DNA of 64,000 nt from an uncultured Actinomycetota bacterium (GTDB lineage: Bacteria; Actinomycetota; Actinomycetes; CAVWCF01), in assembly GCA_963697565.1 (NCBI GenBank), contig CAVOOM010000008.1:24965-88964 (forward strand), given 5' to 3'. The translations under genes were made by a program, and so were the position numbers. The notes under the pieces are model-generated. The model had not been told where the DNA came from. It searched no databases and worked only from the letters and a program-made list of their open reading frames with translations. Each line of letters begins with the position of its first letter. Positions within the stretch are counted from its first letter, which is position 1. Shown here in pieces: positions 1 to 64,000 of this stretch.

Positions 1-713
1 GCGGCGCGGGCGGCGCGCCTGCTGGCGGCGGAGGCCGGGGTCGCGGCCGATGTCGCCCTGCACCTGCGCAAAGGCATCCCGGTGGCGGGCGGGATGGCCG
101 GCGGCAGCGCGGACGCGGCCGGCGCCCTGCTGGCGTGCGCCGCCCTCTGGGGGCTGCGCTCGGACCGCTCCGATCTGCTGGCCCTGGCCGGCCGCTTGGG
201 GGCGGACGTGCCCTTCGCCCTGATGGGCGGCACGGCGGTGGGGGTGGGGCGCGGCGACCGGCTGACCCCGGCGCTCGCCCGGGGCGGCTTCCACTGGGTC
301 TTCGCGCTGGCCGACGGCGGGCTGTCGACCCCCGCGGTGTTCGGCGAGCTCGACCGGCTGCGCGCCGAGCAGGTGCTGCCGGAGCCGCGGGTGGCCGACG
401 CGCTCATGCAGGCGCTGCGCGCGGGCGACGCGGTCGCCCTCGGCCGGGCGCTGTCCAACGACCTGCAGCGCGCCGCGCTGGCGTTGAAGCCCCGGCTGGC
501 GATGACGCTGGAGCTCGGCGCCGAATGCGGGGCCCTCGGCGCGCTGGTCTCGGGCTCCGGGCCGACCTGCGCCTTCCTCGCGCGCGACGAGGAGCACTCC
601 CTCGATCTCGCGGTCGCGCTGACCGCCGGAGGCGTGTGCCGCACGGTCAAGCGCGCCCAGGGCCCCGTCCATGGCGCCCGACTCGTGACGGGTGACGGCG
701 CGGGGGACCGCGC

Positions 714-717
<4 letters not shown>
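1..717 (+). CDS. ispE: 4-diphosphocytidyl-2-C-methyl-D-erythritol kinase, 3' part (5' end lies outside the window)
   Basis: Frame open from nt 1. GHMP-kinase motif KGIPVAGGMAGGSADAAGALLA, then GADVPFALMGGTAVGVGRGDRL. TGA 715-717 overlaps the next start (GTGA). Confidence 0.85.
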
Positions 718-2474
<1,757 letters not shown>

Positions 2475-2503
2475 GCAGCGCCGCTCATCGTCAAGCGGTT
2501 CGG

Positions 2504-3055
2504 CTACTCGGCGGCCTCGGCCGCGTCGAACGGCCCGGTCAGCTCCCGGAGCAGGGCGGCCAACCGCCTCTGGTCGGCCGGCTCCAGCGCGGCGAGGATC
2601 GCGTGCTCGTGCCGCAGCAGGTCGGTCAGGGCCGCGTCCACGGCGGCCAGCCCGGCTGGGGTGAGCCGGACCAGCACCCCGCGCCGGTCGTCGGGGTCGG
2701 GCCGCCGCTCGACCAGGCCGTCGGAGGCCAGCCGGTCGACCCGGTTGGTCATCGTCCCGGAGGTCACCAGCGTGCTGGTGAGCAGCTGGCCGGGGGAGAG
2801 CTCGTACGGGGCGCCGGCCCGGCGCAGCGCGGCCAGCACGTCGAAGGCCCACCCCTCCAGGTCGTGCGCCTCGAAGGCGGCCCGGCGGGCGCGGTCGAGG
2901 TGGCGGGCCAATCGGGTCACCCGGGAGAGCACCTCAAGCGGGCTGACGTCCAGGTCGGGGCGCTCGCGTCGCCAGGCCTCGACCAGGCGGTCGACCTCGT
3001 CGGCCTCCGCCTGGGGGTGCGCAGCCGGGGGATAGGACTCGCGAGCCTCCGCCAC
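2504..3055 (-). CDS. MarR family transcriptional regulator
   Basis: Intact 183-aa ORF. Winged-HTH core LSPGQLLTSTLVTSGTMTNRVDRLASDGLVERRPDPDDRRGVLVRLTPAG. Divergent from the peptide ABC operon. Confidence 0.85.
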   Translation of the reverse strand: MAEARESYPPAAHPQAEADEVDRLVEAWRRERPDLDVSPLEVLSRVTRLARHLDRARRAAFEAHDLEGWAFDVLAALRRAGAPYELSPGQLLTSTLVTSGTMTNRVDRLASDGLVERRPDPDDRRGVLVRLTPAGLAAVDAALTDLLRHEHAILAALEPADQRRLAALLRELTGPFDAAEAAE

Positions 3056-3070
3056 GTGGTCAGCATAGTC

Positions 3071-3084
3071 TCTTGACGTCGAGA
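3071..3084. promoter_or_regulatory. Candidate MarR operator: 14-bp near-palindrome TCTTGAC|GTCGAGA overlapping a TTGACG -35-like hexamer
   Basis: Read directly; the arms differ at one position. Lies about 15 nt upstream of the MarR GTG (3055) in an unusually AT-rich patch, catagtctcttgacgtcgagataaacc. Confidence 0.35.
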
Positions 3085-3255
3085 TAAACCGGTCCGACGG
3101 GCCGCCGACCCGGGTGGCCCGCGTCCCCCGTTACCGAATCGGGACCAGGAATCCGCGGCCTCCCGGACCGCTCCCGCGGGTAGCGGCCTACGGTGCCAGC
3201 AACGGCCGATCGCGGCCGCGCACTCGTAACCGAGGGAGACGACGTGGAACGACGG

Positions 3256-4908
3256 ATGGCTCGCCGGGGCCTGGTGGCCCTGGGCATGGCAGGGGCACTC
3301 GCCCTGTCGCTGGCGGCCTGCGGCGGCGACAGTGGCAGCGACGACTCCGGTGGGGGCGACACTCTTGGTGTTCGGCTCCTCCGCCGACCCGGTCATCCTG
3401 GATGGCGCCTACGTCAGCGACGGCGAGTCGCTGCGCGCGATCCGGCAGATCTTCGAGGGGCTGGTCGACACGGCCCCCGGCTCCACCGACATCGTGCCGA
3501 AGCTCGCCGAGTCCTACGACGCCAGCGACGACGGCAAGGTGTGGACCTTCAAGCTCCGCGAGGGCGTGAAGTTCCAGGACGGCACCGACTTCAACGCCGA
3601 CGGCGGTCTGCGCCAACTTCGAGCGCTGGTACAACTTCACCGGCCTCCAGCAGGCCGACACGGTCTCGTACTACTACCTGACCGTCTTCGGCGGCTTCAA
3701 GAACAACGAGTCCGACTCCCTCGGCGAGAGCCTCTACTCCTCCTGCAAGGCCGTCGACGACGCCACCGCCGAGGTCACCTTGACCCGGGCCTCCTCGACG
3801 TTCCTCAGCGCGCTGTCGCTGCCGTCGTTCGCGATGGCCAGCCCGGAGGCGCTTGAGAAGTACGGCGCGAACGACGTGGGCGGCACCGCCGACTCGCCGA
3901 CCTTCACCGGCACCTTCGGCACCGAGAACCCGATCGGCACCGGCCCGTACAAGCTCGACGAGTGGATCAAGGGCGACAAGCTCGTCTTGGTCCGCAACGA
4001 CGACTACTGGGGCGAGAAGGCGCAGATCGAGACCGTCATCCTCAAGCCGATCGCCGACGGCCCGGCCCGCCGCCAGGCCCTCGAGGCCGGCGACATCGAC
4101 GGCTACGACCTCGTCGACCCGTCCGACATCGACGCCCTGAAGGAGGCCGGCTACCAGCTGCTGAACCGCCCGGCCTTCAACGTCGCCTACGTCGGGCTTC
4201 AACCAGGCGATCAAGCCGCTGGAGGACGTCCGCGTCCGCCAGGCACATCGCCCATGCGATCAACCGCGAGAACGTCATCACGACGAAGTACCCCGAGGGC
4301 TCGAACGTGGCCACGCAGTTCCAGCCGCCGGAGGTCTTCGGCTACGCCGACGACGTCACCGAGTACGCCTACGACCCGGAGAAGGCCAAGGAGCCTGCTG
4401 GCCGCAGCCGGGCAGAGCAACCTGACCCTGGAGTTCTGGTACCCGTCGGGCGTCAGCCGTCCGTACATGCCAGACCCCGCGGCGAACTTCCAGCTGATGA
4501 AGGCCGACCTCGAGGCCGTCGGCATCACGGTCGTGCCGAAGACGGCGCCGTGGAACCCCGACTACCTCGACGCCGTCGACGGCGGCTCGGCTGCCATCTA
4601 CCTGCTGGGCTGGACCGGCGACTTCGGTGACCCGGACAACTTCATCGGCACCTTCTTCCAGGCGCCGCTGAAGCAGTGGGGCTTCGACAACCCCGAGATC
4701 TTCGCGGCCCTGGACGCGGCGGAGGCCGAGCCCGACCAGGCCAAGCGCGAGACCCAGTACCAGGACATCAACCGGCAGATCATGGACTTCCTGCCGGGCG
4801 CTGCCCTACGCGCACACCGAGCCGACGCTGGCCTTCGAGGACAACGTCGAGGGCTTCGTGCCCAGCCCGGTCACCAACGAGGACTTCTCGACCGTCTCGT
4901 TCAGCTGA
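3256..4908 (+). CDS. Peptide/nickel ABC transporter substrate-binding lipoprotein (family 5, DppA/OppA-like); six frame breaks as assembled
   Basis: Lipobox [27 protein letters not shown] blocks [65 protein letters not shown] and [14 protein letters not shown] lie in successive frames. Breaks near 3365, 3600, 4197, 4245, 4395 and 4800; stop 4906-4908. Confidence 0.8.
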
Positions 4909-4932
4909 TCGAGAGGGCTCGCTGATTCCTCG

Positions 4933-5937
4933 ATGATCCGGTTCATCGCCCGGCGGCTGGTGCTGCTGGTCCCGATCCTGCTGGGACTGTCGCTCCTGCT
5001 CTTCATCTGGCTGCGCGCGCTCCCGGGAGGGCCTGCCGAGGCCCTCCTCGGGGAGCGCGCGACGCCGGAGTCGGTCGCCCGGATCGAGAAGCTCTACGGG
5101 CTCGACCGCCCGCTGCCGCAGCAGTACCTGTCCTTCCTGCAGCGGGCGGTCGTGCTCGACTTCGGCTCGTCGGTGCGCACCAACGAACCGGTGGTCGACG
5201 AGCTCAAGCGGCGTTTCCCCGCCACGATCGAGTTGGCGATCGGCGCGATGATCTTCGCCACCGGGCTGGGGATCCCGCTGGGCTACTACGCGGCCCGAAG
5301 ACACGGCACCTGGGTCGACAACACCAGCGTGGTCGGCTCGCTGCTGGGCATCGCGATCCCGGTGTTCTTCCTGGCGTTCCTGCTCAAGTACATCTTCGCG
5401 GTGCAATTGGGGTGGCTGCCGACCTCCGGCCGGCAGGATCCGCGCCTCGACACCGAGTACCCCACCGGCTTCTACGTCCTCGACGGGATACTCACCGGCA
5501 ACCTGCCGGCGGCCTGGGACGCGACCCAGCACCTGATCCTGCCCGCCATCGCGCTCGGCACGATCCCGCTGGCGATCATCGTCCGGATCACCCGCGCCTC
5601 GGTGCTCGATGTGGTCAACGAGGACTACGTGCGGACCGGCGAGGCCAAGGGCCTGCTCAAGCGCACCATCGACCGGCGCTACGTGCTGCGCAACGCGATG
5701 CTCCCGGTCACCACGATCATCGGCCTGCAATTGGGGCTGCTGCTCTCGGGCGCCGTGCTGACCGAGACGGTGTTCGCGTTCCCCGGAGTCGGCGGCTTCC
5801 TCTACTCGTCCATCTTCGTGCGCGACTACTCGGTGATCGTCGGGTTCACGCTCGTCATCGCGATCATCTTCTCGATCGTCAACCTGATCGTCGACATCGC
5901 CTACGGCTTCATCGACCCGCGGGTGCGTGTGCAATGA
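4933..5937 (+). CDS. ABC transporter permease (DppB/OppB-like)
   Basis: Intact 334-aa ORF with multiple hydrophobic helices. Permease loop YVRTGEAKGLLKRTIDRRYVLRNAMLP. Stop overlaps the next start (ATGA). Confidence 0.9.
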   Translation: MIRFIARRLVLLVPILLGLSLLLFIWLRALPGGPAEALLGERATPESVARIEKLYGLDRPLPQQYLSFLQRAVVLDFGSSVRTNEPVVDELKRRFPATIELAIGAMIFATGLGIPLGYYAARRHGTWVDNTSVVGSLLGIAIPVFFLAFLLKYIFAVQLGWLPTSGRQDPRLDTEYPTGFYVLDGILTGNLPAAWDATQHLILPAIALGTIPLAIIVRITRASVLDVVNEDYVRTGEAKGLLKRTIDRRYVLRNAMLPVTTIIGLQLGLLLSGAVLTETVFAFPGVGGFLYSSIFVRDYSVIVGFTLVIAIIFSIVNLIVDIAYGFIDPRVRVQ

Positions 5938-6911
5938 GCATGCCGAAGCCCAACCGCCGCGACAGCCCGGGCCGCGGCCAGCCCAGCGACCTCTACACGG
6001 TCGACAGCATGAAGACCGAGTTCGGCGACCTGGCGGTGCGCGAGACGACCGGCACCAGCCTGGGCCGCGACGCCTGGATCCGGCTGCGCCGCAACCCGGT
6101 TGCCATCATCGGCTTCGTCCTGGTCGTGCTCTTCCTGGTGGTCGCGATCTTCGCCCCGCTCATCGCCCCCTACGGGCCGTCGGACACCCCCGGCAAGGGC
6201 ATCGTCACCCCGACCAACATCCCGGGGCCTTCGGCCGACCACTGGTTCGGCCTCGACGACCTCGGCCGCGACGAGTTCAGCCGGGTCCTGTACGGGGCCC
6301 GCCAGTCGCTCATCGTCGGCGTCGTCTCGCTGCTCATCGGGATGACCGTCGGCGTGATCATGGGCGTGCTCGCGGGGTCCTTCGGCGGCTGGGTCGACGG
6401 CCTGGTCATGCGGATCACCGACATCATGCTGTCGGTCCCGGGCCTGCTGTTCGCGATCGCGGTGGCGGCCGTGCTCGGCCAGAGCCTGAGCTCGGTGATG
6501 ATCGCCATCGCCGTCGTGAACATCCCGGTCTTCGCGCGGCTGCTGCGTGGCTCGATGCTGGCCCAGCGCGACGCCGACTACGTCGTGGCGGCGCACTCGC
6601 TCGGCCTGCGCCGGCGCAACACGGTGGCGTCGCACATCCTGCCCAACTCGATCTCGCCGGTCATCGTGCAGAGCACCCTGGTCCTGGCCACCGCGATCAT
6701 CGACGCAGCGGGCCTGGCCTTCCTGGGCCTCGGCAGCGCCGACCCGGCGATCCCCGAGTGGGGCCGGATGCTGGCCGACACCCAGCGCTACCTGTCGGTC
6801 GCGCCGCACCTCGCGTTCTTCCCAGGTATCGCCATCGTCATCGCCGCGCTCGGCTTCACCCTGCTCGGCGAGTCGCTGCGCGAGGCCCTCGACCCGAAGT
6901 ACCGGCGGTAG
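5934..6911 (+). CDS. ABC transporter permease (DppC/OppC-like)
   Basis: ATG 5934 lies in the frame of ORF 5412..6911. N-terminal IAPYGPSDTP block and loop DYVVAAHSLGLRRRNTVASHILPN are typical of OppC-type permeases. Confidence 0.9.
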   Translation: MSMPKPNRRDSPGRGQPSDLYTVDSMKTEFGDLAVRETTGTSLGRDAWIRLRRNPVAIIGFVLVVLFLVVAIFAPLIAPYGPSDTPGKGIVTPTNIPGPSADHWFGLDDLGRDEFSRVLYGARQSLIVGVVSLLIGMTVGVIMGVLAGSFGGWVDGLVMRITDIMLSVPGLLFAIAVAAVLGQSLSSVMIAIAVVNIPVFARLLRGSMLAQRDADYVVAAHSLGLRRRNTVASHILPNSISPVIVQSTLVLATAIIDAAGLAFLGLGSADPAIPEWGRMLADTQRYLSVAPHLAFFPGIAIVIAALGFTLLGESLREALDPKYRR

Positions 6912-6913
6912 CC

Positions 6914-7911
<998 letters not shown>

Positions 7912-7915
<4 letters not shown>

Positions 7916-8948
7916 CCGATCACGTCCCCGCGCGAGGACGTGCTGCTCGAGGTCCGCGGGCTCGAGGTGCACTTCCCGATCCGCGACGGCATCCTCTTCG
8001 ACCGGCAGGTCGGGGCGGTCAAGGCCGTCGACGGGGTCGACCTCGACGTCGTGCGCGGGACGACCTTCGGCCTGGTGGGGGAGTCCGGCTGCGGCAAGAG
8101 CACGCTGGGCCGGGCCATCCTGCGCCTGGTCGAGCCGACTGCAGGCGTCGTCAAGCTCGACGGGGTCGACATCGCCTCGCTGAAGGGCGAGGCGCTGCGC
8201 TCGGCCCGCCAGCGGATGCAGATGGTCTTCCAGGACCCGATGTCCAGCCTCGACCCCCGCCAGAGCATCCAGTCGATCATCAGCGAGCCGCTGCGGGCCC
8301 ACGGGTTGGGCGGTGACAAGGCCGCCCTGCAGGCCCGGGTCCGCGAGCTGCTCGACATCGTGGGGCTGCCGACCAACGCCGGGTCGCGCTACCCGCACGA
8401 GTTCTCCGGCGGCCAGCGCCAGCGGATCGGGATCGCCCGGGCCATCGCGGTCAACCCCGAGCTGGTGATCGCCGACGAGCCGGTCTCCGCGCTGGACGTG
8501 TCGATCCAGGCCCAGGTGCTGAACCTGCTGGAGGAGCTGCAGGACCGAGTTGGGGCTCACCTACCTGGTGATCGCCCACGACCTGGCGGTGGTGCGGCAC
8601 ATCGCCGACAACGTCGGGGTGATGTACCTCGGCGTGCTCGTCGAGACGGCGTCCTCAGATGAGCTGTACGCGCGGCCGCTGCACCCGTACACGATCTCGC
8701 TGATGTCGGCGGTGCCGATCCCGGACCCGGTCATCGAGGACAGCCGCCAGCGCATCCTGCTCACCGGCGACCTGCCGTCGCCCGCCAACCCGCCCGCGGG
8801 GTGCCGGTTCCACACCCGGTGCCCGTTCCGGCAGGAGACCCGCTGCGACGACGAGCGGCCGGCGCTGCGCGAGATCCTGCCGGGCCACCACGTGGCCTGC
8901 CACTACGCCGAGGACGTGCTGGCCGGGCGGATCGGTCCGGGCCAGTAG
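7912..8948 (+). CDS. ABC transporter ATP-binding protein (DppF/OppF-like); two frame breaks as assembled
   Basis: ATG 7912 overlaps the upstream TGA (ATGA). Walker [10 protein letters not shown]; signature [14 protein letters not shown]; Walker [12 protein letters not shown]; then [13 protein letters not shown] and HPYT. Breaks near 7931 and 8545. Confidence 0.85.
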
Positions 8949-8966
8949 CCCGGACGGCGTCAGCAG

Positions 8967-10178
8967 TCAGCGGCGGGCTACGAGGTCGCGCGTGGCGACC
9001 CAGGCACGCCAGCCGTTCTCGCAGACGATGTGCGCCCAGCCGCCCCAGACCCGGTCGACGACGACGGGGAGAGCGGGATCCAGCGGCGCGACGGGCGCCT
9101 GGGCCGGATCGGGGGCCTCGTACGCCCAGCCGCCCTCGGCGCGCACATCATGCGTGGGCTGCCAGGTGGTGGTCTGGATGGGGGCGGCTGCCGGCGCCGC
9201 ATCGCCACCGGCCTCTCGCCCGGCTTCCAGCAGCCTCAGCTCGTCCTGGGTGAGGCACATCCCGAAGACCAGCCAGCGCAGGGTGGCCCGGTCGACCTCG
9301 GCCCACTCGAACGCCACGGGCGCCCCGGCGGGGGACACCACCCGGAACAGCAGGATCCGCTCGCCGACCCGGGTCGCCGTCATCGCCGTGTGCGCCGGCC
9401 GGCCGTCGGTGAACTCCGTCCGGCCGATGCCGACGACGGCCGTCGGGTCACCCGCCAAGGCCTCGCGGACGGCAGCCGACGGCGCCAGGCCGTCCGGCCC
9501 GCTGGTCGAGGTGGCCGCCGTCCACCAGCGTCGCGAGCGCCGCGTCGACCGCGGCGGGTCGTGGAGCGCATCGGTGTGCTCCGGCCCGGCGGCGATCGCG
9601 AACGGCAGGACGTAGCCGCGGATCCCCAGGTCGCGGGCGACGGCGGCGCGGACCCGATGCGGCGGTGAGGGGAACCGGGTCCTCACGCAGCGCGCGCAGC
9701 GCCGCGGCGAGCACGAATGCCTCGCCGGCGCCCCCGCGGAACCGGAATCCGGTGGGCGGCGGCTCGGGCCGGTCTCCGGACAGCGCCCCGACCAGCGTCA
9801 CGATCACCGCGGTGCGCGTCAGCGGGAAGGCCAACTTCGTCGTGCCGTCCGCGGCCACCGTGCACTCGGCCACGATCGGCCCGCGCCGCACGATCGAGAA
9901 GCCGGGGATCGCCGGGTCGCTCACGCCGACGTCGATCACCTCGTCTGGCCGGACGCAGGCGGCCAGGACGCCGCGGATGGCGAGGTTGACGCGCCAGGCG
10001 TCCCCGTCCGGGACCACCAGCCCCCGCGCGGGAGCGCATCCCAGCCCGGCTCTCCGGGCGCGAGCGGTCGGGGGAACTGCCGGACGACGCGCAACGGGGT
10101 CCCGGGCGCGGGGTCGGGGAGGCCGCCGAGCGCGAGCAGGGTGGCCACCTGCCAGTCGGAGAGCACGAAGGTCTGCAC
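8967..10178 (-). CDS. Hypothetical cytoplasmic protein: tentative EspG-like N-terminal region fused to a C-terminal SH3b-like domain; four frame breaks as assembled
   Basis: GTG 10178 lies 8 nt after the upstream stop, with GAGGGA between. Protein-like sequence alternates between two frames, with breaks near 10040, 9665, 9575 and 9500. The last 65 aa read WQPTHDVRAEGGWAYEAPDP...VWGGWAHIVCENGWRAWV. Confidence 0.5.
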
Positions 10179-10186
10179 GGGGTCCC

Positions 10187-13100
10187 TCACAGCGCGCCTC
10201 GGATCCAGGAGGCGGCGGCTCCGGCCGAGTGGTAAACGGCCTCCGCGGACTCGGACGCGAGCGCGGCGGCGCCCTCGGCCATCTCGGTGGCGAACCCGGA
10301 CACGCCGCTCTCGCCGATGCCGCTCGCGATCTCCGCGACGCCCTGCGCCACGGTGCCGATGAGCGGGGTACGCGTGATGGCGCTGACACTGGTGTCGACC
10401 GCCTCGGACCAGTAGTCGTCCCCGACCCCGTTGTCCCAGATCGACTGGCAGTCGTTGGCCACGTCGTTCATCCACTTGCTTGGGTCCACGATGACCTCCG
10501 CGGCGATGTTGGTGAGGTAGGCGATGCCCTCCAGCGGGGCGCCGTGCTCACCCCCCTCGACGGATGCGACGAAGGCATCGAGGCGCTCGTTGATCACCGC
10601 GGTGCCGGCCCCGGAGCTGCGGATCTGGTCCAGGTCCGACCACAGGCTGCCGCCGTCCGTGCGAGCCATCTCCTCACCCAACGCCTCACCGACCATCGCG
10701 TACCCCTTGAACGGATCGGTGCCCTCCCGGTTGGCGACGCTCTCGGCAAAGCGGTCGATCGCCTGGGTGTCCAGGCGGCCGGCGGCGAGGCTGTCGTGCA
10801 CCGCCAGCGCCGACGCCCGCGCCGCCTCGTAGCCGGTGCCTGCGAAGTTCTCCACGACCGCGTCCGGGAGGATCCCCCGCAGCTCGGTGGGGAGTAGCGC
10901 CTGCCCCACCAACGACGACCGCGGGTCGGCGACCCCCGACGCCATCGCCGCGTTGCCGGCCATCGTTTGGGCGGTCGCCACCACCGCCGCCTCGGTCGGG
11001 TCCAGGCCACGGCCGATGTTCTCCTCGGTGTGCTGGATGACCGTCCCGAGGTCGGAGACCGCCCCCAGCGTGCCCAGCCCCCGGGGGCCCACGATCGGTT
11101 CGCGCCACTTGGTGGCGGCCTCGAGGTTCGACGTCGCGATCAGGTTCGCCTTGTCGAGGGTGAGCCCCGGGATCTCGGGAACCGCTGCGCGCAGCTGCTG
11201 GTCGATCTGGCCCGGGGGGATCTCGCCGCGACCCGCGCGGTCGAGGACGTTGGTGAGTCGCTCGAGCCGGTCGAGCTTGGCCGGGTCGACGTTGGCGTCG
11301 GTGCGCAGTTGGGGCAGCAGCTTGGAGTTCAGGTCCTTCGCCGTGCCGCGGGCGATCTCCTGGTCAGCGGTCGCCTGCGTGATCACGCCGGTGTCGACGA
11401 GGTGCTGCAGGTGCTCGGCCTTGAAGCGGGTGACATCGGCGGTTTGCGCCGCCCACTGGGGGTCGAAGGGCGTCTTCGCCGGGTCGTTGGCCAGGACCGC
11501 GAGATCGCGGTACGCCTCCGGGTTCGTCGCCTGCGTCACACCCTGGAATGCCCGCTCGGCGTCCCCGCCGGTGACGGTCCGGTACGACCCCTCGTACACC
11601 ACCGATGCCAGGTCGTTCCACCTGCTCGGGGCCAGCGTCACGACCGTGCGCCCGGCGTCGAGGTCGGCCTGCACGCGGTCCAGCTGGCCCTGGATCCTGG
11701 CCGCCTCGGGTGAGCCCGCGGCCGCCTCCAGCTGCGCGCGCAGGGTCTGCGCCGCCTGGTTCAGATCGATGGTCATCCGGCCCTGCGCCTGCGCGGCCCG
11801 CAACTGCTCGGCCACCTCGATCGCCTCGGGCGAGCCCGGCTCCAGCCGAGCCAGCCGGTCGGCGAGCGCACGCACGCGGCTCTCGTTGAGCCCGACGTCT
11901 CGGTCCATACCCGAGGTGCCCCGGCTGCTCGCGTTGCGGAAGTCGAGGACGTCGCCCTCGGGTCCGCCGGTCCGCGTTTGATCGACGGTGAGCTCCCGCC
12001 CGCCCCGGCGGATCCCCATCTCGTTGAGCTTGTCGACGAAGTCGCCGTCGACGCGGTCGTACTCAGCGCGCAGCGCCGCGTCGTAGGCCGCCGCCGTCGG
12101 GCTGCGGCCCTCGGCCTTCAGGATCGACTTGGATTGGAAGTTCTCGTTGATCGCGATCGTCGTCGCCCGAAGCTGGGCCTCGAGGGTGGCGCGCGTGGCG
12201 TCGTCCAGCTCTCCGGCGAGGCGCGTCTGCAGGTCCTTGAACGTGTCGACCAGCCGCTGGCCCTGCACGCGTTCCTTGGTCCAGGCGAGATCCTTCTCCA
12301 GACGCGCCTCGGCCTCTGCCTGGGGCATCCACTCGCCGCCGTACTTCACGTTCCCCTTCCCGTCGGTGGGCAGCGAATCGATCCGCGGGTCGGTGATCGG
12401 CAGCAGCTTGGACGTGTCGACGGGGGTCCGCACCGGGTCGCCGGGGCTCCAGTAGTCGCGCTGCTCCTGCCCACCGCCCTCGCCTGCGGGGGTGGTCGCC
12501 GCGCCGGGCAGCGGCGGGACACCCAGGCCCTGCTCCAGCCGCCATCGGACGTACTGCTCGAACCCGTCCGGGTCCAGCGGGACCTCCGGGTGGGCCGCCT
12601 GGAAGTCGGCGTAGGCCGGGTCGTCCAGCAGCGCGTCGACCCAGTCGGCAAGCGCGGCGTCGCCGTCATCGGGGGATCCGGATGCGGCCAGCTGACCGAC
12701 CACCTGGCCGGCGAACGAGCCCGCGACGCCGCCGGCCGCGGCGGCGATGCCGCCGACCACAGCGGCCTGCTTGACGGTCTCCGAGCCGGCGCACGCGCTC
12801 CACCACTGCGACCAGGACTGGCCGCACTCGAAGTAGCCGCCGTCGTCGGCCCAGGCGGCCGTGGCCGAGAAGAGCGAATCCCACGCGCCAGCGGTTGCGG
12901 CGAGGGCGAGCAGGATCAGGGCCGCGGTCGGCGGGGGCGTGCGGGTGCGCGCGCTGAGCAGGAAGGCGGCGGCGGCCAGGCCGAGTGTGAGGGCGACCTT
13001 CAGCGCGGTGTCAGTCACGACGAAGGCGGCCGTGAGCGCGAACGCGGTGCCGAGGATGCCGACCGCGGTCGAGAGCATCCCGCTCTCCGGCGGCAGTGCC

Positions 13101-13654
13101 GACCTCGGCGAGACCCGGCCGAGGACCGAGTTGACCGCGCGGTAGGCGCCGCTCGACAGGACGTTGCCGACGATCGTCGGCAACGCGACCAGCACGCCGA
13201 GCGAGAGCACGAGCCCCAGCGACGGGCCGATGAGCAGGGCGGCGGCCATGCCGGCGGCCGCCCCCCACAGCAGATGGACGCGCGCGGTGGCCCCGTCGGC
13301 GCGCACCAGCGAGGCCAGTCCCTTGGGCAGGCCCCGCACGTCGCGCCAGAACCGCGGCCCGCCGACGGCGCGGCGGTAGCCGACGAGGGAGAACGCCAGC
13401 ATCGACAGCAGCGCCCAGAAGAGCGCGCCCTGCAGGAAGTTGCCCGGGCCGGTCGCGGCCGACCCCGGGAGCACCTGGGAGCCGTCGTAGCGCGCCGCCA
13501 TCAGCCAGACGTTGACGACGTAGCCGATCACGCCGGCGCCGATGGCGCTGGTCACGACCGACGGCACATGGCCGGCGGCCCAGCCCGGGAACTGGCGCAG
13601 GATCGCGGACAACGACTGGGGGTTCGGCCCGGCGGCAGGGGCGGAGGCGGTCAT
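10187..13654 (-). CDS. Large (1155 aa) polytopic membrane protein of unknown function: about 8 TM helices followed by a soluble domain of about 830 aa that looks helical
   Basis: Uninterrupted reading frame. ATG 13654 overlaps the upstream stop (ATGA). Hydrophobic helices fill the first ~320 aa (e.g. VVTSAIGAGVIGYVVNVWLMAA, FLQGALFWALLSMLAFSLVGY). The rest is Ala/Leu/Glu/Arg/Asp-rich with no catalytic motif I recognise. Confidence 0.7.
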   Translation of the reverse strand: MTASAPAAGPNPQSLSAILRQFPGWAAGHVPSVVTSAIGAGVIGYVVNVWLMAARYDGSQVLPGSAATGPGNFLQGALFWALLSMLAFSLVGYRRAVGGPRFWRDVRGLPKGLASLVRADGATARVHLLWGAAAGMAAALLIGPSLGLVLSLGVLVALPTIVGNVLSSGAYRAVNSVLGRVSPRSALPPESGMLSTAVGILGTAFALTAAFVVTDTALKVALTLGLAAAAFLLSARTRTPPPTAALILLALAATAGAWDSLFSATAAWADDGGYFECGQSWSQWWSACAGSETVKQAAVVGGIAAAAGGVAGSFAGQVVGQLAASGSPDDGDAALADWVDALLDDPAYADFQAAHPEVPLDPDGFEQYVRWRLEQGLGVPPLPGAATTPAGEGGGQEQRDYWSPGDPVRTPVDTSKLLPITDPRIDSLPTDGKGNVKYGGEWMPQAEAEARLEKDLAWTKERVQGQRLVDTFKDLQTRLAGELDDATRATLEAQLRATTIAINENFQSKSILKAEGRSPTAAAYDAALRAEYDRVDGDFVDKLNEMGIRRGGRELTVDQTRTGGPEGDVLDFRNASSRGTSGMDRDVGLNESRVRALADRLARLEPGSPEAIEVAEQLRAAQAQGRMTIDLNQAAQTLRAQLEAAAGSPEAARIQGQLDRVQADLDAGRTVVTLAPSRWNDLASVVYEGSYRTVTGGDAERAFQGVTQATNPEAYRDLAVLANDPAKTPFDPQWAAQTADVTRFKAEHLQHLVDTGVITQATADQEIARGTAKDLNSKLLPQLRTDANVDPAKLDRLERLTNVLDRAGRGEIPPGQIDQQLRAAVPEIPGLTLDKANLIATSNLEAATKWREPIVGPRGLGTLGAVSDLGTVIQHTEENIGRGLDPTEAAVVATAQTMAGNAAMASGVADPRSSLVGQALLPTELRGILPDAVVENFAGTGYEAARASALAVHDSLAAGRLDTQAIDRFAESVANREGTDPFKGYAMVGEALGEEMARTDGGSLWSDLDQIRSSGAGTAVINERLDAFVASVEGGEHGAPLEGIAYLTNIAAEVIVDPSKWMNDVANDCQSIWDNGVGDDYWSEAVDTSVSAITRTPLIGTVAQGVAEIASGIGESGVSGFATEMAEGAAALASESAEAVYHSAGAAASWIRGAL

Positions 13655-14410
13655 GTCCGCGCCTTCGGGCTTGGACCCAGCGCGATCAGCAGGCCGCCGA
13701 CGAAGGCGACGATGACGCCGAGGCCGACCGTGCCCAGCACGGTGGGGGCATCGGGGCCCCCGGCCGCGAGGGCGGCCAGGTTGCGCTGCACCTGCGCCAC
13801 GAACACGGTCGCGATGACGACGACGAGCCACCCGGCCAGGCGGCGGATCCTCCCCAGCGATGGACGGCTCGCGGCGACCAGTGCGACGACCGCGGCCGCG
13901 ACGAGGACCACCGCGATCGAGACCGGGCCGGACGACCCCGTCAGGTCTCCGACGAGGGCCTGCACCGGGAAGTCCGGGCTGCCGAACCCGGGAAGTCCGG
14001 GCAGCCGAAGCCACGGCAGGAGGGCCCCGACGACCACCGTGATGGCGCCGGCGAGCACCACCCCGAACCGGAGGCCTGCGGCCCCGCCCCGCGCCGACCC
14101 GCGCGCCACGATCTCCGCGGGGGTGCGGCCCTGCGGGTGCGCAGCGCTGAACACCGCGGCGTACGACCCGACCGGCCCGACCGCGCGACTGGTTGGGCCA
14201 GCGGCGCCAGGGCGACGAGAAGGCGGCGGCGTCGACCCAGCAGCCCCAGCCGTTGGAGCAGCGCACCTCCGCCCACCGGCCCCACGTGCGCACGAGCTGC
14301 ACGTCGAGGTGCGGGTCGAGCCGGGCGACCGCGGGCACACCCGGGTCTGGCCGCTCCCAGGCCTCTAGGCCGGTCGTGGGGACCCTGTGGGTGGCGGCGT
14401 ACTCGGTCAC
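13651..14410 (-). CDS. SH3b-like domain protein with four C-terminal TM helices; one frame break as assembled
   Basis: GTG 14410. N-terminus THRVPTTGLEAWERPDPGVPAVARLDPHLDVQLVRTWGRWAEVRCSNGWGCWV. After a break near 14180 the adjacent frame gives GLRFGVVLAGAITVVVGALLPW, VSIAVVLVAAAVVALVAA, LAGWLVVVIATVFVAQV and VLGTVGLGVIVAFVGGLLIAL. Stop 13651-13653. Confidence 0.6.
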
Positions 14411-14416
14411 GACGGG

Positions 14417-15424
14417 CTACCCGGTCGATCCGGACGCGGCCGGAAGCTGCGGGTCGGAGATGACATACCCGCCGGACCAGGCTCGCCCGGCGACGCCGAG
14501 CCGGAACACGCCCGGCTTGTCGAGGCACACCTCGACCTGGCCGCCGGGCGGGACCGTCTGATCTTCTGGGCCGCCTGTGATCGTGAGGTCCTCATCGCCG
14601 GTGTTGACCACCGGGACGCAGGTGCCGGCGGGGATCCGCACCCACCTCGGGTCGAAGCGGCCCGACCCCAGGTCGAACTGCGGCGTCTCCTGCGCGGGCG
14701 ACGTCGACCAAGGCCGGTGCCAGCCAAGCAGCACCACCAGTAGCCCGATCAGGGCGGCGGGCACGGCCCACCGGCCGATCTCGTCGAGCTGCTGCTTGCG
14801 CGCGAGCGGCCGGGCGGTCATCCAGCCGAGCAGCAGCCCGTACGGGATGTGCGCGGCGTAGGCGATCGCGATGACATCCCACTTGCCGGTGAGTCCGTAG
14901 TAGGTGGCAAAGGGCGTGACCAGGGTGGCCGTCTCCAGCACCATCGCCCAGACCACCGCCCACCACACGGGCCGCCCGAGGGCCACCGCGGCGTAGGCGA
15001 TGCCGAAGCAGATGCCGTTGGCGAAGTGGTACGTCCACCCGGCGAAGGCGCTCAGGTCGCTGGACGTGTTCGCATTGAGCAGGAGCACGCCGTACGACTC
15101 GATCGGGGCCAGCACCTGCCGCCCGCCCAAGACGAAGGGGACGCGGAAGAGGTCGTAGCCGATCGTGCCGAGCAGCCCTCCCAGCGAGCCCAGCGTCAGG
15201 ACGAGGCGCAGCCGGACGAAGGCCGTCGTGCGGAAGGCGACGACGGCGATCACCGCGATCGCGACGAGCGCGGGCAGGGTGACGCGCAGGAACCACGTCG
15301 AGAACTGACCGAGGCCGAAGACCCAGGCGAGCAGGGGCGCGACGTTGAGCAGGGCGAGGAGGGCGAGCCCTCCGGTGAGCCAGCCCTCGGCCGGCGACGA
15401 CAGGCCCGGCGAGCGCGCGGTCAC
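14417..15424 (-). CDS. Polytopic membrane protein with a C-terminal cupredoxin-like beta domain (function unknown)
   Basis: Intact 335-aa ORF with about 8 hydrophobic helices (GLALLALLNVAPLLAWVFGL, LPALVAIAVIAVVAF, WWAVVWAMVLETATLV). C-terminal FDPRWVRIPAGTCVPVVNTGDEDLTI...PPGGQVEVCLDKPGVFRLGV. Stop lies 6 nt before the next gene start. Confidence 0.65.
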   Translation of the reverse strand: MTARSPGLSSPAEGWLTGGLALLALLNVAPLLAWVFGLGQFSTWFLRVTLPALVAIAVIAVVAFRTTAFVRLRLVLTLGSLGGLLGTIGYDLFRVPFVLGGRQVLAPIESYGVLLLNANTSSDLSAFAGWTYHFANGICFGIAYAAVALGRPVWWAVVWAMVLETATLVTPFATYYGLTGKWDVIAIAYAAHIPYGLLLGWMTARPLARKQQLDEIGRWAVPAALIGLLVVLLGWHRPWSTSPAQETPQFDLGSGRFDPRWVRIPAGTCVPVVNTGDEDLTITGGPEDQTVPPGGQVEVCLDKPGVFRLGVAGRAWSGGYVISDPQLPAASGSTG

Positions 15425-15451
15425 CGGGGCGCCAGGTGGGTCGGGGCCATC

Positions 15452-16293
15452 TCAGAGTCCGTAGGTCTCGTTGGCGCAAGCCGCCGCGGCCGTCAGGACG
15501 ACGAGTCGCTCGACCGCGGTGTCGACGCGGTAGCCGCCGATCAGCCGGGTGAGCGTCGGCTCGTCCTCGGCGACGAACGACCCCACGACACCCGTGCCCT
15601 GAACGCCGTCGACGGTGCACTGGGTGGCGCCGAGGACGATCACGTCGGTGTACGGGTCGCCCAGTGCGGGGACCGCGTCGAGGACCCGCCAGACCGGCAC
15701 GGGGCCTTCGTACCGGGTGAGCTGCAGGTACCAGAACTGGAAGCCCTCGGGGGTGGACACCAGGGAGACGCCGCGATCCGGGGCCTCGAGCAAGGCCCCG
15801 CCGATCTCGGAGACGCCCTGCCCCGGGGCGGGATCACCGTCCCCGCGGTACTCCTGACCGATCCACCGCGCTGCTCCCGGCGTCGGTGACGGGGACTCCG
15901 AGGGGGTGGGCGCCGGGGTCGGGGCGGGGCTGGCGGTGGTCGTGCTTCCGGGTGTGGCAGAAGGCGATGGAGATGCCGTGGTGTCGTCGGGCCGGCCGAA
16001 GAACCAGAAGGCGCCGGCGGCCAGCGCCGCGAGGGCGAGGGCTCCTGCCGCGAAGAGTCCCCGGCGGGAGGTGCGGCCGGACGGCTCCGAGGGGCCCGGT
16101 GGGGCGGCCGCGCGGAGGCAGCGCGGGTGGCGGTCCGGTGGGTCCGGGCTGGCGGTCCGGTGGGTCCGGGTGGCGGTCCGGTGGGAGGCGACGGCCGCGG
16201 TGCGGTGTCGGAGGAGGACACGGGGTGTCCGCAGGTGGCACAGAAGCGGGCCCCCGCCGTTACGGCGTTGCCGCACGACGTGCAGAACGACAT
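15452..16293 (-). CDS. Zinc-ribbon protein with a proline-rich repeat, one TM helix and an extracytoplasmic C-terminal domain; two frame breaks as assembled
   Basis: ATG 16293. MSFCTSCGNAVTAGARFCATCGHPV carries two CxxC pairs. Then come PTGPPPG-type repeats, TM GLFAAGALALAALAAGAFWFF, a Ser/Thr/Pro linker, and a ~140-aa domain ending CANETYGL. Breaks near 16149 and 16110. Confidence 0.6.
16128..16185. repeat. Tandem 21-nt repeat tggcggtccggtgggtccggg, about 2.7 copies, inside the zinc-ribbon gene
   Basis: Copy 1 is 16128-16148, then a single extra c at 16149. Copy 2 is 16150-16170 and partial copy 3 is 16171-16185. On the coding strand the unit encodes P-T-G-P-P-P-G. Confidence 0.85.
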
Positions 16294-16429
16294 CGACCGC
16301 CTCCGCATCGAGCCAGCCACGGGTGAACCCTGGTTCTCACCCTTCCGCCGGGACCCGTGCGGAGGCAGGGCCCAAGGTCACGACCGGACCTGCGCGGGTT
16401 GGCGGCACGGACCACCGCGCCTTCGAGGG

Positions 16430-17026
16430 CTAGTCCCGGCTGACGAGGCGGGGCTTCGGCTCCAGCCCGGACAGGCCGTTCCAGGCCAGGTTGACCAGGT
16501 GCGCGGCGACCTCGGCCTTCTTGGGCTTGCGGGCGTCGAGCCACCACTGCCCGGTGAGGGCGACCATGCCGACGAGCATCTGCGAGTAGAGCGCGGCGTT
16601 CTTGGCGTCGAACCCGCGGGACTTGAACTCGACGCCCAGCAGGTGCTCGACCTGGCCGGCGACGTCGGACAGCAGGCTGGAGAAGGTGCCGGTGGACGAC
16701 CCGACGGAGGAGTCGCGGACCAGGATCCGGAAGCCGTCGGTGTTGGTCTCGATGTAGTCGAGCAGGGCGAAGGTGGCCTGCTCGAGCAGCACCCGCGCGG
16801 ATCCCCCGGTCAGCGCCGAGGTGATCCCGTCGAGGAGGCGCTGCACCTCGCGGTCGACGACGACCGCGTACAGGCCCTCCTTGCCGCCGAAGTGCTCGTA
16901 CACGACCGGCTTGCTGACCCCCGCGACGGCGGCGATCTCCTCGACCGAGGTGCCGTCGTAGCCCTTCTCGGCGAACAGCTTGCGGCCGACCTCGATCAGC
17001 TGCGCGCGCCGCTCCTTGCCGGACAT
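16430..17026 (-). CDS. TetR family transcriptional regulator
   Basis: ATG 17026 (a GTG at 17059 is an alternative). HTH TSVEEIAAVAGVSKPVVYEHFGGKEGLY; 198 aa. Lies directly downstream of the desaturase on the same strand. Confidence 0.85.
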   Translation of the reverse strand: MSGKERRAQLIEVGRKLFAEKGYDGTSVEEIAAVAGVSKPVVYEHFGGKEGLYAVVVDREVQRLLDGITSALTGGSARVLLEQATFALLDYIETNTDGFRILVRDSSVGSSTGTFSSLLSDVAGQVEHLLGVEFKSRGFDAKNAALYSQMLVGMVALTGQWWLDARKPKKAEVAAHLVNLAWNGLSGLEPKPRLVSRD

Positions 17027-17097
17027 CCGCCCGCGCGGTCGGCTCTCCCCGTCGCTCACCGGGCCATCATGCCTGCCCGTCCCCGCGCCGCCGGCGA

Positions 17098-18072
17098 TCA
17101 GGCGGCCGGGGCTCGGCGGGCGGCGAGGCGCTCCGGCTTGGGCCAGCGCACGTCGGTGGCCCAGCCGGCGCGCTCGAACCAGCGGATCACCCGGGCGCTG
17201 ATGTCGACCTGGCCGGGCTCGACGCCGTGCCGGGCCGCGGTGGGGTCGGCGTGGTGCAGGTTGTGCCAGGACTCGCCCAGCGACGGGATCGCCAGCCACC
17301 ACACGTTGCCGGAGCGGTCGCGGGACAGGAACGGGTGGCTGCCCCACACGTGGCAGATCGAGTTGATCGACCAGGTGACGTGGTGGACGAGCGCGACGCG
17401 CACCAGGCCGGCCCAGAAGAAGGCGGTCACCGCGCCCCACCACGACCAGGTGAGCAGCCCGCCGATGACGGCGGGGATCAGCAGCGAGCCCGCCACGAAC
17501 CACGGGAACATCCGCGAGATGCGGACGATGTCGCGGTCCTTGAGCAGGTCGGGGGCGTACTTGGCCTGCGAGGTCTGCTCGACGTCGAACAGCCAGCCCA
17601 TGTGGGCGTAGAGCAGGCCCTTGGTCAGCGCCCAGGTGGAGGTGCCGAAGCGCCACGGGGAGTGCGGGTCGCCCTCGCGGTCGCTGAACGCGTGGTGCTT
17701 GCGGTGGTCGGCGACCCAGCGGATGAGCGGGCCCTCGATGGCGTACGACCCGGCGACGGCCAGCCCGATCCGCAGCGGCCGGTTGGCCTTGAACGACCCG
17801 TGGGTGAAGTGCCGGTGGAAGCCGACCGTGATGCCGCCCGCCGCGATGACGTACGTGATGCGAGCAGCGCGAGGTCGAGCCAGCCCACGCCCCCAGCCCC
17901 AGGCGATCGGGATCGCGGCGACCACCGCCAGCAGCGGGATCGCGATGAAGAGGAAGAGGAGCACCCGCTCGGTCAGGCTCTGGCGGTCCTGCGAGAGGGT
18001 GCCGCGCGGGGCGGGGGCCTCGAGGTCGAGCGGGGAGGCCTCGAGCGGGGTGGTCTCGGGCGTCGCGGTCAT
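17098..18072 (-). CDS. Membrane fatty-acid (acyl-CoA/acyl-lipid) desaturase
   Basis: Intact 324-aa ORF. Three histidine boxes: HRHFTHG, HRKHHAFSD and HNLHHADP. Confidence 0.9.
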   Translation of the reverse strand: MTATPETTPLEASPLDLEAPAPRGTLSQDRQSLTERVLLFLFIAIPLLAVVAAIPIAWGWGRGLARPRAARITYVIAAGGITVGFHRHFTHGSFKANRPLRIGLAVAGSYAIEGPLIRWVADHRKHHAFSDREGDPHSPWRFGTSTWALTKGLLYAHMGWLFDVEQTSQAKYAPDLLKDRDIVRISRMFPWFVAGSLLIPAVIGGLLTWSWWGAVTAFFWAGLVRVALVHHVTWSINSICHVWGSHPFLSRDRSGNVWWLAIPSLGESWHNLHHADPTAARHGVEPGQVDISARVIRWFERAGWATDVRWPKPERLAARRAPAA

Positions 18073-18120
18073 CGGGCGGCTCCAAGCGGGGTCGTCGGGT
18101 GATCGGCGGCGAGGTTCTGG

Positions 18121-18170
18121 CTACGCCTACGTAACCTACGCAACCGTAAGGTACGGCACCGTAACCTCGG
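18121..18170. promoter_or_regulatory. Cluster of three related CGTAACCT/ACGG-type half-palindromic sites upstream of the desaturase-TetR operon (candidate TetR operators)
   Basis: cgtaAccTacg at 18130-18140, ccgtaAGGtacgg at 18144-18156 (perfect 5-bp arms) and ccgtaacctcgg at 18159-18170. The patch is locally AT-rich and lies 50-100 nt upstream of the desaturase start (18072). Confidence 0.4.
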
Positions 18171-18228
18171 AGTCCAGCCCACGCGGCCGAGGGCCGCCCG
18201 CGGCGCGGGAAGTAGCCTGTGGCCGCTA

Positions 18229-18299
18229 TCCCGGGTCGTCTAACGGCAGGACAGCGGCCTTTGGAGCCGTGAATCGGGGTTCGAGTCCCTGCCCGGGAG
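18229..18299 (+). tRNA. tRNA-Gln (anticodon TTG)
   Basis: Hand-folded cloverleaf. Acceptor TCCCGGG/CCCGGGA; D arm GTCT-AACGGCA-GGAC; anticodon arm GCGGC-CTTTGGA-GCCGT; T arm CGGGG-TTCGAGT-CCCTG; discriminator G. 71 nt with no encoded CCA. Confidence 0.85.
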
Positions 18300-18411
18300 C
18301 CCAGCCGACCGCTGGACTGCCCCCGCGGGCCCCGGCCCGGTGGGTATCCTCGGCACGCCGACCAGCGGACGAGCCGCCCGCACGCCCGTCGCGTCCGACC
18401 CGAGGAGCCGC

Positions 18412-19906
18412 GTGACCGCCGCCCGCACCGCTCCGGTGGCCGCCGTGATCGTGCTGGCCGCAGGCGAGGGCACCCGGATGCGCTCGGCCACCCCGAAGGT
18501 CCTGCACGCGATCGGCGGCCGCACCCTGCTCGGCCACGTCCTCGCGGCGGCCGGGACGCTCGACCCCGAGCACCTCGCCGTCGTGATCGGCCACGGGCGC
18601 GAGGCGGTCGCCGAGCACCTCGCAGCGGTGGCCCCCAAGGCCCAGCCGGTGGTCCAGGAGGAGCAGCACGGCACCGGGCACGCGGTCCGGGTCGCCCTGG
18701 AGGCGCTGCCCCCGCTCACGGGCACCGTCGTCGTGGTCGCCGGCGACACCCCGCTGCTCACCGCCGAGACGCTGGCCCGGCTGGTCGGCCGCCCACGCGT
18801 CGACGCGGCGCGCTGCGCCACCGTGCTGTCGGCCGTCCTCGACGACCCCGCCGGGTATGGCCGCGTGCTGCGCGCCGCTGACGGCTCGGTGGCGGGCATC
18901 GTCGAGCAGAAGGACGCCGACGACGGCCAGCGCGCGGTCGCGCGAGATCAACAGCGGGATGTACGCGTTCGAGGCCGCCGAGCTCGCGGCGGCGCTGGCC
19001 GAGCTCACCCGCGACAACGCCCAGGGCGAGGAGTACCTCACCGACGTGCTGGGGATCCTGCGCGCGCAGGGCCGGCCGCGTCGCCGCGGTCGCCGCGGAG
19101 GACCCGCACGAGATCCTCGGCGTCAACGACCGCGCGCAGCTCGCCGAGGCCGCCCGGCTGCTGCGCGACCGGGTCGTCGGGCGGTGGATGCGCGAGGGCG
19201 TCACGGTCGTCGACCCCGCGACCACCTGGATCGACGTCGACGTGTCACTCGGCCCCGATGCCGTGGTCCAGCCGCACACCCAGCTGCTCGGGCAAGACGC
19301 TGGTTGCCGCCGGCGCCGAGGTGGGCCCCGACACCACCCTGCGCGACTGCCTGGTCGGCGAGGGCGCCCACGTCCGGCGCTGCGACGCCGACCGCGCGGT
19401 CGTCGGCCCGCAGGCGAGCGTCGGCCCCTTCACGTACCTGCGCCCCGGCACCGTGCTCGGCCGCGGGGTCACGCGCGGGCGCCTACGTCGAGCTGAAGAA
19501 CGCCGTCGTGGGCGAGGGCAGCAAGGTGCCGCACCTGTCGTACGTCGGCGACGCCGAGATCGGCGTGGGCTCCAACATCGGCGCGGCCACCGTCTTCGTC
19601 AACTACGACGGCGTGGCCAAGCACCGCACGACCATCGGCGACCACGTCCGGATCGGCAGCGACACCATGCTCGTCGCCCCCCTGGAGGTCGGCGACGGCG
19701 CCTACACCGCGGCCGGCTCGGTGATCACCGAGGACGTGCCCCCGGGGGCGATGGCCGTGGGCCGGGCGCGGCAGCGGGTGATCGAGGGCTGGGTCGAGCG
19801 CAAGCGCGGCGGGACGGCCTCGGCCGAGGCCGCCCGCACGGCCCGGGAGGCCGCAGGCCAGGATGGGACCCGCAGCGCAGGCGACTCAGGGGAGGCAGGG
19901 GAGTAG
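18412..19906 (+). CDS. glmU: Bifunctional UDP-N-acetylglucosamine pyrophosphorylase / glucosamine-1-phosphate N-acetyltransferase; four frame breaks as assembled
   Basis: GTG 18412. [35 protein letters not shown], then left-handed beta-helix hexapeptide repeats ([35 protein letters not shown]). Frames go 1>2>0>1>2, with breaks near 18945, 19075, 19290 and 19475. Confidence 0.85.
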
Positions 19907-19908
19907 CC

Positions 19909-20887
19909 ATGTCCGGCATCAAGGCCACCGGCGAGAAGAAGCTGATGCTCTTCGCGGGCCGGGCCTACCCCGAGTTGGCCGAGGAGGTCGCCGCCGAGCT
20001 CGGCGTCGGACCTCACCCCGACAAGCGCGTACGACTTCGCCAACGGCGAGGTCTTCGTGCGGTTCGAGGAGTCGGTGCGCGGCTGCGACGCGTTCGTGCT
20101 GCAGAGCCACTCGGCGCCGCTGAACAAGTGGATCATGGAGCAGCTGATCATGGTCGACACGCTCAAGCGCGCGTCGGCCAAGCGGATCACCGTCGTCATC
20201 CCGTTCTACGGCTACGCCCGCCAGGACAAGAAGCACCGCGGCCGCGAGCCGATCACCGCCCGGCTGATGGCCGACCTGTTCAAGACCGCGGGCGCCGACC
20301 GGCTGATGGCCGTCGACCTGCACACCTCGCAGATCCAGGGCTTCTTCGACGGCCCCGTCGACCACCTCTTCGCGCTGCCGCTGCTCGCCCAGTACGTCGG
20401 CAACCGGATCGACCGCTCGAAGATCACCATCGTCTCGCCGGACGCGGGCCGGGTCCGGGTGGCCGAACGCTGGACCGACACCCTGAACGCGCCGCTGGCG
20501 ATCATCCACAAGCGCCGCGACCCGATGGTGGCCAACGAGGTCAAGGTGCACGAGGTCGTCGGTGATGTGCGGGGCCGCACCTGCGTCATCGTCGACGACA
20601 TGATCGACACCGGCGGCACGATCGTGAAGGCCGCCGACGCGCTCTTCGACAACGGCGCCGCCGACGTCATCGTCACCGCCACCCACGGGGTCTTCTCCGG
20701 CGCGGCCATCGACCGGCTCAAGAACAGCCGGATCTCCGAGGTGGTGGTCTGCAACACGCTGCCGATCGCCGAGGAGCAGCGCATCGACAAGCTCACCGTG
20801 CTGTCGATCGCCCCGCTGCTCGGCCGGGCGATCCGCGAGGTCTTCGACGACGGCTCGGTCACCAGCCTCTTCGACGGCCACGCCTGA
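19909..20887 (+). CDS. prs: Ribose-phosphate pyrophosphokinase; one frame break as assembled
   Basis: ATG 19909, MSGIKATGEKKLMLFAG. After a break near 20008: YDFANGEVFVRFEESVRG, VDLHTSQIQGFF, VIVDDMIDTGGT. Confidence 0.9.
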
Positions 20888-21125
20888 GCCGACGGGCAAC
20901 GGCCGCGTTTGGGGGCGCGCGGGCCGGGCGAGTAGTCTGTGCGGGTTGCCCGGCGAGGGCCTCCGCTCAGCGGACGCCGTGATCGACGTGCCGATCGGAC
21001 CGCTTCGATCGCACTGCGCGATCGCGTCGTGATGTGAGCGCCTCCTCGCCAGGCCCCACGCGACAAGCGCACCACCCGTACCCGCGCCGCAGGCGCCTGC
21101 TGAGCCGACGAGAAGGAGCACCACC

Positions 21126-21770
21126 GTGTCCGAGGTCCGCATCAAGGCCGAGACCCGCACCGAGTTCGGCAAGGGCGCCGCCCGCCGCACCCGCCGCGCC
21201 GGCCAGGTCCCCGCGGTGGTCTACGGCCACGGCGGCGAGACCCGCCACGTGTCGCTGCCCAGCCACGACCTGTCCCAGGCGCTCAAGCGCTCGGGCGTGC
21301 TGCTCGAGCTCGACCTCGACTCCGGCCTCGAGCTGGCGCTGCCGAAGTCCGTGCAGCGCGACCCGGTCCGCCAGATCATCGAGCACGTCGACCTGATCAT
21401 CGTCAAGCGCGGCCAGCGCGTCACCGTCGAGGTCCCGGTCGTGACCGAGGGCGCGGCGATCGGCGGCGGCATCGTCGAGACCGTGCTCACCACCGTGGCC
21501 CTCGAGGTCGAGGCGACCAAGATCCCGCAGGCGATCGTCGTCGACGTCGACAAGACCGAGGCGGGCCACTCGGTGTACGCCGGCGACCTGGCGCTGCCGG
21601 CGGACGCGGTGCTCGTCACCGACCCGTCCGCGCTGGTCATCCACGTGGTCGGCCCGCAGTCGGAGTCGGCCGGCTCCGGCCTCGACGCCGAAGAGGTGGC
21701 CGCCGCCGCGGAGGCCGCCGAGTCCGCCGCCGCCGAGGTGGCCGCCGCCGCCGAGGGTGTCGAGGCCTGA
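21126..21770 (+). CDS. rplY: 50S ribosomal protein L25 / general stress protein Ctc
   Basis: Intact 214-aa ORF. GTG preceded by GAAGGAG. N-terminus [29 protein letters not shown], with an acidic Ala/Glu tail. Confidence 0.9.
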
Positions 21771-21811
21771 TCCGCCTGTTGCGGGCGCGGCGCCCAGCGG
21801 GAGCGGAGGAC

Positions 21812-22397
21812 GTGTCCGGAGACGCCGGGGAGGCCTGGCTGGTCGTCGGCCTGGGCAACCCCGGCAAGGAGTACTCCGGCAACCGCCACAACGCCGGCTT
21901 CCTCGTCGTCGACCTGCTGGCCGAGCGGATGCGCGGGCGCTTCAAGTCCGCCAAGGGCCGCCGCGCCGAGGTCCTCGAGGGCCGGCTCGCCGGCCACCGC
22001 GTCGTGCTCGCCAAGCCGCTGTCGTACATGAACGACAGCGGCGGCCCGGTGGCCGGGCTCCGGGACTTCTACAAGGTGCCGGTCGACGCGCATCGTCGCC
22101 GTGCACGACGAGCTCGACCTGCCGTACGGGTCGCTGCGGCTCAAGCTCGGCGGGGGCGACAACGGGCACAACGGCCTGAAGTCGATGCGCCGCTCGCTGG
22201 GCAGCGGCGAGTTCGCCCGGGTGCGCTTCGGAGTCGGCCGCCCGCCCGGCCGGCAGGACCCCGCCGACTACGTGCTGCGCGACTTCGGGGCGGCCGAGCG
22301 CAAGGACCTCGCGTTCCACGTCGACCGCGCGGCCGACGCGGTGGAGGCGCTGCTCGCCGACGGACTCGAGCGCGCCCAGAACACCTTCAACGACTGA
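21812..22397 (+). CDS. pth: Peptidyl-tRNA hydrolase; one frame break as assembled
   Basis: GTG 21812 after [28 protein letters not shown]. After a break near 22087: [31 protein letters not shown]. Confidence 0.9.
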
Positions 22398-22413
22398 CGG
22401 GAGCCCACCCGCT

Positions 22414-26004
<3,591 letters not shown>

Positions 26005-26013
26005 GAGGACGCC

Positions 26014-26624
26014 GTGAACGCCACCACCTCCCGTACCCCGAGCCGGGCCCGCCGCGCGGCCCTCGCCGCCGCGGCCGCGCTGGGGGCGCTCGCGCTCACG
26101 GCGTGCAACCCGCTGCAGCCGGGCGCCGCGGCCGTGGTGGGCACCGAGCGGATCACCGAGAACGAGGTCAACACCGCGGCCTTGCAGGCGGCCGAGGCGC
26201 AGCAGGCGGCGGGACTCCAGCCCGACATCCGCGAGCTGATGCGCCGCCAGCTGGACGTGCGCGTCGCCTCCGCGCTGCTCGATGAGCTGGCCGCGACGTA
26301 CGACGTCGAGGTGACGCAGGGCGAGATCCAGGCGTTCATCCGGGAGCGCGGGGGCGCCGAGGCCTGGGAGGCGACGCTCGTCGAGCGTGGCCTGTCGCCC
26401 AAGCAGGCCAGCGATTTCGCGCGCATCCAGGTGCAGATCGACAAGGTCGGCGAGGCCATCGACCCGGAGAACGGCCTGCAGCAGATCGGCGCCGAGGCCG
26501 CCGCCCTCAGCGAGGAGATCGGGGTCGAGATCAGCCCCCGGTACGGCCAGTGGGACAGCCAGCAGGTCACCGTGGTGGCCGCCGCCGACGACCTGTCTCA
26601 GCCGGTGGGCGGGCCGGGGGCCTG

Positions 26625-26625
<1 letters not shown>
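26014..26625 (+). CDS. Putative lipoprotein with a SurA N-terminal-like chaperone domain
   Basis: Intact 203-aa ORF. Lipobox AALGALALTAC. The rest is helical and Ala/Glu/Gln-rich. Family call is weak. Confidence 0.55.
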
Positions 26626-29751
<3,126 letters not shown>

Positions 29752-29755
<4 letters not shown>

Positions 29756-30683
29756 GGCGCCGCGTGGCCGCGATCGACTGCGGCACCAACTCGATCCGCC
29801 TGCTCGTGGCCGACCTCGACCCCTCGACCGGCGCGGCCGCCGACCTCGACCGGCGGATGGAGATCGTCCGGCTGGGGGAGGGGGTCGACCGCACCGGGCG
29901 GCTGTCCGAGGCCGCCTTGGCGCGGACGTTCGCGGCGTGCGAGGTCTACGCGGCGCGGATCGCCGAGCTCGGGGCGACCGAGGTGCGCTTCGTCGCGACG
30001 TCGGCGTCGCGCGACGCCGAGAACCGCGCCGACTTCGTGCGTGGCGTCCTCGAGCGGATCGGCGTCGAGCCGGAGGTCGTGTCGGGCGAGGAGGAGGCCG
30101 CGCTGTCGTTCCGCGGCCCCACCGGGGCGCTGCAGGCCGCCGGGATCGCCGGGCCGTACCTCGTCGTCGACATCGGCGGCGGGTCGACCGAGTTCGTCCT
30201 CGGCGACTCCTCGGTGCGGGCGTCGCGATCCGTGGACATGGGCTGCGTGCGGCTGACCGAGCGGCACCTGCACGACGACCCGCCGACGGCTGCCCAGGTC
30301 GCCGCGGCCCGCGCCGACATCGCGGTCTCTGCTCGATCAGGCGGCCGCGGCCGTGCCGTTGGACACCGGCGCGACGCTGGTCGGGCTCGCCGGCACCGTG
30401 ACGACGCTCGCGGGGATCGCTCTCGGCCTGCCGGCGTACGACCCCGCGGCGATCCACCTGTCGCGGCTGCCGGCCGACGACGTGCACGCGATCACCGAGC
30501 GGCTGCTGGCGTCGTCGCACGACGAGCGGACGGCGATCCCGGTCATGCACCCGGGACGCGTCGACGTCATCGGCGGGCGGCGCGCTGGTGCTCGACGCGA
30601 TCGTGCGGCGCACCGGAGCGGCCGAGGTCGTCGTGAGCGAGCACGACATCCTCGACGGGATCGCCTGGTCGCTCGTCCGGTAG
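29752..30683 (+). CDS. ppx: Exopolyphosphatase / Ppx-GppA family phosphatase; two frame breaks as assembled
   Basis: GTG 29752. VAAIDCGTNSIRLLVAD, VRFVATSASRDA, LVVDIGGGSTEFV, VGLAGTVTTLA, SEHDILDGIAW. Frames go 1>2>0, with breaks near 30330 and 30580; stop 30681-30683. Confidence 0.8.
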
Positions 30684-30708
30684 GCCCGCCGCGGGCTAGG
30701 TTCGCCCC

Positions 30709-31404
30709 ATGGGACAGATCGTCGAGTTCGCGAGCAATGGCGGCACCTGCGAGGGCTACCTCGCCCTCCCCGAGGGGGCCGAGCCGGACACGGCCCCGGG
30801 CGTCGTCGTCATCCAGGAGTGGTGGGGGATGGTGCCCCACATCAGGCACATGGCCGACCGGTTCGCCGCCGAGGGCTTCGTGGCCCTCGTCCCCGACTTC
30901 TACCGCGGGGTGCGCACGACCGAGCCGGACGAGGCGGCCAAGCTGATGATGGGCCTCGACGTCGGCAAGGCCGCCCTCGACATCGCCGGCGCGGCCGAGT
31001 ACCTGCACGCGCTGCCGCTGACCACGTCGGGCCACGTCGGCGCGGTCGGCTTCTGCATGGGCGGCGGGCTGGCCCTGCTGGCCCCGACGGTCTCCGACCG
31101 GATCACCGCGACCAGCGGCTTCTACCCCGCCACCCCGTGGCCGGACTACCACCCCGACTGGTCGCGCTACCACGGCCGGAGCGCCCAGATCCACTGCAGC
31201 GAGGACGACGGCACGTCGGCCGCCGAGGGCATCCAGCAGATGGTCGACGCGATCGCCACCGCCGGCGGCCAGGTCGAGACGTTCGACTACCCGGGCAGCC
31301 ACCACGCCTTCGCCAACGACGACCGGCCCGAGGTCTACAACGCCGCCCACGCCGACGCGGCGCTCACCCGCACCTGGGAGTTCCTGCGCCGGAGCCTCGC
31401 CTGA
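30709..31404 (+). CDS. Dienelactone hydrolase family protein
   Basis: Intact 231-aa [13 protein letters not shown], nucleophile elbow GFCMGGG, C-terminal GSHHAF. Confidence 0.85.
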
Positions 31405-31441
31405 CCGAGCGCCGGGAGCCGTACGCGGCCCCCGGCACGGG

Positions 31442-32197
31442 ATGGCCGGGCGACCCGGCGACCGCGCGCACCCCGGTCGCGCGCACCGCGGAGGACGTCG
31501 GTCGGCTGGCGGCGTCGGCCCGGTCGCTGCCCGTCCTCGAGGCCCGCCAGTCGGTCTGCCGCGCCTGCCCTCGGCTCGTCGAGTGGCGCGAGGGCGGTCG
31601 CGCTCGAGCGCCGCCGCGCGTACGCCGACGAGCCGTACTGGGGGCGGCCGATCCCCGGCTGGGGCGACCCCGCGCCGCGGGTGGTCATCATCGGGCTGGC
31701 GCCGGGTGCCCACGGGGCCAACCGCACCGGCCGCGTCTTCACCGGTGACCGCAGCGGCGACGTGCTCTTCGCCTCGCTGCACCGGGTCGGCCTGGCCGCC
31801 CTGCCCACCTCGACCCGCGCGGGCGACGGGCAACGCCTGATCGGGGCGCGGCTGGTCGCCGCCGTCCGGTGCGCGCCGCCGGCGAACCGGCCCGAGCCCG
31901 GCGGAGCGGGACGCCTGCGCCCCGTGGCTCGACCGCGAGCTCGCGCTGTGCCAGCCGACCACCCGGGTGTACGTCGCGCTGGGCGCCTTCGCCTGGGACG
32001 CCGCGCTGGCCGCGCTCACGCGGCTCGGCGACCGGCCGGCGGGCCGCAAGCCGCGCTTCGGCCACGGCGCCGAGGCCGCGCTGCCGTCCGGACGCACCCT
32101 GCTCGGCTGCTTCCACCCCAGCCAGCAGAACACCTTCACCGGCCGGCTCACCCCCGCCATGCTCGACGACGTCCTCGCCCGCGCCGCCTCGCTGTGA
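31442..32197 (+). CDS. Uracil-DNA glycosylase, family 4/5 (UdgB-like); 2-3 frame breaks as assembled; start uncertain
   Basis: [12 protein letters not shown], then [40 protein letters not shown], then [13 protein letters not shown]. Breaks near 31590 and 31900. There is no canonical start in the first frame; the ATG at 31442 lies in the preceding frame. Confidence 0.7.
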
Positions 32198-32230
32198 GCG
32201 GCGTGCTGGCCAGGTCCTAGGAGCATGAGT

Positions 32231-32245
32231 TGTACGATTCGTACA
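32231..32245. promoter_or_regulatory. Perfect 6-bp inverted repeat TGTACG-ATT-CGTACA abutting the antitoxin ATG (candidate TA operator)
   Basis: Read directly at 32231-32245. The last A is the A of the ATG at 32245. The patch is AT-rich. Confidence 0.45.
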
Positions 32246-32496
32246 TGACCGAGATGGCGGTGAGCGCGGCCCGCGAGCACCTGGCCGAGCTCATCGAGGC
32301 CACGAGGGCGTCGGGCGAGCCGGTCTACGTCACGCGCCGCGGCCGCCGGGTCGCGGTGATCGTGGACCCCGACGTCTTCGAGCGGCTGCTCGAGGACGCC
32401 GACGACGCCCTCGACCGGGCCGAGCTCGCGGCGGCCCGCGAGGACGACGACTTCGTCCCTTGGGACGAGGTCAAGGCCGAACTCGGCCTGCGGTGA
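32245..32496 (+). CDS. Type II antitoxin, Phd/YefM family
   Basis: MTEMAVSAAREHLAELIEATRASGEPVYVTRRGRRVAVIV, with an acidic C-terminal tail. Stop overlaps the toxin GTG (GTGA). Confidence 0.8.
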   Translation: MTEMAVSAAREHLAELIEATRASGEPVYVTRRGRRVAVIVDPDVFERLLEDADDALDRAELAAAREDDDFVPWDEVKAELGLR

Positions 32497-32757
32497 TCGG
32501 CCGGCTACCGGGTCGAGATCGCCCGAAGGGCCGCCAAGGCCCTCGCGGCCCTGCCCCGCCCCGAGCAGCAGCGCGTCCGGGCGGCGATCGACCTGCTCGC
32601 CGAGACGCCGCGCCCGCCGGGGTGCGTCGCGATGGCCGGCGAGCAGTCCGTCTACCGGGTGCGGGTCGGCGCCTATCGGATCGTCTACGAGGTCCACGAC
32701 CGGGTCCTGCTCATCCAGGTGATCCGGATCGGCCACCGGCGCGACGTCTACCGCTGA
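32493..32757 (+). CDS. Type II toxin, RelE/ParE family; one frame break at about codon 5 as assembled
   Basis: GTG 32493. After one extra base near 32505: YRVEIARRAAKALAALPRPEQQRVRAAIDLLAETPRPPG...YRVRVGAYRIVYEVHDRVLLIQVIRIGHRRDVYR. Stop 32755-32757. Confidence 0.75.
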
Positions 32758-32779
32758 ACTCGCCCCGTACGCTGCGGGG

Positions 32780-33292
32780 ATGCCGCAGCTCGCCGTCACC
32801 GTCTTGGGCCACGACCGCCCCGGGATCATCGCCGCCGTCACCGGCGCGCTCGCCGGGCTCGGGGGCAACCTCGAGGACTCCTCGATGACCCGGCTGCGCG
32901 GGCACTTCGCGATGACGCTCATCGTCGCCGGCAGCGGCACCGCCGCCGAGGTCGAGGCGGCCCTCGCCCCCGCCGTGCCCGACCTGCTGGTGTCGGTCCG
33001 CGAGGTCCCCGAGGAGTCCGAGCCGGAGGCCGTCGGCAGCCCGTACCTGCTCACCGTCCACGGCGCCGACCGCCCCGGCATCGTCTCGGCCGTCACCTCC
33101 GTGCTGGCCGACGCGGGCGGCAACGTGACCGACCTGACCACCCGGCTCGCGGGCCGGCTCTACCTGCTCGTCGTCGAGGTCGAGCTGCCCGCCTCCTGCG
33201 ACGTCGAGGCGCTCACCGGGCGGCTGGCCGCCACCGCGCGCGACCTCGGCGTCGAGGCGTCGCTGCGCCCGGCGGAGGCCGACGTCCTGTGA
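32780..33292 (+). CDS. Tandem ACT domain protein (GcvR-like amino-acid-binding regulator)
   Basis: Intact 170-aa ORF with two ACT-type openings, VTVLGHDRPGIIAAVTGALAGLGGNL and LTVHGADRPGIVSAVTSVLADAGGNV. Confidence 0.75.
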   Translation: MPQLAVTVLGHDRPGIIAAVTGALAGLGGNLEDSSMTRLRGHFAMTLIVAGSGTAAEVEAALAPAVPDLLVSVREVPEESEPEAVGSPYLLTVHGADRPGIVSAVTSVLADAGGNVTDLTTRLAGRLYLLVVEVELPASCDVEALTGRLAATARDLGVEASLRPAEADVL

Positions 33293-33852
33293 CCGGGCCG
33301 CTCCTCGCGGTCGACCTGCCGGCCGGCCGCGTGCTTCCCGTCGTGGCGGCTCCCGACCCGGTGCTGTCCACGCCGTGCGTCGACGTCGACCCCCGTGACC
33401 CGGCCGTCGCGCAGCTGGCCGCCGACCTGCTCGCCACCCAGCGCGTCTCGCCAGGCTGCGTCGGGCTGGCGGCCAACCAGGTGGGGGTCGGCTGGCGGCT
33501 GTTCTCGGTGGACGTCTCCGCCCACCCCAAGGCGCGCACCCACCACGGCGCGTACGTGCTGGTGAACCCGCAGCTGCAGGAGGCCTCGCGCAACGAGCGC
33601 GGCCGGGAGGGCTGCATGTCGGTGCCCGACTTCACCGGCGACGTGAAGCGGGCCACCCGGCTCGTGGTCCGCGGCCTTGAGCCGGTCACCGGCCGCGAGC
33701 TGATCGTGGCCACCGACGCCTTCGAGGCGCGCTGCCTGCAGCACGAGCTCGACCACCTCGCCGGGCTGCTCTTCCTCGACCGGGTCGCCGGGGCGCACGC
33801 GATCTACCCGCGCCAGACGTACCAGGAGGGCGGCTCTGGCTCCGTAGGCTGA
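33289..33852 (+). CDS. def: Peptide deformylase
   Basis: Intact ORF. GTG overlaps the upstream TGA. Motifs GLAANQVGV, EGCMSVP and HELDHLAG. Confidence 0.9.
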   Translation: MTGPLLAVDLPAGRVLPVVAAPDPVLSTPCVDVDPRDPAVAQLAADLLATQRVSPGCVGLAANQVGVGWRLFSVDVSAHPKARTHHGAYVLVNPQLQEASRNERGREGCMSVPDFTGDVKRATRLVVRGLEPVTGRELIVATDAFEARCLQHELDHLAGLLFLDRVAGAHAIYPRQTYQEGGSGSVG

Positions 33853-33859
33853 GCGGCGC

Positions 33860-33934
33860 GCCCCCGTGGCCCAACTGGCAGAGGCAGGCCCCTTAAAAGG
33901 GCTACCGGTGTGGGTTCGACTCCCACCGGGGGCA
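33860..33934 (+). tRNA. tRNA with anticodon TAA (Leu, UUA decoder) and a Leu-type D arm, but only a 6-nt variable region (class-I length, 75 nt)
   Basis: Hand fold. Acceptor GCCCCCG/CGGGGGC; discriminator A; D arm GCC-CAACTGGCAGA-GGC; anticodon arm GGCCC-CTTAAAA-GGGCT; variable ACCGGT; T arm GTGGG-TTCGACT-CCCAC. Confidence 0.6.
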
Positions 33935-33941
33935 CCGCGCC

Positions 33942-34406
33942 CTACGGACGCTCGTCCAGCGGTAGGCGCGCCACCACCTCGTCGTCGTCGGTCTCCCCCG
34001 TCTCGGCGAACCCGAGGCTCGCGTACAGCGCCCGGGCCGCCGTGTTGGCCGGCTGGTAGCTGAGCGCGGCAGACGGGTGGCCGCCGGCGCGGGCCCGATC
34101 GAGCAGGGCCTGGACGACCGCCCGCCCGTACCCCTTGCGCTGCTCGGCCGCGTCGACCACGAGGCCGCCGATCCAGTACGACCGGTCGTCGGGGTCGACC
34201 GCCCAGATGGCGAAGCCGACGACGCGCCCGTCGGCCTCCACCGCCAGCGGGCGCCAGGGCGTGTCCCCGTACGCGCACATGGCGAGGTAGCGCGTGACCG
34301 GGGCGACGAAGGCCCGCTGGTCCTCGGTGACCTCCAGGGCGGCGCAGTCGCGCCAGTTGCCTGCGTCGACGTCGCTCAGGCTGACCACGGCGGGCTCCGG
34401 CGGCAT
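33942..34406 (-). CDS. GNAT family N-acetyltransferase
   Basis: Intact 154-aa ORF. Acetyl-CoA motif QRKGYGRAVVQALL; C-terminal ARALYASLGF. Confidence 0.85.
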   Translation of the reverse strand: MPPEPAVVSLSDVDAGNWRDCAALEVTEDQRAFVAPVTRYLAMCAYGDTPWRPLAVEADGRVVGFAIWAVDPDDRSYWIGGLVVDAAEQRKGYGRAVVQALLDRARAGGHPSAALSYQPANTAARALYASLGFAETGETDDDEVVARLPLDERP

Positions 34407-34531
34407 GCCGGGGACGCTACGCCAGGCGCCGCCCGCGTGGGCCGCCCGCCGACGCGTCCCGCGTGGCCTTTGGCCCGCGGATCGCTTACCGTTGTTCCAC
34501 GAAACCCGAAACCGGGTTCCAGGGAGGACAC

Positions 34532-35347
34532 ATGCAGAGCAGGAATCCGATCTTCTCGCGCGACGACGCGTTCGTGCCGGCAGGCAGCGCCGCGTTCGGC
34601 ACCGCGCCGCCGCCGGCGGATGTGAGCCCGCAGCAGCTGGAGGAGATGTACGCCCGCCCGGCCGGCGGCCCCGCAGGCCTGGCCATGACGATCGACGACG
34701 TCGTCATCAAGACCGCCGGGATGTTCGTCATCCTGCTGGCCACCGCGGTGCCGTCGTTCCTCTACCTCGCCGAGAACACCCTCGTCGTGTTCGGCGCGGC
34801 GATCGTGGCCTTCATCCTCGGCATGGTCATCGCGGTCAAGCGGTCGACCAACCCCGGCCTGATCATGGTCTACGCGGCCATCGAGGGCGTCTTCGTCGGC
34901 GGCATCTCGGCCTGGTACCAGGCATTCGCCGACGGCGTGAACATCGTCGGCCAGGCCGTGCTCGGCACGCTGGTCGCCTTCTCGGTGATGCTCGCGCTCT
35001 ACAAGAGCGGCCGGCTGCGGGCCACCCCGCAGTTCAAGAAGATGATGATGATCGCGATGGTCTCGTACCTGATCATCGCCATGGCCAGCCTGGTCTCGTC
35101 GTTCTTCGGCGTCGGCGAGGGCTGGGGCTTCTACGGCGTCAGCGGGGTCGGCCTGCTGCTCTGCGGCCTCGGCGTCGCGCTCGCGTCGTTCTCCCTGGTG
35201 CTGGACTTCGACGCCATCGAGAAGGGCGTCCAGATGGGCGTGCCCGCCAAGGAGGCCTGGCGCGCCGGCTTCGGCCTGATGGTCACCCTGGTCTGGCTCT
35301 ACCTCGAGCTGCTGCGGATGCTGGCCATCCTGCAGGGCCGCGACTGA
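34532..35347 (+). CDS. Bax inhibitor-1/YccA family membrane protein
   Basis: ATG 34532 after GGAGGA. MQSRNPIFSR, then about 7 hydrophobic helices. Typical actinobacterial BI-1-like layout. Confidence 0.8.
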   Translation: MQSRNPIFSRDDAFVPAGSAAFGTAPPPADVSPQQLEEMYARPAGGPAGLAMTIDDVVIKTAGMFVILLATAVPSFLYLAENTLVVFGAAIVAFILGMVIAVKRSTNPGLIMVYAAIEGVFVGGISAWYQAFADGVNIVGQAVLGTLVAFSVMLALYKSGRLRATPQFKKMMMIAMVSYLIIAMASLVSSFFGVGEGWGFYGVSGVGLLLCGLGVALASFSLVLDFDAIEKGVQMGVPAKEAWRAGFGLMVTLVWLYLELLRMLAILQGRD

Positions 35348-35366
35348 CGCCTCGCGCACACACGAA

Positions 35367-35400
35367 CCGAAGGGCCGCCCCGCTGGGGGCGGCCCTTCGG
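35367..35400. terminator. Bidirectional intrinsic-terminator-like hairpin: perfect 15-bp stem, 4-nt loop
   Basis: ccgaagggccgcccc-gctg-ggggcggcccttcgg, lying between convergent genes ending at 35347 (+) and 35416 (-). No U-tract. Confidence 0.6.
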
Positions 35401-35415
35401 CGTGCACGGGTGGGG

Positions 35416-35646
35416 CTAGCCGACGCGGCGGGCGGCGCGCGTCTTGTCGTACTCGTGCACGATGGCGGTGGCGTAGCCGTGGGAGAGCTCATGCTCGTCC
35501 TGCAGCCAGTGGACCCGCTCTTCGAACCGCGTGAACGAAGGCCCGGCCTCCATCACCGCGTACCACTCCTTGAGTTCGCGCCCGGTTGCCGATGGCACCC
35601 GGGCCACGAGATTCGCGTGGGTCTCCTCGGAGTGGTGCAAGGTCAT
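35416..35646 (-). CDS. DUF4287-like small protein
   Basis: ATG 35646 after GGAGGAGGA. TGRELKEWYAVMEAGPSFTRFEERVHWLQDEHELSHGYATAIV. Confidence 0.65.
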   Translation of the reverse strand: MTLHHSEETHANLVARVPSATGRELKEWYAVMEAGPSFTRFEERVHWLQDEHELSHGYATAIVHEYDKTRAARRVG

Positions 35647-35772
35647 GGGGTCCTCCTCCACGACGGGGCCAGTGCGCCGGCGGCGCCTGTCCCACCCTGT
35701 CACCCGCGGGGGGCGGGCGACAACCCGGGTCCTCAGGTCAGCAGTCCCCGGGCATGCGGCTACCCTCCCCGA

Positions 35773-36168
35773 ATGGCCGGCGCCGCCCCAGGGTCCGAAG
35801 ACCTAGGCCGATCGGTCGAACGGCTGGCCGACCGGCTGCGCACCTTGGCGGACACCCGGCTGGCCCGCCCGATCGGCGGCGCTGCGACGGCTGCGGACCG
35901 CGCCCACGGGTTGGCCCAGGCCCTCGCCGACGCCGAGCAGGGCATCGCCGAACGAACCGCCGGGCAGCCCCCGGCATGGCGCACGGTGCCGCGGCTGGGC
36001 GATCTCGCGGTCGGCGACCAGGTCGCGGTCACCGGCGCGGATCTGGTGGCCGCGTGCGAGGGACTCGGACCGGACGATGCGGTCTGGACGCGGGCGGGCC
36101 GTTCGGCGGCCTCAGCCGTCCTGGCGCAGGCCGTCGCCGACGTCCGCGAGCTCGCCGCCCTGCTCTGA
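35773..36168 (+). CDS. Hypothetical protein (131 aa)
   Basis: ATG 35773 lies in the tail of ORF 34294..36168. Composition is coding-like and no family is recognised. The 3' end overlaps the convergent SGNH gene by 57 nt. Confidence 0.4.
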   Translation: MAGAAPGSEDLGRSVERLADRLRTLADTRLARPIGGAATAADRAHGLAQALADAEQGIAERTAGQPPAWRTVPRLGDLAVGDQVAVTGADLVAACEGLGPDDAVWTRAGRSAASAVLAQAVADVRELAALL

Positions 36169-37200
36169 GTCGCCTCCCAGCCGGTCCCGGATCACGGCGG
36201 CCGGGCGCCGCAGCACCTCGACCCAGCGGCCGCGCGCGCCCCGGTCCTGCCCGGCCACGCTGGTGCCCGACACCTCGGTGCCGGCGGCGTCGGCGGCGGC
36301 CGCGGCGGCCTCGGCCACCGGCAGCACCCGACCCCGGCGGTACGCGGGCGGCACGACTCGGCGGGCGGCGGCCTCCGGCTCGGCGCCGTACTCGGGCAGC
36401 GCCGCGCCCATCGCCGCAGCGACGCTGGGCAACAGCACCGCGGCGAGGCGCGCGTAGCCCTCGCTCGACGGGTGGAAGCGGTCGGCGCTGAACATCGCCT
36501 CGGCCTTGGCGTCGAACTCGGTGCCGAGCAGGTCGCCCAGGCTGACCGTGCGGCCGCCGGCCTCCACGACCGCCACCGTCTGCGCGGCGGCGAGCTGGCG
36601 TGACCAGGTGCGCCCCACCCAGCGCAGCGGGTGGGGGACCGGGCGGATCGTGCCGAGGTCGGGAGCCGTGCCGACCACCACCTGGCAGCCGAGCCCGTGC
36701 AGCCGGCGCACCGCCTGGTCGAGGTGGCGGACGGCCACCGCGGGCAGGACCACGTGCGTCACGTCGTTGGCGCCGATCATGATCGTGGCGACCTCGGGGG
36801 CCCACTCCGAGAGCCCCTCGACCTGGGCGTCGAGGTCGCTGGAGACGGCGCCCACCACGGCGGCGCTGCGCAGCTCGACGGGCCGCCCCGTCAGCGCGGC
36901 CAGCCCCTGCGCGATGAGCGACCCCGGGGTGTGCAGCGGGTGGTCGGCGCCGAGGCCGGCGGCGCTCGAGTCGCCCAGCATCGCGTACCTGATCGGGGGG
37001 CCGGCCGGCGCGGAGCCCGCCTCGGGGGCGTAGACGCCGTCGGCCTCGTGCGGGTCGGTGGTGGGCAGCCCGATCGCCCGGCGCGCCCATTGCGCCTCGG
37101 CGACGAGCACCCCGACGAACCCCGCCGTGGCCGCGCCGAGGCCGCCCCCGCCGTACGCGGCGGCGGTCGCCAGCTTGCGTGCCCGAGAGGCCCTGCCCAT
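36112..37200 (-). CDS. SGNH/GDSL family hydrolase with an N-terminal membrane anchor
   Basis: Likely start MGRASRARK at 37200. Blocks AMLGDSSAAGLG (GDS), IMIGANDV (GxND) and DRFHPS (DxxH). Confidence 0.75.
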   Translation of the reverse strand: MGRASRARKLATAAAYGGGGLGAATAGFVGVLVAEAQWARRAIGLPTTDPHEADGVYAPEAGSAPAGPPIRYAMLGDSSAAGLGADHPLHTPGSLIAQGLAALTGRPVELRSAAVVGAVSSDLDAQVEGLSEWAPEVATIMIGANDVTHVVLPAVAVRHLDQAVRRLHGLGCQVVVGTAPDLGTIRPVPHPLRWVGRTWSRQLAAAQTVAVVEAGGRTVSLGDLLGTEFDAKAEAMFSADRFHPSSEGYARLAAVLLPSVAAAMGAALPEYGAEPEAAARRVVPPAYRRGRVLPVAEAAAAAADAAGTEVSGTSVAGQDRGARGRWVEVLRRPAAVIRDRLGGDSEQGGELADVGDGLRQDG

Positions 37201-37259
37201 ACGCACGACTGTAAGTCCTCCTGTCGCCCCCACCGCGAGCCCGGCCCTACGGTGGGGGG

Positions 37260-38627
37260 ATGCAGGTCCACGATTCGGTGGTCGACCTCGTCGGCCACAC
37301 GCCCCTCGTCCGCCTCCACGCCCTGACCGAGGGGATCGAGGGGCAGGTGCTCGCCAAGGTCGAGTACCTCAACCCCGGCGGCTCGGTGAAGGACCGGATC
37401 GCGCTCAAGATGGTCGAGGCCGCCGAGCGCGACGGCCTGCTCCAGCCGGGCGGCACGATCGTCGAGCCGACCTCCGGCAACACCGGCGTCGGACTCGCGC
37501 TGGTGGCGCAGCGGCGCGGCTACTCGTGCGTCTTCGTCTGCCCCGACAAGGTCAGCCAGGACAAGATCAACGTGCTGCGCGCGTACGGCGCGCGGGTCGA
37601 GGTGTGCCCCACGGCGGTCGACCCGGAGGACCCGCGCTCGTACTACCAGGTGTCGGACCGGCTGGCCCGCGAGATCCCCGGGGCGTGGAAGCCCGACCAG
37701 TACTCCAACCCGAACAACCCGCTGTCGCACTACGAGACGACCGGGCCGGAGCTGTGGGAGCAGACCGAGGGCCGGATCACGCACTTCGTCGCGGGCGTCG
37801 GCACCGGCGGCACGATCACCGGCGCCGGGCGCTACCTCAAGGAGGTCTCCGGCGGCGCGGTCCAGGTGATCGGGGCCGACCCGGTCGGGTCGGTCTACAG
37901 CGGCGGGACCGGCCGGCCGTACCTCGTCGAGGGCGTCGGCGAGGACTTCTGGCCGACGACGTACGACCGGGACGTCTGCGACCAGATCATCGCGGTGAGC
38001 GACCGCGACTCGTTCCTCACCACCCGGCGGCTGGCCCGCGAGGAGGGCTTGCTGGTCGGCGGCTCCTGCGGCATGGCGACCTGGGCGGCGCTCGAGGTGG
38101 CGCGGGCGGCCGGGCCGGAGGCTGTCGTCGTCGTGCTGCTGCCGGACGGCGGGCGCGGCTACCTGTCCAAGGTGTTCAGCGACGAGTGGATGGCCGACTA
38201 CGGGTTCCTGCGCACCGACGAGGGGCGCACGGTGGGCGACGTGCTGCGCGGCAAGTCCGGCACCGACCTGCCCGCGCTCGTGCACACCCACCCGCACGAG
38301 ACGGTGCGCGAGGCCATCGACATCCTGCGCGCGTACGGCGTCTCGCAGCTGCCGGTGGTCAAGGCCGAGCCGCCGGTGATGGCCGCCGAGGTCGTCGGCT
38401 CCGTCGTCGAGCGCGACCTGCTCGACGCGCTCTTCGCCGGGCGGGCGGAGCTGGCCGACCCGATCGAGCGGCACATGTCCCCGATGCTGCCGATGATCGG
38501 CGCCGGCGAGCCCGTCTCGGCCGCCGTGGCGGCCCTGGAGTCGGCCGACGCCGCGATCGTCGTCGACGACGGCCGGCCGACCGGGGTCATCACGCGCCAG
38601 GACGTGCTGGCCCACCTCGCGCGCTGA
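37260..38627 (+). CDS. cbs: Cystathionine beta-synthase (PLP fold type II plus C-terminal CBS pair)
   Basis: Intact 455-aa ORF. EYLNPGGSVKDR (PLP lysine), PTSGNTGVGLA, GVGTGGTITG. The C-terminal CBS-domain pair contains AYGVSQLPVV. Confidence 0.9.
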   Translation: MQVHDSVVDLVGHTPLVRLHALTEGIEGQVLAKVEYLNPGGSVKDRIALKMVEAAERDGLLQPGGTIVEPTSGNTGVGLALVAQRRGYSCVFVCPDKVSQDKINVLRAYGARVEVCPTAVDPEDPRSYYQVSDRLAREIPGAWKPDQYSNPNNPLSHYETTGPELWEQTEGRITHFVAGVGTGGTITGAGRYLKEVSGGAVQVIGADPVGSVYSGGTGRPYLVEGVGEDFWPTTYDRDVCDQIIAVSDRDSFLTTRRLAREEGLLVGGSCGMATWAALEVARAAGPEAVVVVLLPDGGRGYLSKVFSDEWMADYGFLRTDEGRTVGDVLRGKSGTDLPALVHTHPHETVREAIDILRAYGVSQLPVVKAEPPVMAAEVVGSVVERDLLDALFAGRAELADPIERHMSPMLPMIGAGEPVSAAVAALESADAAIVVDDGRPTGVITRQDVLAHLAR

Positions 38628-38637
38628 CTTCGCTGGG

Positions 38638-39375
38638 TCAGCCCTTGGTGATCACGTAGCCGGTGTAGGCGTACTCCTCCGCGCAGCGGCGGCGCACCTC
38701 GATCTCGTGGAGCTCGGCCGCGGCCATCGCCCGCTCCTCCTCGTTGGCCGGGGCGAAGGCGCGGATCCGCGCCTCAAGCGGCGTGTAGTACTCGTCCCAC
38801 CAGTCGGACTCGGGCAGCTGGTACGTCGCGCGCAGGGTCACGCCGCGGGACTCGATGGCCCGGACGTTCTCGGCGGTGGTCCGCATCCGCGGGTACTCCG
38901 TCCAGAAGGCGAGCGCCTCCATCGACGGCGACTCGGTCACCCACTCGCACTCGGTGAGGACCAGGGTGCCGCCGTCGCGCAGGAGCGGCAGCCAGCCGCG
39001 CAGCGCGGCGTCGAAGCCGATCACATACGCGGCCCCCTCCGACCAGATCAGGTCCACGCTGCCGGCAGGGTAGGTCGAGCGCGTCCATCGAGGCCAGCCG
39101 CGGGGTGATCCGCTCGGCGAGGCCCTGCTCGGCCGCGCTCCCGCTCCAGCTCGCGCGAGGAACTCGGCGCTGGTGTCGACCGCGGTGACGTGGAGCCCGG
39201 TCCGCTCGGCGAGCACCAGGCTGGCGCGGCCCGGTCCGCAGCCGAGATCGAGCGCCTCGCCGGCCGTCGGCAGCGGGTCCGCGAGGGACAGCAGCCGCCG
39301 GGTGGTCGCATCGGAGCCTGGCGCCTGGCGGGGAAGCCCCCGGTGCAGGTGCCAGAAGGTCTCGGTGGCGTCCAT
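38638..39375 (-). CDS. Class I SAM-dependent methyltransferase; three frame breaks as assembled
   Basis: ATG 39375 after GGAGGGG. Motif I ALDLGCGPGRASLVLA. The stretch FLA|ELERER|AEQGLAERITPRLASMDALDL|PAGSVDLIWSEGA needs single extra bases near 39150, 39131 and 39072. Confidence 0.75.
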   Translation of the reverse strand: MDATETFWHLHRGLPRQAPGSDATTRRLLSLADPLPTAGEALDLGCGPGRASLVLAERTGLHVTAVDTSAEFLARAGAGARPSRASPSGSPRGWPRWTRSTYPAGSVDLIWSEGAAYVIGFDAALRGWLPLLRDGGTLVLTECEWVTESPSMEALAFWTEYPRMRTTAENVRAIESRGVTLRATYQLPESDWWDEYYTPLEARIRAFAPANEEERAMAAAELHEIEVRRRCAEEYAYTGYVITKG

Positions 39376-39392
39376 CGCGCCCCTCCGTTCAC

Positions 39393-40200
39393 TCAGAAGG
39401 CGGGGGGGCGGCGCTCGAGGAAGGCCGCCGTCCCCTCGCGGTGGTCGGCGGACTGCAGGGACTCGCGGACCAGCGCTGTCGCCGCCGAGGCGACCTGCGC
39501 CTCGTCGGGCCGCCGGCCCGCCGCGGCCCACCGGATGGTCGAGCGCATCCCGCGGACGGCCACCGGCGAGGCGGCGGCGAGCTCGCCCACCAGCGCGTCG
39601 GTGGCGGCCGGGAGGTCGGCCCGTGGCACGCAGACGTCGACCAGGCCCGCGCGCACGGCCCATGCCGCGTCGAAGCGGGCCCCCGTCAGCAGCATCCGCC
39701 GGGCGGCCGAGGGGCCGATGAGCTGCACGAGGGCCAGGGTGTCGGCGTACGGGTAGACGAGCCCGAGCCGAGCCGGGGTGATCGCGAACACCGAGTCGTC
39801 TGAGCAGACCCGCAGGTCGCAGGCGACCGCGAGCCCGGCCCCGCCGCCGACGCACGCGCCGGCGATGACGGCGACGGTGGGCAGCGCGCTGTCGCGTACG
39901 GCGTCGAGGGCCCGGGTCACGCGGTCGTGGTTGCCCAGGCCCCACTCGGCGTCGTCGGCGTGGGCGCGGTACTCCTCGAGGTCGGCGCCGGCCGAGAACG
40001 CGCGCTCGGCGGCCGACCGGACCACGAGCACGCGGGCGCCGGCTGCGGCCATCGCCCCGGCCTGCTCGACGAGGGCCGGCAGCCCCTCCCACATCTCCTC
40101 GGTGAAGGCGTTGGCCCGTTCGGCCCGGTTGAGGATCAGCGAGACGACGTGGTCGGTCGCGCTCCAGGCGCAGCGGCGGGTGCGTCGGGTCTGCGGTCAC
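39393..40200 (-). CDS. Enoyl-CoA hydratase/isomerase family protein; one frame break as assembled
   Basis: GTG 40200; break near 40155. [48 protein letters not shown]. Confidence 0.8.
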
Positions 40201-40225
40201 CGCGTCGAGCGTACGGCGGCTTCCG

Positions 40226-40872
40226 TCAGATCGGGCAGGTGACGCCGGTGCCGCCGAGGCCGCAATAGCCGTTGGGGACCTTGTAGAGGTACTGCTGGTG
40301 GTAGTCCTCGGCGTAGTAGAAGGCCCGGCCCTCGGCGGCGGCCACCTCGGTCGTCACCGAGCCGTACCCGCGGGCGTCGAGCGCCGGCTGGTAGGCGCGC
40401 ACCAGCTCCTCGGCGGTGGCCTGCTGGTCGGCGGTCGTCCAGTACAGCGCGGAGCGGTACTGCGTCCCGGTGTCGTTGCCCTGGCGGTAGCCCTGGGTCG
40501 GGTCGTGCGCCTCCAGGAAGCGCTTACCAGGGCGCGGTACGAGACCTCGGCCGGGTCGTACACGACCTGCACGGCCTCGGTGTGGCCGGTCATCCCCGAG
40601 CAGACCTCGTCGTAGGTCGGGTGCGGGGTGGCGCCGCCCTGGTAGCCGACGGCGGTGGAGTAGACGCCGGGCGTCTGCCAGAAGACGCGCTCGGCCCCCC
40701 AGAAGCAGCCCAGGGCGAAGTAGGCGACCTCGAGCCCCGCGGGCCAGGGGCCCTCCAGCGGCGTGCCGAGGACGGCGTGCGTGGCCGGGACGGCGTACGG
40801 CCGGGTGGCGCGGCCGGGCAGCGCCTCGTCGGGCGTCACCAGGCGGGTCTTGGCGAACCGGCTGAACAGCAC
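40226..40872 (-). CDS. msrA: Peptide-methionine (S)-S-oxide reductase; one frame break as assembled
   Basis: GTG 40872 after [34 protein letters not shown]. After a break near 40525: [35 protein letters not shown]. Confidence 0.88.
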
Positions 40873-41056
40873 GGGGTCCTCCGGGGCTGGGGATCGAGCG
40901 AGCCAAGGCTGCTTGATCAACGGCGGGGTTGGGGGGTGGGTGTCTGGCTCAACGATGGGGGAGGCTCCGGTGTTCCGCCACCGGTCACCCGGATGGCTCA
41001 ACCCGGCCGGCGCCGCTGCCGATGGCTGTCCTAAGGACTCGGGCCGGTGTGCCCGC

Positions 41057-43104
41057 ATGCGCAGGGGAGGGCGGCAGGTGCCCAGCAGGCGGTTGGTCGC
41101 GGCGGTCGCCGGCGGCGCGCTGCTCGCTGGCTCCGGCGTGCTCGCGGTGCAGGCCGCCGCGCAGGCCGACACCGCCGCCGTCGAGCTCCAGGTCCGCCTG
41201 GCCGCCGCCTCGCGAGACGGTTCGAACCGCGTCGCCCAGGCCCTCGACCAGGCGCGGTTGGCGGCCTCGGTCGTCAGCCGGGTCCCGTCGTTCGCCGCGT
41301 ACGCCGCCCCCGCGGGTGAGGGCGAGACGAAAGCGGAGCAGACGGCCCGCGCGGGTGCGCTCACCGGGGCCACGTACGCCCTGGCCGACCTCCAGCGCGT
41401 CCTGCCCGGACTCGTCGACAGCGCCTCCTATCGGTCCACCGCCGGGCCTGAGTACCTGCGGATCGTCGACGGCGCCCCGTGCCCCCGGCCACCCTGTCCG
41501 TCGACGCCTCCGACGCGCCCTGGCTGGAGTCCGCGGCCCGGCTGCAACCCGGCTCGGTCTACCAGTCGGTGCCGCTGGTCTCGAAGGCGAACGGTCGGGC
41601 CGTGGTGACCACCGCCGTCGTCATCGGGGCCCCGGGCAGCAAGCGCGGCACGTCGGTCGTGGCGCTCGACACCCCGCTGACCCAGCTCCTCCAGCAGCTC
41701 GGCGGCGCGGAGGCCGATCTGGCCGTTCGGGTCGTCGACGCGTACTCCGGCCGCGAGCTGATCAGCCCCGAGGGCGTCTACACCCTGGCCGAGGCCCCGC
41801 CGGCGGCCCCCGAGCTGCTGGCCGCCCTGCGCCGAGGCGCCGACTCTGGCTCGCTCAGCCTCGACGGCCAGCGGTCCTCGTTCGCCCGCCTCACCGAGGA
41901 GTCGACCTTCCGCGGGGCCGACGACAACGACTGGTTCGTCGTCGGCACCGCCCCCGATGTCCCGGTGGGATGGCGGGCGCAGCCCCCGCTGGTCCTGGCC
42001 ATGCTCGCTGCGGCGGTGCTCCTGCTGGGATTCGCCCTGCTCGGCTGGATCCGGCGGCTGCGCCGGGACGCGGCCGCGCACACCGAGGCCAAGGCCGAGC
42101 GCGACGCGCTACAGGAGCGGATCGAGGCGATCTCCGGCGCCCTCGGCGAGGCCGCCCAGGGCAACCTCGCGGTCCGGGTGCCCGTCGACGGGCTGGCGGA
42201 CGCGACGCTGCTGACGTTGGCCGGCGGGTTCGACGACACGCTGGCCAGGCTGCGCGACCTGGTCGCCGAGGCCCAGCAGAACGGAGCCCTGCTCTCGCAG
42301 GCCTCCACCGAGCTGCGGGTCACCGCCACCCAGCAGGCTGCCGCCGCCCAGCAGCAGTCGTCGGCGGTGGCCGAGACCTCCGCGACCATCGAGGAGCTGG
42401 CCGCGACGGCGGCGCAGATCGCGCACACCTCCGAGGCGGTCGCCCGGGCGGCCGACCAGACGCTGCGGCTCACCGAGGACGGCCGGGATGCGGTGTCGGC
42501 GTCGGTGGCGGCGATGGACGCGATCGCATCGAGGGTGGACTCGATCGCGGCGCGGGCGCTGTCGCTGGGGGAGAAGTCGCAGCAGATCGGGCGGATCCTC
42601 GAGGTGATCGACGATCTGGCGGACCAGACGAACCTGCTGGCGTTGAACGCGGCGATCGAGGCGGCGCGGGCGGGGGAGCACGGGCGGGGGTTCGCGGTGG
42701 TGGCCAGCGAGGTGCGCAAGCTGGCGGAGCGCTCGCAGGAGTCGGCGGGGCGGATCCAGACGATCGTGGCGGAGATCCAGACCGAGACGAACGCGACGAT
42801 CCTGGCCAGCGAGGACGGCGCCCGCGAGGTGCACGAGGGGACCCGGCTGGCCCGGGGCGCGGCGGACTCCTTGGACCGCATCGCCGAGATGGTGGACGAG
42901 ACGACGGTCGCCTCGCGCGAGATCTCGATCGCCACCCAGCAGCAGCGCTCGGCCTCCGAGCAGGTGGTGACCGCGATGGCCCAGGTCTCCGATGTGTCGC
43001 GGCAGTACGCCGCGGGCTCGCAGCAGGCGGCAGACTCGGCCGACGAGCTGGCCGGGCTGGCCGGGCGGATGACCCGGTCGGTCAGCGCGTTCTCCACCCG
43101 CTGA
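41057..43104 (+). CDS. Methyl-accepting chemotaxis protein with a periplasmic Cache-like sensor; one frame break as assembled
   Basis: ATG 41057, signal/[21 protein letters not shown]. Break near 41478. Second [23 protein letters not shown], then a HAMP-like segment. Signalling core [37 protein letters not shown]. Confidence 0.85.
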
Positions 43105-43147
43105 GCCGGCCACCGCCGCCGGTCCCGTCCGCCCGTACGCTGCGGGG

Positions 43148-44287
43148 ATGACCGGATTCGAGACGCTCGCCATCCACGCAGGGCAGGAGCCGGACCCGAC
43201 GACGGGAGCCGTGGTCCCGCCGATCTACCAGGTGTCGACCTACAAGCAGGACGGCGTGGGCGGGCTGCGCGGCGGGTACGAGTACTCGCGCTCCGGCAAC
43301 CCCACCCGCACGGCCCTGGAGGAGTGCCTGGCCGCGCTCGAGGGCGGGGTGCGCGGCCTCGCGTTCGCCTCGGGGCTGGCCGCCGAGGACACCCTGCTGC
43401 GCACCGTGTGCGGCCCTGGCGACCACGTGGTGATCCCCGACGACGCCTACGGCGGCACGTACCGGCTGTTTGCCCAGGTCCTGCAGCGGTGGGGCCTCGA
43501 CCACACCCCCGCCCGGCTCTCCGACCCCGCGGCGGTGGCGGCGGCGGTCCGCCCGGGCCAAACAAAGGTCGTGTGGGTCGAGACGCCCACCAACCCGCTG
43601 CTGGGGATCGCCGACATCGCCGCGCTCGCCGAGGTCGCTCGGGCCGCGGGCGCCCTGCTGGTCGTGGACAACACCTTCGCCTCGCCCTATCTGCAGCAGC
43701 CGCTGGCGCTCGGCGCCGACGTCGTCGTGCACTCGACCACGAAGTACCTCGGCGGTCACAGCGATGTGATCGGCGGGGGGCTGGTCGCGGCCGACGCCGA
43801 GGTGGCCGAGCGGCTGGCCTACCACCAGAACGCGATGGGCTCCGTCGCCGGGCCGTTCGACTCGTGGCTGGTGATGCGCGGGATCAAGACCCTCGCCGTC
43901 CGAATGGATCGCCACTGCGCTAATGCCGAGCGGGTGGTGGAGCACCTGCTGGGGCACCCGGCGGTCGAGGAGGTGCTCTACCCGGGGCTGCACGGCCACC
44001 CCGGGCATGCCGTCGCCGCGCGCCAGATGCGGGCTTTCGGCGGGATGGTCTCGTTCCGGGTGCGCGGAGGCGAGGACGCCGCGTTGGCGGTGTGTGGCCG
44101 CGCGGAGGTCTTCACGTTGGGCGAGTCGCTCGGCGGAGTCGAGTCGCTGATCGAGCACCCCGGGCGGATGACCCACGCCAGTGTCGCGGGCAGCCCGTTG
44201 GAGGTGCCGGCCGACCTGGTGCGGCTCTCGGTGGGGCTGGAGTCCGTCGAGGACCTGCTGGGCGACCTGGACCTGGCCCTCGGCTGA
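43148..44287 (+). CDS. metB: Cystathionine gamma-synthase/gamma-lyase (Cys/Met-metabolism PLP enzyme)
   Basis: Intact 379-aa ORF. YEYSRSGNPTR, VVDNTFASPYLQQPL, HSTTKYLGGHSDVIGG (PLP lysine). Confidence 0.88.
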   Translation: MTGFETLAIHAGQEPDPTTGAVVPPIYQVSTYKQDGVGGLRGGYEYSRSGNPTRTALEECLAALEGGVRGLAFASGLAAEDTLLRTVCGPGDHVVIPDDAYGGTYRLFAQVLQRWGLDHTPARLSDPAAVAAAVRPGQTKVVWVETPTNPLLGIADIAALAEVARAAGALLVVDNTFASPYLQQPLALGADVVVHSTTKYLGGHSDVIGGGLVAADAEVAERLAYHQNAMGSVAGPFDSWLVMRGIKTLAVRMDRHCANAERVVEHLLGHPAVEEVLYPGLHGHPGHAVAARQMRAFGGMVSFRVRGGEDAALAVCGRAEVFTLGESLGGVESLIEHPGRMTHASVAGSPLEVPADLVRLSVGLESVEDLLGDLDLALG

Positions 44288-44303
44288 GCGAGGTCCGCGA
44301 GCG

Positions 44304-45686
44304 ATGAGTAGCGGTATCAGGCGGCCGGCCGGCCGGCACGCCTGCGTCGACGTCGGGTCGACCTGGACCAAGGCCGCCCTGGTCGGCCCAGAGGGCGACC
44401 TGCTCGGCACCGGGGCGCACCCGACCACGTTGGCCGACGACGTGATGCGCGGGGTACGGGCCGCCGTGGCCGAGGCCGGGGGCGACGGCCGCGACGCGCT
44501 GCGGATCTGCTCCAGCGCCGGGGGCGGGCTGCGGTTGGCGGTGGTCGGGTACGAGCGCGCGGTGACCGCCGAGGCCGGTCGGCGGGTCGGGCTGTCGGCG
44601 GGCGCCCGCGTGCACCACGTCGCCTCCGGGCGGCTGGACGACGAGGCGCTGGACGACCTGCTGGCGGCCGGCCCCGACGTGGTGCTGCTGGCCGGCGGGA
44701 CGGATGGCGGCGACGCCGAGGTGCTGCTCGCCAACGCGGCCGCCCTCGCCGGCCGGCGGTGCCCGGTGCCCGTGGTGCTCGCCGGCAACACCGAGGCGAG
44801 GCAGGAAGCCGAGGCCCTGCTGCGGTCGGGGGGCGTCGACGTCCAGGCCACCGCCAACGTCCTCCCCGCGATCGGCCACCTCGACCCGCGCCCCGCGCGG
44901 GAGGCGATCCGCTCGGTGTTCCTGCGGCATGTGATCGGCGGCAAGCACCTGTCGGTCGACCCGGCCTTCGCCCGCGCGGTCCGCTGCGCGACACCCGACG
45001 CCGTGCTGGCCGGCGTCGAGCTGCTCGCCGACGGGGCGGGCGCCGTCGCCGGCCTCGGCCAGGTGCTCGTCGTGGACGTCGGCGGGGCGACCACCGATGT
45101 GTACTCAGTCGTCGAGCCCGACGCCGAGGAGGGCGCCCTGCACCGTGAGGTCGTGGAGCCGATGTGGCGGGAGCGCACCGTGGAGGGAGACCTCGGCGTG
45201 CGGTGGGGCGCGCCGGGCGTCGCCGAGGCCGCTGAGTCCGAGCGCCTGCTGCAGCCCGGTGAGGCCGGCCCGCTGGCCGAGGCGGCGCGAAACCGGGCGG
45301 CCCAGCCCGAGTGGGTGCCGGCGGCCGACGACGAGGTGGGCCGCGGCGCCGACCAGCGGCTGGGCGTCCTGGCCGGGCTCACCGCGCTGCGCCGCCACGG
45401 AAGGGCCAGCCTGGACGGCGACGTGCGCCGCCCGGCGAAGGACCTGTCGGGTGTGCGGCTCGTGGTGGCGTCCGGAGGGGTGTTCCGGCACCTGCCCGAG
45501 GCCGCGCAGGCCGACGTGCTCGCGACGCTGCTGGACGACGCGGGCGGCGGCTGGCGGCCACCCGAGCGGGCCCGGGCCGTGGTCGACCGCCGCTATGTTC
45601 TGGCGGCCGCCGGGCTGCTTGCCGCGGAGTCGCCCGAGGCCGCGGCCCGCCTGCTGGCCGGGCACCTCACCGCTGCCACGGCCTAG
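44304..45686 (+). CDS. Glutamate mutase L (GlmL/MutL)-like ASKHA-fold ATPase
   Basis: ATG 44304 in ORF 44181..45686. CVDVGSTWTKAALV, LLAGGTDGGDAEVLL, VVDVGGATTDVYSV. Family recalled from motif pattern only. Confidence 0.65.
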   Translation: MSSGIRRPAGRHACVDVGSTWTKAALVGPEGDLLGTGAHPTTLADDVMRGVRAAVAEAGGDGRDALRICSSAGGGLRLAVVGYERAVTAEAGRRVGLSAGARVHHVASGRLDDEALDDLLAAGPDVVLLAGGTDGGDAEVLLANAAALAGRRCPVPVVLAGNTEARQEAEALLRSGGVDVQATANVLPAIGHLDPRPAREAIRSVFLRHVIGGKHLSVDPAFARAVRCATPDAVLAGVELLADGAGAVAGLGQVLVVDVGGATTDVYSVVEPDAEEGALHREVVEPMWRERTVEGDLGVRWGAPGVAEAAESERLLQPGEAGPLAEAARNRAAQPEWVPAADDEVGRGADQRLGVLAGLTALRRHGRASLDGDVRRPAKDLSGVRLVVASGGVFRHLPEAAQADVLATLLDDAGGGWRPPERARAVVDRRYVLAAAGLLAAESPEAAARLLAGHLTAATA

Positions 45687-45695
45687 CATCGGGTC

Positions 45696-47072
45696 ATGAC
45701 CACCCCGCACACCGAATCAGCCCTCGCCGCCCGCTCCACCGCCGCCGGGATCGCCCGGCTGGTCCGCTCCGGCGAGCTGTCGCCGGCAGATTCGGTCGCC
45801 GCCTCGCTGGGTCGGATCACCGCGCACGACGACCGGATCGGCGCCTTCCAGGTCGTACGGGCCGAGCGGGCGCTCGCCGAGGCGACCGCGCTGGCCGCCG
45901 ATCCGCGGCTGCCCGACCTGCCGCTGGCCGGCGTGCCGATCGCGATCAAGGACAACGTCGCGGTGCGCGGCGAGCCGATGCGGGTGGGCTCGGCCGCGAC
46001 CTCGGACCGCCCCTCGCCCGCCGACCACCCCGTGGTCGGGCGGCTGCGGGCCGCCGGCGCCGTCGTGGTCGGGATCACGCGTGTCCCGGAGCTCTGCGTC
46101 TTCGGCGCCACCGACTCGGTGTACGGCGTCACCCGCAACCCGTGGTCGCTCGATCGCACGCCCGGAGGCTCGTCGGGCGGGGCAGCCGCCGCAGTCGCGG
46201 CCGGCATGGTCCCCGTGGCGCACGCCGCCGACGGGGCCGGCTCGATCCGGATCCCGTCCGCCTGCTGCGGCTTGTTCGGCATCAAGCCGGGACGCGGTGT
46301 GGTGCCGGCGTTTCTCGGGCCGACCGACTGGTACGGCATGAGCGAGAACGGCCCGATCACCACCACGGTCGAGGACGCCGCGCTGCTGCTGTCGGTGATG
46401 GCCGACCGACCGGAGCTGGCTGAGGTCCGCGAGCCGGAGGGCCCGCTGCGGATCGCCGTCTCCATCCAGGCGCCGCTGCCGGGCGTCACGGTGGATCGCG
46501 AGCACGCGAAGGCGGTCATCCGTAGCGCCAAGCTCCTCGAGGCGGCCGGCCACCAGATCGAGGCCGCCGAGCTGGCGGTGCCCACCTCGGCGGTCTGGCA
46601 CACGCTGAAGCGCTGGTACGCAGGCGCCCACGACGAGGCCGAGCTGCTTCCCCAGGCCGACCTCGAGCGGCGCACCCGGGTGCACGCCGCGTTGGGCGCC
46701 CGCGTCAAGCGGCACTCACCGCCGCTGCCGGAGGAAGCCGACGCCTGGCGCATGCAGGCGCTGCAGTTCTTCGCCCGCTACGACGTGCTGCTCGCCCCTG
46801 TGCTGGCGAACCCTCCGATCGCGGCCGATCGCTGGGGGGAGCGGGGCTGGACGCGCAACGTCGTCGCCAACCTGCGCTACGCGCCTTTCGGCGCCGCCTG
46901 GAACTTCGCCGGCTGGCCGGCGGCCTCGGTCCCCGCCGGGGTGCACCCCGAGGCGGGCACGCCGCTGTCGGTCCAGCTGGTCTCGCCCGAGGGCGGGGAG
47001 GCTCTGCTGCTCGGCCTGGCCGCGCAGCTTGAGCGGCTGCGCCCCTGGCGGCGAACGGCCCCGGGCTACTAG
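45696..47072 (+). CDS. Amidase (amidase-signature family)
   Basis: Intact 458-aa ORF. AS signature GGSSGGAAAAVAAGMVPVAHAADGAGSIRIPSACCGLFGIKP. Confidence 0.88.
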   Translation: MTTPHTESALAARSTAAGIARLVRSGELSPADSVAASLGRITAHDDRIGAFQVVRAERALAEATALAADPRLPDLPLAGVPIAIKDNVAVRGEPMRVGSAATSDRPSPADHPVVGRLRAAGAVVVGITRVPELCVFGATDSVYGVTRNPWSLDRTPGGSSGGAAAAVAAGMVPVAHAADGAGSIRIPSACCGLFGIKPGRGVVPAFLGPTDWYGMSENGPITTTVEDAALLLSVMADRPELAEVREPEGPLRIAVSIQAPLPGVTVDREHAKAVIRSAKLLEAAGHQIEAAELAVPTSAVWHTLKRWYAGAHDEAELLPQADLERRTRVHAALGARVKRHSPPLPEEADAWRMQALQFFARYDVLLAPVLANPPIAADRWGERGWTRNVVANLRYAPFGAAWNFAGWPAASVPAGVHPEAGTPLSVQLVSPEGGEALLLGLAAQLERLRPWRRTAPGY

Positions 47073-47521
47073 GCGGAGGAACCGGCCCCGGGTCGGTACG
47101 AGCCGACGCTCCACAGGTGGCCGCCCGGGTCGCGCAGGGTGAAGTCGGAGCCGCCGTACTCCTGCTGGGTGAGCGGCTGCACGACCTCGGCCTTCATCTC
47201 GACGGCGCGCTCGAAGGCGGCGGCCACCGAGGGGTCGTCATCGGTCGCGAGGTAAGTCCAGGACGGGCCGGTCTCGACGGCGAGGCGCCCGGGCTCGTCG
47301 GCGGCGGGCTGGTCGCCCAGCATCAGCAGCCCGTTGCCCCACTGGAGTTCGGCGTGGATGACCCCGCCGGTGTCGTTGCGGAAGGCCGTGCGCGGCTCCG
47401 CGCCGAGCACGTGGACCAGCCACTCGATCGCGGCGTCGCAGTCCGCGTAGCGAAGCGTCGGGATCACGTTCGGTCGCGGCATCGGGAAACTGTTGTCATC
47501 TGCGTCGTCGCCAAGGGCCAT
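47069..47521 (-). CDS. VOC/glyoxalase family protein (start uncertain: 47557, 47521 or 47482)
   Basis: VIPTLRYADCDAAIEWLVHVLG, IHAELQWGNGLLMLGD, GGSDFTLRDPGGHLWSVGSY. The 3' end overlaps the amidase stop by 4 nt. Confidence 0.7.
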   Translation of the reverse strand: MALGDDADDNSFPMPRPNVIPTLRYADCDAAIEWLVHVLGAEPRTAFRNDTGGVIHAELQWGNGLLMLGDQPAADEPGRLAVETGPSWTYLATDDDPSVAAAFERAVEMKAEVVQPLTQQEYGGSDFTLRDPGGHLWSVGSYRPGAGSSA

Positions 47522-47579
47522 GGCCCCACTCTGTGCGGGGAGCGGGCTGCCGCGCAAGGCGGCAGACGGCTGGACTGGC

Positions 47580-48830
47580 TCAGCCGCCCGCGGTCTCCGC
47601 CTGCTGGGCCCGGCGCTTCGGAAGGGTCTCGGGCATCACCGCCACGGCGCCGACCGCGACCGCGGCGATCGCAGCAGTCGCGCCGAAGGCCACCGCGAAG
47701 GAGTAATCGTCGGCGAGCAGCCCGCCGACCAGCGGGCCGATGAAGGCGCCAGCGTCGCTGGCCATCTGGAACGCCGCGACCGGCTTGCCGCCGCGGCCGT
47801 GGATCACGTCTCCGACCACGCCGCTGCCCGCGGTCCCGATGAAGGCCGAGCCTGCCCCGAACAGCGCCATCGACAGCAGGTACGACGCCGGCGTCTCCAC
47901 GGCGGCGAGCAGCACCATCGACGCCAGGCTCAGGCTCGCGCCCAGCAGCAGGAACGGCTTGCGCCCTCGGCTGTCGGCGAGCCGACCGGCGGGGATCAGC
48001 AGCACCGCCTGCACCGCGGCCGAGACGAGCAGCCCCCAGCCGGTCCACTGCGCGCCCAGTTCGAGCCCCTCGACGACGTACACCGGGACCAGCGAGACCC
48101 GCAGCCCGAAGAGCGCCCAGCCATTGAAGAAGTTGTTCGCGATCGCCGCCTGGTACGCGCGCGACCGGAACGCCGTCTTGAGGGGCATCGGCTCGGACTC
48201 GTCGCGGGCCTGCTCAAGGGCGCGCAGCGAGGAGTGGCGGAGGGCGACCAGGGCGAGCGTGCCGGCGAGGGTCAGCGTGAACGCGTAGACGAAGAACGGC
48301 GCCCGCAGCGACCACGCGGCCAGGGGCCCGCCGAAGGCCGGGCCGGTGATGCCGCCGATCAGGAACCCGGCGGTCGCCGCGCCGGCGGCCCGGGCGCGCT
48401 GGTCCGGGGCCACCACGCGCAGCAGCAGCGCGACGCTCGACACCGTGAACATCGCCGACCCGACACCGCCCGCCCCGCGCAGGACGACCAGCTGGCCGTA
48501 CGACTGGGCCAGGCCGGCCAGCAGCGAGCTGACCGCGACGATGCCGATGCCGAAGCCGAGCACGAGGCGTTCGCCGATCCGGTCGGCCAGCCGCCCCGCG
48601 CCGAGCGCGGACACGAAACGCATCAGGGCGAACACCGAGATCACCGCGCCCGCGGCGAGGTTGCCGACGCCGAACTCCTTGGCGAACAGCGGCAGCGCCG
48701 GGGCGACGATCCCGAAGCCGACCGCGACCAGGAAGTTGACCCCGACCAGGATCGGCACCTCGCGCGGCAGGTCCGACAGCGGCCACCGGGAGCGGTGCGG
48801 CTGGCTCGCGGGGTTAGTCGGGGGGCTCAT
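47580..48830 (-). CDS. MFS transporter (12-TM type)
   Basis: Intact 416-aa ORF. MFS loop motif GAGRLADRIGER and a repeated GRLADSRGRKP between TM pairs. Confidence 0.88.
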   Translation of the reverse strand: MSPPTNPASQPHRSRWPLSDLPREVPILVGVNFLVAVGFGIVAPALPLFAKEFGVGNLAAGAVISVFALMRFVSALGAGRLADRIGERLVLGFGIGIVAVSSLLAGLAQSYGQLVVLRGAGGVGSAMFTVSSVALLLRVVAPDQRARAAGAATAGFLIGGITGPAFGGPLAAWSLRAPFFVYAFTLTLAGTLALVALRHSSLRALEQARDESEPMPLKTAFRSRAYQAAIANNFFNGWALFGLRVSLVPVYVVEGLELGAQWTGWGLLVSAAVQAVLLIPAGRLADSRGRKPFLLLGASLSLASMVLLAAVETPASYLLSMALFGAGSAFIGTAGSGVVGDVIHGRGGKPVAAFQMASDAGAFIGPLVGGLLADDYSFAVAFGATAAIAAVAVGAVAVMPETLPKRRAQQAETAGG

Positions 48831-48845
48831 GGCCGCCCGATCCTG

Positions 48846-50821
48846 TCACGCCCCCCGGCGGGCGACGCGCGCCCGGGCGCGCAGGAAGTCGCGGACGACG
48901 AACTCGCCGAGCCGCTCGGCCGACGGTGCGAAGACCCGGCCGCCGTTGCGGCGGGCCACCTCGTCCACGAAGCGCCGCAGCCGCGGCTCGTCGCCCAGCA
49001 TGAAGAGGTTGAGGGTGGCGCGGCGCCGCGTCATCCGGTCCACCTCGGCGAGGGTGAGCTCAAGGGTCTCGGGGTCGGGCGGCCACGAGAACCACGGCGT
49101 GCCGTCCCGCAGCAGGTGCGCCGTGGGCTCGCCGTCGGTCACGACCAGGACGACCGGCTCGGCGTCGGGGTGCGACTCAAGGAACCGCCCGGCGAGCATC
49201 AGCGCGTGCTGCAGGTTGGTGCCCTGCACCTCGTCGAACTCGAGTCCGGCCAGCCTCGGCCCGGGGATCACCCGGGCCAGCCGGTCGAAGCCGATCACCT
49301 GCAGCGCGTCCTGCGGGTAGCGCGTCTCGACCAGGGTCTGCAGCGCGAGGGCCGTGGTCTTCATCGGGGCCCAGCGGTCGTTCTGCACCATCGAGAACGA
49401 CAGGTCGACCAGCAGGGCCACGGCCGCGCGCGACCGCCGTTCGGTCTCGACCACGGCGAAGTCCTCGACCGACAGCGCCACCGGGCCTGACCGCGGCCCG
49501 CCTCGCAGGACGGCGTTGGAGACGGTGCGCACGACGTCCAGCGGCTGCTCGTCGCCGAACTCCCACGGCCGCGACGCCCCGGTCGCGTCCCCGCCTGCGC
49601 CCGCGTCGCGCTGGTCGTGGTCGCCGCCGCGGCGCGCGGAGTCGAGGTCGCCGAAGATGCGGCGCAGCGCGGCCAGCCCGAGCCGGCGCAGCGCCTTGGG
49701 CGACAGCTCCAGCCGGCCGCCGTCGCGGACGAGGTAGCCCTGCCGCTCCAGCTCGCGCTCGATCTCGCGCAGCCGGCGGACGTCGTCGACCGCCTGCCGG
49801 CCGAGGGCCCGGCGCACGGCCTCCTCGTCGATGTCGTGCCAGGTCGGCGCCGTCGGCCCCCTGGCCGAAGGCCTCCTCCAGCGCCTCGAGGTCGGCCAGC
49901 TCGGCGAGCGCCTCGGTCGCGTCGGCGTAGCCGAGGGGCTGGTCGCCGCCCATCGACGGCCGGCCGGCCGGGCCGGAACAGGTCGGGCCGGGTGGCCTGC
50001 AGCCGGTCCTGCAGCCCGGCCATCTCCGCGCCCAGGTCGAGGTCGGCGAAGGCCTGCTCGGCGAGCTGGCCGAGCTCCGCGCGCTGCTCGGGTGACAGCG
50101 AGTCGAGCAGCCGCTGCTGGGCCGCGGCCCGCCGGGCGAGCGACTCGACTAGCTCGTCCAGGGTCTCCGGCCGGTCGGGGAAGAGGTCGCCGTGCTCGGC
50201 CATGAAGGCGTCGAAGTCGTCCTGGGTGTGCTCGCCGCGCGCGTCGGCGTCGAGCATCGCGTTGAGGTCGGCGAGCATCTGCTTGATCCGCGCCATCGCC
50301 TCGGGGTCGTTCGGCGCCTGCTGCAGCGCGTCGCGCATCCCCTTGAACTGCGCGTCGAGCACCTCGCGCTGCAGCAGCTCGCGGATCTGCTGGTAGGCCT
50401 GCGCCGCGGCCGGGTTGCGCCACGCGTACGACGCGAGGTCGCGGACCTGCGCGGCGGTCTCCTCAGGCAGCGAGGCGAGCTCGGCCTCGGCCAGCCGGGC
50501 GTCGTCGGAGGGGTCGTACTCCAGCGTGGTCCGCTCGGCGTCGAGGGCCTCAGCCAGCAACCGGCGCACCTCCTCAAGCGTGCCGTCGAGCCGGCCGGAC
50601 CGGCGCAGCTCGCGCTGCCGGCGCCGCGCCAGGGCGCGCAGGTCGTCCAGCCCCCGCCGGCCCTCGGTGCCGCGCCGCAGCATCGCCCGCAGCGCCTCGA
50701 GCGGCGAGGCGCCGGCCAGCACGTCCTCGCCGAGGGCGTCGACGGCCGCGGCCACGTCGGCCGGCGGGCCGAGCGGGTCCGGGCCGCCGTCGTAGCGGCC
50801 GTAGCGGTAGCCGCGCGCCAC
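48846..50821 (-). CDS. vWA domain protein (partner of the upstream AAA+ ATPase); two frame breaks as assembled
   Basis: ATG 50821, MARGYRYGRYDGGPDPL. Long helical middle. C-terminal vWA domain with MIDAS LLVDLSFSM and VVLVVTDGEPT. Breaks near 49960 and 49860. Confidence 0.75.
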
Positions 50822-50828
50822 GGCCGGG

Positions 50829-52262
50829 TCAGCCCGCCGTGTAGCGGACTCGGCCCCCGACGTCGTCCTTGCCGATCCGGCGGGTCAGCCACAGCCCCTC
50901 AAGGGCGAACTCCAGGGCCGCGGCGGCGAACCCCGGGACCTCGACGGACGGCTCCAGGCCGAGCGCGGCCATGATCCGGCCGAGCCCCTCGACCGGGCCG
51001 GCCTCGCTCAGCAGCACGGCGGCGGGGACCAGCTCGCCGGAGACCACGCTGCCGGCATCGTCGAAGCGGGCCACCAGCGCGTCGAGGTCGGCGCCGCCGA
51101 GGCGCTCCCGGAACTCCTCGGCGACCGCGCGGCGGAGCAGGTGCTCCAGCACCTCGTACTCGCGGCCCTCCTCGCCGACCTCGAACTCGACCTTGCCGCG
51201 CAGGGCCGGCGCCACCGCCATCAGGTCGCAGACCCGGGCTACCGCCGGATCGTCCCCGGTGATGGCGGCCCGCCGAAGCGCGGACGCCGCGGCCGTCTCG
51301 GCGCCGGCGACCGCGAACCGCGCGGAGACGCCGCTGCGCTGGTCGACCGCCGCCGACTCGCGCACCATCCGGGTGAAGCGGGCCAGCACCTCCAGCAGGT
51401 GCCGCGGGACGACGGCCGCCAGCCGGGCCTCCTGCTCGACCAGCGCGACCTCGTCGGCCAGCTCGAGCGGGTAGTGGGTGCGGATCTCGGCGCCGAACCG
51501 GTCCTTGAGCGGGGTGATGATCCGGCCGCGGTTGGTGTAGTCCTCGGGGTTGGCGCTGGCCACGAGCAGCAGGTCGAGCGGCAGCCGCAGCTGGTAGCCG
51601 CGCACCTGCACATCGCGCTCCTCCAGCACGTTGAGCAGCGACACCTGGATCCGCTCGGCCAGGTCGGGCAGCTCGTTGACCGCGAAGATGCCCCGGTTGG
51701 TGCGGGGCACCAGCCCGTAGTGGACCGTCTCGGGGTCGCCCAGCGAGCGGCCCTCGGCCACCTTGATCGGGTCGACGTCGCCGATCAGGTCGCCGACGCT
51801 GGTGTCCGGGGTCGCGAGCTTCTCGCCGTAGCGCAGCGAGCGGTGCAGCCAGCCGATCGGCGTCTCGGCGCCGTGCTCGGCGACCTGGCGCCGACCCCAC
51901 GGCGTGATGGGCGCGTACGGGTGCTCGTTGATCTCGGTCCCGGCGAGGACGGGGATCCACTCGTCGAGCAGCCCGACGAGGGTGCGGATCAGCCGGGTCT
52001 TGCCCTGGCCGCGCTCGCCCAGCAGCACGAAGTCGTGCCCGGCCAGCAGCGCGCGCTCGACCTCGGGCCGGACCGTGTCGTCGAAGCCGACGATGCCGGG
52101 CAGCGGGTCGAGCCCCGCGCGCAGCCGGGCCACCAGGTTGTCGCGCAGCTCGTCCTTCACGGAGCGGAGCTCGTGGCCGGACGCGCGCAGCGCGCCCAGC
52201 GTGGCGGGGAGGTCGGGGGGCGGGTTGGGCGGGAGCGCGGCGGTCGTGCTGTGGGTGTCCAC
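50829..52262 (-). CDS. ChlI/MoxR-superfamily AAA+ ATPase
   Basis: GTG 52262; the 843-aa ORF extension upstream is antisense junk. Walker A LLGERGQGKTRL; Walker B GIFAVNELPDL; sensor region LLLVASANPEDY. Stop lies 7 nt before the vWA gene. Confidence 0.8.
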   Translation of the reverse strand: MDTHSTTAALPPNPPPDLPATLGALRASGHELRSVKDELRDNLVARLRAGLDPLPGIVGFDDTVRPEVERALLAGHDFVLLGERGQGKTRLIRTLVGLLDEWIPVLAGTEINEHPYAPITPWGRRQVAEHGAETPIGWLHRSLRYGEKLATPDTSVGDLIGDVDPIKVAEGRSLGDPETVHYGLVPRTNRGIFAVNELPDLAERIQVSLLNVLEERDVQVRGYQLRLPLDLLLVASANPEDYTNRGRIITPLKDRFGAEIRTHYPLELADEVALVEQEARLAAVVPRHLLEVLARFTRMVRESAAVDQRSGVSARFAVAGAETAAASALRRAAITGDDPAVARVCDLMAVAPALRGKVEFEVGEEGREYEVLEHLLRRAVAEEFRERLGGADLDALVARFDDAGSVVSGELVPAAVLLSEAGPVEGLGRIMAALGLEPSVEVPGFAAAALEFALEGLWLTRRIGKDDVGGRVRYTAG

Positions 52263-52380
52263 CCCAGGACCGTACGACGAGGCTGGCCCGGCCGCACCCC
52301 GCCGCCGCCGAGGTGCTGTCGGCGAAGTTCGCTCAAAGGGGTGGCGCGCCGAGGGGGCTTCCTCAGGCAAGATCGATGCC

Positions 52381-53595
52381 ATGGCGCGCGCAGGTTCCGG
52401 TTTCGCGACCGGCCCCGATCTGATGCGGGCGGCCGAGGAGGCCGCGCGGGAGGCGCTGGTCGGACTCGGCGGGGCCGGAGCCGACCTGGTGGTCGCCTTC
52501 GCCTCCGGCCCGGATCCCGACCTCGCCGGCGCGGCCCTCGCCCGGGCGGCCACGGCGGTGGGGGCGCCGATGAGCATCGGGTGCACGGCCGCGGGCGTCT
52601 TCGCCTCGGGCCGCAGCGTCGAGCAGGGCCCCGGGGTCGCGGTCTGGGCCGCCGAGCTGCCCGGGGTGCGGCTGCGCTCGTACCACCTGGAGACGCTGCG
52701 GACGGGCGAGTCGCTCGCCGTGCTGGGGATGCCGGTGCTGGACGACGCCGACAGCGTCGGGCTGCTGCTCGCCGACCCGTACTCGTTCCCGATCGATGGC
52801 TTCGTGGAGCGCTCGACGGTGTCGCTGCGGGGGCTGCCGCTGGTGGGCGGGCTCGCCTCCGGCGGTGAGCGGGCCGGCGACACCCGGCTGCTGCTCGACG
52901 GCCGGATCGTGGCCAGGGGCGCGGTGGGGGTGGTCCTGGGCGGCCGGTCCGGCGGCGGCCCGCTCGCCGGGGTCCGCGCGCTGGTGTCGCAGGGCTGCCG
53001 GCCGGTCGGACCGCCGATGACCGTCACCGCGGCCGAGGGCAACCAGATCCTCGGCCTGGCGGGGCGGCCGGCGCTGGCCAAGCTGCGCACCGTCATCGAT
53101 GGGCTGGAGCCCGAGGACCAGGCCCTCGCCTCGGGCGGCGGGCTGCACGTGGGGCTCGCGATGGACGAGTACACCGACGCGCACAGCATGGGCGACTTCC
53201 TGGTGCGGGGGATCGTCGGGGTGGACCAGGAGACGCAGTCGATCGCGGTGGGCGACGTCGTGGCGGTCGGCCGCACCGTGCAGTTCCAGGTCCGCGACGC
53301 CGACGTGGCCGATGCCGACCTGGCGAGCCTGCTCTGGGACTTCCGCCGCCGGGGCGGCATCGACCCGCTCGCCGGCGCGCTCGTCTTCTCCTGCGACGGC
53401 CGCGGGCCGCAGTTCTTCTCCGACCCGGGCCACGACGCCCGGGTGGTGCGCGAGCAGCTCGGCGTCGAGGGGGTGGCCGGCTTCTACGGCGCCGGCGAGA
53501 TCGGCCCCGTCGGCGGGCGCAACCACCTGCACGGCTGGACCGCGTCGGTGCTCGTCGTCGGCGAGCCGGCCGTCGTGCCCGTCTCCGGGGGCTAG
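52381..53595 (+). CDS. FIST (FIST_N/FIST_C) sensory domain protein
   Basis: ATG 52381 in ORF 51904..53595. No break across 405 aa. Layout resembles FIST signal-transduction proteins (ADLVVAFAS..., VFSCDGRG..., GFYGAGEIGP). Recognised by pattern only. Confidence 0.7.
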   Translation: MARAGSGFATGPDLMRAAEEAAREALVGLGGAGADLVVAFASGPDPDLAGAALARAATAVGAPMSIGCTAAGVFASGRSVEQGPGVAVWAAELPGVRLRSYHLETLRTGESLAVLGMPVLDDADSVGLLLADPYSFPIDGFVERSTVSLRGLPLVGGLASGGERAGDTRLLLDGRIVARGAVGVVLGGRSGGGPLAGVRALVSQGCRPVGPPMTVTAAEGNQILGLAGRPALAKLRTVIDGLEPEDQALASGGGLHVGLAMDEYTDAHSMGDFLVRGIVGVDQETQSIAVGDVVAVGRTVQFQVRDADVADADLASLLWDFRRRGGIDPLAGALVFSCDGRGPQFFSDPGHDARVVREQLGVEGVAGFYGAGEIGPVGGRNHLHGWTASVLVVGEPAVVPVSGG

Positions 53596-53601
53596 CCGAC
53601 G

Positions 53602-54547
53602 GTGGACGCGGTGCTCGCCCTCGACATCGGGGGGACGAAGATGGCGGCCGCCGTGGTGCGGGGTGATGGGTCGCTGGCCGGGCCGCGCGCCGTCCGGCCG
53701 ACCCCGCCGCAGGGCGGCGCGGAGGAGCTCTGGGCCACCGTCGAGGCGGTGCTGGAGGACGCGCTGCGGGCCGCCCCGGACGCCGGCCTGATCGCCGGCG
53801 TGGGCGCGGGGTGCGGCGGCCCGATGACTTGGCCGGCAGGCGCGGTCTCGCCGCTCGAACATCCCTGGGTGGCGCGGCTTCCCGCTGCGGGCCCGGTTGC
53901 AGGACAGCTACCCCGGGCTCCCGGTTCGGCTGCACAACGACGCGATCTGCCTGGCCGTGGCCGAGCACTGGCGGGGGCGGGGGCGCGGTCGGGGGTCGCT
54001 CCTCGGGCTGGTCGTCTCGACCGGGGTCGGCGGCGGGCTCGTGCTCGGCGGCCGGCTGATCGACGGCGCGACGGGCAACGCCGGCCACATCGGGCACGTC
54101 GTGGTGGACCCGGCAGGGCCGGACTGCGCGTGCGGCGGGCGGGGTTGCCTCGAGGCGATCGCGGCCGGCCCCCGCTTGGCCCGGTGGGCCCAGGACCAGG
54201 GCTGGCGCCCCTCGGCGCCGGTGCCGGACGCCCGCGCGCTGGCCGACGATGCGCGGGCGGGCGACCCGATCGCCGTGGCGGCGTACGCCCGGGCCGGCTG
54301 GGCCCTCGGCGTCGCGATCGCGTCCGCGGTCTCGCTGCTCGACGTGGAGGCCGTCGTGGTGGGCGGCGGCCTGTCCCAGGCGGGCCCGCTGCTGTTCGAG
54401 CCGCTTCGCGCCGCGTACGCCGACCACGCCGGGCTCGACTTCGTCCGCGATGTCCCGATCGAGGCTCCGCTGCTCGGCCAGGAGGCGGGGGTCGTCGGCG
54501 CCGCGGCCCTGCTGCTGGCCGGGTCGGCCTACTGGTCGGCGGGCTGA
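53602..54547 (+). CDS. ROK family sugar kinase/regulator (glucokinase-like); one frame break as assembled
   Basis: GTG 53602, LALDIGGTKMAAAVV. After a break near 53865: HNDAICLAVAEHW, STGVGGGLV, GHIGHVVVDPAGPDCACGGRGCLEA (zinc motif). Confidence 0.85.
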
Positions 54548-56108
54548 GGCGCGCGGGCCATCTCCGCCAGGACGTCGTCGGCGCTGCGCAGCGGCCGCTC
54601 CGGCAGGAACCACGCCAGCGCGAACGCGACCAGGCAGACCGGCACCGCCCACAGGAAGACCTGGTCGAGGGACGCGACGAACGCCTCGCGGACCGCGTCG
54701 CGGATCTCCGGGGGCAGCGCGGCGATCTTCTCGGGTGAGCCGGTCAGGGAGCCGGCTGGGATCTGGTCGCGGAGGGCCGGGCGGGATGGCATCCAGCAGC
54801 CGCGTGGCCAGCGAGGCCGACAGGATCGCGCCGAAGATGGCCACTCCGAAGGAGCCGCCGACCTGGCGGAAGAAGGTGGAGCCCGACGTCGCCACGCCGA
54901 TATCGCGCGGGTGCGAGGAGTTCTGCACCGCCAGGACGAGCACCTGGATCACGTTGCCGAGGCCGAGTCCCAGCAGCAGCATGCCGAGCGCGACCTGCGC
55001 GTAGGGGGTGTCGACCTCGGACTTGGACAGCACGAACATGCCCAGGGACGCCAGCCCCGTGCCGATGATCGGGAACATCCGGTAGCGGCCGATCCGGCTG
55101 ATGATCCGGCCGCTGGTGATCGAGGCCACCAGCAGGCCGAGCATGAGGGGCAGCATCTGCAGGCCGGCCTCGGTCGGGGTCGCGCCGCGGGCGATCTGCA
55201 GGTAGACGGGCAGGAAGACGATCCCGCCGAACATCGCGAAGCCCATGACGAAGCCGACCGCCGCGGCGACCCGGAAGACCGGGTTGGCGAACAGCCGCAT
55301 CGGCACGATCGGCTCGGGCGGCCCTCCGCTCCCAGAGCACGAACCAGACGAGCAGCGCGACCCCGGCGAACAACAGCCCGACGATCTGCGGGGAGATCCA
55401 GTCGTAGCGCCGGCCGCCCCACTCGGCGACGAGCAGCAGCGAGCACACGCCGAGGACCATGAGCACCGCGCCGCGGTAGTCGATGATCGGGTGGGCGTCC
55501 CGCTTGGGGAGCTTGAGCACGGCGCCGAGCACGAAGAGCACGGCCACGCCGAGCGGCAGGTTGATGTAGAAGATCCAGCGCCAGGACAGCTGCTCGACGA
55601 AGAAGCCGCCGATCAGCGGTCCGAGCACGGACGCGACCCCGAAGACCGCGCCGAACAGGCCCTGGTACTTGCCGCGCGAGGCCGGCGGGATGATGTCGGC
55701 GATCACGGCCATCGACAGCACCATCAGGCCGCCGCCGCCGAGGCCCTGGATGCCGCGGAAGAGGATCAGCTGCCACATCTCCTGGGCCGCGCCGGAGAGC
55801 ATCGAGCCGACCAGGAAGATGACCACGGCCGACTGCAGCACCGGCTTGCGGCCGTAGAGGTCGGAGATCTTGCCCCACAGCGGGGTGGTCGCGGTGGCCG
55901 CGAGCAGGTACGCGGTGACGACCCAGGAGATCTGCTCGAGGCCGCCGAGCTCGCCGACGATCGTGGGCAGCGCCACGGACACGATCGTCTGGTCGAGCGC
56001 CGACAGCAGGGTGGTCATCATCAGCGCGCCGATGACGATGTAGAGCGGGCGGCCGGTCAGGAACAGCGACTCCGGCGCCTCGCGCTCGGGCGTGGGCTCG
56101 GCGCTCAT
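54529..56108 (-). CDS. MFS efflux transporter, DHA2 (EmrB/QacA, 14-TM) type; two frame breaks as assembled
   Basis: ATG 56108 overlaps the MarR stop (ATGA). [38 protein letters not shown]. Breaks near 55320 and 54790. Confidence 0.85.
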
Positions 56109-56581
56109 GCGGGGTCTCCAGGGGCGGGGCGGGCGCCGCAGTGCTCGGCGGCCAGGTCGTCGGCCAGGCGGCGCAGCAGCCGGGCCAGGGTGTCGCGGTC
56201 GTCGCGGGTCCCAGCGGTCGAGCACCGGGCTGAGCGCGGCGACGCGGTTGTCGAGCACCTCGCGCGACGGCGGACTCGCCCTCGGCGGTCACCTCGAAGC
56301 GGGCCGCGCGCCCGTCCTCGGGGTCGGCGGAGCGCCGGACGTAGCCGTGGTCCTCGAGCTCACGCAGGTGCCGGCTGACCGTCGACAGGTCCAGCCGGGC
56401 AGCCGTGGCGACCGTCGACGGCCGGGCCGCGCCCATGGCCTGGCACGAGGTAGAGCAGGCGGACGGCCCCGGTGTCGACCGGGTCGCGCTCCTGGAAGCG
56501 GCGGGCGTGGGTGGCCACGTCGTAGAGCGAGGACACCAGGTCGCGCTGCTGCGCGGGGGCCCGCGGGGTCGTTGCTTGCAT
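56105..56581 (-). CDS. MarR family transcriptional regulator; three frame breaks as assembled
   Basis: ATG 56581, [69 protein letters not shown]. Breaks near 56440, 56265 and 56225. Stop 56105-56107. Confidence 0.75.
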
Positions 56582-56606
56582 CAGGCAACTATATATACCG
56601 CGCCGC
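56582..56606 (-). promoter_or_regulatory. TATATATA box plus GTTGC...GCAAC inverted repeat immediately upstream of the MarR ATG (candidate leaderless promoter/operator)
   Basis: The minus strand reads cggTATATATAGTTGCCTGATGcaagcaac. The TATAGT hexamer ends 6 nt before the ATG. The GTTGC/GCAAC arms span the start codon (56571-56589). Confidence 0.35.
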
Positions 56607-57852
56607 TCAGCGCAAGCGGAGCGTCGCGGGCAGCCCGCCGCGCGGACGCAGGGTGACCCCCGCGTCCTCGTCCTCCGGCCAGTCCGGGTCGACGGCGGGC
56701 GCCCAGCGCCGGGCCAGCGTCGCGAGCACGAGGACCGCCTCGGTCCAGGCGAAGTCCTCGCCGATGCACACCCGCGAGCCCAGCCCGAACGGGAACCAGG
56801 CCCCGCGGGGCTGCCCGGGCGCCTGCTCGGAGAAGGCCCTGTCGGCCTCAAGCCAGCGGGTGGGGTCGAAGGACGCCGCGTCGGCCCAGTAGCGCGGATC
56901 GCGGTGCAGGACCCACTGGCTGGCAAGGCAGATCGACCCGGCGGGCAGCAGCCAGCCGCCGGCCTCGGGCCCCACCTGCACGTCGGCGAGCAGCCGGCGG
57001 CCGATCGTCCAGGCGGGCGGGTGCAGCCGCAGCGACTCCGCGATGACGGCCCGGGTGCGCGGCAGGGCGGGCAGGTCGCCGAAGGCGAGGCGCCGGTCGG
57101 GCAGGGCGTCCACCTCGTCCTGCAGCCACGCGGCGCGGTCCGGGTGCTGGGACAAGTGGCAGAACGCCCAGCGCCAGCGCGTTCGCGGTCGTCTCGTGCC
57201 CGGCCAGCACGAGCGTCATCACCTCGTCGCGGATGCTGCGCCGCCGGTCGCGTCAGCCGGTCGCCGCGGCCCCGGGGAGCAGCTGCTGGCGGAAGCCGTC
57301 GATCACCGCGGTCAGGGCCTCGCCGACCTCGCGGGCGTCGCCCTTGAGGTCGGCGCCGAAGAGGGTGCGCCCCACGATGTCGAGGGTGAGCGCCGACAGG
57401 TCCTCGGCGAGGTCCACGCGCCGGCCGTCCACCCATCCCCGGCCGTGCTCCTCGGCCGCCACGGCCATCTGCTCGGCGTACTGGGCGATCCGGGTGTGGT
57501 GGAAGGCCGGCTGGACCAGCAGGCGCTGCCTGCGGTGCAGCTCGCCCTCGCTGGTGAGCAGCCCCTCGCCGAGGAGCGGCTTGGCCCGCTGCAGCGCGCG
57601 GCCCTTCATCGTGTCGCGGCCGTGGGTCACGAAGATGAGCCAGACCAGGTCGGCGTCGCCGACGATGTAGGCGTGCTCGCCGGCCACCCGGATGTGCGCG
57701 AGGCCGCCGTACGTGCCGACCGCCTCGGCCAGGAAGCGGTGCGGGGGCCGGCGCTGGGCGAGCAGCGCGCCGAAGGCCTGCCGGGCGGGCGGGCCGGGCG
57801 GCCGCGCGGGGGAGCCGCGGCGGGGGGAGCGGGGGACTGCCCCGAGAGCCAT
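56607..57852 (-). pseudogene. Cytochrome P450 with an in-frame TGA (57253-57255) and one frame break (near 57165)
   Basis: ATG 57852. I-helix LVLAGHETTANALA, ExxR ESLRLHPP, FDPTRWL, heme loop FPFGLGSRVCIGEDFA. The reading ...LLPGAAATG-TGA-RDRRRSIRDEVMTL is in a single frame. Confidence 0.8.
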
Positions 57853-57885
57853 GCCCCCAGCGTCGCACGGCGCCACACTCGCGTC

Positions 57886-59088
57886 ATGCCGACCCTGCAG
57901 GACGTTCAGGCCGCCCGCGAGCTGCTGCGCGGGGTGGCGCGGGTGACCCCGTTGGAGGGTTCGCGCCCGCTCTCGGAGCGGGTCGGCGGGCCGGTCCACC
58001 TCAAGTGCGAGAACCTCCAGCGCGCCGGGTCGTTCAAGATCCGAGGGGCGTACACGCGCATCGCAGGGCTCTCCGACGAGGAACGCGCCCGCGGGGTGGT
58101 CGCGGCGAGCGCCGGCAACCACGCGCAGGGCGTCGCGCTGGCCGCCTCGCTGCTGGGCTGCACCGCCACCGTCTTCATGCCCGAGGAGGCGCCGATCCCC
58201 AAGGTGGCCGCGACCCGGGCGTACGGCGCCGAGGTCCGCTTCAGCGGGCACACCATCGACGTGGCGCTGGACGCGGCGCGCGCGTACGCGGAGCAGACCG
58301 GGGCCGTGCTGATCCACCCGTTCGACCACGCGGATGTCGTGGCGGGCCAGGGCACGGTCGGGCTGGAGATCCTCGAGCAGTGCCCCGACGTGCGGACGAT
58401 CGTCGTGTGCACGGGCGGCGGCGGGCTGATCGCCGGGGTCGCGCTGGCGGTCAAGGCGCTGCGACCGGATGTCGTCGTCGTGGGGGCTCAGGCGGAGGGC
58501 GCCGCCTCGTACGCGCCGTCTCTGGCGGCGGGGCACCCGATCCGGCTCGAGACGATGGCCACGATGGCCGACGGGATCGCGGTCGGGCAGCCCGGCGAGG
58601 TGCCGTTCGCGCTGGTCCGCGAGCACGTCGACCGCATCGTCACGGTCTCCGAGGCGTCGCTGTCTCGGGCCCTGCTGCTCGCGCTGGAGCGGGCCAAGCT
58701 GGTCGTGGAGCCGGCCGGGGTCGCGGCGATGGCCGCGGTGCTGGACGACCCGGCGGCCTTCGAGCCGCCGGTGGTCGTGGTGCTGTCCGGCGGCAACATC
58801 GACCCGCTGCTGCTGCTGCGGGTGCTGCGCTACGGCATGACGGCGGCCGGCCGCTACCTGTCGCTGCGGGTGCGGATCCCCGACAAGCCCGGCAACCTCG
58901 CGGTGCTGCTCGCGGCGGTGGGGGGATCCGGCGCGAACGTCGTCGAGGTCGAGCACATGCGCACCGAGCCGGGGATCGCCGTCGACGAGGTCGAGGTGGC
59001 CCTGCAGCTCGAGACCCAGGGCCCGCAGCACACCGCCGACGTGGTCGTCCACTTGCAGGCGCTCGGTTACGCGCTTCGGACTGCCTAA
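57886..59088 (+). CDS. ilvA: Threonine ammonia-lyase (threonine dehydratase) with a C-terminal ACT-like regulatory domain
   Basis: ATG 57886 in ORF 57043..59088. HLKCENLQRAGSFKIRGA (PLP lysine), ASAGNHAQGVA, VCTGGGGLIAG. Confidence 0.9.
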   Translation: MPTLQDVQAARELLRGVARVTPLEGSRPLSERVGGPVHLKCENLQRAGSFKIRGAYTRIAGLSDEERARGVVAASAGNHAQGVALAASLLGCTATVFMPEEAPIPKVAATRAYGAEVRFSGHTIDVALDAARAYAEQTGAVLIHPFDHADVVAGQGTVGLEILEQCPDVRTIVVCTGGGGLIAGVALAVKALRPDVVVVGAQAEGAASYAPSLAAGHPIRLETMATMADGIAVGQPGEVPFALVREHVDRIVTVSEASLSRALLLALERAKLVVEPAGVAAMAAVLDDPAAFEPPVVVVLSGGNIDPLLLLRVLRYGMTAAGRYLSLRVRIPDKPGNLAVLLAAVGGSGANVVEVEHMRTEPGIAVDEVEVALQLETQGPQHTADVVVHLQALGYALRTA

Positions 59089-59101
59089 AGAGCAAACTGT
59101 G

Positions 59102-59129
59102 TTGACAATCCAGTGAACTTCCGTTTCAC
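59102..59129 (+). promoter_or_regulatory. Perfect TTGACA -35-like hexamer followed by the near-palindrome GTGAAC-TTCC-GTTTCAC, in a 50-nt AT-rich spacer
   Basis: Read directly. TTGACA at 59102-59107; gtgaac 59113-59118; gtttcac 59123-59129. ATG of the next gene at 59139. Confidence 0.3.
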
Positions 59130-59138
59130 ACTTCAAGC

Positions 59139-59936
59139 ATGACTGATGACCTGCGTGAACTGCTGACCAAGGTGGCCGCCGGCGAGGTCGACCCCGCCGA
59201 GGCCGCCCGCCTCATCGATGGCGAGGCGATCCCGACCAGCTCGTGGGGCGGGGCGCCCGCCGCCGCCGAGGAGGCCGGCGAGCCGGCCCCGGCCGCCACC
59301 GCCGTCGAGGCCGCGGTGACCGCCGTCGAGATCCGCGCCGAGGGCGTCCAGCTGCGGGTGATCGCCGACCACGGCATCACCGGGGCGGTCGCCGAGGGCC
59401 CGCACACCGCCGAGCTGGTCGGCGGGGTGCTGCGGGTGCGGGTGCCGGCCGCCGACGGCCTGGGCTTCTACTTCGGCCGGATCAAGCAGGGCTGGCTCCG
59501 GCCGACCCGGGTCGACGTCCGGGTGCGGCCCGACCTGCCCGTCTCGGTGGACGCGATCGCCTGCGATGTGCAGGTGTCCGGACTCACCGGCCCCCTCGAC
59601 CTGCGCGCGTCGGCCTCGTCGGCCAAGGTGCGCGACCAGCGCGGCGCCTTCGCCGCGGCGGTGACCACGTCCAAGCTGGACGTGGAGGCGAGCCTGGTCG
59701 CGGGCGACTCCACGGTCCGCGCCGAGCTGTCGTCGGCGCTGGTCCGACTGCTCCCGGGATCCGATGTCGCCGTCACGGCCTCGGGCGAGATGTCGTCGGC
59801 CCAGGTCACCGGGGCGGGTGCCACGCCGAAGTCGCAGCAGGGCACCGGGGAGCGCCAGACCGGTGTCGTGGGCCAGGGCGCCGCGTCGCTCGCCGTCACC
59901 GGGCGCGGGTCGGCGCTGAAGGTCGAGCTGCCGTGA
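59139..59936 (+). CDS. Hypothetical protein: N-terminal SHOCT-like helix plus DUF4097-like beta-strand repeat domain
   Basis: Intact 265-aa ORF. LRELLTKVAAGEVDPAEAARLIDG, an Ala/Pro/Glu linker, then repetitive short beta-like segments (VEIRAEGVQLRV, VDVRVRPDLPVSV, DVQVSGLTGPLDLRA, KLDVEASLVAGDSTVRAEL). Confidence 0.5.
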   Translation: MTDDLRELLTKVAAGEVDPAEAARLIDGEAIPTSSWGGAPAAAEEAGEPAPAATAVEAAVTAVEIRAEGVQLRVIADHGITGAVAEGPHTAELVGGVLRVRVPAADGLGFYFGRIKQGWLRPTRVDVRVRPDLPVSVDAIACDVQVSGLTGPLDLRASASSAKVRDQRGAFAAAVTTSKLDVEASLVAGDSTVRAELSSALVRLLPGSDVAVTASGEMSSAQVTGAGATPKSQQGTGERQTGVVGQGAASLAVTGRGSALKVELP

Positions 59937-60313
59937 GCCCTCCGGCCGGTGCCCCTCGCCGCGCCCCGCAGACCTGCCCGGTGTGCGCCGACGCGCTGGT
60001 GATCACCGGCCTGGGCTGCCAGTCCTGCGGCACGGGCATCACCGGCGAGTTCGCAACGTGCGCGTACTGCGGGCTGTCCGACCAGGACCAGGAGTCGCTG
60101 CGGGCCTTCCTCGTCTCGCGCGGCAACATGCGCGAGCTCGCGGCCCACCTCGGCGTCTCCTACCCCACGGCCCGCCAGCGGTACGCCGACCTGCTCGGCA
60201 GGCTCGGCCTGGCCGTCCCCGCCGAGGCGGCGCCAGATCGCGCGCAGGTGCTGGCCGATCTGGCGGCCGGGACGATCTCGGTCGACGATGCCGAGGCCGC
60301 GCTGCGCGGCTGA
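59933..60313 (+). CDS. DUF2089-like protein (zinc ribbon plus HTH)
   Basis: GTG 59933 overlaps the upstream TGA. CPVCADALVITGLGCQSCGTGITGEFATCAYCG, LRAFLVSRGNMRELAAHLGVSYPTARQRYADLL, C-terminal LADLAAGTISVDDAEAALRG. Confidence 0.7.
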   Translation: MSPPAGAPRRAPQTCPVCADALVITGLGCQSCGTGITGEFATCAYCGLSDQDQESLRAFLVSRGNMRELAAHLGVSYPTARQRYADLLGRLGLAVPAEAAPDRAQVLADLAAGTISVDDAEAALRG

Positions 60314-60319
60314 GCCCGC

Positions 60320-60811
60320 TCAGCCGCCGGTGTAGGTCACGGCGTCGAGCACCTTGACGGTCAGCTCGCGGCCGTTGGGCAGCGTGTACGTCACCTCGCT
60401 GCCGATCGCCTGGCCCATCACGGCGCCGCCGAGGGGGGACTGCGGGGAGTAGACCGACAGCTCCGTGGTGCCGGCCGCCTCGCGGGAGCCGAGCAGGAAG
60501 GTCTCCTCCTCGCCGTCCAGCGGCCCCCCCAGGAAGCGAACCGAGATGACCATGCCGGCCTGCGCCGTGCCGTCTGCGGCTGGGGCGTCGCCCACCTGGG
60601 CGGTCTCCAGCAGCTGCTTGAGCTGGCGCACCCGGGCCTCGTTCTTGCCCTGCTCCTCGCGCGCTGCGTGGTAGCCGCCGTTCTCCTTGAGGTCGCCCTC
60701 CTCGCGGGCCGCCTCGATGCGCACCTTGATCTCGTGTCGCCACGGGCCGGTGCGGTGGTCGTACTCGGCCTTGAGCTTGTCGTACGCGTCCTGGGACAGC
60801 CAGGTCGTCAC
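60320..60811 (-). CDS. greA: Transcription elongation factor GreA
   Basis: Intact 163-aa ORF. WLSQDAYDKLKAEYDHRTG, AREEGDLKENGGYHAAREEQ, C-terminal VYSPQSPLGGAVMG. Confidence 0.92.
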   Translation of the reverse strand: MTTWLSQDAYDKLKAEYDHRTGPWRHEIKVRIEAAREEGDLKENGGYHAAREEQGKNEARVRQLKQLLETAQVGDAPAADGTAQAGMVISVRFLGGPLDGEEETFLLGSREAAGTTELSVYSPQSPLGGAVMGQAIGSEVTYTLPNGRELTVKVLDAVTYTGG

Positions 60812-60866
60812 GGCGGACTCCTTCGATGCGGGGTGCGGCAGGAAGCGAGGGGCGAAAGCGCCGAGG

Positions 60867-61280
60867 CTAGTCGAGCAGCCGGCAGGACTCGACCTTGCCC
60901 AGGATGGCCAGCCGGGTGGTCTCCAGGACGGTGTCGACGTAGGCCCGCGCTCCTGCGGCCGGCGCCGTGATGGTGCCGCTGCCGACGATGCGGGCGTCGA
61001 CGTCCTGGGCGACCACGGTGCACTCGGCGGCCCGGCCGTCGGGCTTGGTGACCTCGACCCGCACGGTCACCTCGCGGTCGGAGCGGACGTCGTAGGACAC
61101 CGTGAGGGCCTCGACGCCCGGCTGCACGCGGACAAAGGCGGCCCACACCAGCAGCGTGGCGGCGGTCAGCACGACGAGTCCGGCCACGATGAGCACGGCC
61201 TTGCGCCGGGTGGAGCGGGGCGCGCGGCGGCCGTACCGGGCGTCGAGGGTCTGCTCGACGGGCTCCTCCGGCTGGGCCAT
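60867..61280 (-). CDS. DUF4307-like single-pass membrane protein
   Basis: ATG 61280, MAQPEEPVEQTLDARYGRR. TM AVLIVAGLVVLTAATLLVWAAF, then a beta-rich domain. In the conserved position between greA and mca. Confidence 0.7.
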   Translation of the reverse strand: MAQPEEPVEQTLDARYGRRAPRSTRRKAVLIVAGLVVLTAATLLVWAAFVRVQPGVEALTVSYDVRSDREVTVRVEVTKPDGRAAECTVVAQDVDARIVGSGTITAPAAGARAYVDTVLETTRLAILGKVESCRLLD

Positions 61281-61317
61281 CCGCTCGCCTCCGTTCGTGG
61301 GTGGTCGGGGTGAGACG

Positions 61318-62294
61318 ATGGTGCCCGATCCCCAGCACCCCGCCGAACACGAGGTCCCCCGCGTGCCCGAAACGCCGCTGCGCCTGCTCCATGTGCACGC
61401 GCACCCCGACGACGAGTCGAGCAAGGGCGCGGCCTCGACCGCCCGCTACGTGGCCGAGGGCGTCGAGGTGCTCGTCGTGTCCTGCACGGGAGGCGAGCGG
61501 GGCGATGTGCTGAACCCGGCGCTGGTCGACGACCCTGCCGTGCTCGCCGACATCGCCGACGTCCGCCGCCATGAGATGGCCCGGGCCGCGGAGATCCTCG
61601 GCGTGCGGCACGCGTGGCTTGGCTTCGTCGACTCCGGCTACCCCGAGGGCGACCCGCGCCCGCCCCTGCCGGAGGGCTGCTTCGCCGACCTTCCGCTGGA
61701 GGAGGTCGCCGCGCCGCTCGTCGAGATCGTGCGCGCCTTCCGCCCGCACGTGATGACGACGTACGACGAGCACGGGGGCTACCCGCATCCCGACCACGTG
61801 CGCTGCCACGAGGTCGCGGTGGCGGCCTTCGACGCGGCGGGCGACCCCGACGCGTACCCCTCCGCCGGCGACCCCTGGCAGCCGCTCAAGCTCTACTACC
61901 ACCTGACCTTCCACAAGCTGCGCCTGCAGGCGATGCACGAGGCGGTCCTGGCGGCCGGCCTCGAGTCGCCGTACGCCGATTGGCTGGCCGACTGGGTGGA
62001 CAAGCCCGGCGACGCGGAGCGGCTGACCACGCGGGTCGAGTGCGCCGAGTACTTCCCGGTCCGCGACGCCGCCCTGCTCGCGCACGCCACGCAGATCGAC
62101 CCGGCCGGCCGCTGGTTCGCGATCCCGATGGAGGTCCAGCAGGCCGCGTGGCCCAGCGAGGACTACCAGCGGGCGCGGTCCCTGGTCGACACTGCGCTAC
62201 CCGAGGACGACCTGTTCGCGGGCGTCCGCGAGCACCTCGCCAGCACGATCTGCGGCGATCCCGATCGAGCCCGATGGCCATGGAGGAGCGATGA
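61318..62294 (+). CDS. mca: Mycothiol S-conjugate amidase (LmbE/PIG-L family); frame break near the 3' end as assembled
   Basis: ATG 61318. [43 protein letters not shown]. The as-assembled frame runs on to 62739. The TGA 62292-62294 in another frame gives the usual ATGA overlap with the next gene. Confidence 0.85.
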
Positions 62295-62534
62295 ACCGCC
62301 CTGCTCTCGACCCTGTCCGCGGCCGACCCCGTCGACCCCGATCGGGTCGGCGCCGGCACCCTGGGCTTCCTCGTCTTCGCGTTCCTCGCGGTGGCCACCG
62401 TGCTCATCTTGTGGTTCATGTCCCGCTCGATCCGCAAGGTGCCCAAGGACCTCGACGTGCCCACCCACTCAAAGCGCCCGGCGCCGCTGCCGCGTGAGAC
62501 CCCTGCCGACCCGGCCGACGGTAAGGACGCGTGA
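62291..62534 (+). CDS. Small single-TM membrane protein; frame break at about codon 5 as assembled
   Basis: ATG 62291, then after one extra base [49 protein letters not shown]... Stop 62532-62534 overlaps the next GTG. Confidence 0.5.
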
Positions 62535-64000
62535 CCAATCGGCTCGGGGCGTCGACCAGCCCGTACCTGTTGCAGCACAAGGACAACCCGGTCGACTGGT
62601 GGGAGTGGTCGCCGGAGGCCTTCGCCGAGGCCCGCGCCCGCGATGTGCCGGTGCTGCTCAGCGTGGGCTACTCCGCGTGCCACTGGTGCCACGTGATGGC
62701 GCACGAGTCGTTCGAGGACACCGGCGACCGCCGCGGTGATGAACGCGGCCTTCGTCAACGTCAAGGTCGACCGCGAGGAGCGGCCCGACGTCGACGCCGT
62801 CTACATGGCCGCGGTGCAGCAGCTGAACGGCCACGGTGGCTGGCCGATGACGGTGTTCCTCACGCCCGACGCCGAGCCGTTCTACGCCGGCACGTACTTC
62901 CCGCCACGGCCGCACCACGGCTCGCCGTCGTTCACCGAGGTGCTGCAGGCCGTCGACCGGACCTGGCGCGAGCGGCGCGCGGACGTGCTGATCGCGGGCC
63001 AGCGGCTGGTGGCCCACCTCGCGGCCGCGCAGACCGTGCCCGCGGAGCTGGCCGAGGCTGGCCCCCCGGACGAGGCCGAGCTCGCCGAGTCGGTGCGGGC
63101 GCTGGCCGCGACGTACGACCCGGCCCGCGGCGGGTTCGGGGGCGCGCCGAAGTTCCCGCCGTCGATGACGCTGGAGCACCTGCTGCGCCACCACGCGCGC
63201 ACCGGGGACGCCGACGCCCTCGCGATGGCCGAGCGGACCTTCGAGGCGATGGCGCGCGGCGGGATCTACGACCAGCTGGCCGGCGGCTTCGCCCGGTACT
63301 CCGTCGACGCCGACTGGGTCGTCCCGCACTTCGAGAAGATGCTGTACGACAACGCGTTGCTCGCCCGGGCGTACCTCCATTGGTGGCGGGCCACCGGCCA
63401 TCCGCTCGGGCGGCGGATCGCGGAGGAGACCTGCGACTTCCTGGTCGCCGACCTGCGCACCGCGGAGGGCGGCTTCGCCTCGGCGCTCGACGCGGACAGC
63501 GAGGGCGAGGAGGGGCGCCACGCGGTGTGGACCCCGGCGCAGCTGGCCGAGGTGCTGGGCCCCGACGACGGGACGTGGGCGGCCGCGCTGCTCGGGGTCA
63601 CCGCGGTCGGCACGTTCGAGCACGGCGCCTCGACCCTTCGGCTCCTGCAGCGATCCCGACGACCCGCAGCGCTGGCACGCAGTACGCGCCAGGCTGCTCG
63701 CCGCGCGCTCGCTGCGCGTGCAGCCGGGCCGCGACGACAAGGTGGTCGCGGCCTGGAACGGCCTGGCCATCGCGGCGCTGGCCGAGACCGGCACGCTGCT
63801 CGGGCGCACCGACCTGGTGGAGGCGGCCGAGGCCGCGGCCGACCTGCTGGTGTCCGTCCACCTCGGGGCGGGAGAGCACGGCGACCGGCTGGTCCGGGTC
63901 TCGCTCGCAGGGGCCGCGGGCGCCCACGCGGGTGTGCTGGAGGACCACGCGGATGTGGCCGAGGGACTGCTGGCGCTCTACCAGTGCACCGGCGAGGAGG
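62531..64000 (+). CDS. Thioredoxin-domain protein, DUF255/YyaL-like (3' end outside the window); at least two frame breaks as assembled
   Basis: GTG 62531. [39 protein letters not shown], then [41 protein letters not shown]. Breaks near 62722 and 63652. The ORF track lists only antisense ORFs here. Confidence 0.8.

Follow-up and report, generated by a model that had tools for sequence, protein, structure and literature searches.

Membrane-associated and polymorphic toxin systems

The Myxococcus SitA toxins are lipid-anchored lipoproteins that are delivered by outer-membrane exchange and depend on TraA/TraB. The prePAAR effectors of the T6SS have N-terminal transmembrane (TM) domains, with one or two TM regions and a PAAR domain, and require both Eag chaperones and the T6SS itself. 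The umbrella toxins of Streptomyces (UmbC with UmbA/UmbB) are reportedly soluble secreted particles that contain ALF repeats and lectin spokes. In the T5SS CdiA/CdiI, T6SS Rhs/PAAR, and T7SS LXG/WXG systems, a constant N-terminal trafficking region is joined to exchangeable C-terminal toxins. The PrsW-peptidase-dependent polymorphic toxins are a predicted class, found mainly in Gram-positive bacteria, whose members carry diverse C-terminal toxins behind an N-terminal membrane domain with some eight TM helices. This domain has been proposed as a conduit and, at the same time, as the place of processing (Zhang et al. 2012, PMC3482391).

Here we describe a block of five genes, A to E, in the DNA of an uncultured Actinomycetota bacterium; the whole 64,000-nucleotide stretch that was analysed is referred to as the window. 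An earlier note on this DNA had given the block no assignable function, a view not supported by the protein family of gene D, which has a constant N-terminal domain, hypervariable tails that include known toxin domains, and Imm35 encoded beside Tox-PL1. From sequence comparison and structure prediction, we give a probability of roughly 0.65 to reading the block as a toxin-immunity module of the polymorphic kind, in which a new trafficking domain is embedded in the membrane and accompanied by a dedicated membrane partner.

The D family resembles the PrsW class in combining a multi-TM N-terminal domain with diverse C-terminal toxin domains. However, the conserved motifs of the D N-domain and of B are unlike those of PrsW, and no PrsW/CPBP Pfam match was obtained for the D N-domain (8 members) or for B (51 members) even at E<=5. 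The block also differs in its obligatory separate membrane partner, B, and in downstream partners that carry SH3 or Zn-ribbon modules. With the CdiA, Rhs, and LXG systems it shares the constant N-terminal region and exchangeable C-termini, the toxin domains LHH, Tox-PL1, ART, and M91, and a neighbouring cognate immunity gene (Imm35), but the D family has no WXG/LXG, PAAR, Rhs, TPS, or signal-peptide N-termini. Its N-terminus is instead an integral polytopic domain without a Pfam family, and no known secretion apparatus lies near D.

The umbrella toxins are likewise actinobacterial, have variable C-terminal toxins, and come with accessory proteins of their own and genes for cognate immunity. 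In this comparison by description no sequence relationship to D was found; D is membrane-embedded, and no ALF repeats or lectin spokes were noticed in it or its neighbours. The prePAAR effectors are similar in having N-terminal TM segments and a dedicated cytoplasmic partner that is needed before export, whereas D has 7-8 TM helices, no PAAR or T6SS component by Pfam, and mostly monoderm hosts. SitA is an analogy only, as a membrane-anchored polymorphic toxin moved by a membrane-based route; its anchor is a lipid rather than a polytopic domain, and the two are not homologous.

Layout of the locus

The features of the block and its upstream flank are as follows.

16433-17125: TetR_N / TetR_C domains of the upstream TetR gene
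16294-16429, minus: 136-nt spacer from the TetR stop to the start of A, a possible promoter region
15452-16293, minus: gene A, Zn-ribbon, Pro-rich stretch, TM helix, linker, and ectodomain
14417-15424, minus: gene B, intact 335-aa membrane protein (AF2, Foldseek, conservation)
13651-14410, minus: gene C
14216-14410, minus: C part 1, N-terminal cytoplasmic SH3b-like domain, first copy (SH3 HMM, E 9e-30)
13651-14215, minus: C part 2, linker and 4-TM anchor, in a frame different from part 1
10187-13654, minus: gene D, 1155 aa
12680-13654, minus: D N-terminal domain, aa 1-325 (alignment, hydropathy, AF2)
12398-12679, minus: D post-membrane linker, aa ~326-419 (helical segment, VPPLPG, disorder)
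11090-12397, minus: D middle alpha+beta domain, aa ~420-855, enzyme-like
10187-11059, minus: D C-terminal domain, aa ~866-1155, and stop codon (cdom HMM, tail clustering)
8967-10178, minus: gene E
9198-10178, minus: E core, ~330 aa (Ecore HMM)
8967-9170, minus: E C-terminal SH3b-like domain, second copy, and stop codon (SH3 HMM, E 4.5e-30)

All five genes are co-directional on the minus strand, and the gene ends, strand, and spacings given in the earlier note (27, 6, -4, and 8 nt for A/B, B/C, C/D, and D/E) were correct on recheck. Searches of Pfam, NCBIfam, PADLOC, PDB, and Foldseek also agreed with it that no product falls in a family of known function, returning only a Zn-ribbon and a cupredoxin fold. 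In a promoter and terminator scan, a method that tells little on DNA this rich in GC, nothing was detected in the spacer.

Only B and D are uninterrupted reading frames. A, C, and E are frame-broken, and the 1407-aa frame at 10187-14410 in the program-made list is the SH3 part of C fused to D. Each start agrees with the N-termini of homologues, as in A (MSFCTSCG / MAFCSTCG), C (MTEYAATH / MNAGFVPTH), D (MTASAP / MTAPTP), and E ((V)QTFVLSDWQ / VPTFILTDWQ). Three-frame translation places about two frame changes in A, near 16145 and 16085; a GC3 phase switch places at least one in C, between 14216 and about 14170; and E has about four, near 10030, 9690, 9600, and 9540. Coding continues across these shifts, as seen in a GC3 frame plot and in homologue-guided tblastn, where the C protein of an Acidimicrobiales MAG (L001) aligns at 14407-14231 in frame -1 and 14112-13678 in frame -2, and E is recovered in alternating frames at 10169-10020, 10089-9685, and 9653-8982.

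About seven frame changes in three of five genes, with none in the 3.5-kb D or the 1-kb B, could mean that the changes are real and that the module is a decaying remnant, dead in this genome. This is improbable, as GC3 stays at >=0.9 throughout the shifted segments, and the translated segments are well conserved against intact orthologues with zero in-frame stops inside them. Flanking genes are split in a like manner: the SBP_bac_5 gene is scattered across three frames, the DppF-like ATPase is broken between its ABC_tran and oligo_HPY parts, and GlmU between NTP_transf_3 and Hexapep. Since these conserved or essential genes are affected too, the breaks in A, C, and E most likely reflect indels of the assembly rather than pseudogenes. 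A related contig (L025) has many single-base deletions and thus illustrates the error type of such assemblies.

A constant membrane domain with exchangeable tails

The D N-domain is made up of seven clear TM segments followed by an acidic loop and a Gly-rich helix that is probably TM8, a topology based on family-averaged hydropathy and K/R counts. The loop holds two invariant cysteines in the motif A-x-ADDGG-x-x-EC-x6-W-x3-C-x-G (alignment A1). AF2 models the domain with pLDDT mostly above 90, and Pfam and PDB searches with its ~325 residues gave no match. The description of D in the earlier note as a polytopic giant applies to these first ~325 residues; the other ~830 are soluble.

In a profile search the N-domain heads at least 428 protein clusters, 173 representatives of which match at E<=1e-30. 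Among the 150 representatives listed, proteins range from 120 to 1540 aa and the domain always begins within the first ~150 residues. The tails are hypervariable, with 129 representatives falling into 64 unrelated C-terminal clusters by BLAST clustering. Pfam identified LHH nuclease, Gln_amidase (Tox-PL1), ADPrib_exo_Tox / ART, Peptidase_M91, and Peptidase_C39_2 domains among 57 representatives, with LHH at the extreme C-terminus of one protein (P0038). Tox-PL1 tails occur in S. wedmorensis (L006) and Kitasatospora (L008), and in each the next gene carries Imm35, which is reported to be specific for Tox-PL1 (Zhang et al. 2012, PMC3482391). Because a constant N-domain, hypervariable toxin-bearing tails, and Imm35 beside Tox-PL1 occur together, the most fitting reading of the block is that of a polymorphic toxin module. 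Systems of that kind are known; the trafficking domain and the B partner are previously undescribed, and no earlier description of such a module class was found. The N-domain is the constant domain of the family, with a putative 'trafficking' role.

The membrane partner of D

B has about 7 TM helices, one fewer than the eight first counted, and ends in the cupredoxin-like tail noted before. AF2 (pLDDT 94.3, pTM 0.92) places this cupredoxin-fold ectodomain at residues ~250-325, and its Foldseek PDB matches are cupredoxins only, including 4hcf, 8vuk, and amicyanin (E 2e-4, TMt 0.65-0.70). A conserved polar cluster (D91, R94, S110, Y111, H133, N136, E164, and H192) is placed toward the external side of the membrane by the positive-inside pattern of the loops. 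There are at least 217 homologues, none of them named and none with a Pfam family; only weak DUF6789 matches were seen, in 4 of 51 members.

B adjoins D in 20 of the 24 loci with usable upstream sequence, and the pair ranges from Actinomycetota to Alphaproteobacteria (Reyranella) and a MAG labelled Bacteroidota. When loci were seeded from B, D was adjacent in all three, in convergent orientation in two. We read B as the constant, dedicated membrane partner of D.

A housekeeping envelope complex formed around B and the membrane domain of D, for metal/redox handling or wall biogenesis for example, would account for the cupredoxin fold and the conserved His/Glu/Asp cluster of B, for the multicopper oxidase that stands where B would be in L002, and for a window D tail without a toxin signature. 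The variable tails would then not be toxins but would serve the cell's own surface as scaffolds or enzymes. This is very unlikely, given that the invariant columns of the cupredoxin domain include no copper ligands and that the tails of relatives are toxin domains of nuclease, deamidase, ART, and peptidase type, Imm35 being encoded beside Tox-PL1. The patchy distribution and variable genomic context also count against it, and 64 tail types among 129 representatives are unlike a housekeeping enzyme.

The window D tail and its partners

Behind the membrane domain, the D linker is made up of a small conserved helical segment (DWVDALLDDPAYADFQAAHP...FEQYVRWR), a PxxP-like VPPLPG motif, and a disordered stretch, and is common to P0002, P0003, and P0005; AF2 shows helices at 333-374 (pLDDT ~80) and disorder at 383-414. 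The middle domain is modelled with pLDDT 90-98 and has 23 invariant polar residues across 18 sequences, including D-x-x-D-x-R-N-x-x-S-x6-M-D-R-D, while PDB and BFVD fold searches gave no match. In Streptomyces / Kitasatospora relatives it is the terminal module (L005, L010, L011, L015, and L017-19), a position held by Tox-PL1 in others (L006 and L008 end in Gln_amidase). The C-terminal domain is acidic, Ala/Gly-rich, and helical by composition and hydropathy (AF2 pLDDT 35-80), and is an independent module that sits on another central region in P0003 and P0004. The tail as a whole has no recognised toxin domain and no PDB/BFVD fold match, and its predicted toxicity follows only from the logic of the family.

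The proposal that C joins an SH3b-like domain to 4 TM helices and that the soluble protein E ends in a second copy holds, and the SH3 HMM matches both copies. Homologues of the C copy in other genomes attain Pfam SH3_3 / SH3_4, and wherever an actinobacterial locus offers enough sequence, the gene downstream ends in this same domain. The E core is soluble and has no signal peptide, and an intact E orthologue is present in a Nanopelagicales MAG (L027). Both the E core (Ecore HMM) and the 4-TM gene (tm4 HMM) are confined to loci whose D has the C-terminal domain. E is best read as a cytoplasmic cognate partner encoded at the usual immunity-gene position. No relation was found between the E core and the Streptomyces-type partner core. 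The latter is the same beside a D that ends in the middle domain and beside one that ends in Tox-PL1, and so may serve as a chaperone or adaptor instead of conferring immunity. The same may hold for the core of E, and it is possible that the E / E' core acts as a chaperone analogous to the Eag chaperones.

A consists of an N-terminal Zn-ribbon, a Pro-rich (PxGPP-like) cytoplasmic stretch, one TM helix, a Ser/Thr/Pro linker, and a Cys-containing ectodomain. The Zn-ribbon proposed earlier is matched by Pfam (Zn_Ribbon_1, residues 3-25, E 1.4e-6), and L027 has an intact orthologue with the complete architecture. The ectodomain HMM matches in the window, L025, and L027 only; A is a lineage-specific accessory. 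A protein of A-like architecture is located downstream in L024.

Recurrence of the module

Co-occurrence of the five genes, the check set by the earlier note, is borne out by all five in the same order in L027 and in L025, a metagenome contig 92% identical, and by B-C-D-E in L001. On a JGI contig, judged by gene sizes and order alone, five genes match those of the block on both counts. Since the gene order is found again in unrelated genomes, chance falls far short of explaining it. The neighbourhoods differ between genomes and no integrase or flanking tRNA was seen at the module, which fits the earlier suggestion of cargo.

Proposed mechanism and side of action

We infer the export route, target, and activity of the window D tail in the following scheme. 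D would be a toxin made up of the ~325-residue constant polytopic domain and an exchangeable modular tail, here the enzyme-like middle domain and the acidic helical C-terminal domain, and C would present the SH3b-like domain type of E on a 4-TM anchor. In the first step, E would hold the newly made tail inert inside the producer, as suggested by gene position, by the co-occurrence of the E core with the D C-terminal domain, and by the Imm35 / Tox-PL1 pairs in relatives. Speculatively, the cytoplasmic SH3 and Zn-ribbon modules might then dock partners at the membrane, perhaps at Pro-containing sites such as R-x-L-P-x-W at the D N-terminus or the polyproline of A and C. Finally, the D N-domain and B would anchor, process, or translocate the tail, possibly at the ADDGG / two-Cys loop, so that it gets outside the cell and acts on competing cells. 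This last step draws on the conserved B-D linkage and on one relative (P0035) in which PG_binding_1 directly follows the N-domain and points to an extracytoplasmic destination.

The membrane side of the tail is ambiguous. The P0035 domain suggests the outside, while, if the Gly-rich helix spans the membrane as a true TM8, the positive-inside rule and the two-Cys loop would put the tail in the cytoplasm. A cytoplasmic tail would suit an intracellular conflict module of the abortive-infection or membrane-tethered toxin-antitoxin type, in which a membrane-held tail is neutralised by E until damage to the envelope or a phage attack is sensed through B or A and the tail is freed or activated, killing or arresting the producer. 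Every adaptor module, both the SH3 domains of C and E and the Zn-ribbons, is predicted to be cytoplasmic, the ectodomains of B and A could serve as sensors, and members of the family are found in monoderms as well as diderms. Export machinery is not encoded: the module comes with no ATPase for secretion, no signal peptide, and no gene of a known secretion system. We nevertheless regard this alternative as unlikely, since hypervariable C-termini with cognate immunity (Imm35 with Tox-PL1) are the hallmark of polymorphic toxins that are secreted, and PG_binding_1 lies directly behind the N-domain in P0035. In addition, PADLOC gave zero matches for any component, and the module was not found in PLSDB plasmids or beside known defence genes. 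As a polymorphic toxin module, the block probably marks a new way of deploying protein toxins against competitors.

Gene layout and reading frames

The five genes of the block, here called A to E, are all found on the minus strand with spacings of 27, 6, -4 and 8 nt (A-B, B-C, C-D and D-E), at the coordinates that the earlier note had given them, and all five of the start codons chosen there match the N-termini of orthologues.

16293-15452, minus strand: gene A
14417-15424, minus strand: gene B, 335 aa, uninterrupted ORF
14410-13651, minus strand: gene C
13654-10187, minus strand: gene D, 1155 aa, uninterrupted ORF
10178-8967, minus strand: gene E
3230-4925: flanking SBP_bac_5 gene, split
7916-8948: flanking DppF-like ATPase gene, split
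18244-19903: flanking GlmU gene, split

The description of a five-gene block was essentially right, but only B and D are uninterrupted, while the frames of A, C and E are broken. A GC3 frame plot, three-frame translations and tblastn with intact orthologues place about two frame changes within the coding sequence of A, at least one in C and about four in E. The 1407-aa ORF at 10187-14410 in the mechanical ORF list exists because the SH3 part of C shares the frame of D. The G+C content of the window is approximately 73%. Flanking genes are split in the same manner: the SBP_bac_5 gene is spread across three frames, the ABC_tran and oligo_HPY parts of the DppF-like ATPase are in different frames, and so are the NTP_transf_3 and Hexapep parts of GlmU. 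As glmU is an essential gene and is frame-split nonetheless, the frame changes in the block are taken as assembly indels, and the window assembly seems to be indel-prone. That the broken frames instead mark the block as a dead remnant is improbable. A tRNA-Gln at 18229-18301 is located directly upstream of, and overlaps, the stop-to-stop frame holding the start of glmU, and it does not adjoin the five-gene block. A promoter and terminator scan of the block was uninformative.

The full five-gene order is found again outside this genome, in the locus of a metagenome-assembled genome (MAG; L027) and in a metagenome contig that is 92% identical to the window (L025), which bears out the co-occurrence that the earlier note had proposed as a check. 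A JGI contig carries five genes in the same order, matched by gene sizes alone. L025 spans the entire block (window 16429-8933), and its comparison with the window has 85 gap positions, mostly single-base deletions in L025, which illustrate the error type of such assemblies. L025 was rejected as a template for mending the window indels, because it is itself affected by about 70 single-base deletions, and conserved protein segments are disrupted by some of its "insertions". Intact orthologues from L027 and a further locus, L001, guided frame reading in its place.

A constant N-terminal domain with exchangeable tails

The largest product, D, is made up of an N-domain (residues 1-325), a middle domain and a C-terminal domain. 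A word-index search returned only nine relatives, which have the N-terminal ~325 residues in common and differ in their ends (e.g., Peptidase_M91 or a Tox-PL1 glutamine deamidase). When an N-domain profile was searched against 1.84 billion representatives, 428 proteins (representatives) were matched, 173 of them at E ≤ 1e-30. The N-domain is at or near the N-terminus in all 150 matches listed, in proteins of 120-1540 aa. Clustering of the tails of at least 80 aa (n = 129) gave 64 unrelated C-terminal clusters. A Pfam search of 57 representatives matched known toxin families, namely LHH nuclease (at the extreme C-terminus in the relative P0038), Gln_amidase/Tox-PL1, ADP-ribosyltransferases (ADPrib_exo_Tox/ART), Peptidase_M91 and Peptidase_C39_2 (C39-like), and further a PI3/PI4-kinase-like match and PG_binding_1 (directly behind the N-domain in the relative P0035). 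Clustered at 50% identity, the family has 428 or more clusters. Most are from Actinomycetota, among them Streptomyces and Kitasatospora; others are from Proteobacteria and from a MAG labelled Bacteroidota.

Polymorphic toxins are defined by a constant N-terminal region to which exchangeable toxin domains are joined at the C-terminus, and D belongs to a family of this type. This reading supersedes the earlier statement that the block has no assignable function. Beside tails of this kind, a housekeeping envelope complex is a very improbable explanation of the block. Several details of the tails are recorded here in their own right. The PI3_PI4_kinase match was obtained in one D-family tail (alignment A2) with an E value of 1.2e-6, and such a domain is uncommon in the tails of bacterial toxins. 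A RelA/SpoT-like toxin motif suspected in the Cupriavidus tail was dropped, as Pfam did not support it. Low-complexity acidic repeats (PEGET or GEGE) follow the N-domain in the D-family genes of L027 (~12000-13250) and L026 (~7000-8060), and gene calls break at these repeats in both MAGs, so the length of the linker is highly variable.

The domains of D

The earlier description of D as a "polytopic giant" was overstated. The N-domain is made up of seven clear TM segments, an acidic loop and then a Gly-rich helix, with an AF2 pLDDT mostly above 90, and the loop carries the invariant motif ADDGG-x2-EC-x6-W-x3-C-x-G. With a membrane-spanning Gly-rich helix, both the positive-inside rule and the two-Cys loop would point to a tail that begins on the cytoplasmic side. 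Residues 420-855 form an α+β domain with an AF2 pLDDT of 90-98. Among 18 sequences, this middle domain has 23 invariant polar residues, including D-x-x-D-x-R-N-x-x-S-x6-M-D-R-D, a conservation pattern resembling an enzyme active site. The C-terminal ~290 residues are predicted as helical with low AF2 confidence; a pore-forming role for them was considered and rejected, as the domain is acidic and has no TM-grade hydrophobic hairpin. Full-length D has no structural neighbour in the PDB or BFVD, and the window tail, which has no Pfam, PDB or fold match, shows no recognised toxin fold. Apart from the Zn-ribbon of A, nothing was returned for the window products by Pfam, NCBIfam or PADLOC. The proposed family searches (Pfam and Foldseek) therefore left the products of the window unplaced, as in the earlier note, but they did identify the Zn-ribbon of A and the cupredoxin fold of B, and placed some tails of the relatives of D in known toxin families.

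The membrane partner B

B was modelled from a 51-sequence alignment with a pLDDT of 94 and a pTM of 0.92, giving approximately seven TM helices and a C-terminal β-domain. Foldseek matched the β-domain to cupredoxins only (4hcf, Cupredoxin_1; 8vuk, FtrB; 5fc9; and amicyanins), with E values of 2e-4 to 1e-3 and TMt of 0.62-0.70, and the domain is accordingly predicted to adopt the cupredoxin Greek-key β-sandwich fold. Its conserved columns include C269 (≥90%) and C300 (invariant) but no His or Met, as type-1 copper ligands (His, Cys, His and Met) would require. Two Cys residues with neither a conserved His nor Met indicate a cupredoxin fold without a copper site, and this is the form in which the cupredoxin-like tail first seen by eye is confirmed. 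A disulfide between C269 and C300 is the more likely role of these residues. A polar cluster is also conserved (D91, R94, S110, Y111, H133, N136, E164 and H192) and, from the positive-inside pattern of the loops, would face the outer side of the membrane. The TM part of B had no PDB neighbour among the Foldseek matches listed, and PDB sequence searches, like profile searches with B and the N-domain of D, were empty. DUF6789 was the only recurrent weak Pfam match, in 4 of the 51 members. Paralogy between the N-domain of D and B was rejected on an hhalign probability of 0.7%.

Conservation of B beside D was assessed in an HMM scan of 30 fetched loci, of which 24 were distinct with usable upstream sequence. 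A B homologue adjoins the D-family gene in 20 of these 24, including loci from Acidimicrobiales, Nanopelagicales, Ilumatobacteraceae, Streptomyces, Kitasatospora, Frankiaceae, Reyranella and the MAG labelled Bacteroidota. Seeding from B gave a D-family neighbour in three of three loci, two of them convergent. B is the constant partner of D. The locus from Cupriavidus necator A5-1 (L023) has no B homologue. At L002 (8428-9990; Nanopelagicales MAG JAWKJK010000001), a membrane-anchored multicopper oxidase with three cupredoxin domains takes the usual place of B, 10 nt upstream of the D-family gene, which ends here in Peptidase_M91; this may be coincidental, or the oxidase may stand in for B functionally. 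Two Streptomyces loci encode WD40-repeat proteins directly upstream of B (L005 6100-6822 and L006 5987-6919).

Partners with SH3b-like domains and Zn-ribbons

C and E each carry an SH3b-like domain of ~65 aa; the two are homologous and match, at E ~1e-30, an HMM made from homologous copies. The window copies have no Pfam match at E ≤ 0.1; some homologous copies in relatives have precomputed SH3_3/SH3_4 matches, and these are strong in a 59-aa protein of L026. The gene downstream of D ends in an SH3b-like domain in all actinobacterial loci with enough sequence, and Zn-ribbons take the place of SH3 in the Bacteroidota-labelled and Cupriavidus loci. In L002, a Zn-ribbon immediately precedes the SH3. 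Extra SH3b-like genes are also found beside the module (L001 14009-14527, L013 11224-11721 and L026 11533-12905). They encode a 2-TM protein that ends in an SH3, SH3 copies in tandem and the 59-aa stand-alone SH3. This accumulation points to the SH3b-like domain as a mobile module for docking within the system. D itself may provide a candidate SH3 ligand in its cytoplasmic N-terminus, R-x-[LFVI]-P-x-W (D residues 23-25; window 13588-13576). Among the loci with SH3 partners, 18 of 19 keep its Pro, L026 being the exception, and none of the six loci without such partners has it; the pattern is confounded by phylogeny and, with its one exception, serves as a lead only.

The downstream partner is predicted to be cytoplasmic, and its type broadly tracks the tail type of D. 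The core of E (E without its SH3b-like domain) occurs only where D has the C-terminal domain (the window, L025, L027, L001, L028 and L026), and the SH3-4TM gene C is confined to the same loci with the exception of L026. Streptomyces loci have a different partner core, for which homology to the E core was rejected (hhalign probability 0.2%) despite an "LPxPxxSPL ... PDxVV" resemblance. In S. wedmorensis (L006) and Kitasatospora (L008), a D ending in Tox-PL1 is followed by a gene starting with Imm35, a domain described as specifically associated with Tox-PL1 (Zhang et al. 2012, PMC3482391). The Streptomyces-type core stays the same with either end of D, the middle domain or Tox-PL1, with Imm35 as the only addition. 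The middle domain of D thus behaves as an exchangeable terminal module in the toxin position, and from the same comparison the partner cores may serve as chaperones or adaptors, not as immunity domains.

An EspG-like identity was considered for the partners, EspG being a T7SS chaperone, and was set aside, as the one sub-threshold match (L024) did not recur in alignments A5 or A6. This match is in the MAG labelled Bacteroidota (L024 11375-13975), where the partner ends in two Zn-ribbons, not SH3, and is followed by an A-like protein with Zn-ribbons, a Pro-rich stretch, a TM helix and an ectodomain. The ORF downstream of the Cupriavidus D-family gene (L023 11413-14469) contains Imm35 and at least three Zn-ribbons and, in the same single frame, domains 2 and 3 of the DNA polymerase III β clamp. 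At L028 7502-11388, Tad-pilus genes (CpaE-like, TadA ATPase, TadB/C and TadE) directly follow the module in one MAG and are probably unrelated to it.

The zinc-ribbon that had been noticed in A is recognised by Pfam as PF13240 (Zn_Ribbon_1), with two CxxC pairs at the N-terminus, an E value of 1.4e-6 and 28.3 bits against a cut-off of 25. The intact A of L027 has the complete Zn-ribbon/(PxGPP)n/TM/ectodomain architecture, and in the HMM scan of loci the A ectodomain is restricted to the window, L025 and L027.

Proposed working and relation to known systems

We read the block as a polymorphic toxin module in which both the membrane trafficking domain and its partner are new. In this proposal, E would hold the tail of D inert or export-competent in the producer, SH3 and Zn-ribbon modules would dock the partners at the cytoplasmic face of the membrane, and the N-domain and B would anchor, process or translocate the tail, which would then reach competitors. 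The PG-binding domain behind the N-domain of P0035 is an argument for tails reaching the wall side. No Pfam or NCBIfam secretion component was found in the module, which encodes no energy source, and the N-terminus of D has no signal peptide and no WXG, LXG or PAAR. In its full form, the proposal is that the N-domain and B are a self-contained, ATPase-less machine that exports or presents large toxin tails, a new delivery route in monoderm Actinomycetota and some diderms, in which cytoplasmic SH3/Zn-ribbon adaptors couple chaperone or immunity proteins; we put its probability at roughly 0.3. Alternatively, the toxin may act inside the producing cell as part of an abortive-infection or toxin-antitoxin-like module, which we consider unlikely. 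PADLOC gave no defence-system match except a low-complexity one to the Pro-rich region of A, and PLSDB was negative for a plasmid association.

Among described concepts, the trafficking module proposed here comes closest to the predicted PrsW-dependent class, whose toxins are fused to an N-terminal peptidase domain with 8 TM segments (PMC3482391). Neither B (51 members) nor the N-domain of D (8 members) has a PrsW/CPBP match in Pfam at E ≤ 5, however, and the PrsW class includes no separate partner protein. Full-text literature searches found no description of the N-domain, B or SH3-tagged partners, and the N-domain and B have no Pfam family, solved structure or description in the searchable literature. 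The earlier suggestion of an undescribed system survives in this narrower form, but polymorphic toxins are already known and the block is not categorically new.

Significance

Polymorphic toxins drive competition among bacteria, and each new route of toxin delivery (T5, T6, T7 and umbrella particles) has opened a field. If the reading proposed here is true, the module would offer a way into the question of how actinobacteria, enclosed by a wall and often filamentous, deploy protein toxins with no known secretion system. It would also supply dozens of candidate domains for toxicity and immunity that are so far uncharacterised, among them the well-folded, enzyme-like middle domain of D, and would show SH3b and Zn-ribbon modules of the cytoplasm in an unusual role as docking devices.

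Follow-up and report, generated by a model that had tools for sequence, protein, structure and literature searches.

The question raised by this locus is what is done by a protein of 1155 residues (hereafter BIG), encoded within a 64,000-nucleotide stretch of DNA (the window), that joins a base of membrane helices to a very long C-terminal region. A first-pass annotation of the DNA had described an eight-helix base, a two-cysteine loop and a single ~830-residue helical domain without recognisable motifs, and had left the protein looking much like an orphan. The absence of recognisable motifs holds in database searches: the whole protein matches no family in Pfam-A (hmmscan, E ≤ 1), no PDB sequence and no PADLOC entry, and its single NCBIfam match is at noise level. 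Nor do Pfam and NCBIfam indicate a secretion signal, a releasing peptidase or a known trafficking domain. The orphan-like picture does not survive, since at least 423 cluster representatives match the query, three independent modules are resolved among them, and the family carries the hallmarks of polymorphic toxins.

The gene and its neighbours

The BIG translation opens with MTASAPAAGP. Its ATG overlaps the stop codon of the upstream gene (ATGA) and is preceded, 8–12 nt in the 5′ direction, by GAAGG; its TGA stop is followed 8 nt further on by the GTG start of the next gene, which is itself preceded by GAGGGA. The genes of the module are likewise joined by ATGA overlaps or separated by gaps of a few nucleotides. 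The GC content at codon position 3 is 0.88–1.0 over the entire ORF. Independently assembled metagenome contigs from wastewater, freshwater and sediment, ~95–97% identical, span it; no frame-breaking indel was found in these related-strain contigs, and of the 38 substitutions listed within the ORF, 29 are at codon position 3. BIG is a real coding gene, and both the ORF and the strings quoted from it in the first-pass annotation (WADDGGYFECGQSWSQWWSACAGS, residues 267–290; AAVVGGIAAAAGGVAGSFAGQVVGQL, residues 296–321; and a Gly/Ala/Ser-rich tail) are confirmed. A 1407-residue ORF from the mechanical listing was rejected as an artefact, the codon-position GC signal changing frame between 13651 and ~14200. 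The gene and its neighbours are as follows.

10187..13654, minus strand: whole BIG gene, stop codon included; candidate membrane-anchored polymorphic-toxin-type protein, 1155 aa
8967..10178, minus strand: downstream partner gene, ~400 aa, SH3b domain at its end; adaptor/immunity candidate
13651..14410, minus strand: upstream gene, N-terminal SH3b domain followed by approximately four membrane helices; its stop overlaps the BIG start (ATGA)
14417..15424, minus strand: co-conserved membrane protein, 335 aa, approximately seven helices, weak DUF6789 similarity, cupredoxin-like C-terminal domain

Both SH3b-carrying genes are frameshifted in the window (the downstream gene near 10031 and 9657, the upstream gene near 14183–14220) and intact in related strains. 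The SH3b assignment comes from profile matches to SH3_4 in the orthologue of the upstream gene at locus L001 (E 1.1e-5) and to SH3_3 or SH3_4 in several partner proteins; the domain recurs three times within one locus, in copies ~50% identical to each other. The DUF6789-like gene directly precedes the family gene in loci of Actinobacteria, Alphaproteobacteria and Bacteroidota, and in two further loci (L028 and L029) it is adjacent on the opposite strand; in L002 the upstream position is occupied by a multicopper oxidase. No secretion ATPase or other export machinery was found in the neighbourhoods of family loci.

The eight-helix domain and its predicted topology

BIG can be divided into the following parts, all on the minus strand.

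12677..13654: membrane domain, residues 1–326, the family-defining module (alignments, AF2 model, N-terminal in 110/110 homologues)
12785..12856: loop between helices 7 and 8, residues 267–290, WADDGGYFECGQSWSQWWSACAGS, predicted to be extracytoplasmic
12677..12784: helix 8, residues 291–326, Gly/Ala-rich, predicted to return the chain to the cytoplasm
12338..12676: linker, residues 327–439, a small conserved segment followed by Pro/Gly-rich low complexity
11105..12337: domain A, residues 440–850, alpha+beta with a variable coiled-coil insert (AlphaFold pLDDT ~90)
10190..11077: domain B, residues 860–1155, the conserved C-terminal tip, poorly modelled (pLDDT 30–50)

The AF2 model of the membrane domain, based on a 26-sequence alignment, comprises eight membrane-length helices and one amphipathic helix (residues 99–120), with a pLDDT of 86.9 and a pTM of 0.81, and so bears out the eight-helix base first described. 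The two-cysteine loop is also found where it was placed. Within it, an ADDGG-x2-E motif is near-invariant among homologues; the Cys pair is conserved in actinobacterial members and absent from those of Reyranella and Bacteroidota. Helix 8, which contains AAVVGGIAAAAGGVAGSFAGQVVGQL, is modelled as a single long helix (pLDDT 93–97). Polar residues conserved in the alignments are N48, H127, D270-D271-G272-G273 and E276. The domain has no match in Pfam, NCBIfam or PDB sequences, and a Foldseek search of the pLDDT-87 model against the PDB returned none either (best E 0.26, TM ≤0.17), the top sub-threshold hits being unrelated transporters. We regard it as a previously unnamed module and a candidate new trafficking determinant.

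The distribution of charge suggests how this domain is oriented. Averaged over 26 homologues, the numbers of Lys and Arg residues are 2.7/5.5/3.7/1.6 for the N-terminus and even loops, and 1.0/0/0.1/0.9 for the odd loops, a positive-inside pattern that predicts an N-in/C-in arrangement. The Cys loop would then lie outside and the C-terminal region in the cytoplasm, in agreement with the earlier guess for the large domain, so that the payload (domains A and B) would be cytoplasmic when made. Four relatives of A or B (L025, L034, P0059 and P0125) combine a lipoprotein or Sec signal with a short ectodomain and a single membrane helix, a layout that would leave A/B on the cytoplasmic side there too. 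In some distant A-domain proteins (L040, L045 and L047) there is a signal peptide but a second membrane helix is not evident, which would place A outside the cell and is at odds with a uniformly cytoplasmic location. The SH3b domains of both neighbours are probably cytoplasmic as well: as read from the sequences without a predictor, these proteins either begin with the SH3b domain or have an N-terminus that lacks a hydrophobic segment.

Exchangeable C-terminal regions and their partners

The region behind the membrane domain is not the single helical domain first envisaged, and consists instead of a linker, the alpha+beta domain A and domain B, of which A and B are conserved and independently mobile. 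The coiled-coil-like runs noted at first are present, their source being the variable insert inside domain A. The conserved linker segment, DWV-x2-LL-x-DPA(F/Y)...HP...(F)-x2-Y-x-WR-x3-G(L/I)-x2-PP(L/I)P, is common to some homologues. Domain A carries the conserved motifs N-x2-Y-x-(A/S)K-x-(I/L)LK, RGG(R), D-x4-RN-x-(S/A)S-x-G-x2-GMDRD, VTG-x-D, EAY-x-D, AxQT-x-SV and QE-x-ARG-x-(A/S)KD, and elsewhere forms the C-terminal tip, both in other family members and in proteins whose N-termini are different. Domain B, also found behind other N-termini, is marked by DPF-x-G, RTDGG, G-x-HG-x2-L-x-G and GVGD-x-(Y/F)W and ends in a Gly/Ala-rich amphipathic tail. Neither domain matches a known toxin by sequence (Pfam, NCBIfam and PDB sequences) or in a fold search, where the weak best matches, none of them significant, were helical-bundle scaffolds (such as alpha-catenin and vinculin) and tape-measure proteins.

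Across the family, all 110 homologues with a complete membrane domain have it at the N-terminus, and what follows it varies widely: when taken from 94 such proteins, the last 300 residues sort into 37 unrelated clusters. A recognisable toxin domain was found in approximately seven of ~90 members scanned. Such tips include Gln_amidase/Tox-PL1 (a glutamine deamidase; P0009, P0010 and L012), Peptidase_M91 (P0003 and one other member), an LHH nuclease and PI3_PI4_kinase, and one tip cluster has an HExxH motif. Two paralogues from Streptomyces wedmorensis (P0009 and P0010) are 92–100% identical over ~700 residues and then 18–54% identical in the tip, and Kitasatospora loci have the membrane and ‘M’ parts in common and differ at their ends, which are either A or Gln_amidase. 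Public annotations name members after their tips alone, or wrongly, as in ‘OmpH family outer membrane protein’.

The downstream gene changes with the tip. A partner of the type termed n433 stands behind every protein that ends in domain B (in the window, L001 and L024–L027), including L025 with its different N-terminus, and is found with B tips only; proteins with the ‘M’ middle module are followed by a partner of another type. Partner proteins end in an SH3b domain or a zinc ribbon and have no signal peptide. At two loci, L012 (with a Gln_amidase tip) and L021 of Cupriavidus, the partner opens with Imm35, a match that clears the Pfam cut-off in both (E 8e-11 and 1e-12, respectively); Imm35 is listed as the immunity family for Tox-PL1 (Zhang et al. 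2012, PMC3482391). No separate immunity domain was found in the partners of A-tipped loci.

Family members occur in Actinobacteria, Acidimicrobiia, Alphaproteobacteria, Betaproteobacteria and Bacteroidota, and in none of 60 related genomes (0/60), which included the same genus and family. That absence indicates that the gene is not housekeeping. A patchy distribution is typical of conflict genes.

A probable membrane-anchored conflict module and its alternatives

Variable tips, known toxin tips among homologues, tip replacement and a co-varying downstream gene are the features of polymorphic toxins (sensu Zhang et al. 2012), and all are found in this family; no recognised trafficking determinant (signal peptide, T5/T6/T7, PVC, MuF, PrsW or TcdB/TcaC) was detected by Pfam or NCBIfam or in the neighbourhoods. 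We believe that BIG is probably (at a probability of about 0.6) the effector subunit of a polymorphic-toxin-type conflict module built on a previously unnamed eight-helix inner-membrane domain. Under such a mechanism, the payload (A and B) would be held in the cytoplasm by the downstream SH3b-tagged partner, a putative immunity protein and/or chaperone, and the membrane domain, probably with the DUF6789-like protein, would anchor the payload and then release or export it. Domain B, as the presumed cognate target of the n433-type partner, would be the likeliest toxic tip, and domain A may contribute a second toxic or enzymatic activity or serve in translocation. Against this reading, the predicted topology would leave the payload inside the producer, no export machinery was found nearby, A and B resemble no known toxin, few of the scanned members have a recognisable one, and the partners of A-tipped loci lack a separate immunity domain.

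Among the closest parallels are the PrsW-fused toxins, which are mainly Gram-positive and have an N-terminal membrane domain of approximately eight helices, a short or long linker and diverse toxin tips (Zhang, de Souza, Anantharaman, Iyer & Aravind 2012, Biol Direct 7:18; PMC3482391); that membrane domain was predicted to anchor the toxin and also to serve as its conduit (PMC3482391). The BIG family has the same plan of an N-terminal eight-helix domain and diverse C-terminal tips, and the anchoring and releasing role suggested here parallels the one proposed, and never demonstrated, for PrsW-fused toxins. Unlike them, BIG has no Pfam match to the PrsW protease or any other family at E ≤ 1, its conserved residues being N48, H127, ADDGG-x2-E and the Cys pair. 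PrsW and CPBP peptidases have acidic and histidine motifs, which are not among these residues, and the modelled BIG domain has no Foldseek match to any solved membrane protein, CPBP-type peptidases included. The DUF6789-like membrane partner and the SH3b- or zinc-ribbon-tagged downstream proteins are also specific to the BIG family.

Classical toxin-immunity pairs resemble the module in their conserved front, variable tips, tip replacement among paralogues and downstream immunity gene, and some family members carry the exact Tox-PL1 (Gln_amidase, PF15644)/Imm35 (PF15567) pair. They differ in that A, B and the partner of the window lie outside known families, in that a recognisable immunity domain in the BIG family comes as a fusion to a large, conserved adaptor tagged with SH3b or a zinc ribbon, and in that no T5, T6, T7, Sec-only, PVC or MuF route is indicated. 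The prePAAR effectors of type VI secretion reportedly have N-terminal transmembrane domains and Eag chaperones; the chaperone is said to shield their one or two helix pairs, which are presumed to enter the membrane of the target. BIG shares with them N-terminal membrane helices and a predicted cytoplasmic partner from an adjacent gene, but has a conserved eight-helix bundle, an extracytoplasmic Cys loop (predicted) and a membrane partner of its own, lacks PAAR, Rhs or a T6SS, and has a partner that tracks the C-terminal payload rather than the membrane domain.

The same topology could also mean that the payload never leaves. A membrane-anchored effector of abortive infection or regulated cell death might sense envelope damage or phage through the Cys loop and the cupredoxin-like ectodomain of the upstream partner, whereupon the cytoplasmic payload would be freed from its SH3b-tagged inhibitor and kill or arrest the producer. 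The N-in/C-in prediction would keep the payload in the producer's cytoplasm, the partner lacks a signal peptide, export machinery is absent nearby, the distribution is patchy, and the variety of nuclease, peptidase, deamidase and kinase-like tips resembles that of defence-system effectors. We nonetheless consider this reading unlikely: seven module proteins matched no family in PADLOC-DB 2.0 (E ≤ 0.1), the module lacks a phage-sensing or NTPase component, Imm35 and Tox-PL1 belong to the classic repertoire of inter-bacterial polymorphic toxins, and the sharp tip replacement between paralogues of one species is the signature of kin-discrimination toxins. It is very unlikely, in our judgement, that the module has no part in conflict and is a membrane scaffold, in which a complex with an envelope- or redox-related role is built from the eight-helix domain and the DUF6789-like protein, and a long structural or cytoskeletal tether in the cytoplasm recruits SH3b-tagged proteins. 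A scaffold's C-terminal region would be conserved, whereas those of the family fall into 37 unrelated clusters that include bona fide toxins with an Imm35 partner, and the family is missing from all 60 related genomes; in its favour are the conservation of the membrane pair across Actinobacteria, Alphaproteobacteria and Bacteroidota, the cupredoxin-like ectodomain with the multicopper oxidase upstream in L002, the weak and non-significant fold matches to alpha-catenin, vinculin and tape-measure proteins, and the three SH3b domains of one locus.

Highly improbable, finally, is a type VII (ESX)-related substrate whose helical payload is passed to an ESX-type machine by the downstream protein acting as an EspG-like chaperone. 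The partner is probably, like EspG (PF14011), a cytoplasmic protein of ~280–400 residues whose gene adjoins that of a helical substrate, and a profile of the partner family aligned with ten EspG sequences has the N-termini in register (residues 8–104 against 2–99, P = 0.016). The hhalign probability of that alignment is, however, just 2.9%, a similarity that is not significant; PF14011 has no match among the partner proteins or in the genome to which the window belongs, where ESX genes are absent, WXG100, LXG, EccC and EccD genes are absent from the loci, and the family extends to Proteobacteria and Bacteroidota, phyla without ESX.

Returning to the polymorphic-toxin reading, a bolder extension of it, which we advance tentatively and think rather unlikely, is that the membrane domain and the DUF6789-like partner with its cupredoxin-like ectodomain constitute a self-contained, previously unrecognised inner-membrane route (a ‘cytoplasmic-membrane autotransporter’) that releases or exports the payload of the same polypeptide. 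Such a route would be common to the actinobacterial, acidimicrobial, alphaproteobacterial, betaproteobacterial and Bacteroidota members; before that step the payload would be docked by the adaptor/immunity proteins with their SH3b or zinc-ribbon tags, and A and B would represent two toxin or translocation folds not described before.

The classification of polymorphic toxins follows their trafficking, for which Actinobacteria have, to our knowledge, few established routes (ESX, Sec, umbrella particles and contractile injection systems). The BIG family, with its several hundred clusters, its new and confidently modelled membrane domain, its fixed membrane partner and its tagged adaptor/immunity proteins, is a candidate for a further route, and at a minimum would represent a new means of tethering toxins to the membrane. 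The analysis also opens to study at least two payload domains that lack annotation (A and B), together with dozens of other such tips, and corrects the public annotation of family members. With the payload predicted to be made in the cytoplasm, export becomes a sharp question that is testable in culturable carriers (such as Streptomyces and Kitasatospora). Culturable carriers of the family include Streptomyces rubellomurinus ATCC 31215 and S. wedmorensis.

Coding status of BIG and the surrounding assembly

The 1155-aa protein (BIG) is encoded in a window with a G+C content of ~74%, by the following ORF:

10187-13654, minus strand: BIG ORF, 1155 aa

A mechanical ORF list runs the BIG frame on to 14410. 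This extended 1407-aa ORF was ruled out by codon-position GC: the high-GC3 position changes frame between 13651 and ~14200, and the BIG frame is regained only across a short SH3b-coding stretch. BIG starts at the ATG at 13654, which shares an ATGA with the stop codon of the gene before it and has GAAGG in front; 8 nt beyond the BIG stop (10187-10189), the next gene opens with GTG. All of the strings quoted in the first-pass annotation were found in the resulting translation.

Metagenomes from wastewater, freshwater and sediment supplied independent contigs (Logan) that cover the ORF and represent strains ~95-97% identical. No frame-breaking indels in BIG were present among these related-strain contigs, and third codon positions account for 29 of the 38 substitutions listed for the ORF, which argues for purifying selection on the BIG frame. 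None of the RNA-seq runs searched contained the gene.

Both neighbor genes of BIG are frameshifted in the window (13651-14410 and 8967-10178). Relative to the window, related contigs carry the changes +C at 14183, -2 at 14220, +T at 10031, -1 at 9657, +C at 9562 and -1 at 9501; with these applied, the neighbors become single ORFs of ~250 aa and 402 aa that match orthologues in L001, a homologous locus from Acidimicrobiales. The frameshifts are probably assembly error rather than a sign of pseudogenes, and BIG itself is free of them. The plus-strand oligopeptide-transporter ATPase genes (7940-8948 and 5927-7915) likewise have their reading frames split or fused; the OppF-like sequence leaves the frame of 7940-8662 and carries on in that of 8550-8948. 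The pattern fits indel errors throughout the assembly.

Modules and predicted topology

Homologue searches indicated that BIG is a chain of three modules, each also found apart, with a linker following the first. Domains A and B together are referred to here as the payload.

Residues 1-326: membrane domain, modeled by AlphaFold2 with eight membrane helices and, at 99-120, an amphipathic helix
Residues 327-439: linker, including a short conserved stretch with G(L/I)-x2-PP(L/I)P at its end
Residues 440-850: domain A, alpha+beta model with pLDDT ~90
Residues 860-1155: domain B, with conserved motifs RTDGG, G-x-HG and GVGD-x-YW

BIG had no match in Pfam, PDB sequences or PADLOC, and its single NCBIfam match was noise. 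The AlphaFold2 model of the membrane domain, built from 26 sequences, reached a pLDDT of 86.9 and a pTM of 0.81, with helix 8 (residues 291-326) modeled as a single long helix (pLDDT 93-97); a Foldseek search of the PDB with this model returned nothing (best E 0.26, TM <= 0.17). Conserved polar residues in the domain comprise N48, H127, D270-D271-G272-G273 and E276. The cysteine pair is kept in actinobacterial members of the family and is missing from those of Reyranella and Bacteroidota.

Domain A contains many invariant charged residues (for example in the motifs RN-x-SS-x-G-x2-GMDRD and QE-x-ARG-x-(A/S)KD) and a coiled-coil insert whose length differs among homologues; its fold has no structural relative in the PDB or BFVD. 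The model of domain B is poor (pLDDT 30-50). A profile of the two domains matched no PDB sequence, and Foldseek comparison of their joint model against the PDB and BFVD gave only non-significant helical-bundle or tape-measure-like matches, which we do not count as evidence. B-type homologues finish in an aromatic pair (…SWF, …SFF or …GFF), and BIG, at the same length, ends in …WIRGAL (window 10190-10210).

Across 26 homologues, the N-terminus and even loops of the membrane domain carry on average 2.7, 5.5, 3.7 and 1.6 lysine and arginine residues, versus 1.0, 0, 0.1 and 0.9 in the odd loops, and the helix 7-8 loop carries a mean of 1.75 cysteines. This charge distribution predicts that the N-terminus lies inside and the cysteine loop outside, and that the last 830 residues are cytoplasmic, as the first-pass annotation had guessed for a protein with its N-terminus in the cytoplasm. 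Proteins in which A and/or B stand behind other N-termini (e.g. L025, L034, P0059 and P0125) point the same way, as they run from a lipoprotein or Sec signal through a short or PKD-containing ectodomain and one membrane helix into A/B. A counter-case is provided by the distant A-domain proteins of L040, L045 and L047, which show a signal peptide but lack a clear second helix. Pfam searches of the A/B proteins with other N-termini returned nothing beyond PKD, TPR and zinc-ribbon domains; none was a trafficking domain. Four family representatives (P0045, P0046, P0059 and P0125) have a minimal anchor, in which a short two-cysteine motif leads into one glycine-zipper-like helix with domain B further on; this arrangement resembles the ‘cysteine loop plus helix 8’ end of the eight-helix domain alone.

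Variable tips and payload-matched partners

At E <= 1e-3, BIG is matched by 423 representatives (clusters at 50% identity), and a third word-index homologue search, with alignment A1, added almost none. Carriers include Kitasatospora, Streptomyces, Nocardia, Acidimicrobiales, Ilumatobacteraceae, Nanopelagicales, Dormiibacterota, Reyranella, Cupriavidus necator and a Bacteroidota MAG. The window's own genome holds one family copy, and none of 60 relatives of that genome carries the family.

The membrane domain is N-terminal in all 110 proteins carrying it complete, and the last 300 residues of 94 such proteins fall into 37 unrelated clusters (27 singletons). Recognizable C-terminal tips in the family include Gln_amidase (Tox-PL1), Peptidase_M91, an LHH nuclease and a PI3/PI4-kinase-like domain. 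Two Streptomyces wedmorensis proteins are 92-100% identical over ~700 residues and then 18-54% identical in their Gln_amidase tip. The tip shared by P0098, P0101, P0107 and P0132 (HE-x2-H ... LNEAATEY) looks like a zincin-type metallopeptidase. The commonest tip (21/94; P0038, P0110 and 19 others) has no Pfam match; its motifs PKPP-x-I-x2-K(S) and (S/G)D-x-DL(Y/W) resemble what we take to be the catalytic motifs of nucleotidyl cyclase toxins of the anthrax EF/CyaA type. Some members (P0006, P0007, P0009, L031, L034 and L038-L047) contain a conserved middle module, M, which includes a moderately hydrophobic Gly-rich stretch and the motif GY-x-EGG ... LP(I/V)N(T). This module precedes domain A or Gln_amidase tips and has its own type of partner protein; its hydrophobic hairpin may span a membrane.

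The L001 locus reproduces the module of the window cleanly and colinearly; starts and stops overlap, and the genes run as follows:

L001: 111-aa protein, 335-aa membrane protein, 209-aa SH3b+TM protein, BIG, 433-aa partner, two more genes

L001 goes on to encode a secreted 234-aa protein (12802-13506) and a 172-aa membrane protein (13680-14198) with a third SH3b at its end, so that more than one or two proteins of a single module bear the SH3b tag. The 335-aa upstream membrane protein has weak similarity to DUF6789 and a cupredoxin-like tail. In most loci, those of Reyranella and Bacteroidota included, such a DUF6789-like protein is encoded by the gene just before the family gene; in L028 and L029 it adjoins the family gene on the opposite strand.

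The partner, encoded directly downstream of the family gene, always carries a C-terminal tag (SH3b in Actinobacteria, a zinc ribbon elsewhere), and its body tracks the payload. One type (n433) follows every B-ending protein, including that of L025 with its different N-terminus, and a second follows M-module proteins, including that of the metagenomic locus L031, which lacks the eight-helix domain. In two loci the partner opens with Imm35, a family listed as providing immunity to Tox-PL1 (Zhang et al. 2012, PMC3482391):

L012, 5540-7297 (Kitasatospora sp. NPDC127111, Gln_amidase locus): Imm35-adaptor fusion
L021, from 9377 (Cupriavidus necator A5-1): Imm35-adaptor fusion

This Imm35 start and the tracking of payload indicate that the partner serves, in part at the least, for immunity and that a conserved adaptor is attached to it. 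The combination of Imm35, adaptor body and SH3b or zinc-ribbon tag is an unusual immunity-adaptor fusion. The ORF called in L021 also takes in beta-clamp-like (DNA_pol3_beta) domains, possibly those of a separate gene. Partners of the n433 and L005d types are significantly similar in their SH3b part alone (hhalign E 0.11 without it). An hhalign comparison of the adaptor with EspG gave P = 0.016 with the N-termini in register, and PF14011 had no match.

A polymorphic-toxin architecture and its possible use

The family shows a polymorphic-toxin-type architecture: its front is conserved, its tips can be swapped, and its partner tracks the payload and, for known toxins, bears an immunity domain. 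BIG would insert with both termini inside, and A and B would be made in the cytoplasm, where the SH3b-tagged partner would hold them. Anchoring the payload, and later releasing or exporting it, would fall to the eight-helix domain, probably together with the DUF6789-like protein; for that step, no peptidase motif, ATPase or known secretion gene was found. The main rival explanation is that the payload stays inside the producer cell as a suicide effector, which the predicted topology favors, whereas the Imm35/Tox-PL1 content and the swapping of tips favor inter-bacterial use.

A polymorphic toxin with immunity is an already known kind of system. The closest precedent for BIG is the PrsW-fused toxin class, itself a 2012 prediction; the BIG membrane domain is not PrsW, either by sequence (Pfam) or by fold (Foldseek). 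The ‘Tme’ effectors of contractile injection systems (PMC11126660) were rejected as a match, BIG having neither DUF4157 nor a CIS context, as was the Lipocone superfamily, whose paper does not describe the BIG family. A limited literature search likewise found no description of it. In the databases and literature searched, neither the membrane domain nor the membrane protein that constantly accompanies it appears to be described, nor do the tagged adaptor/immunity proteins or payload domains A and B.

At the Nanopelagicales locus L002, a three-domain multicopper oxidase (6428-7990) stands directly upstream in place of the DUF6789-like protein. This could be chance, or it could point to a copper/redox link.
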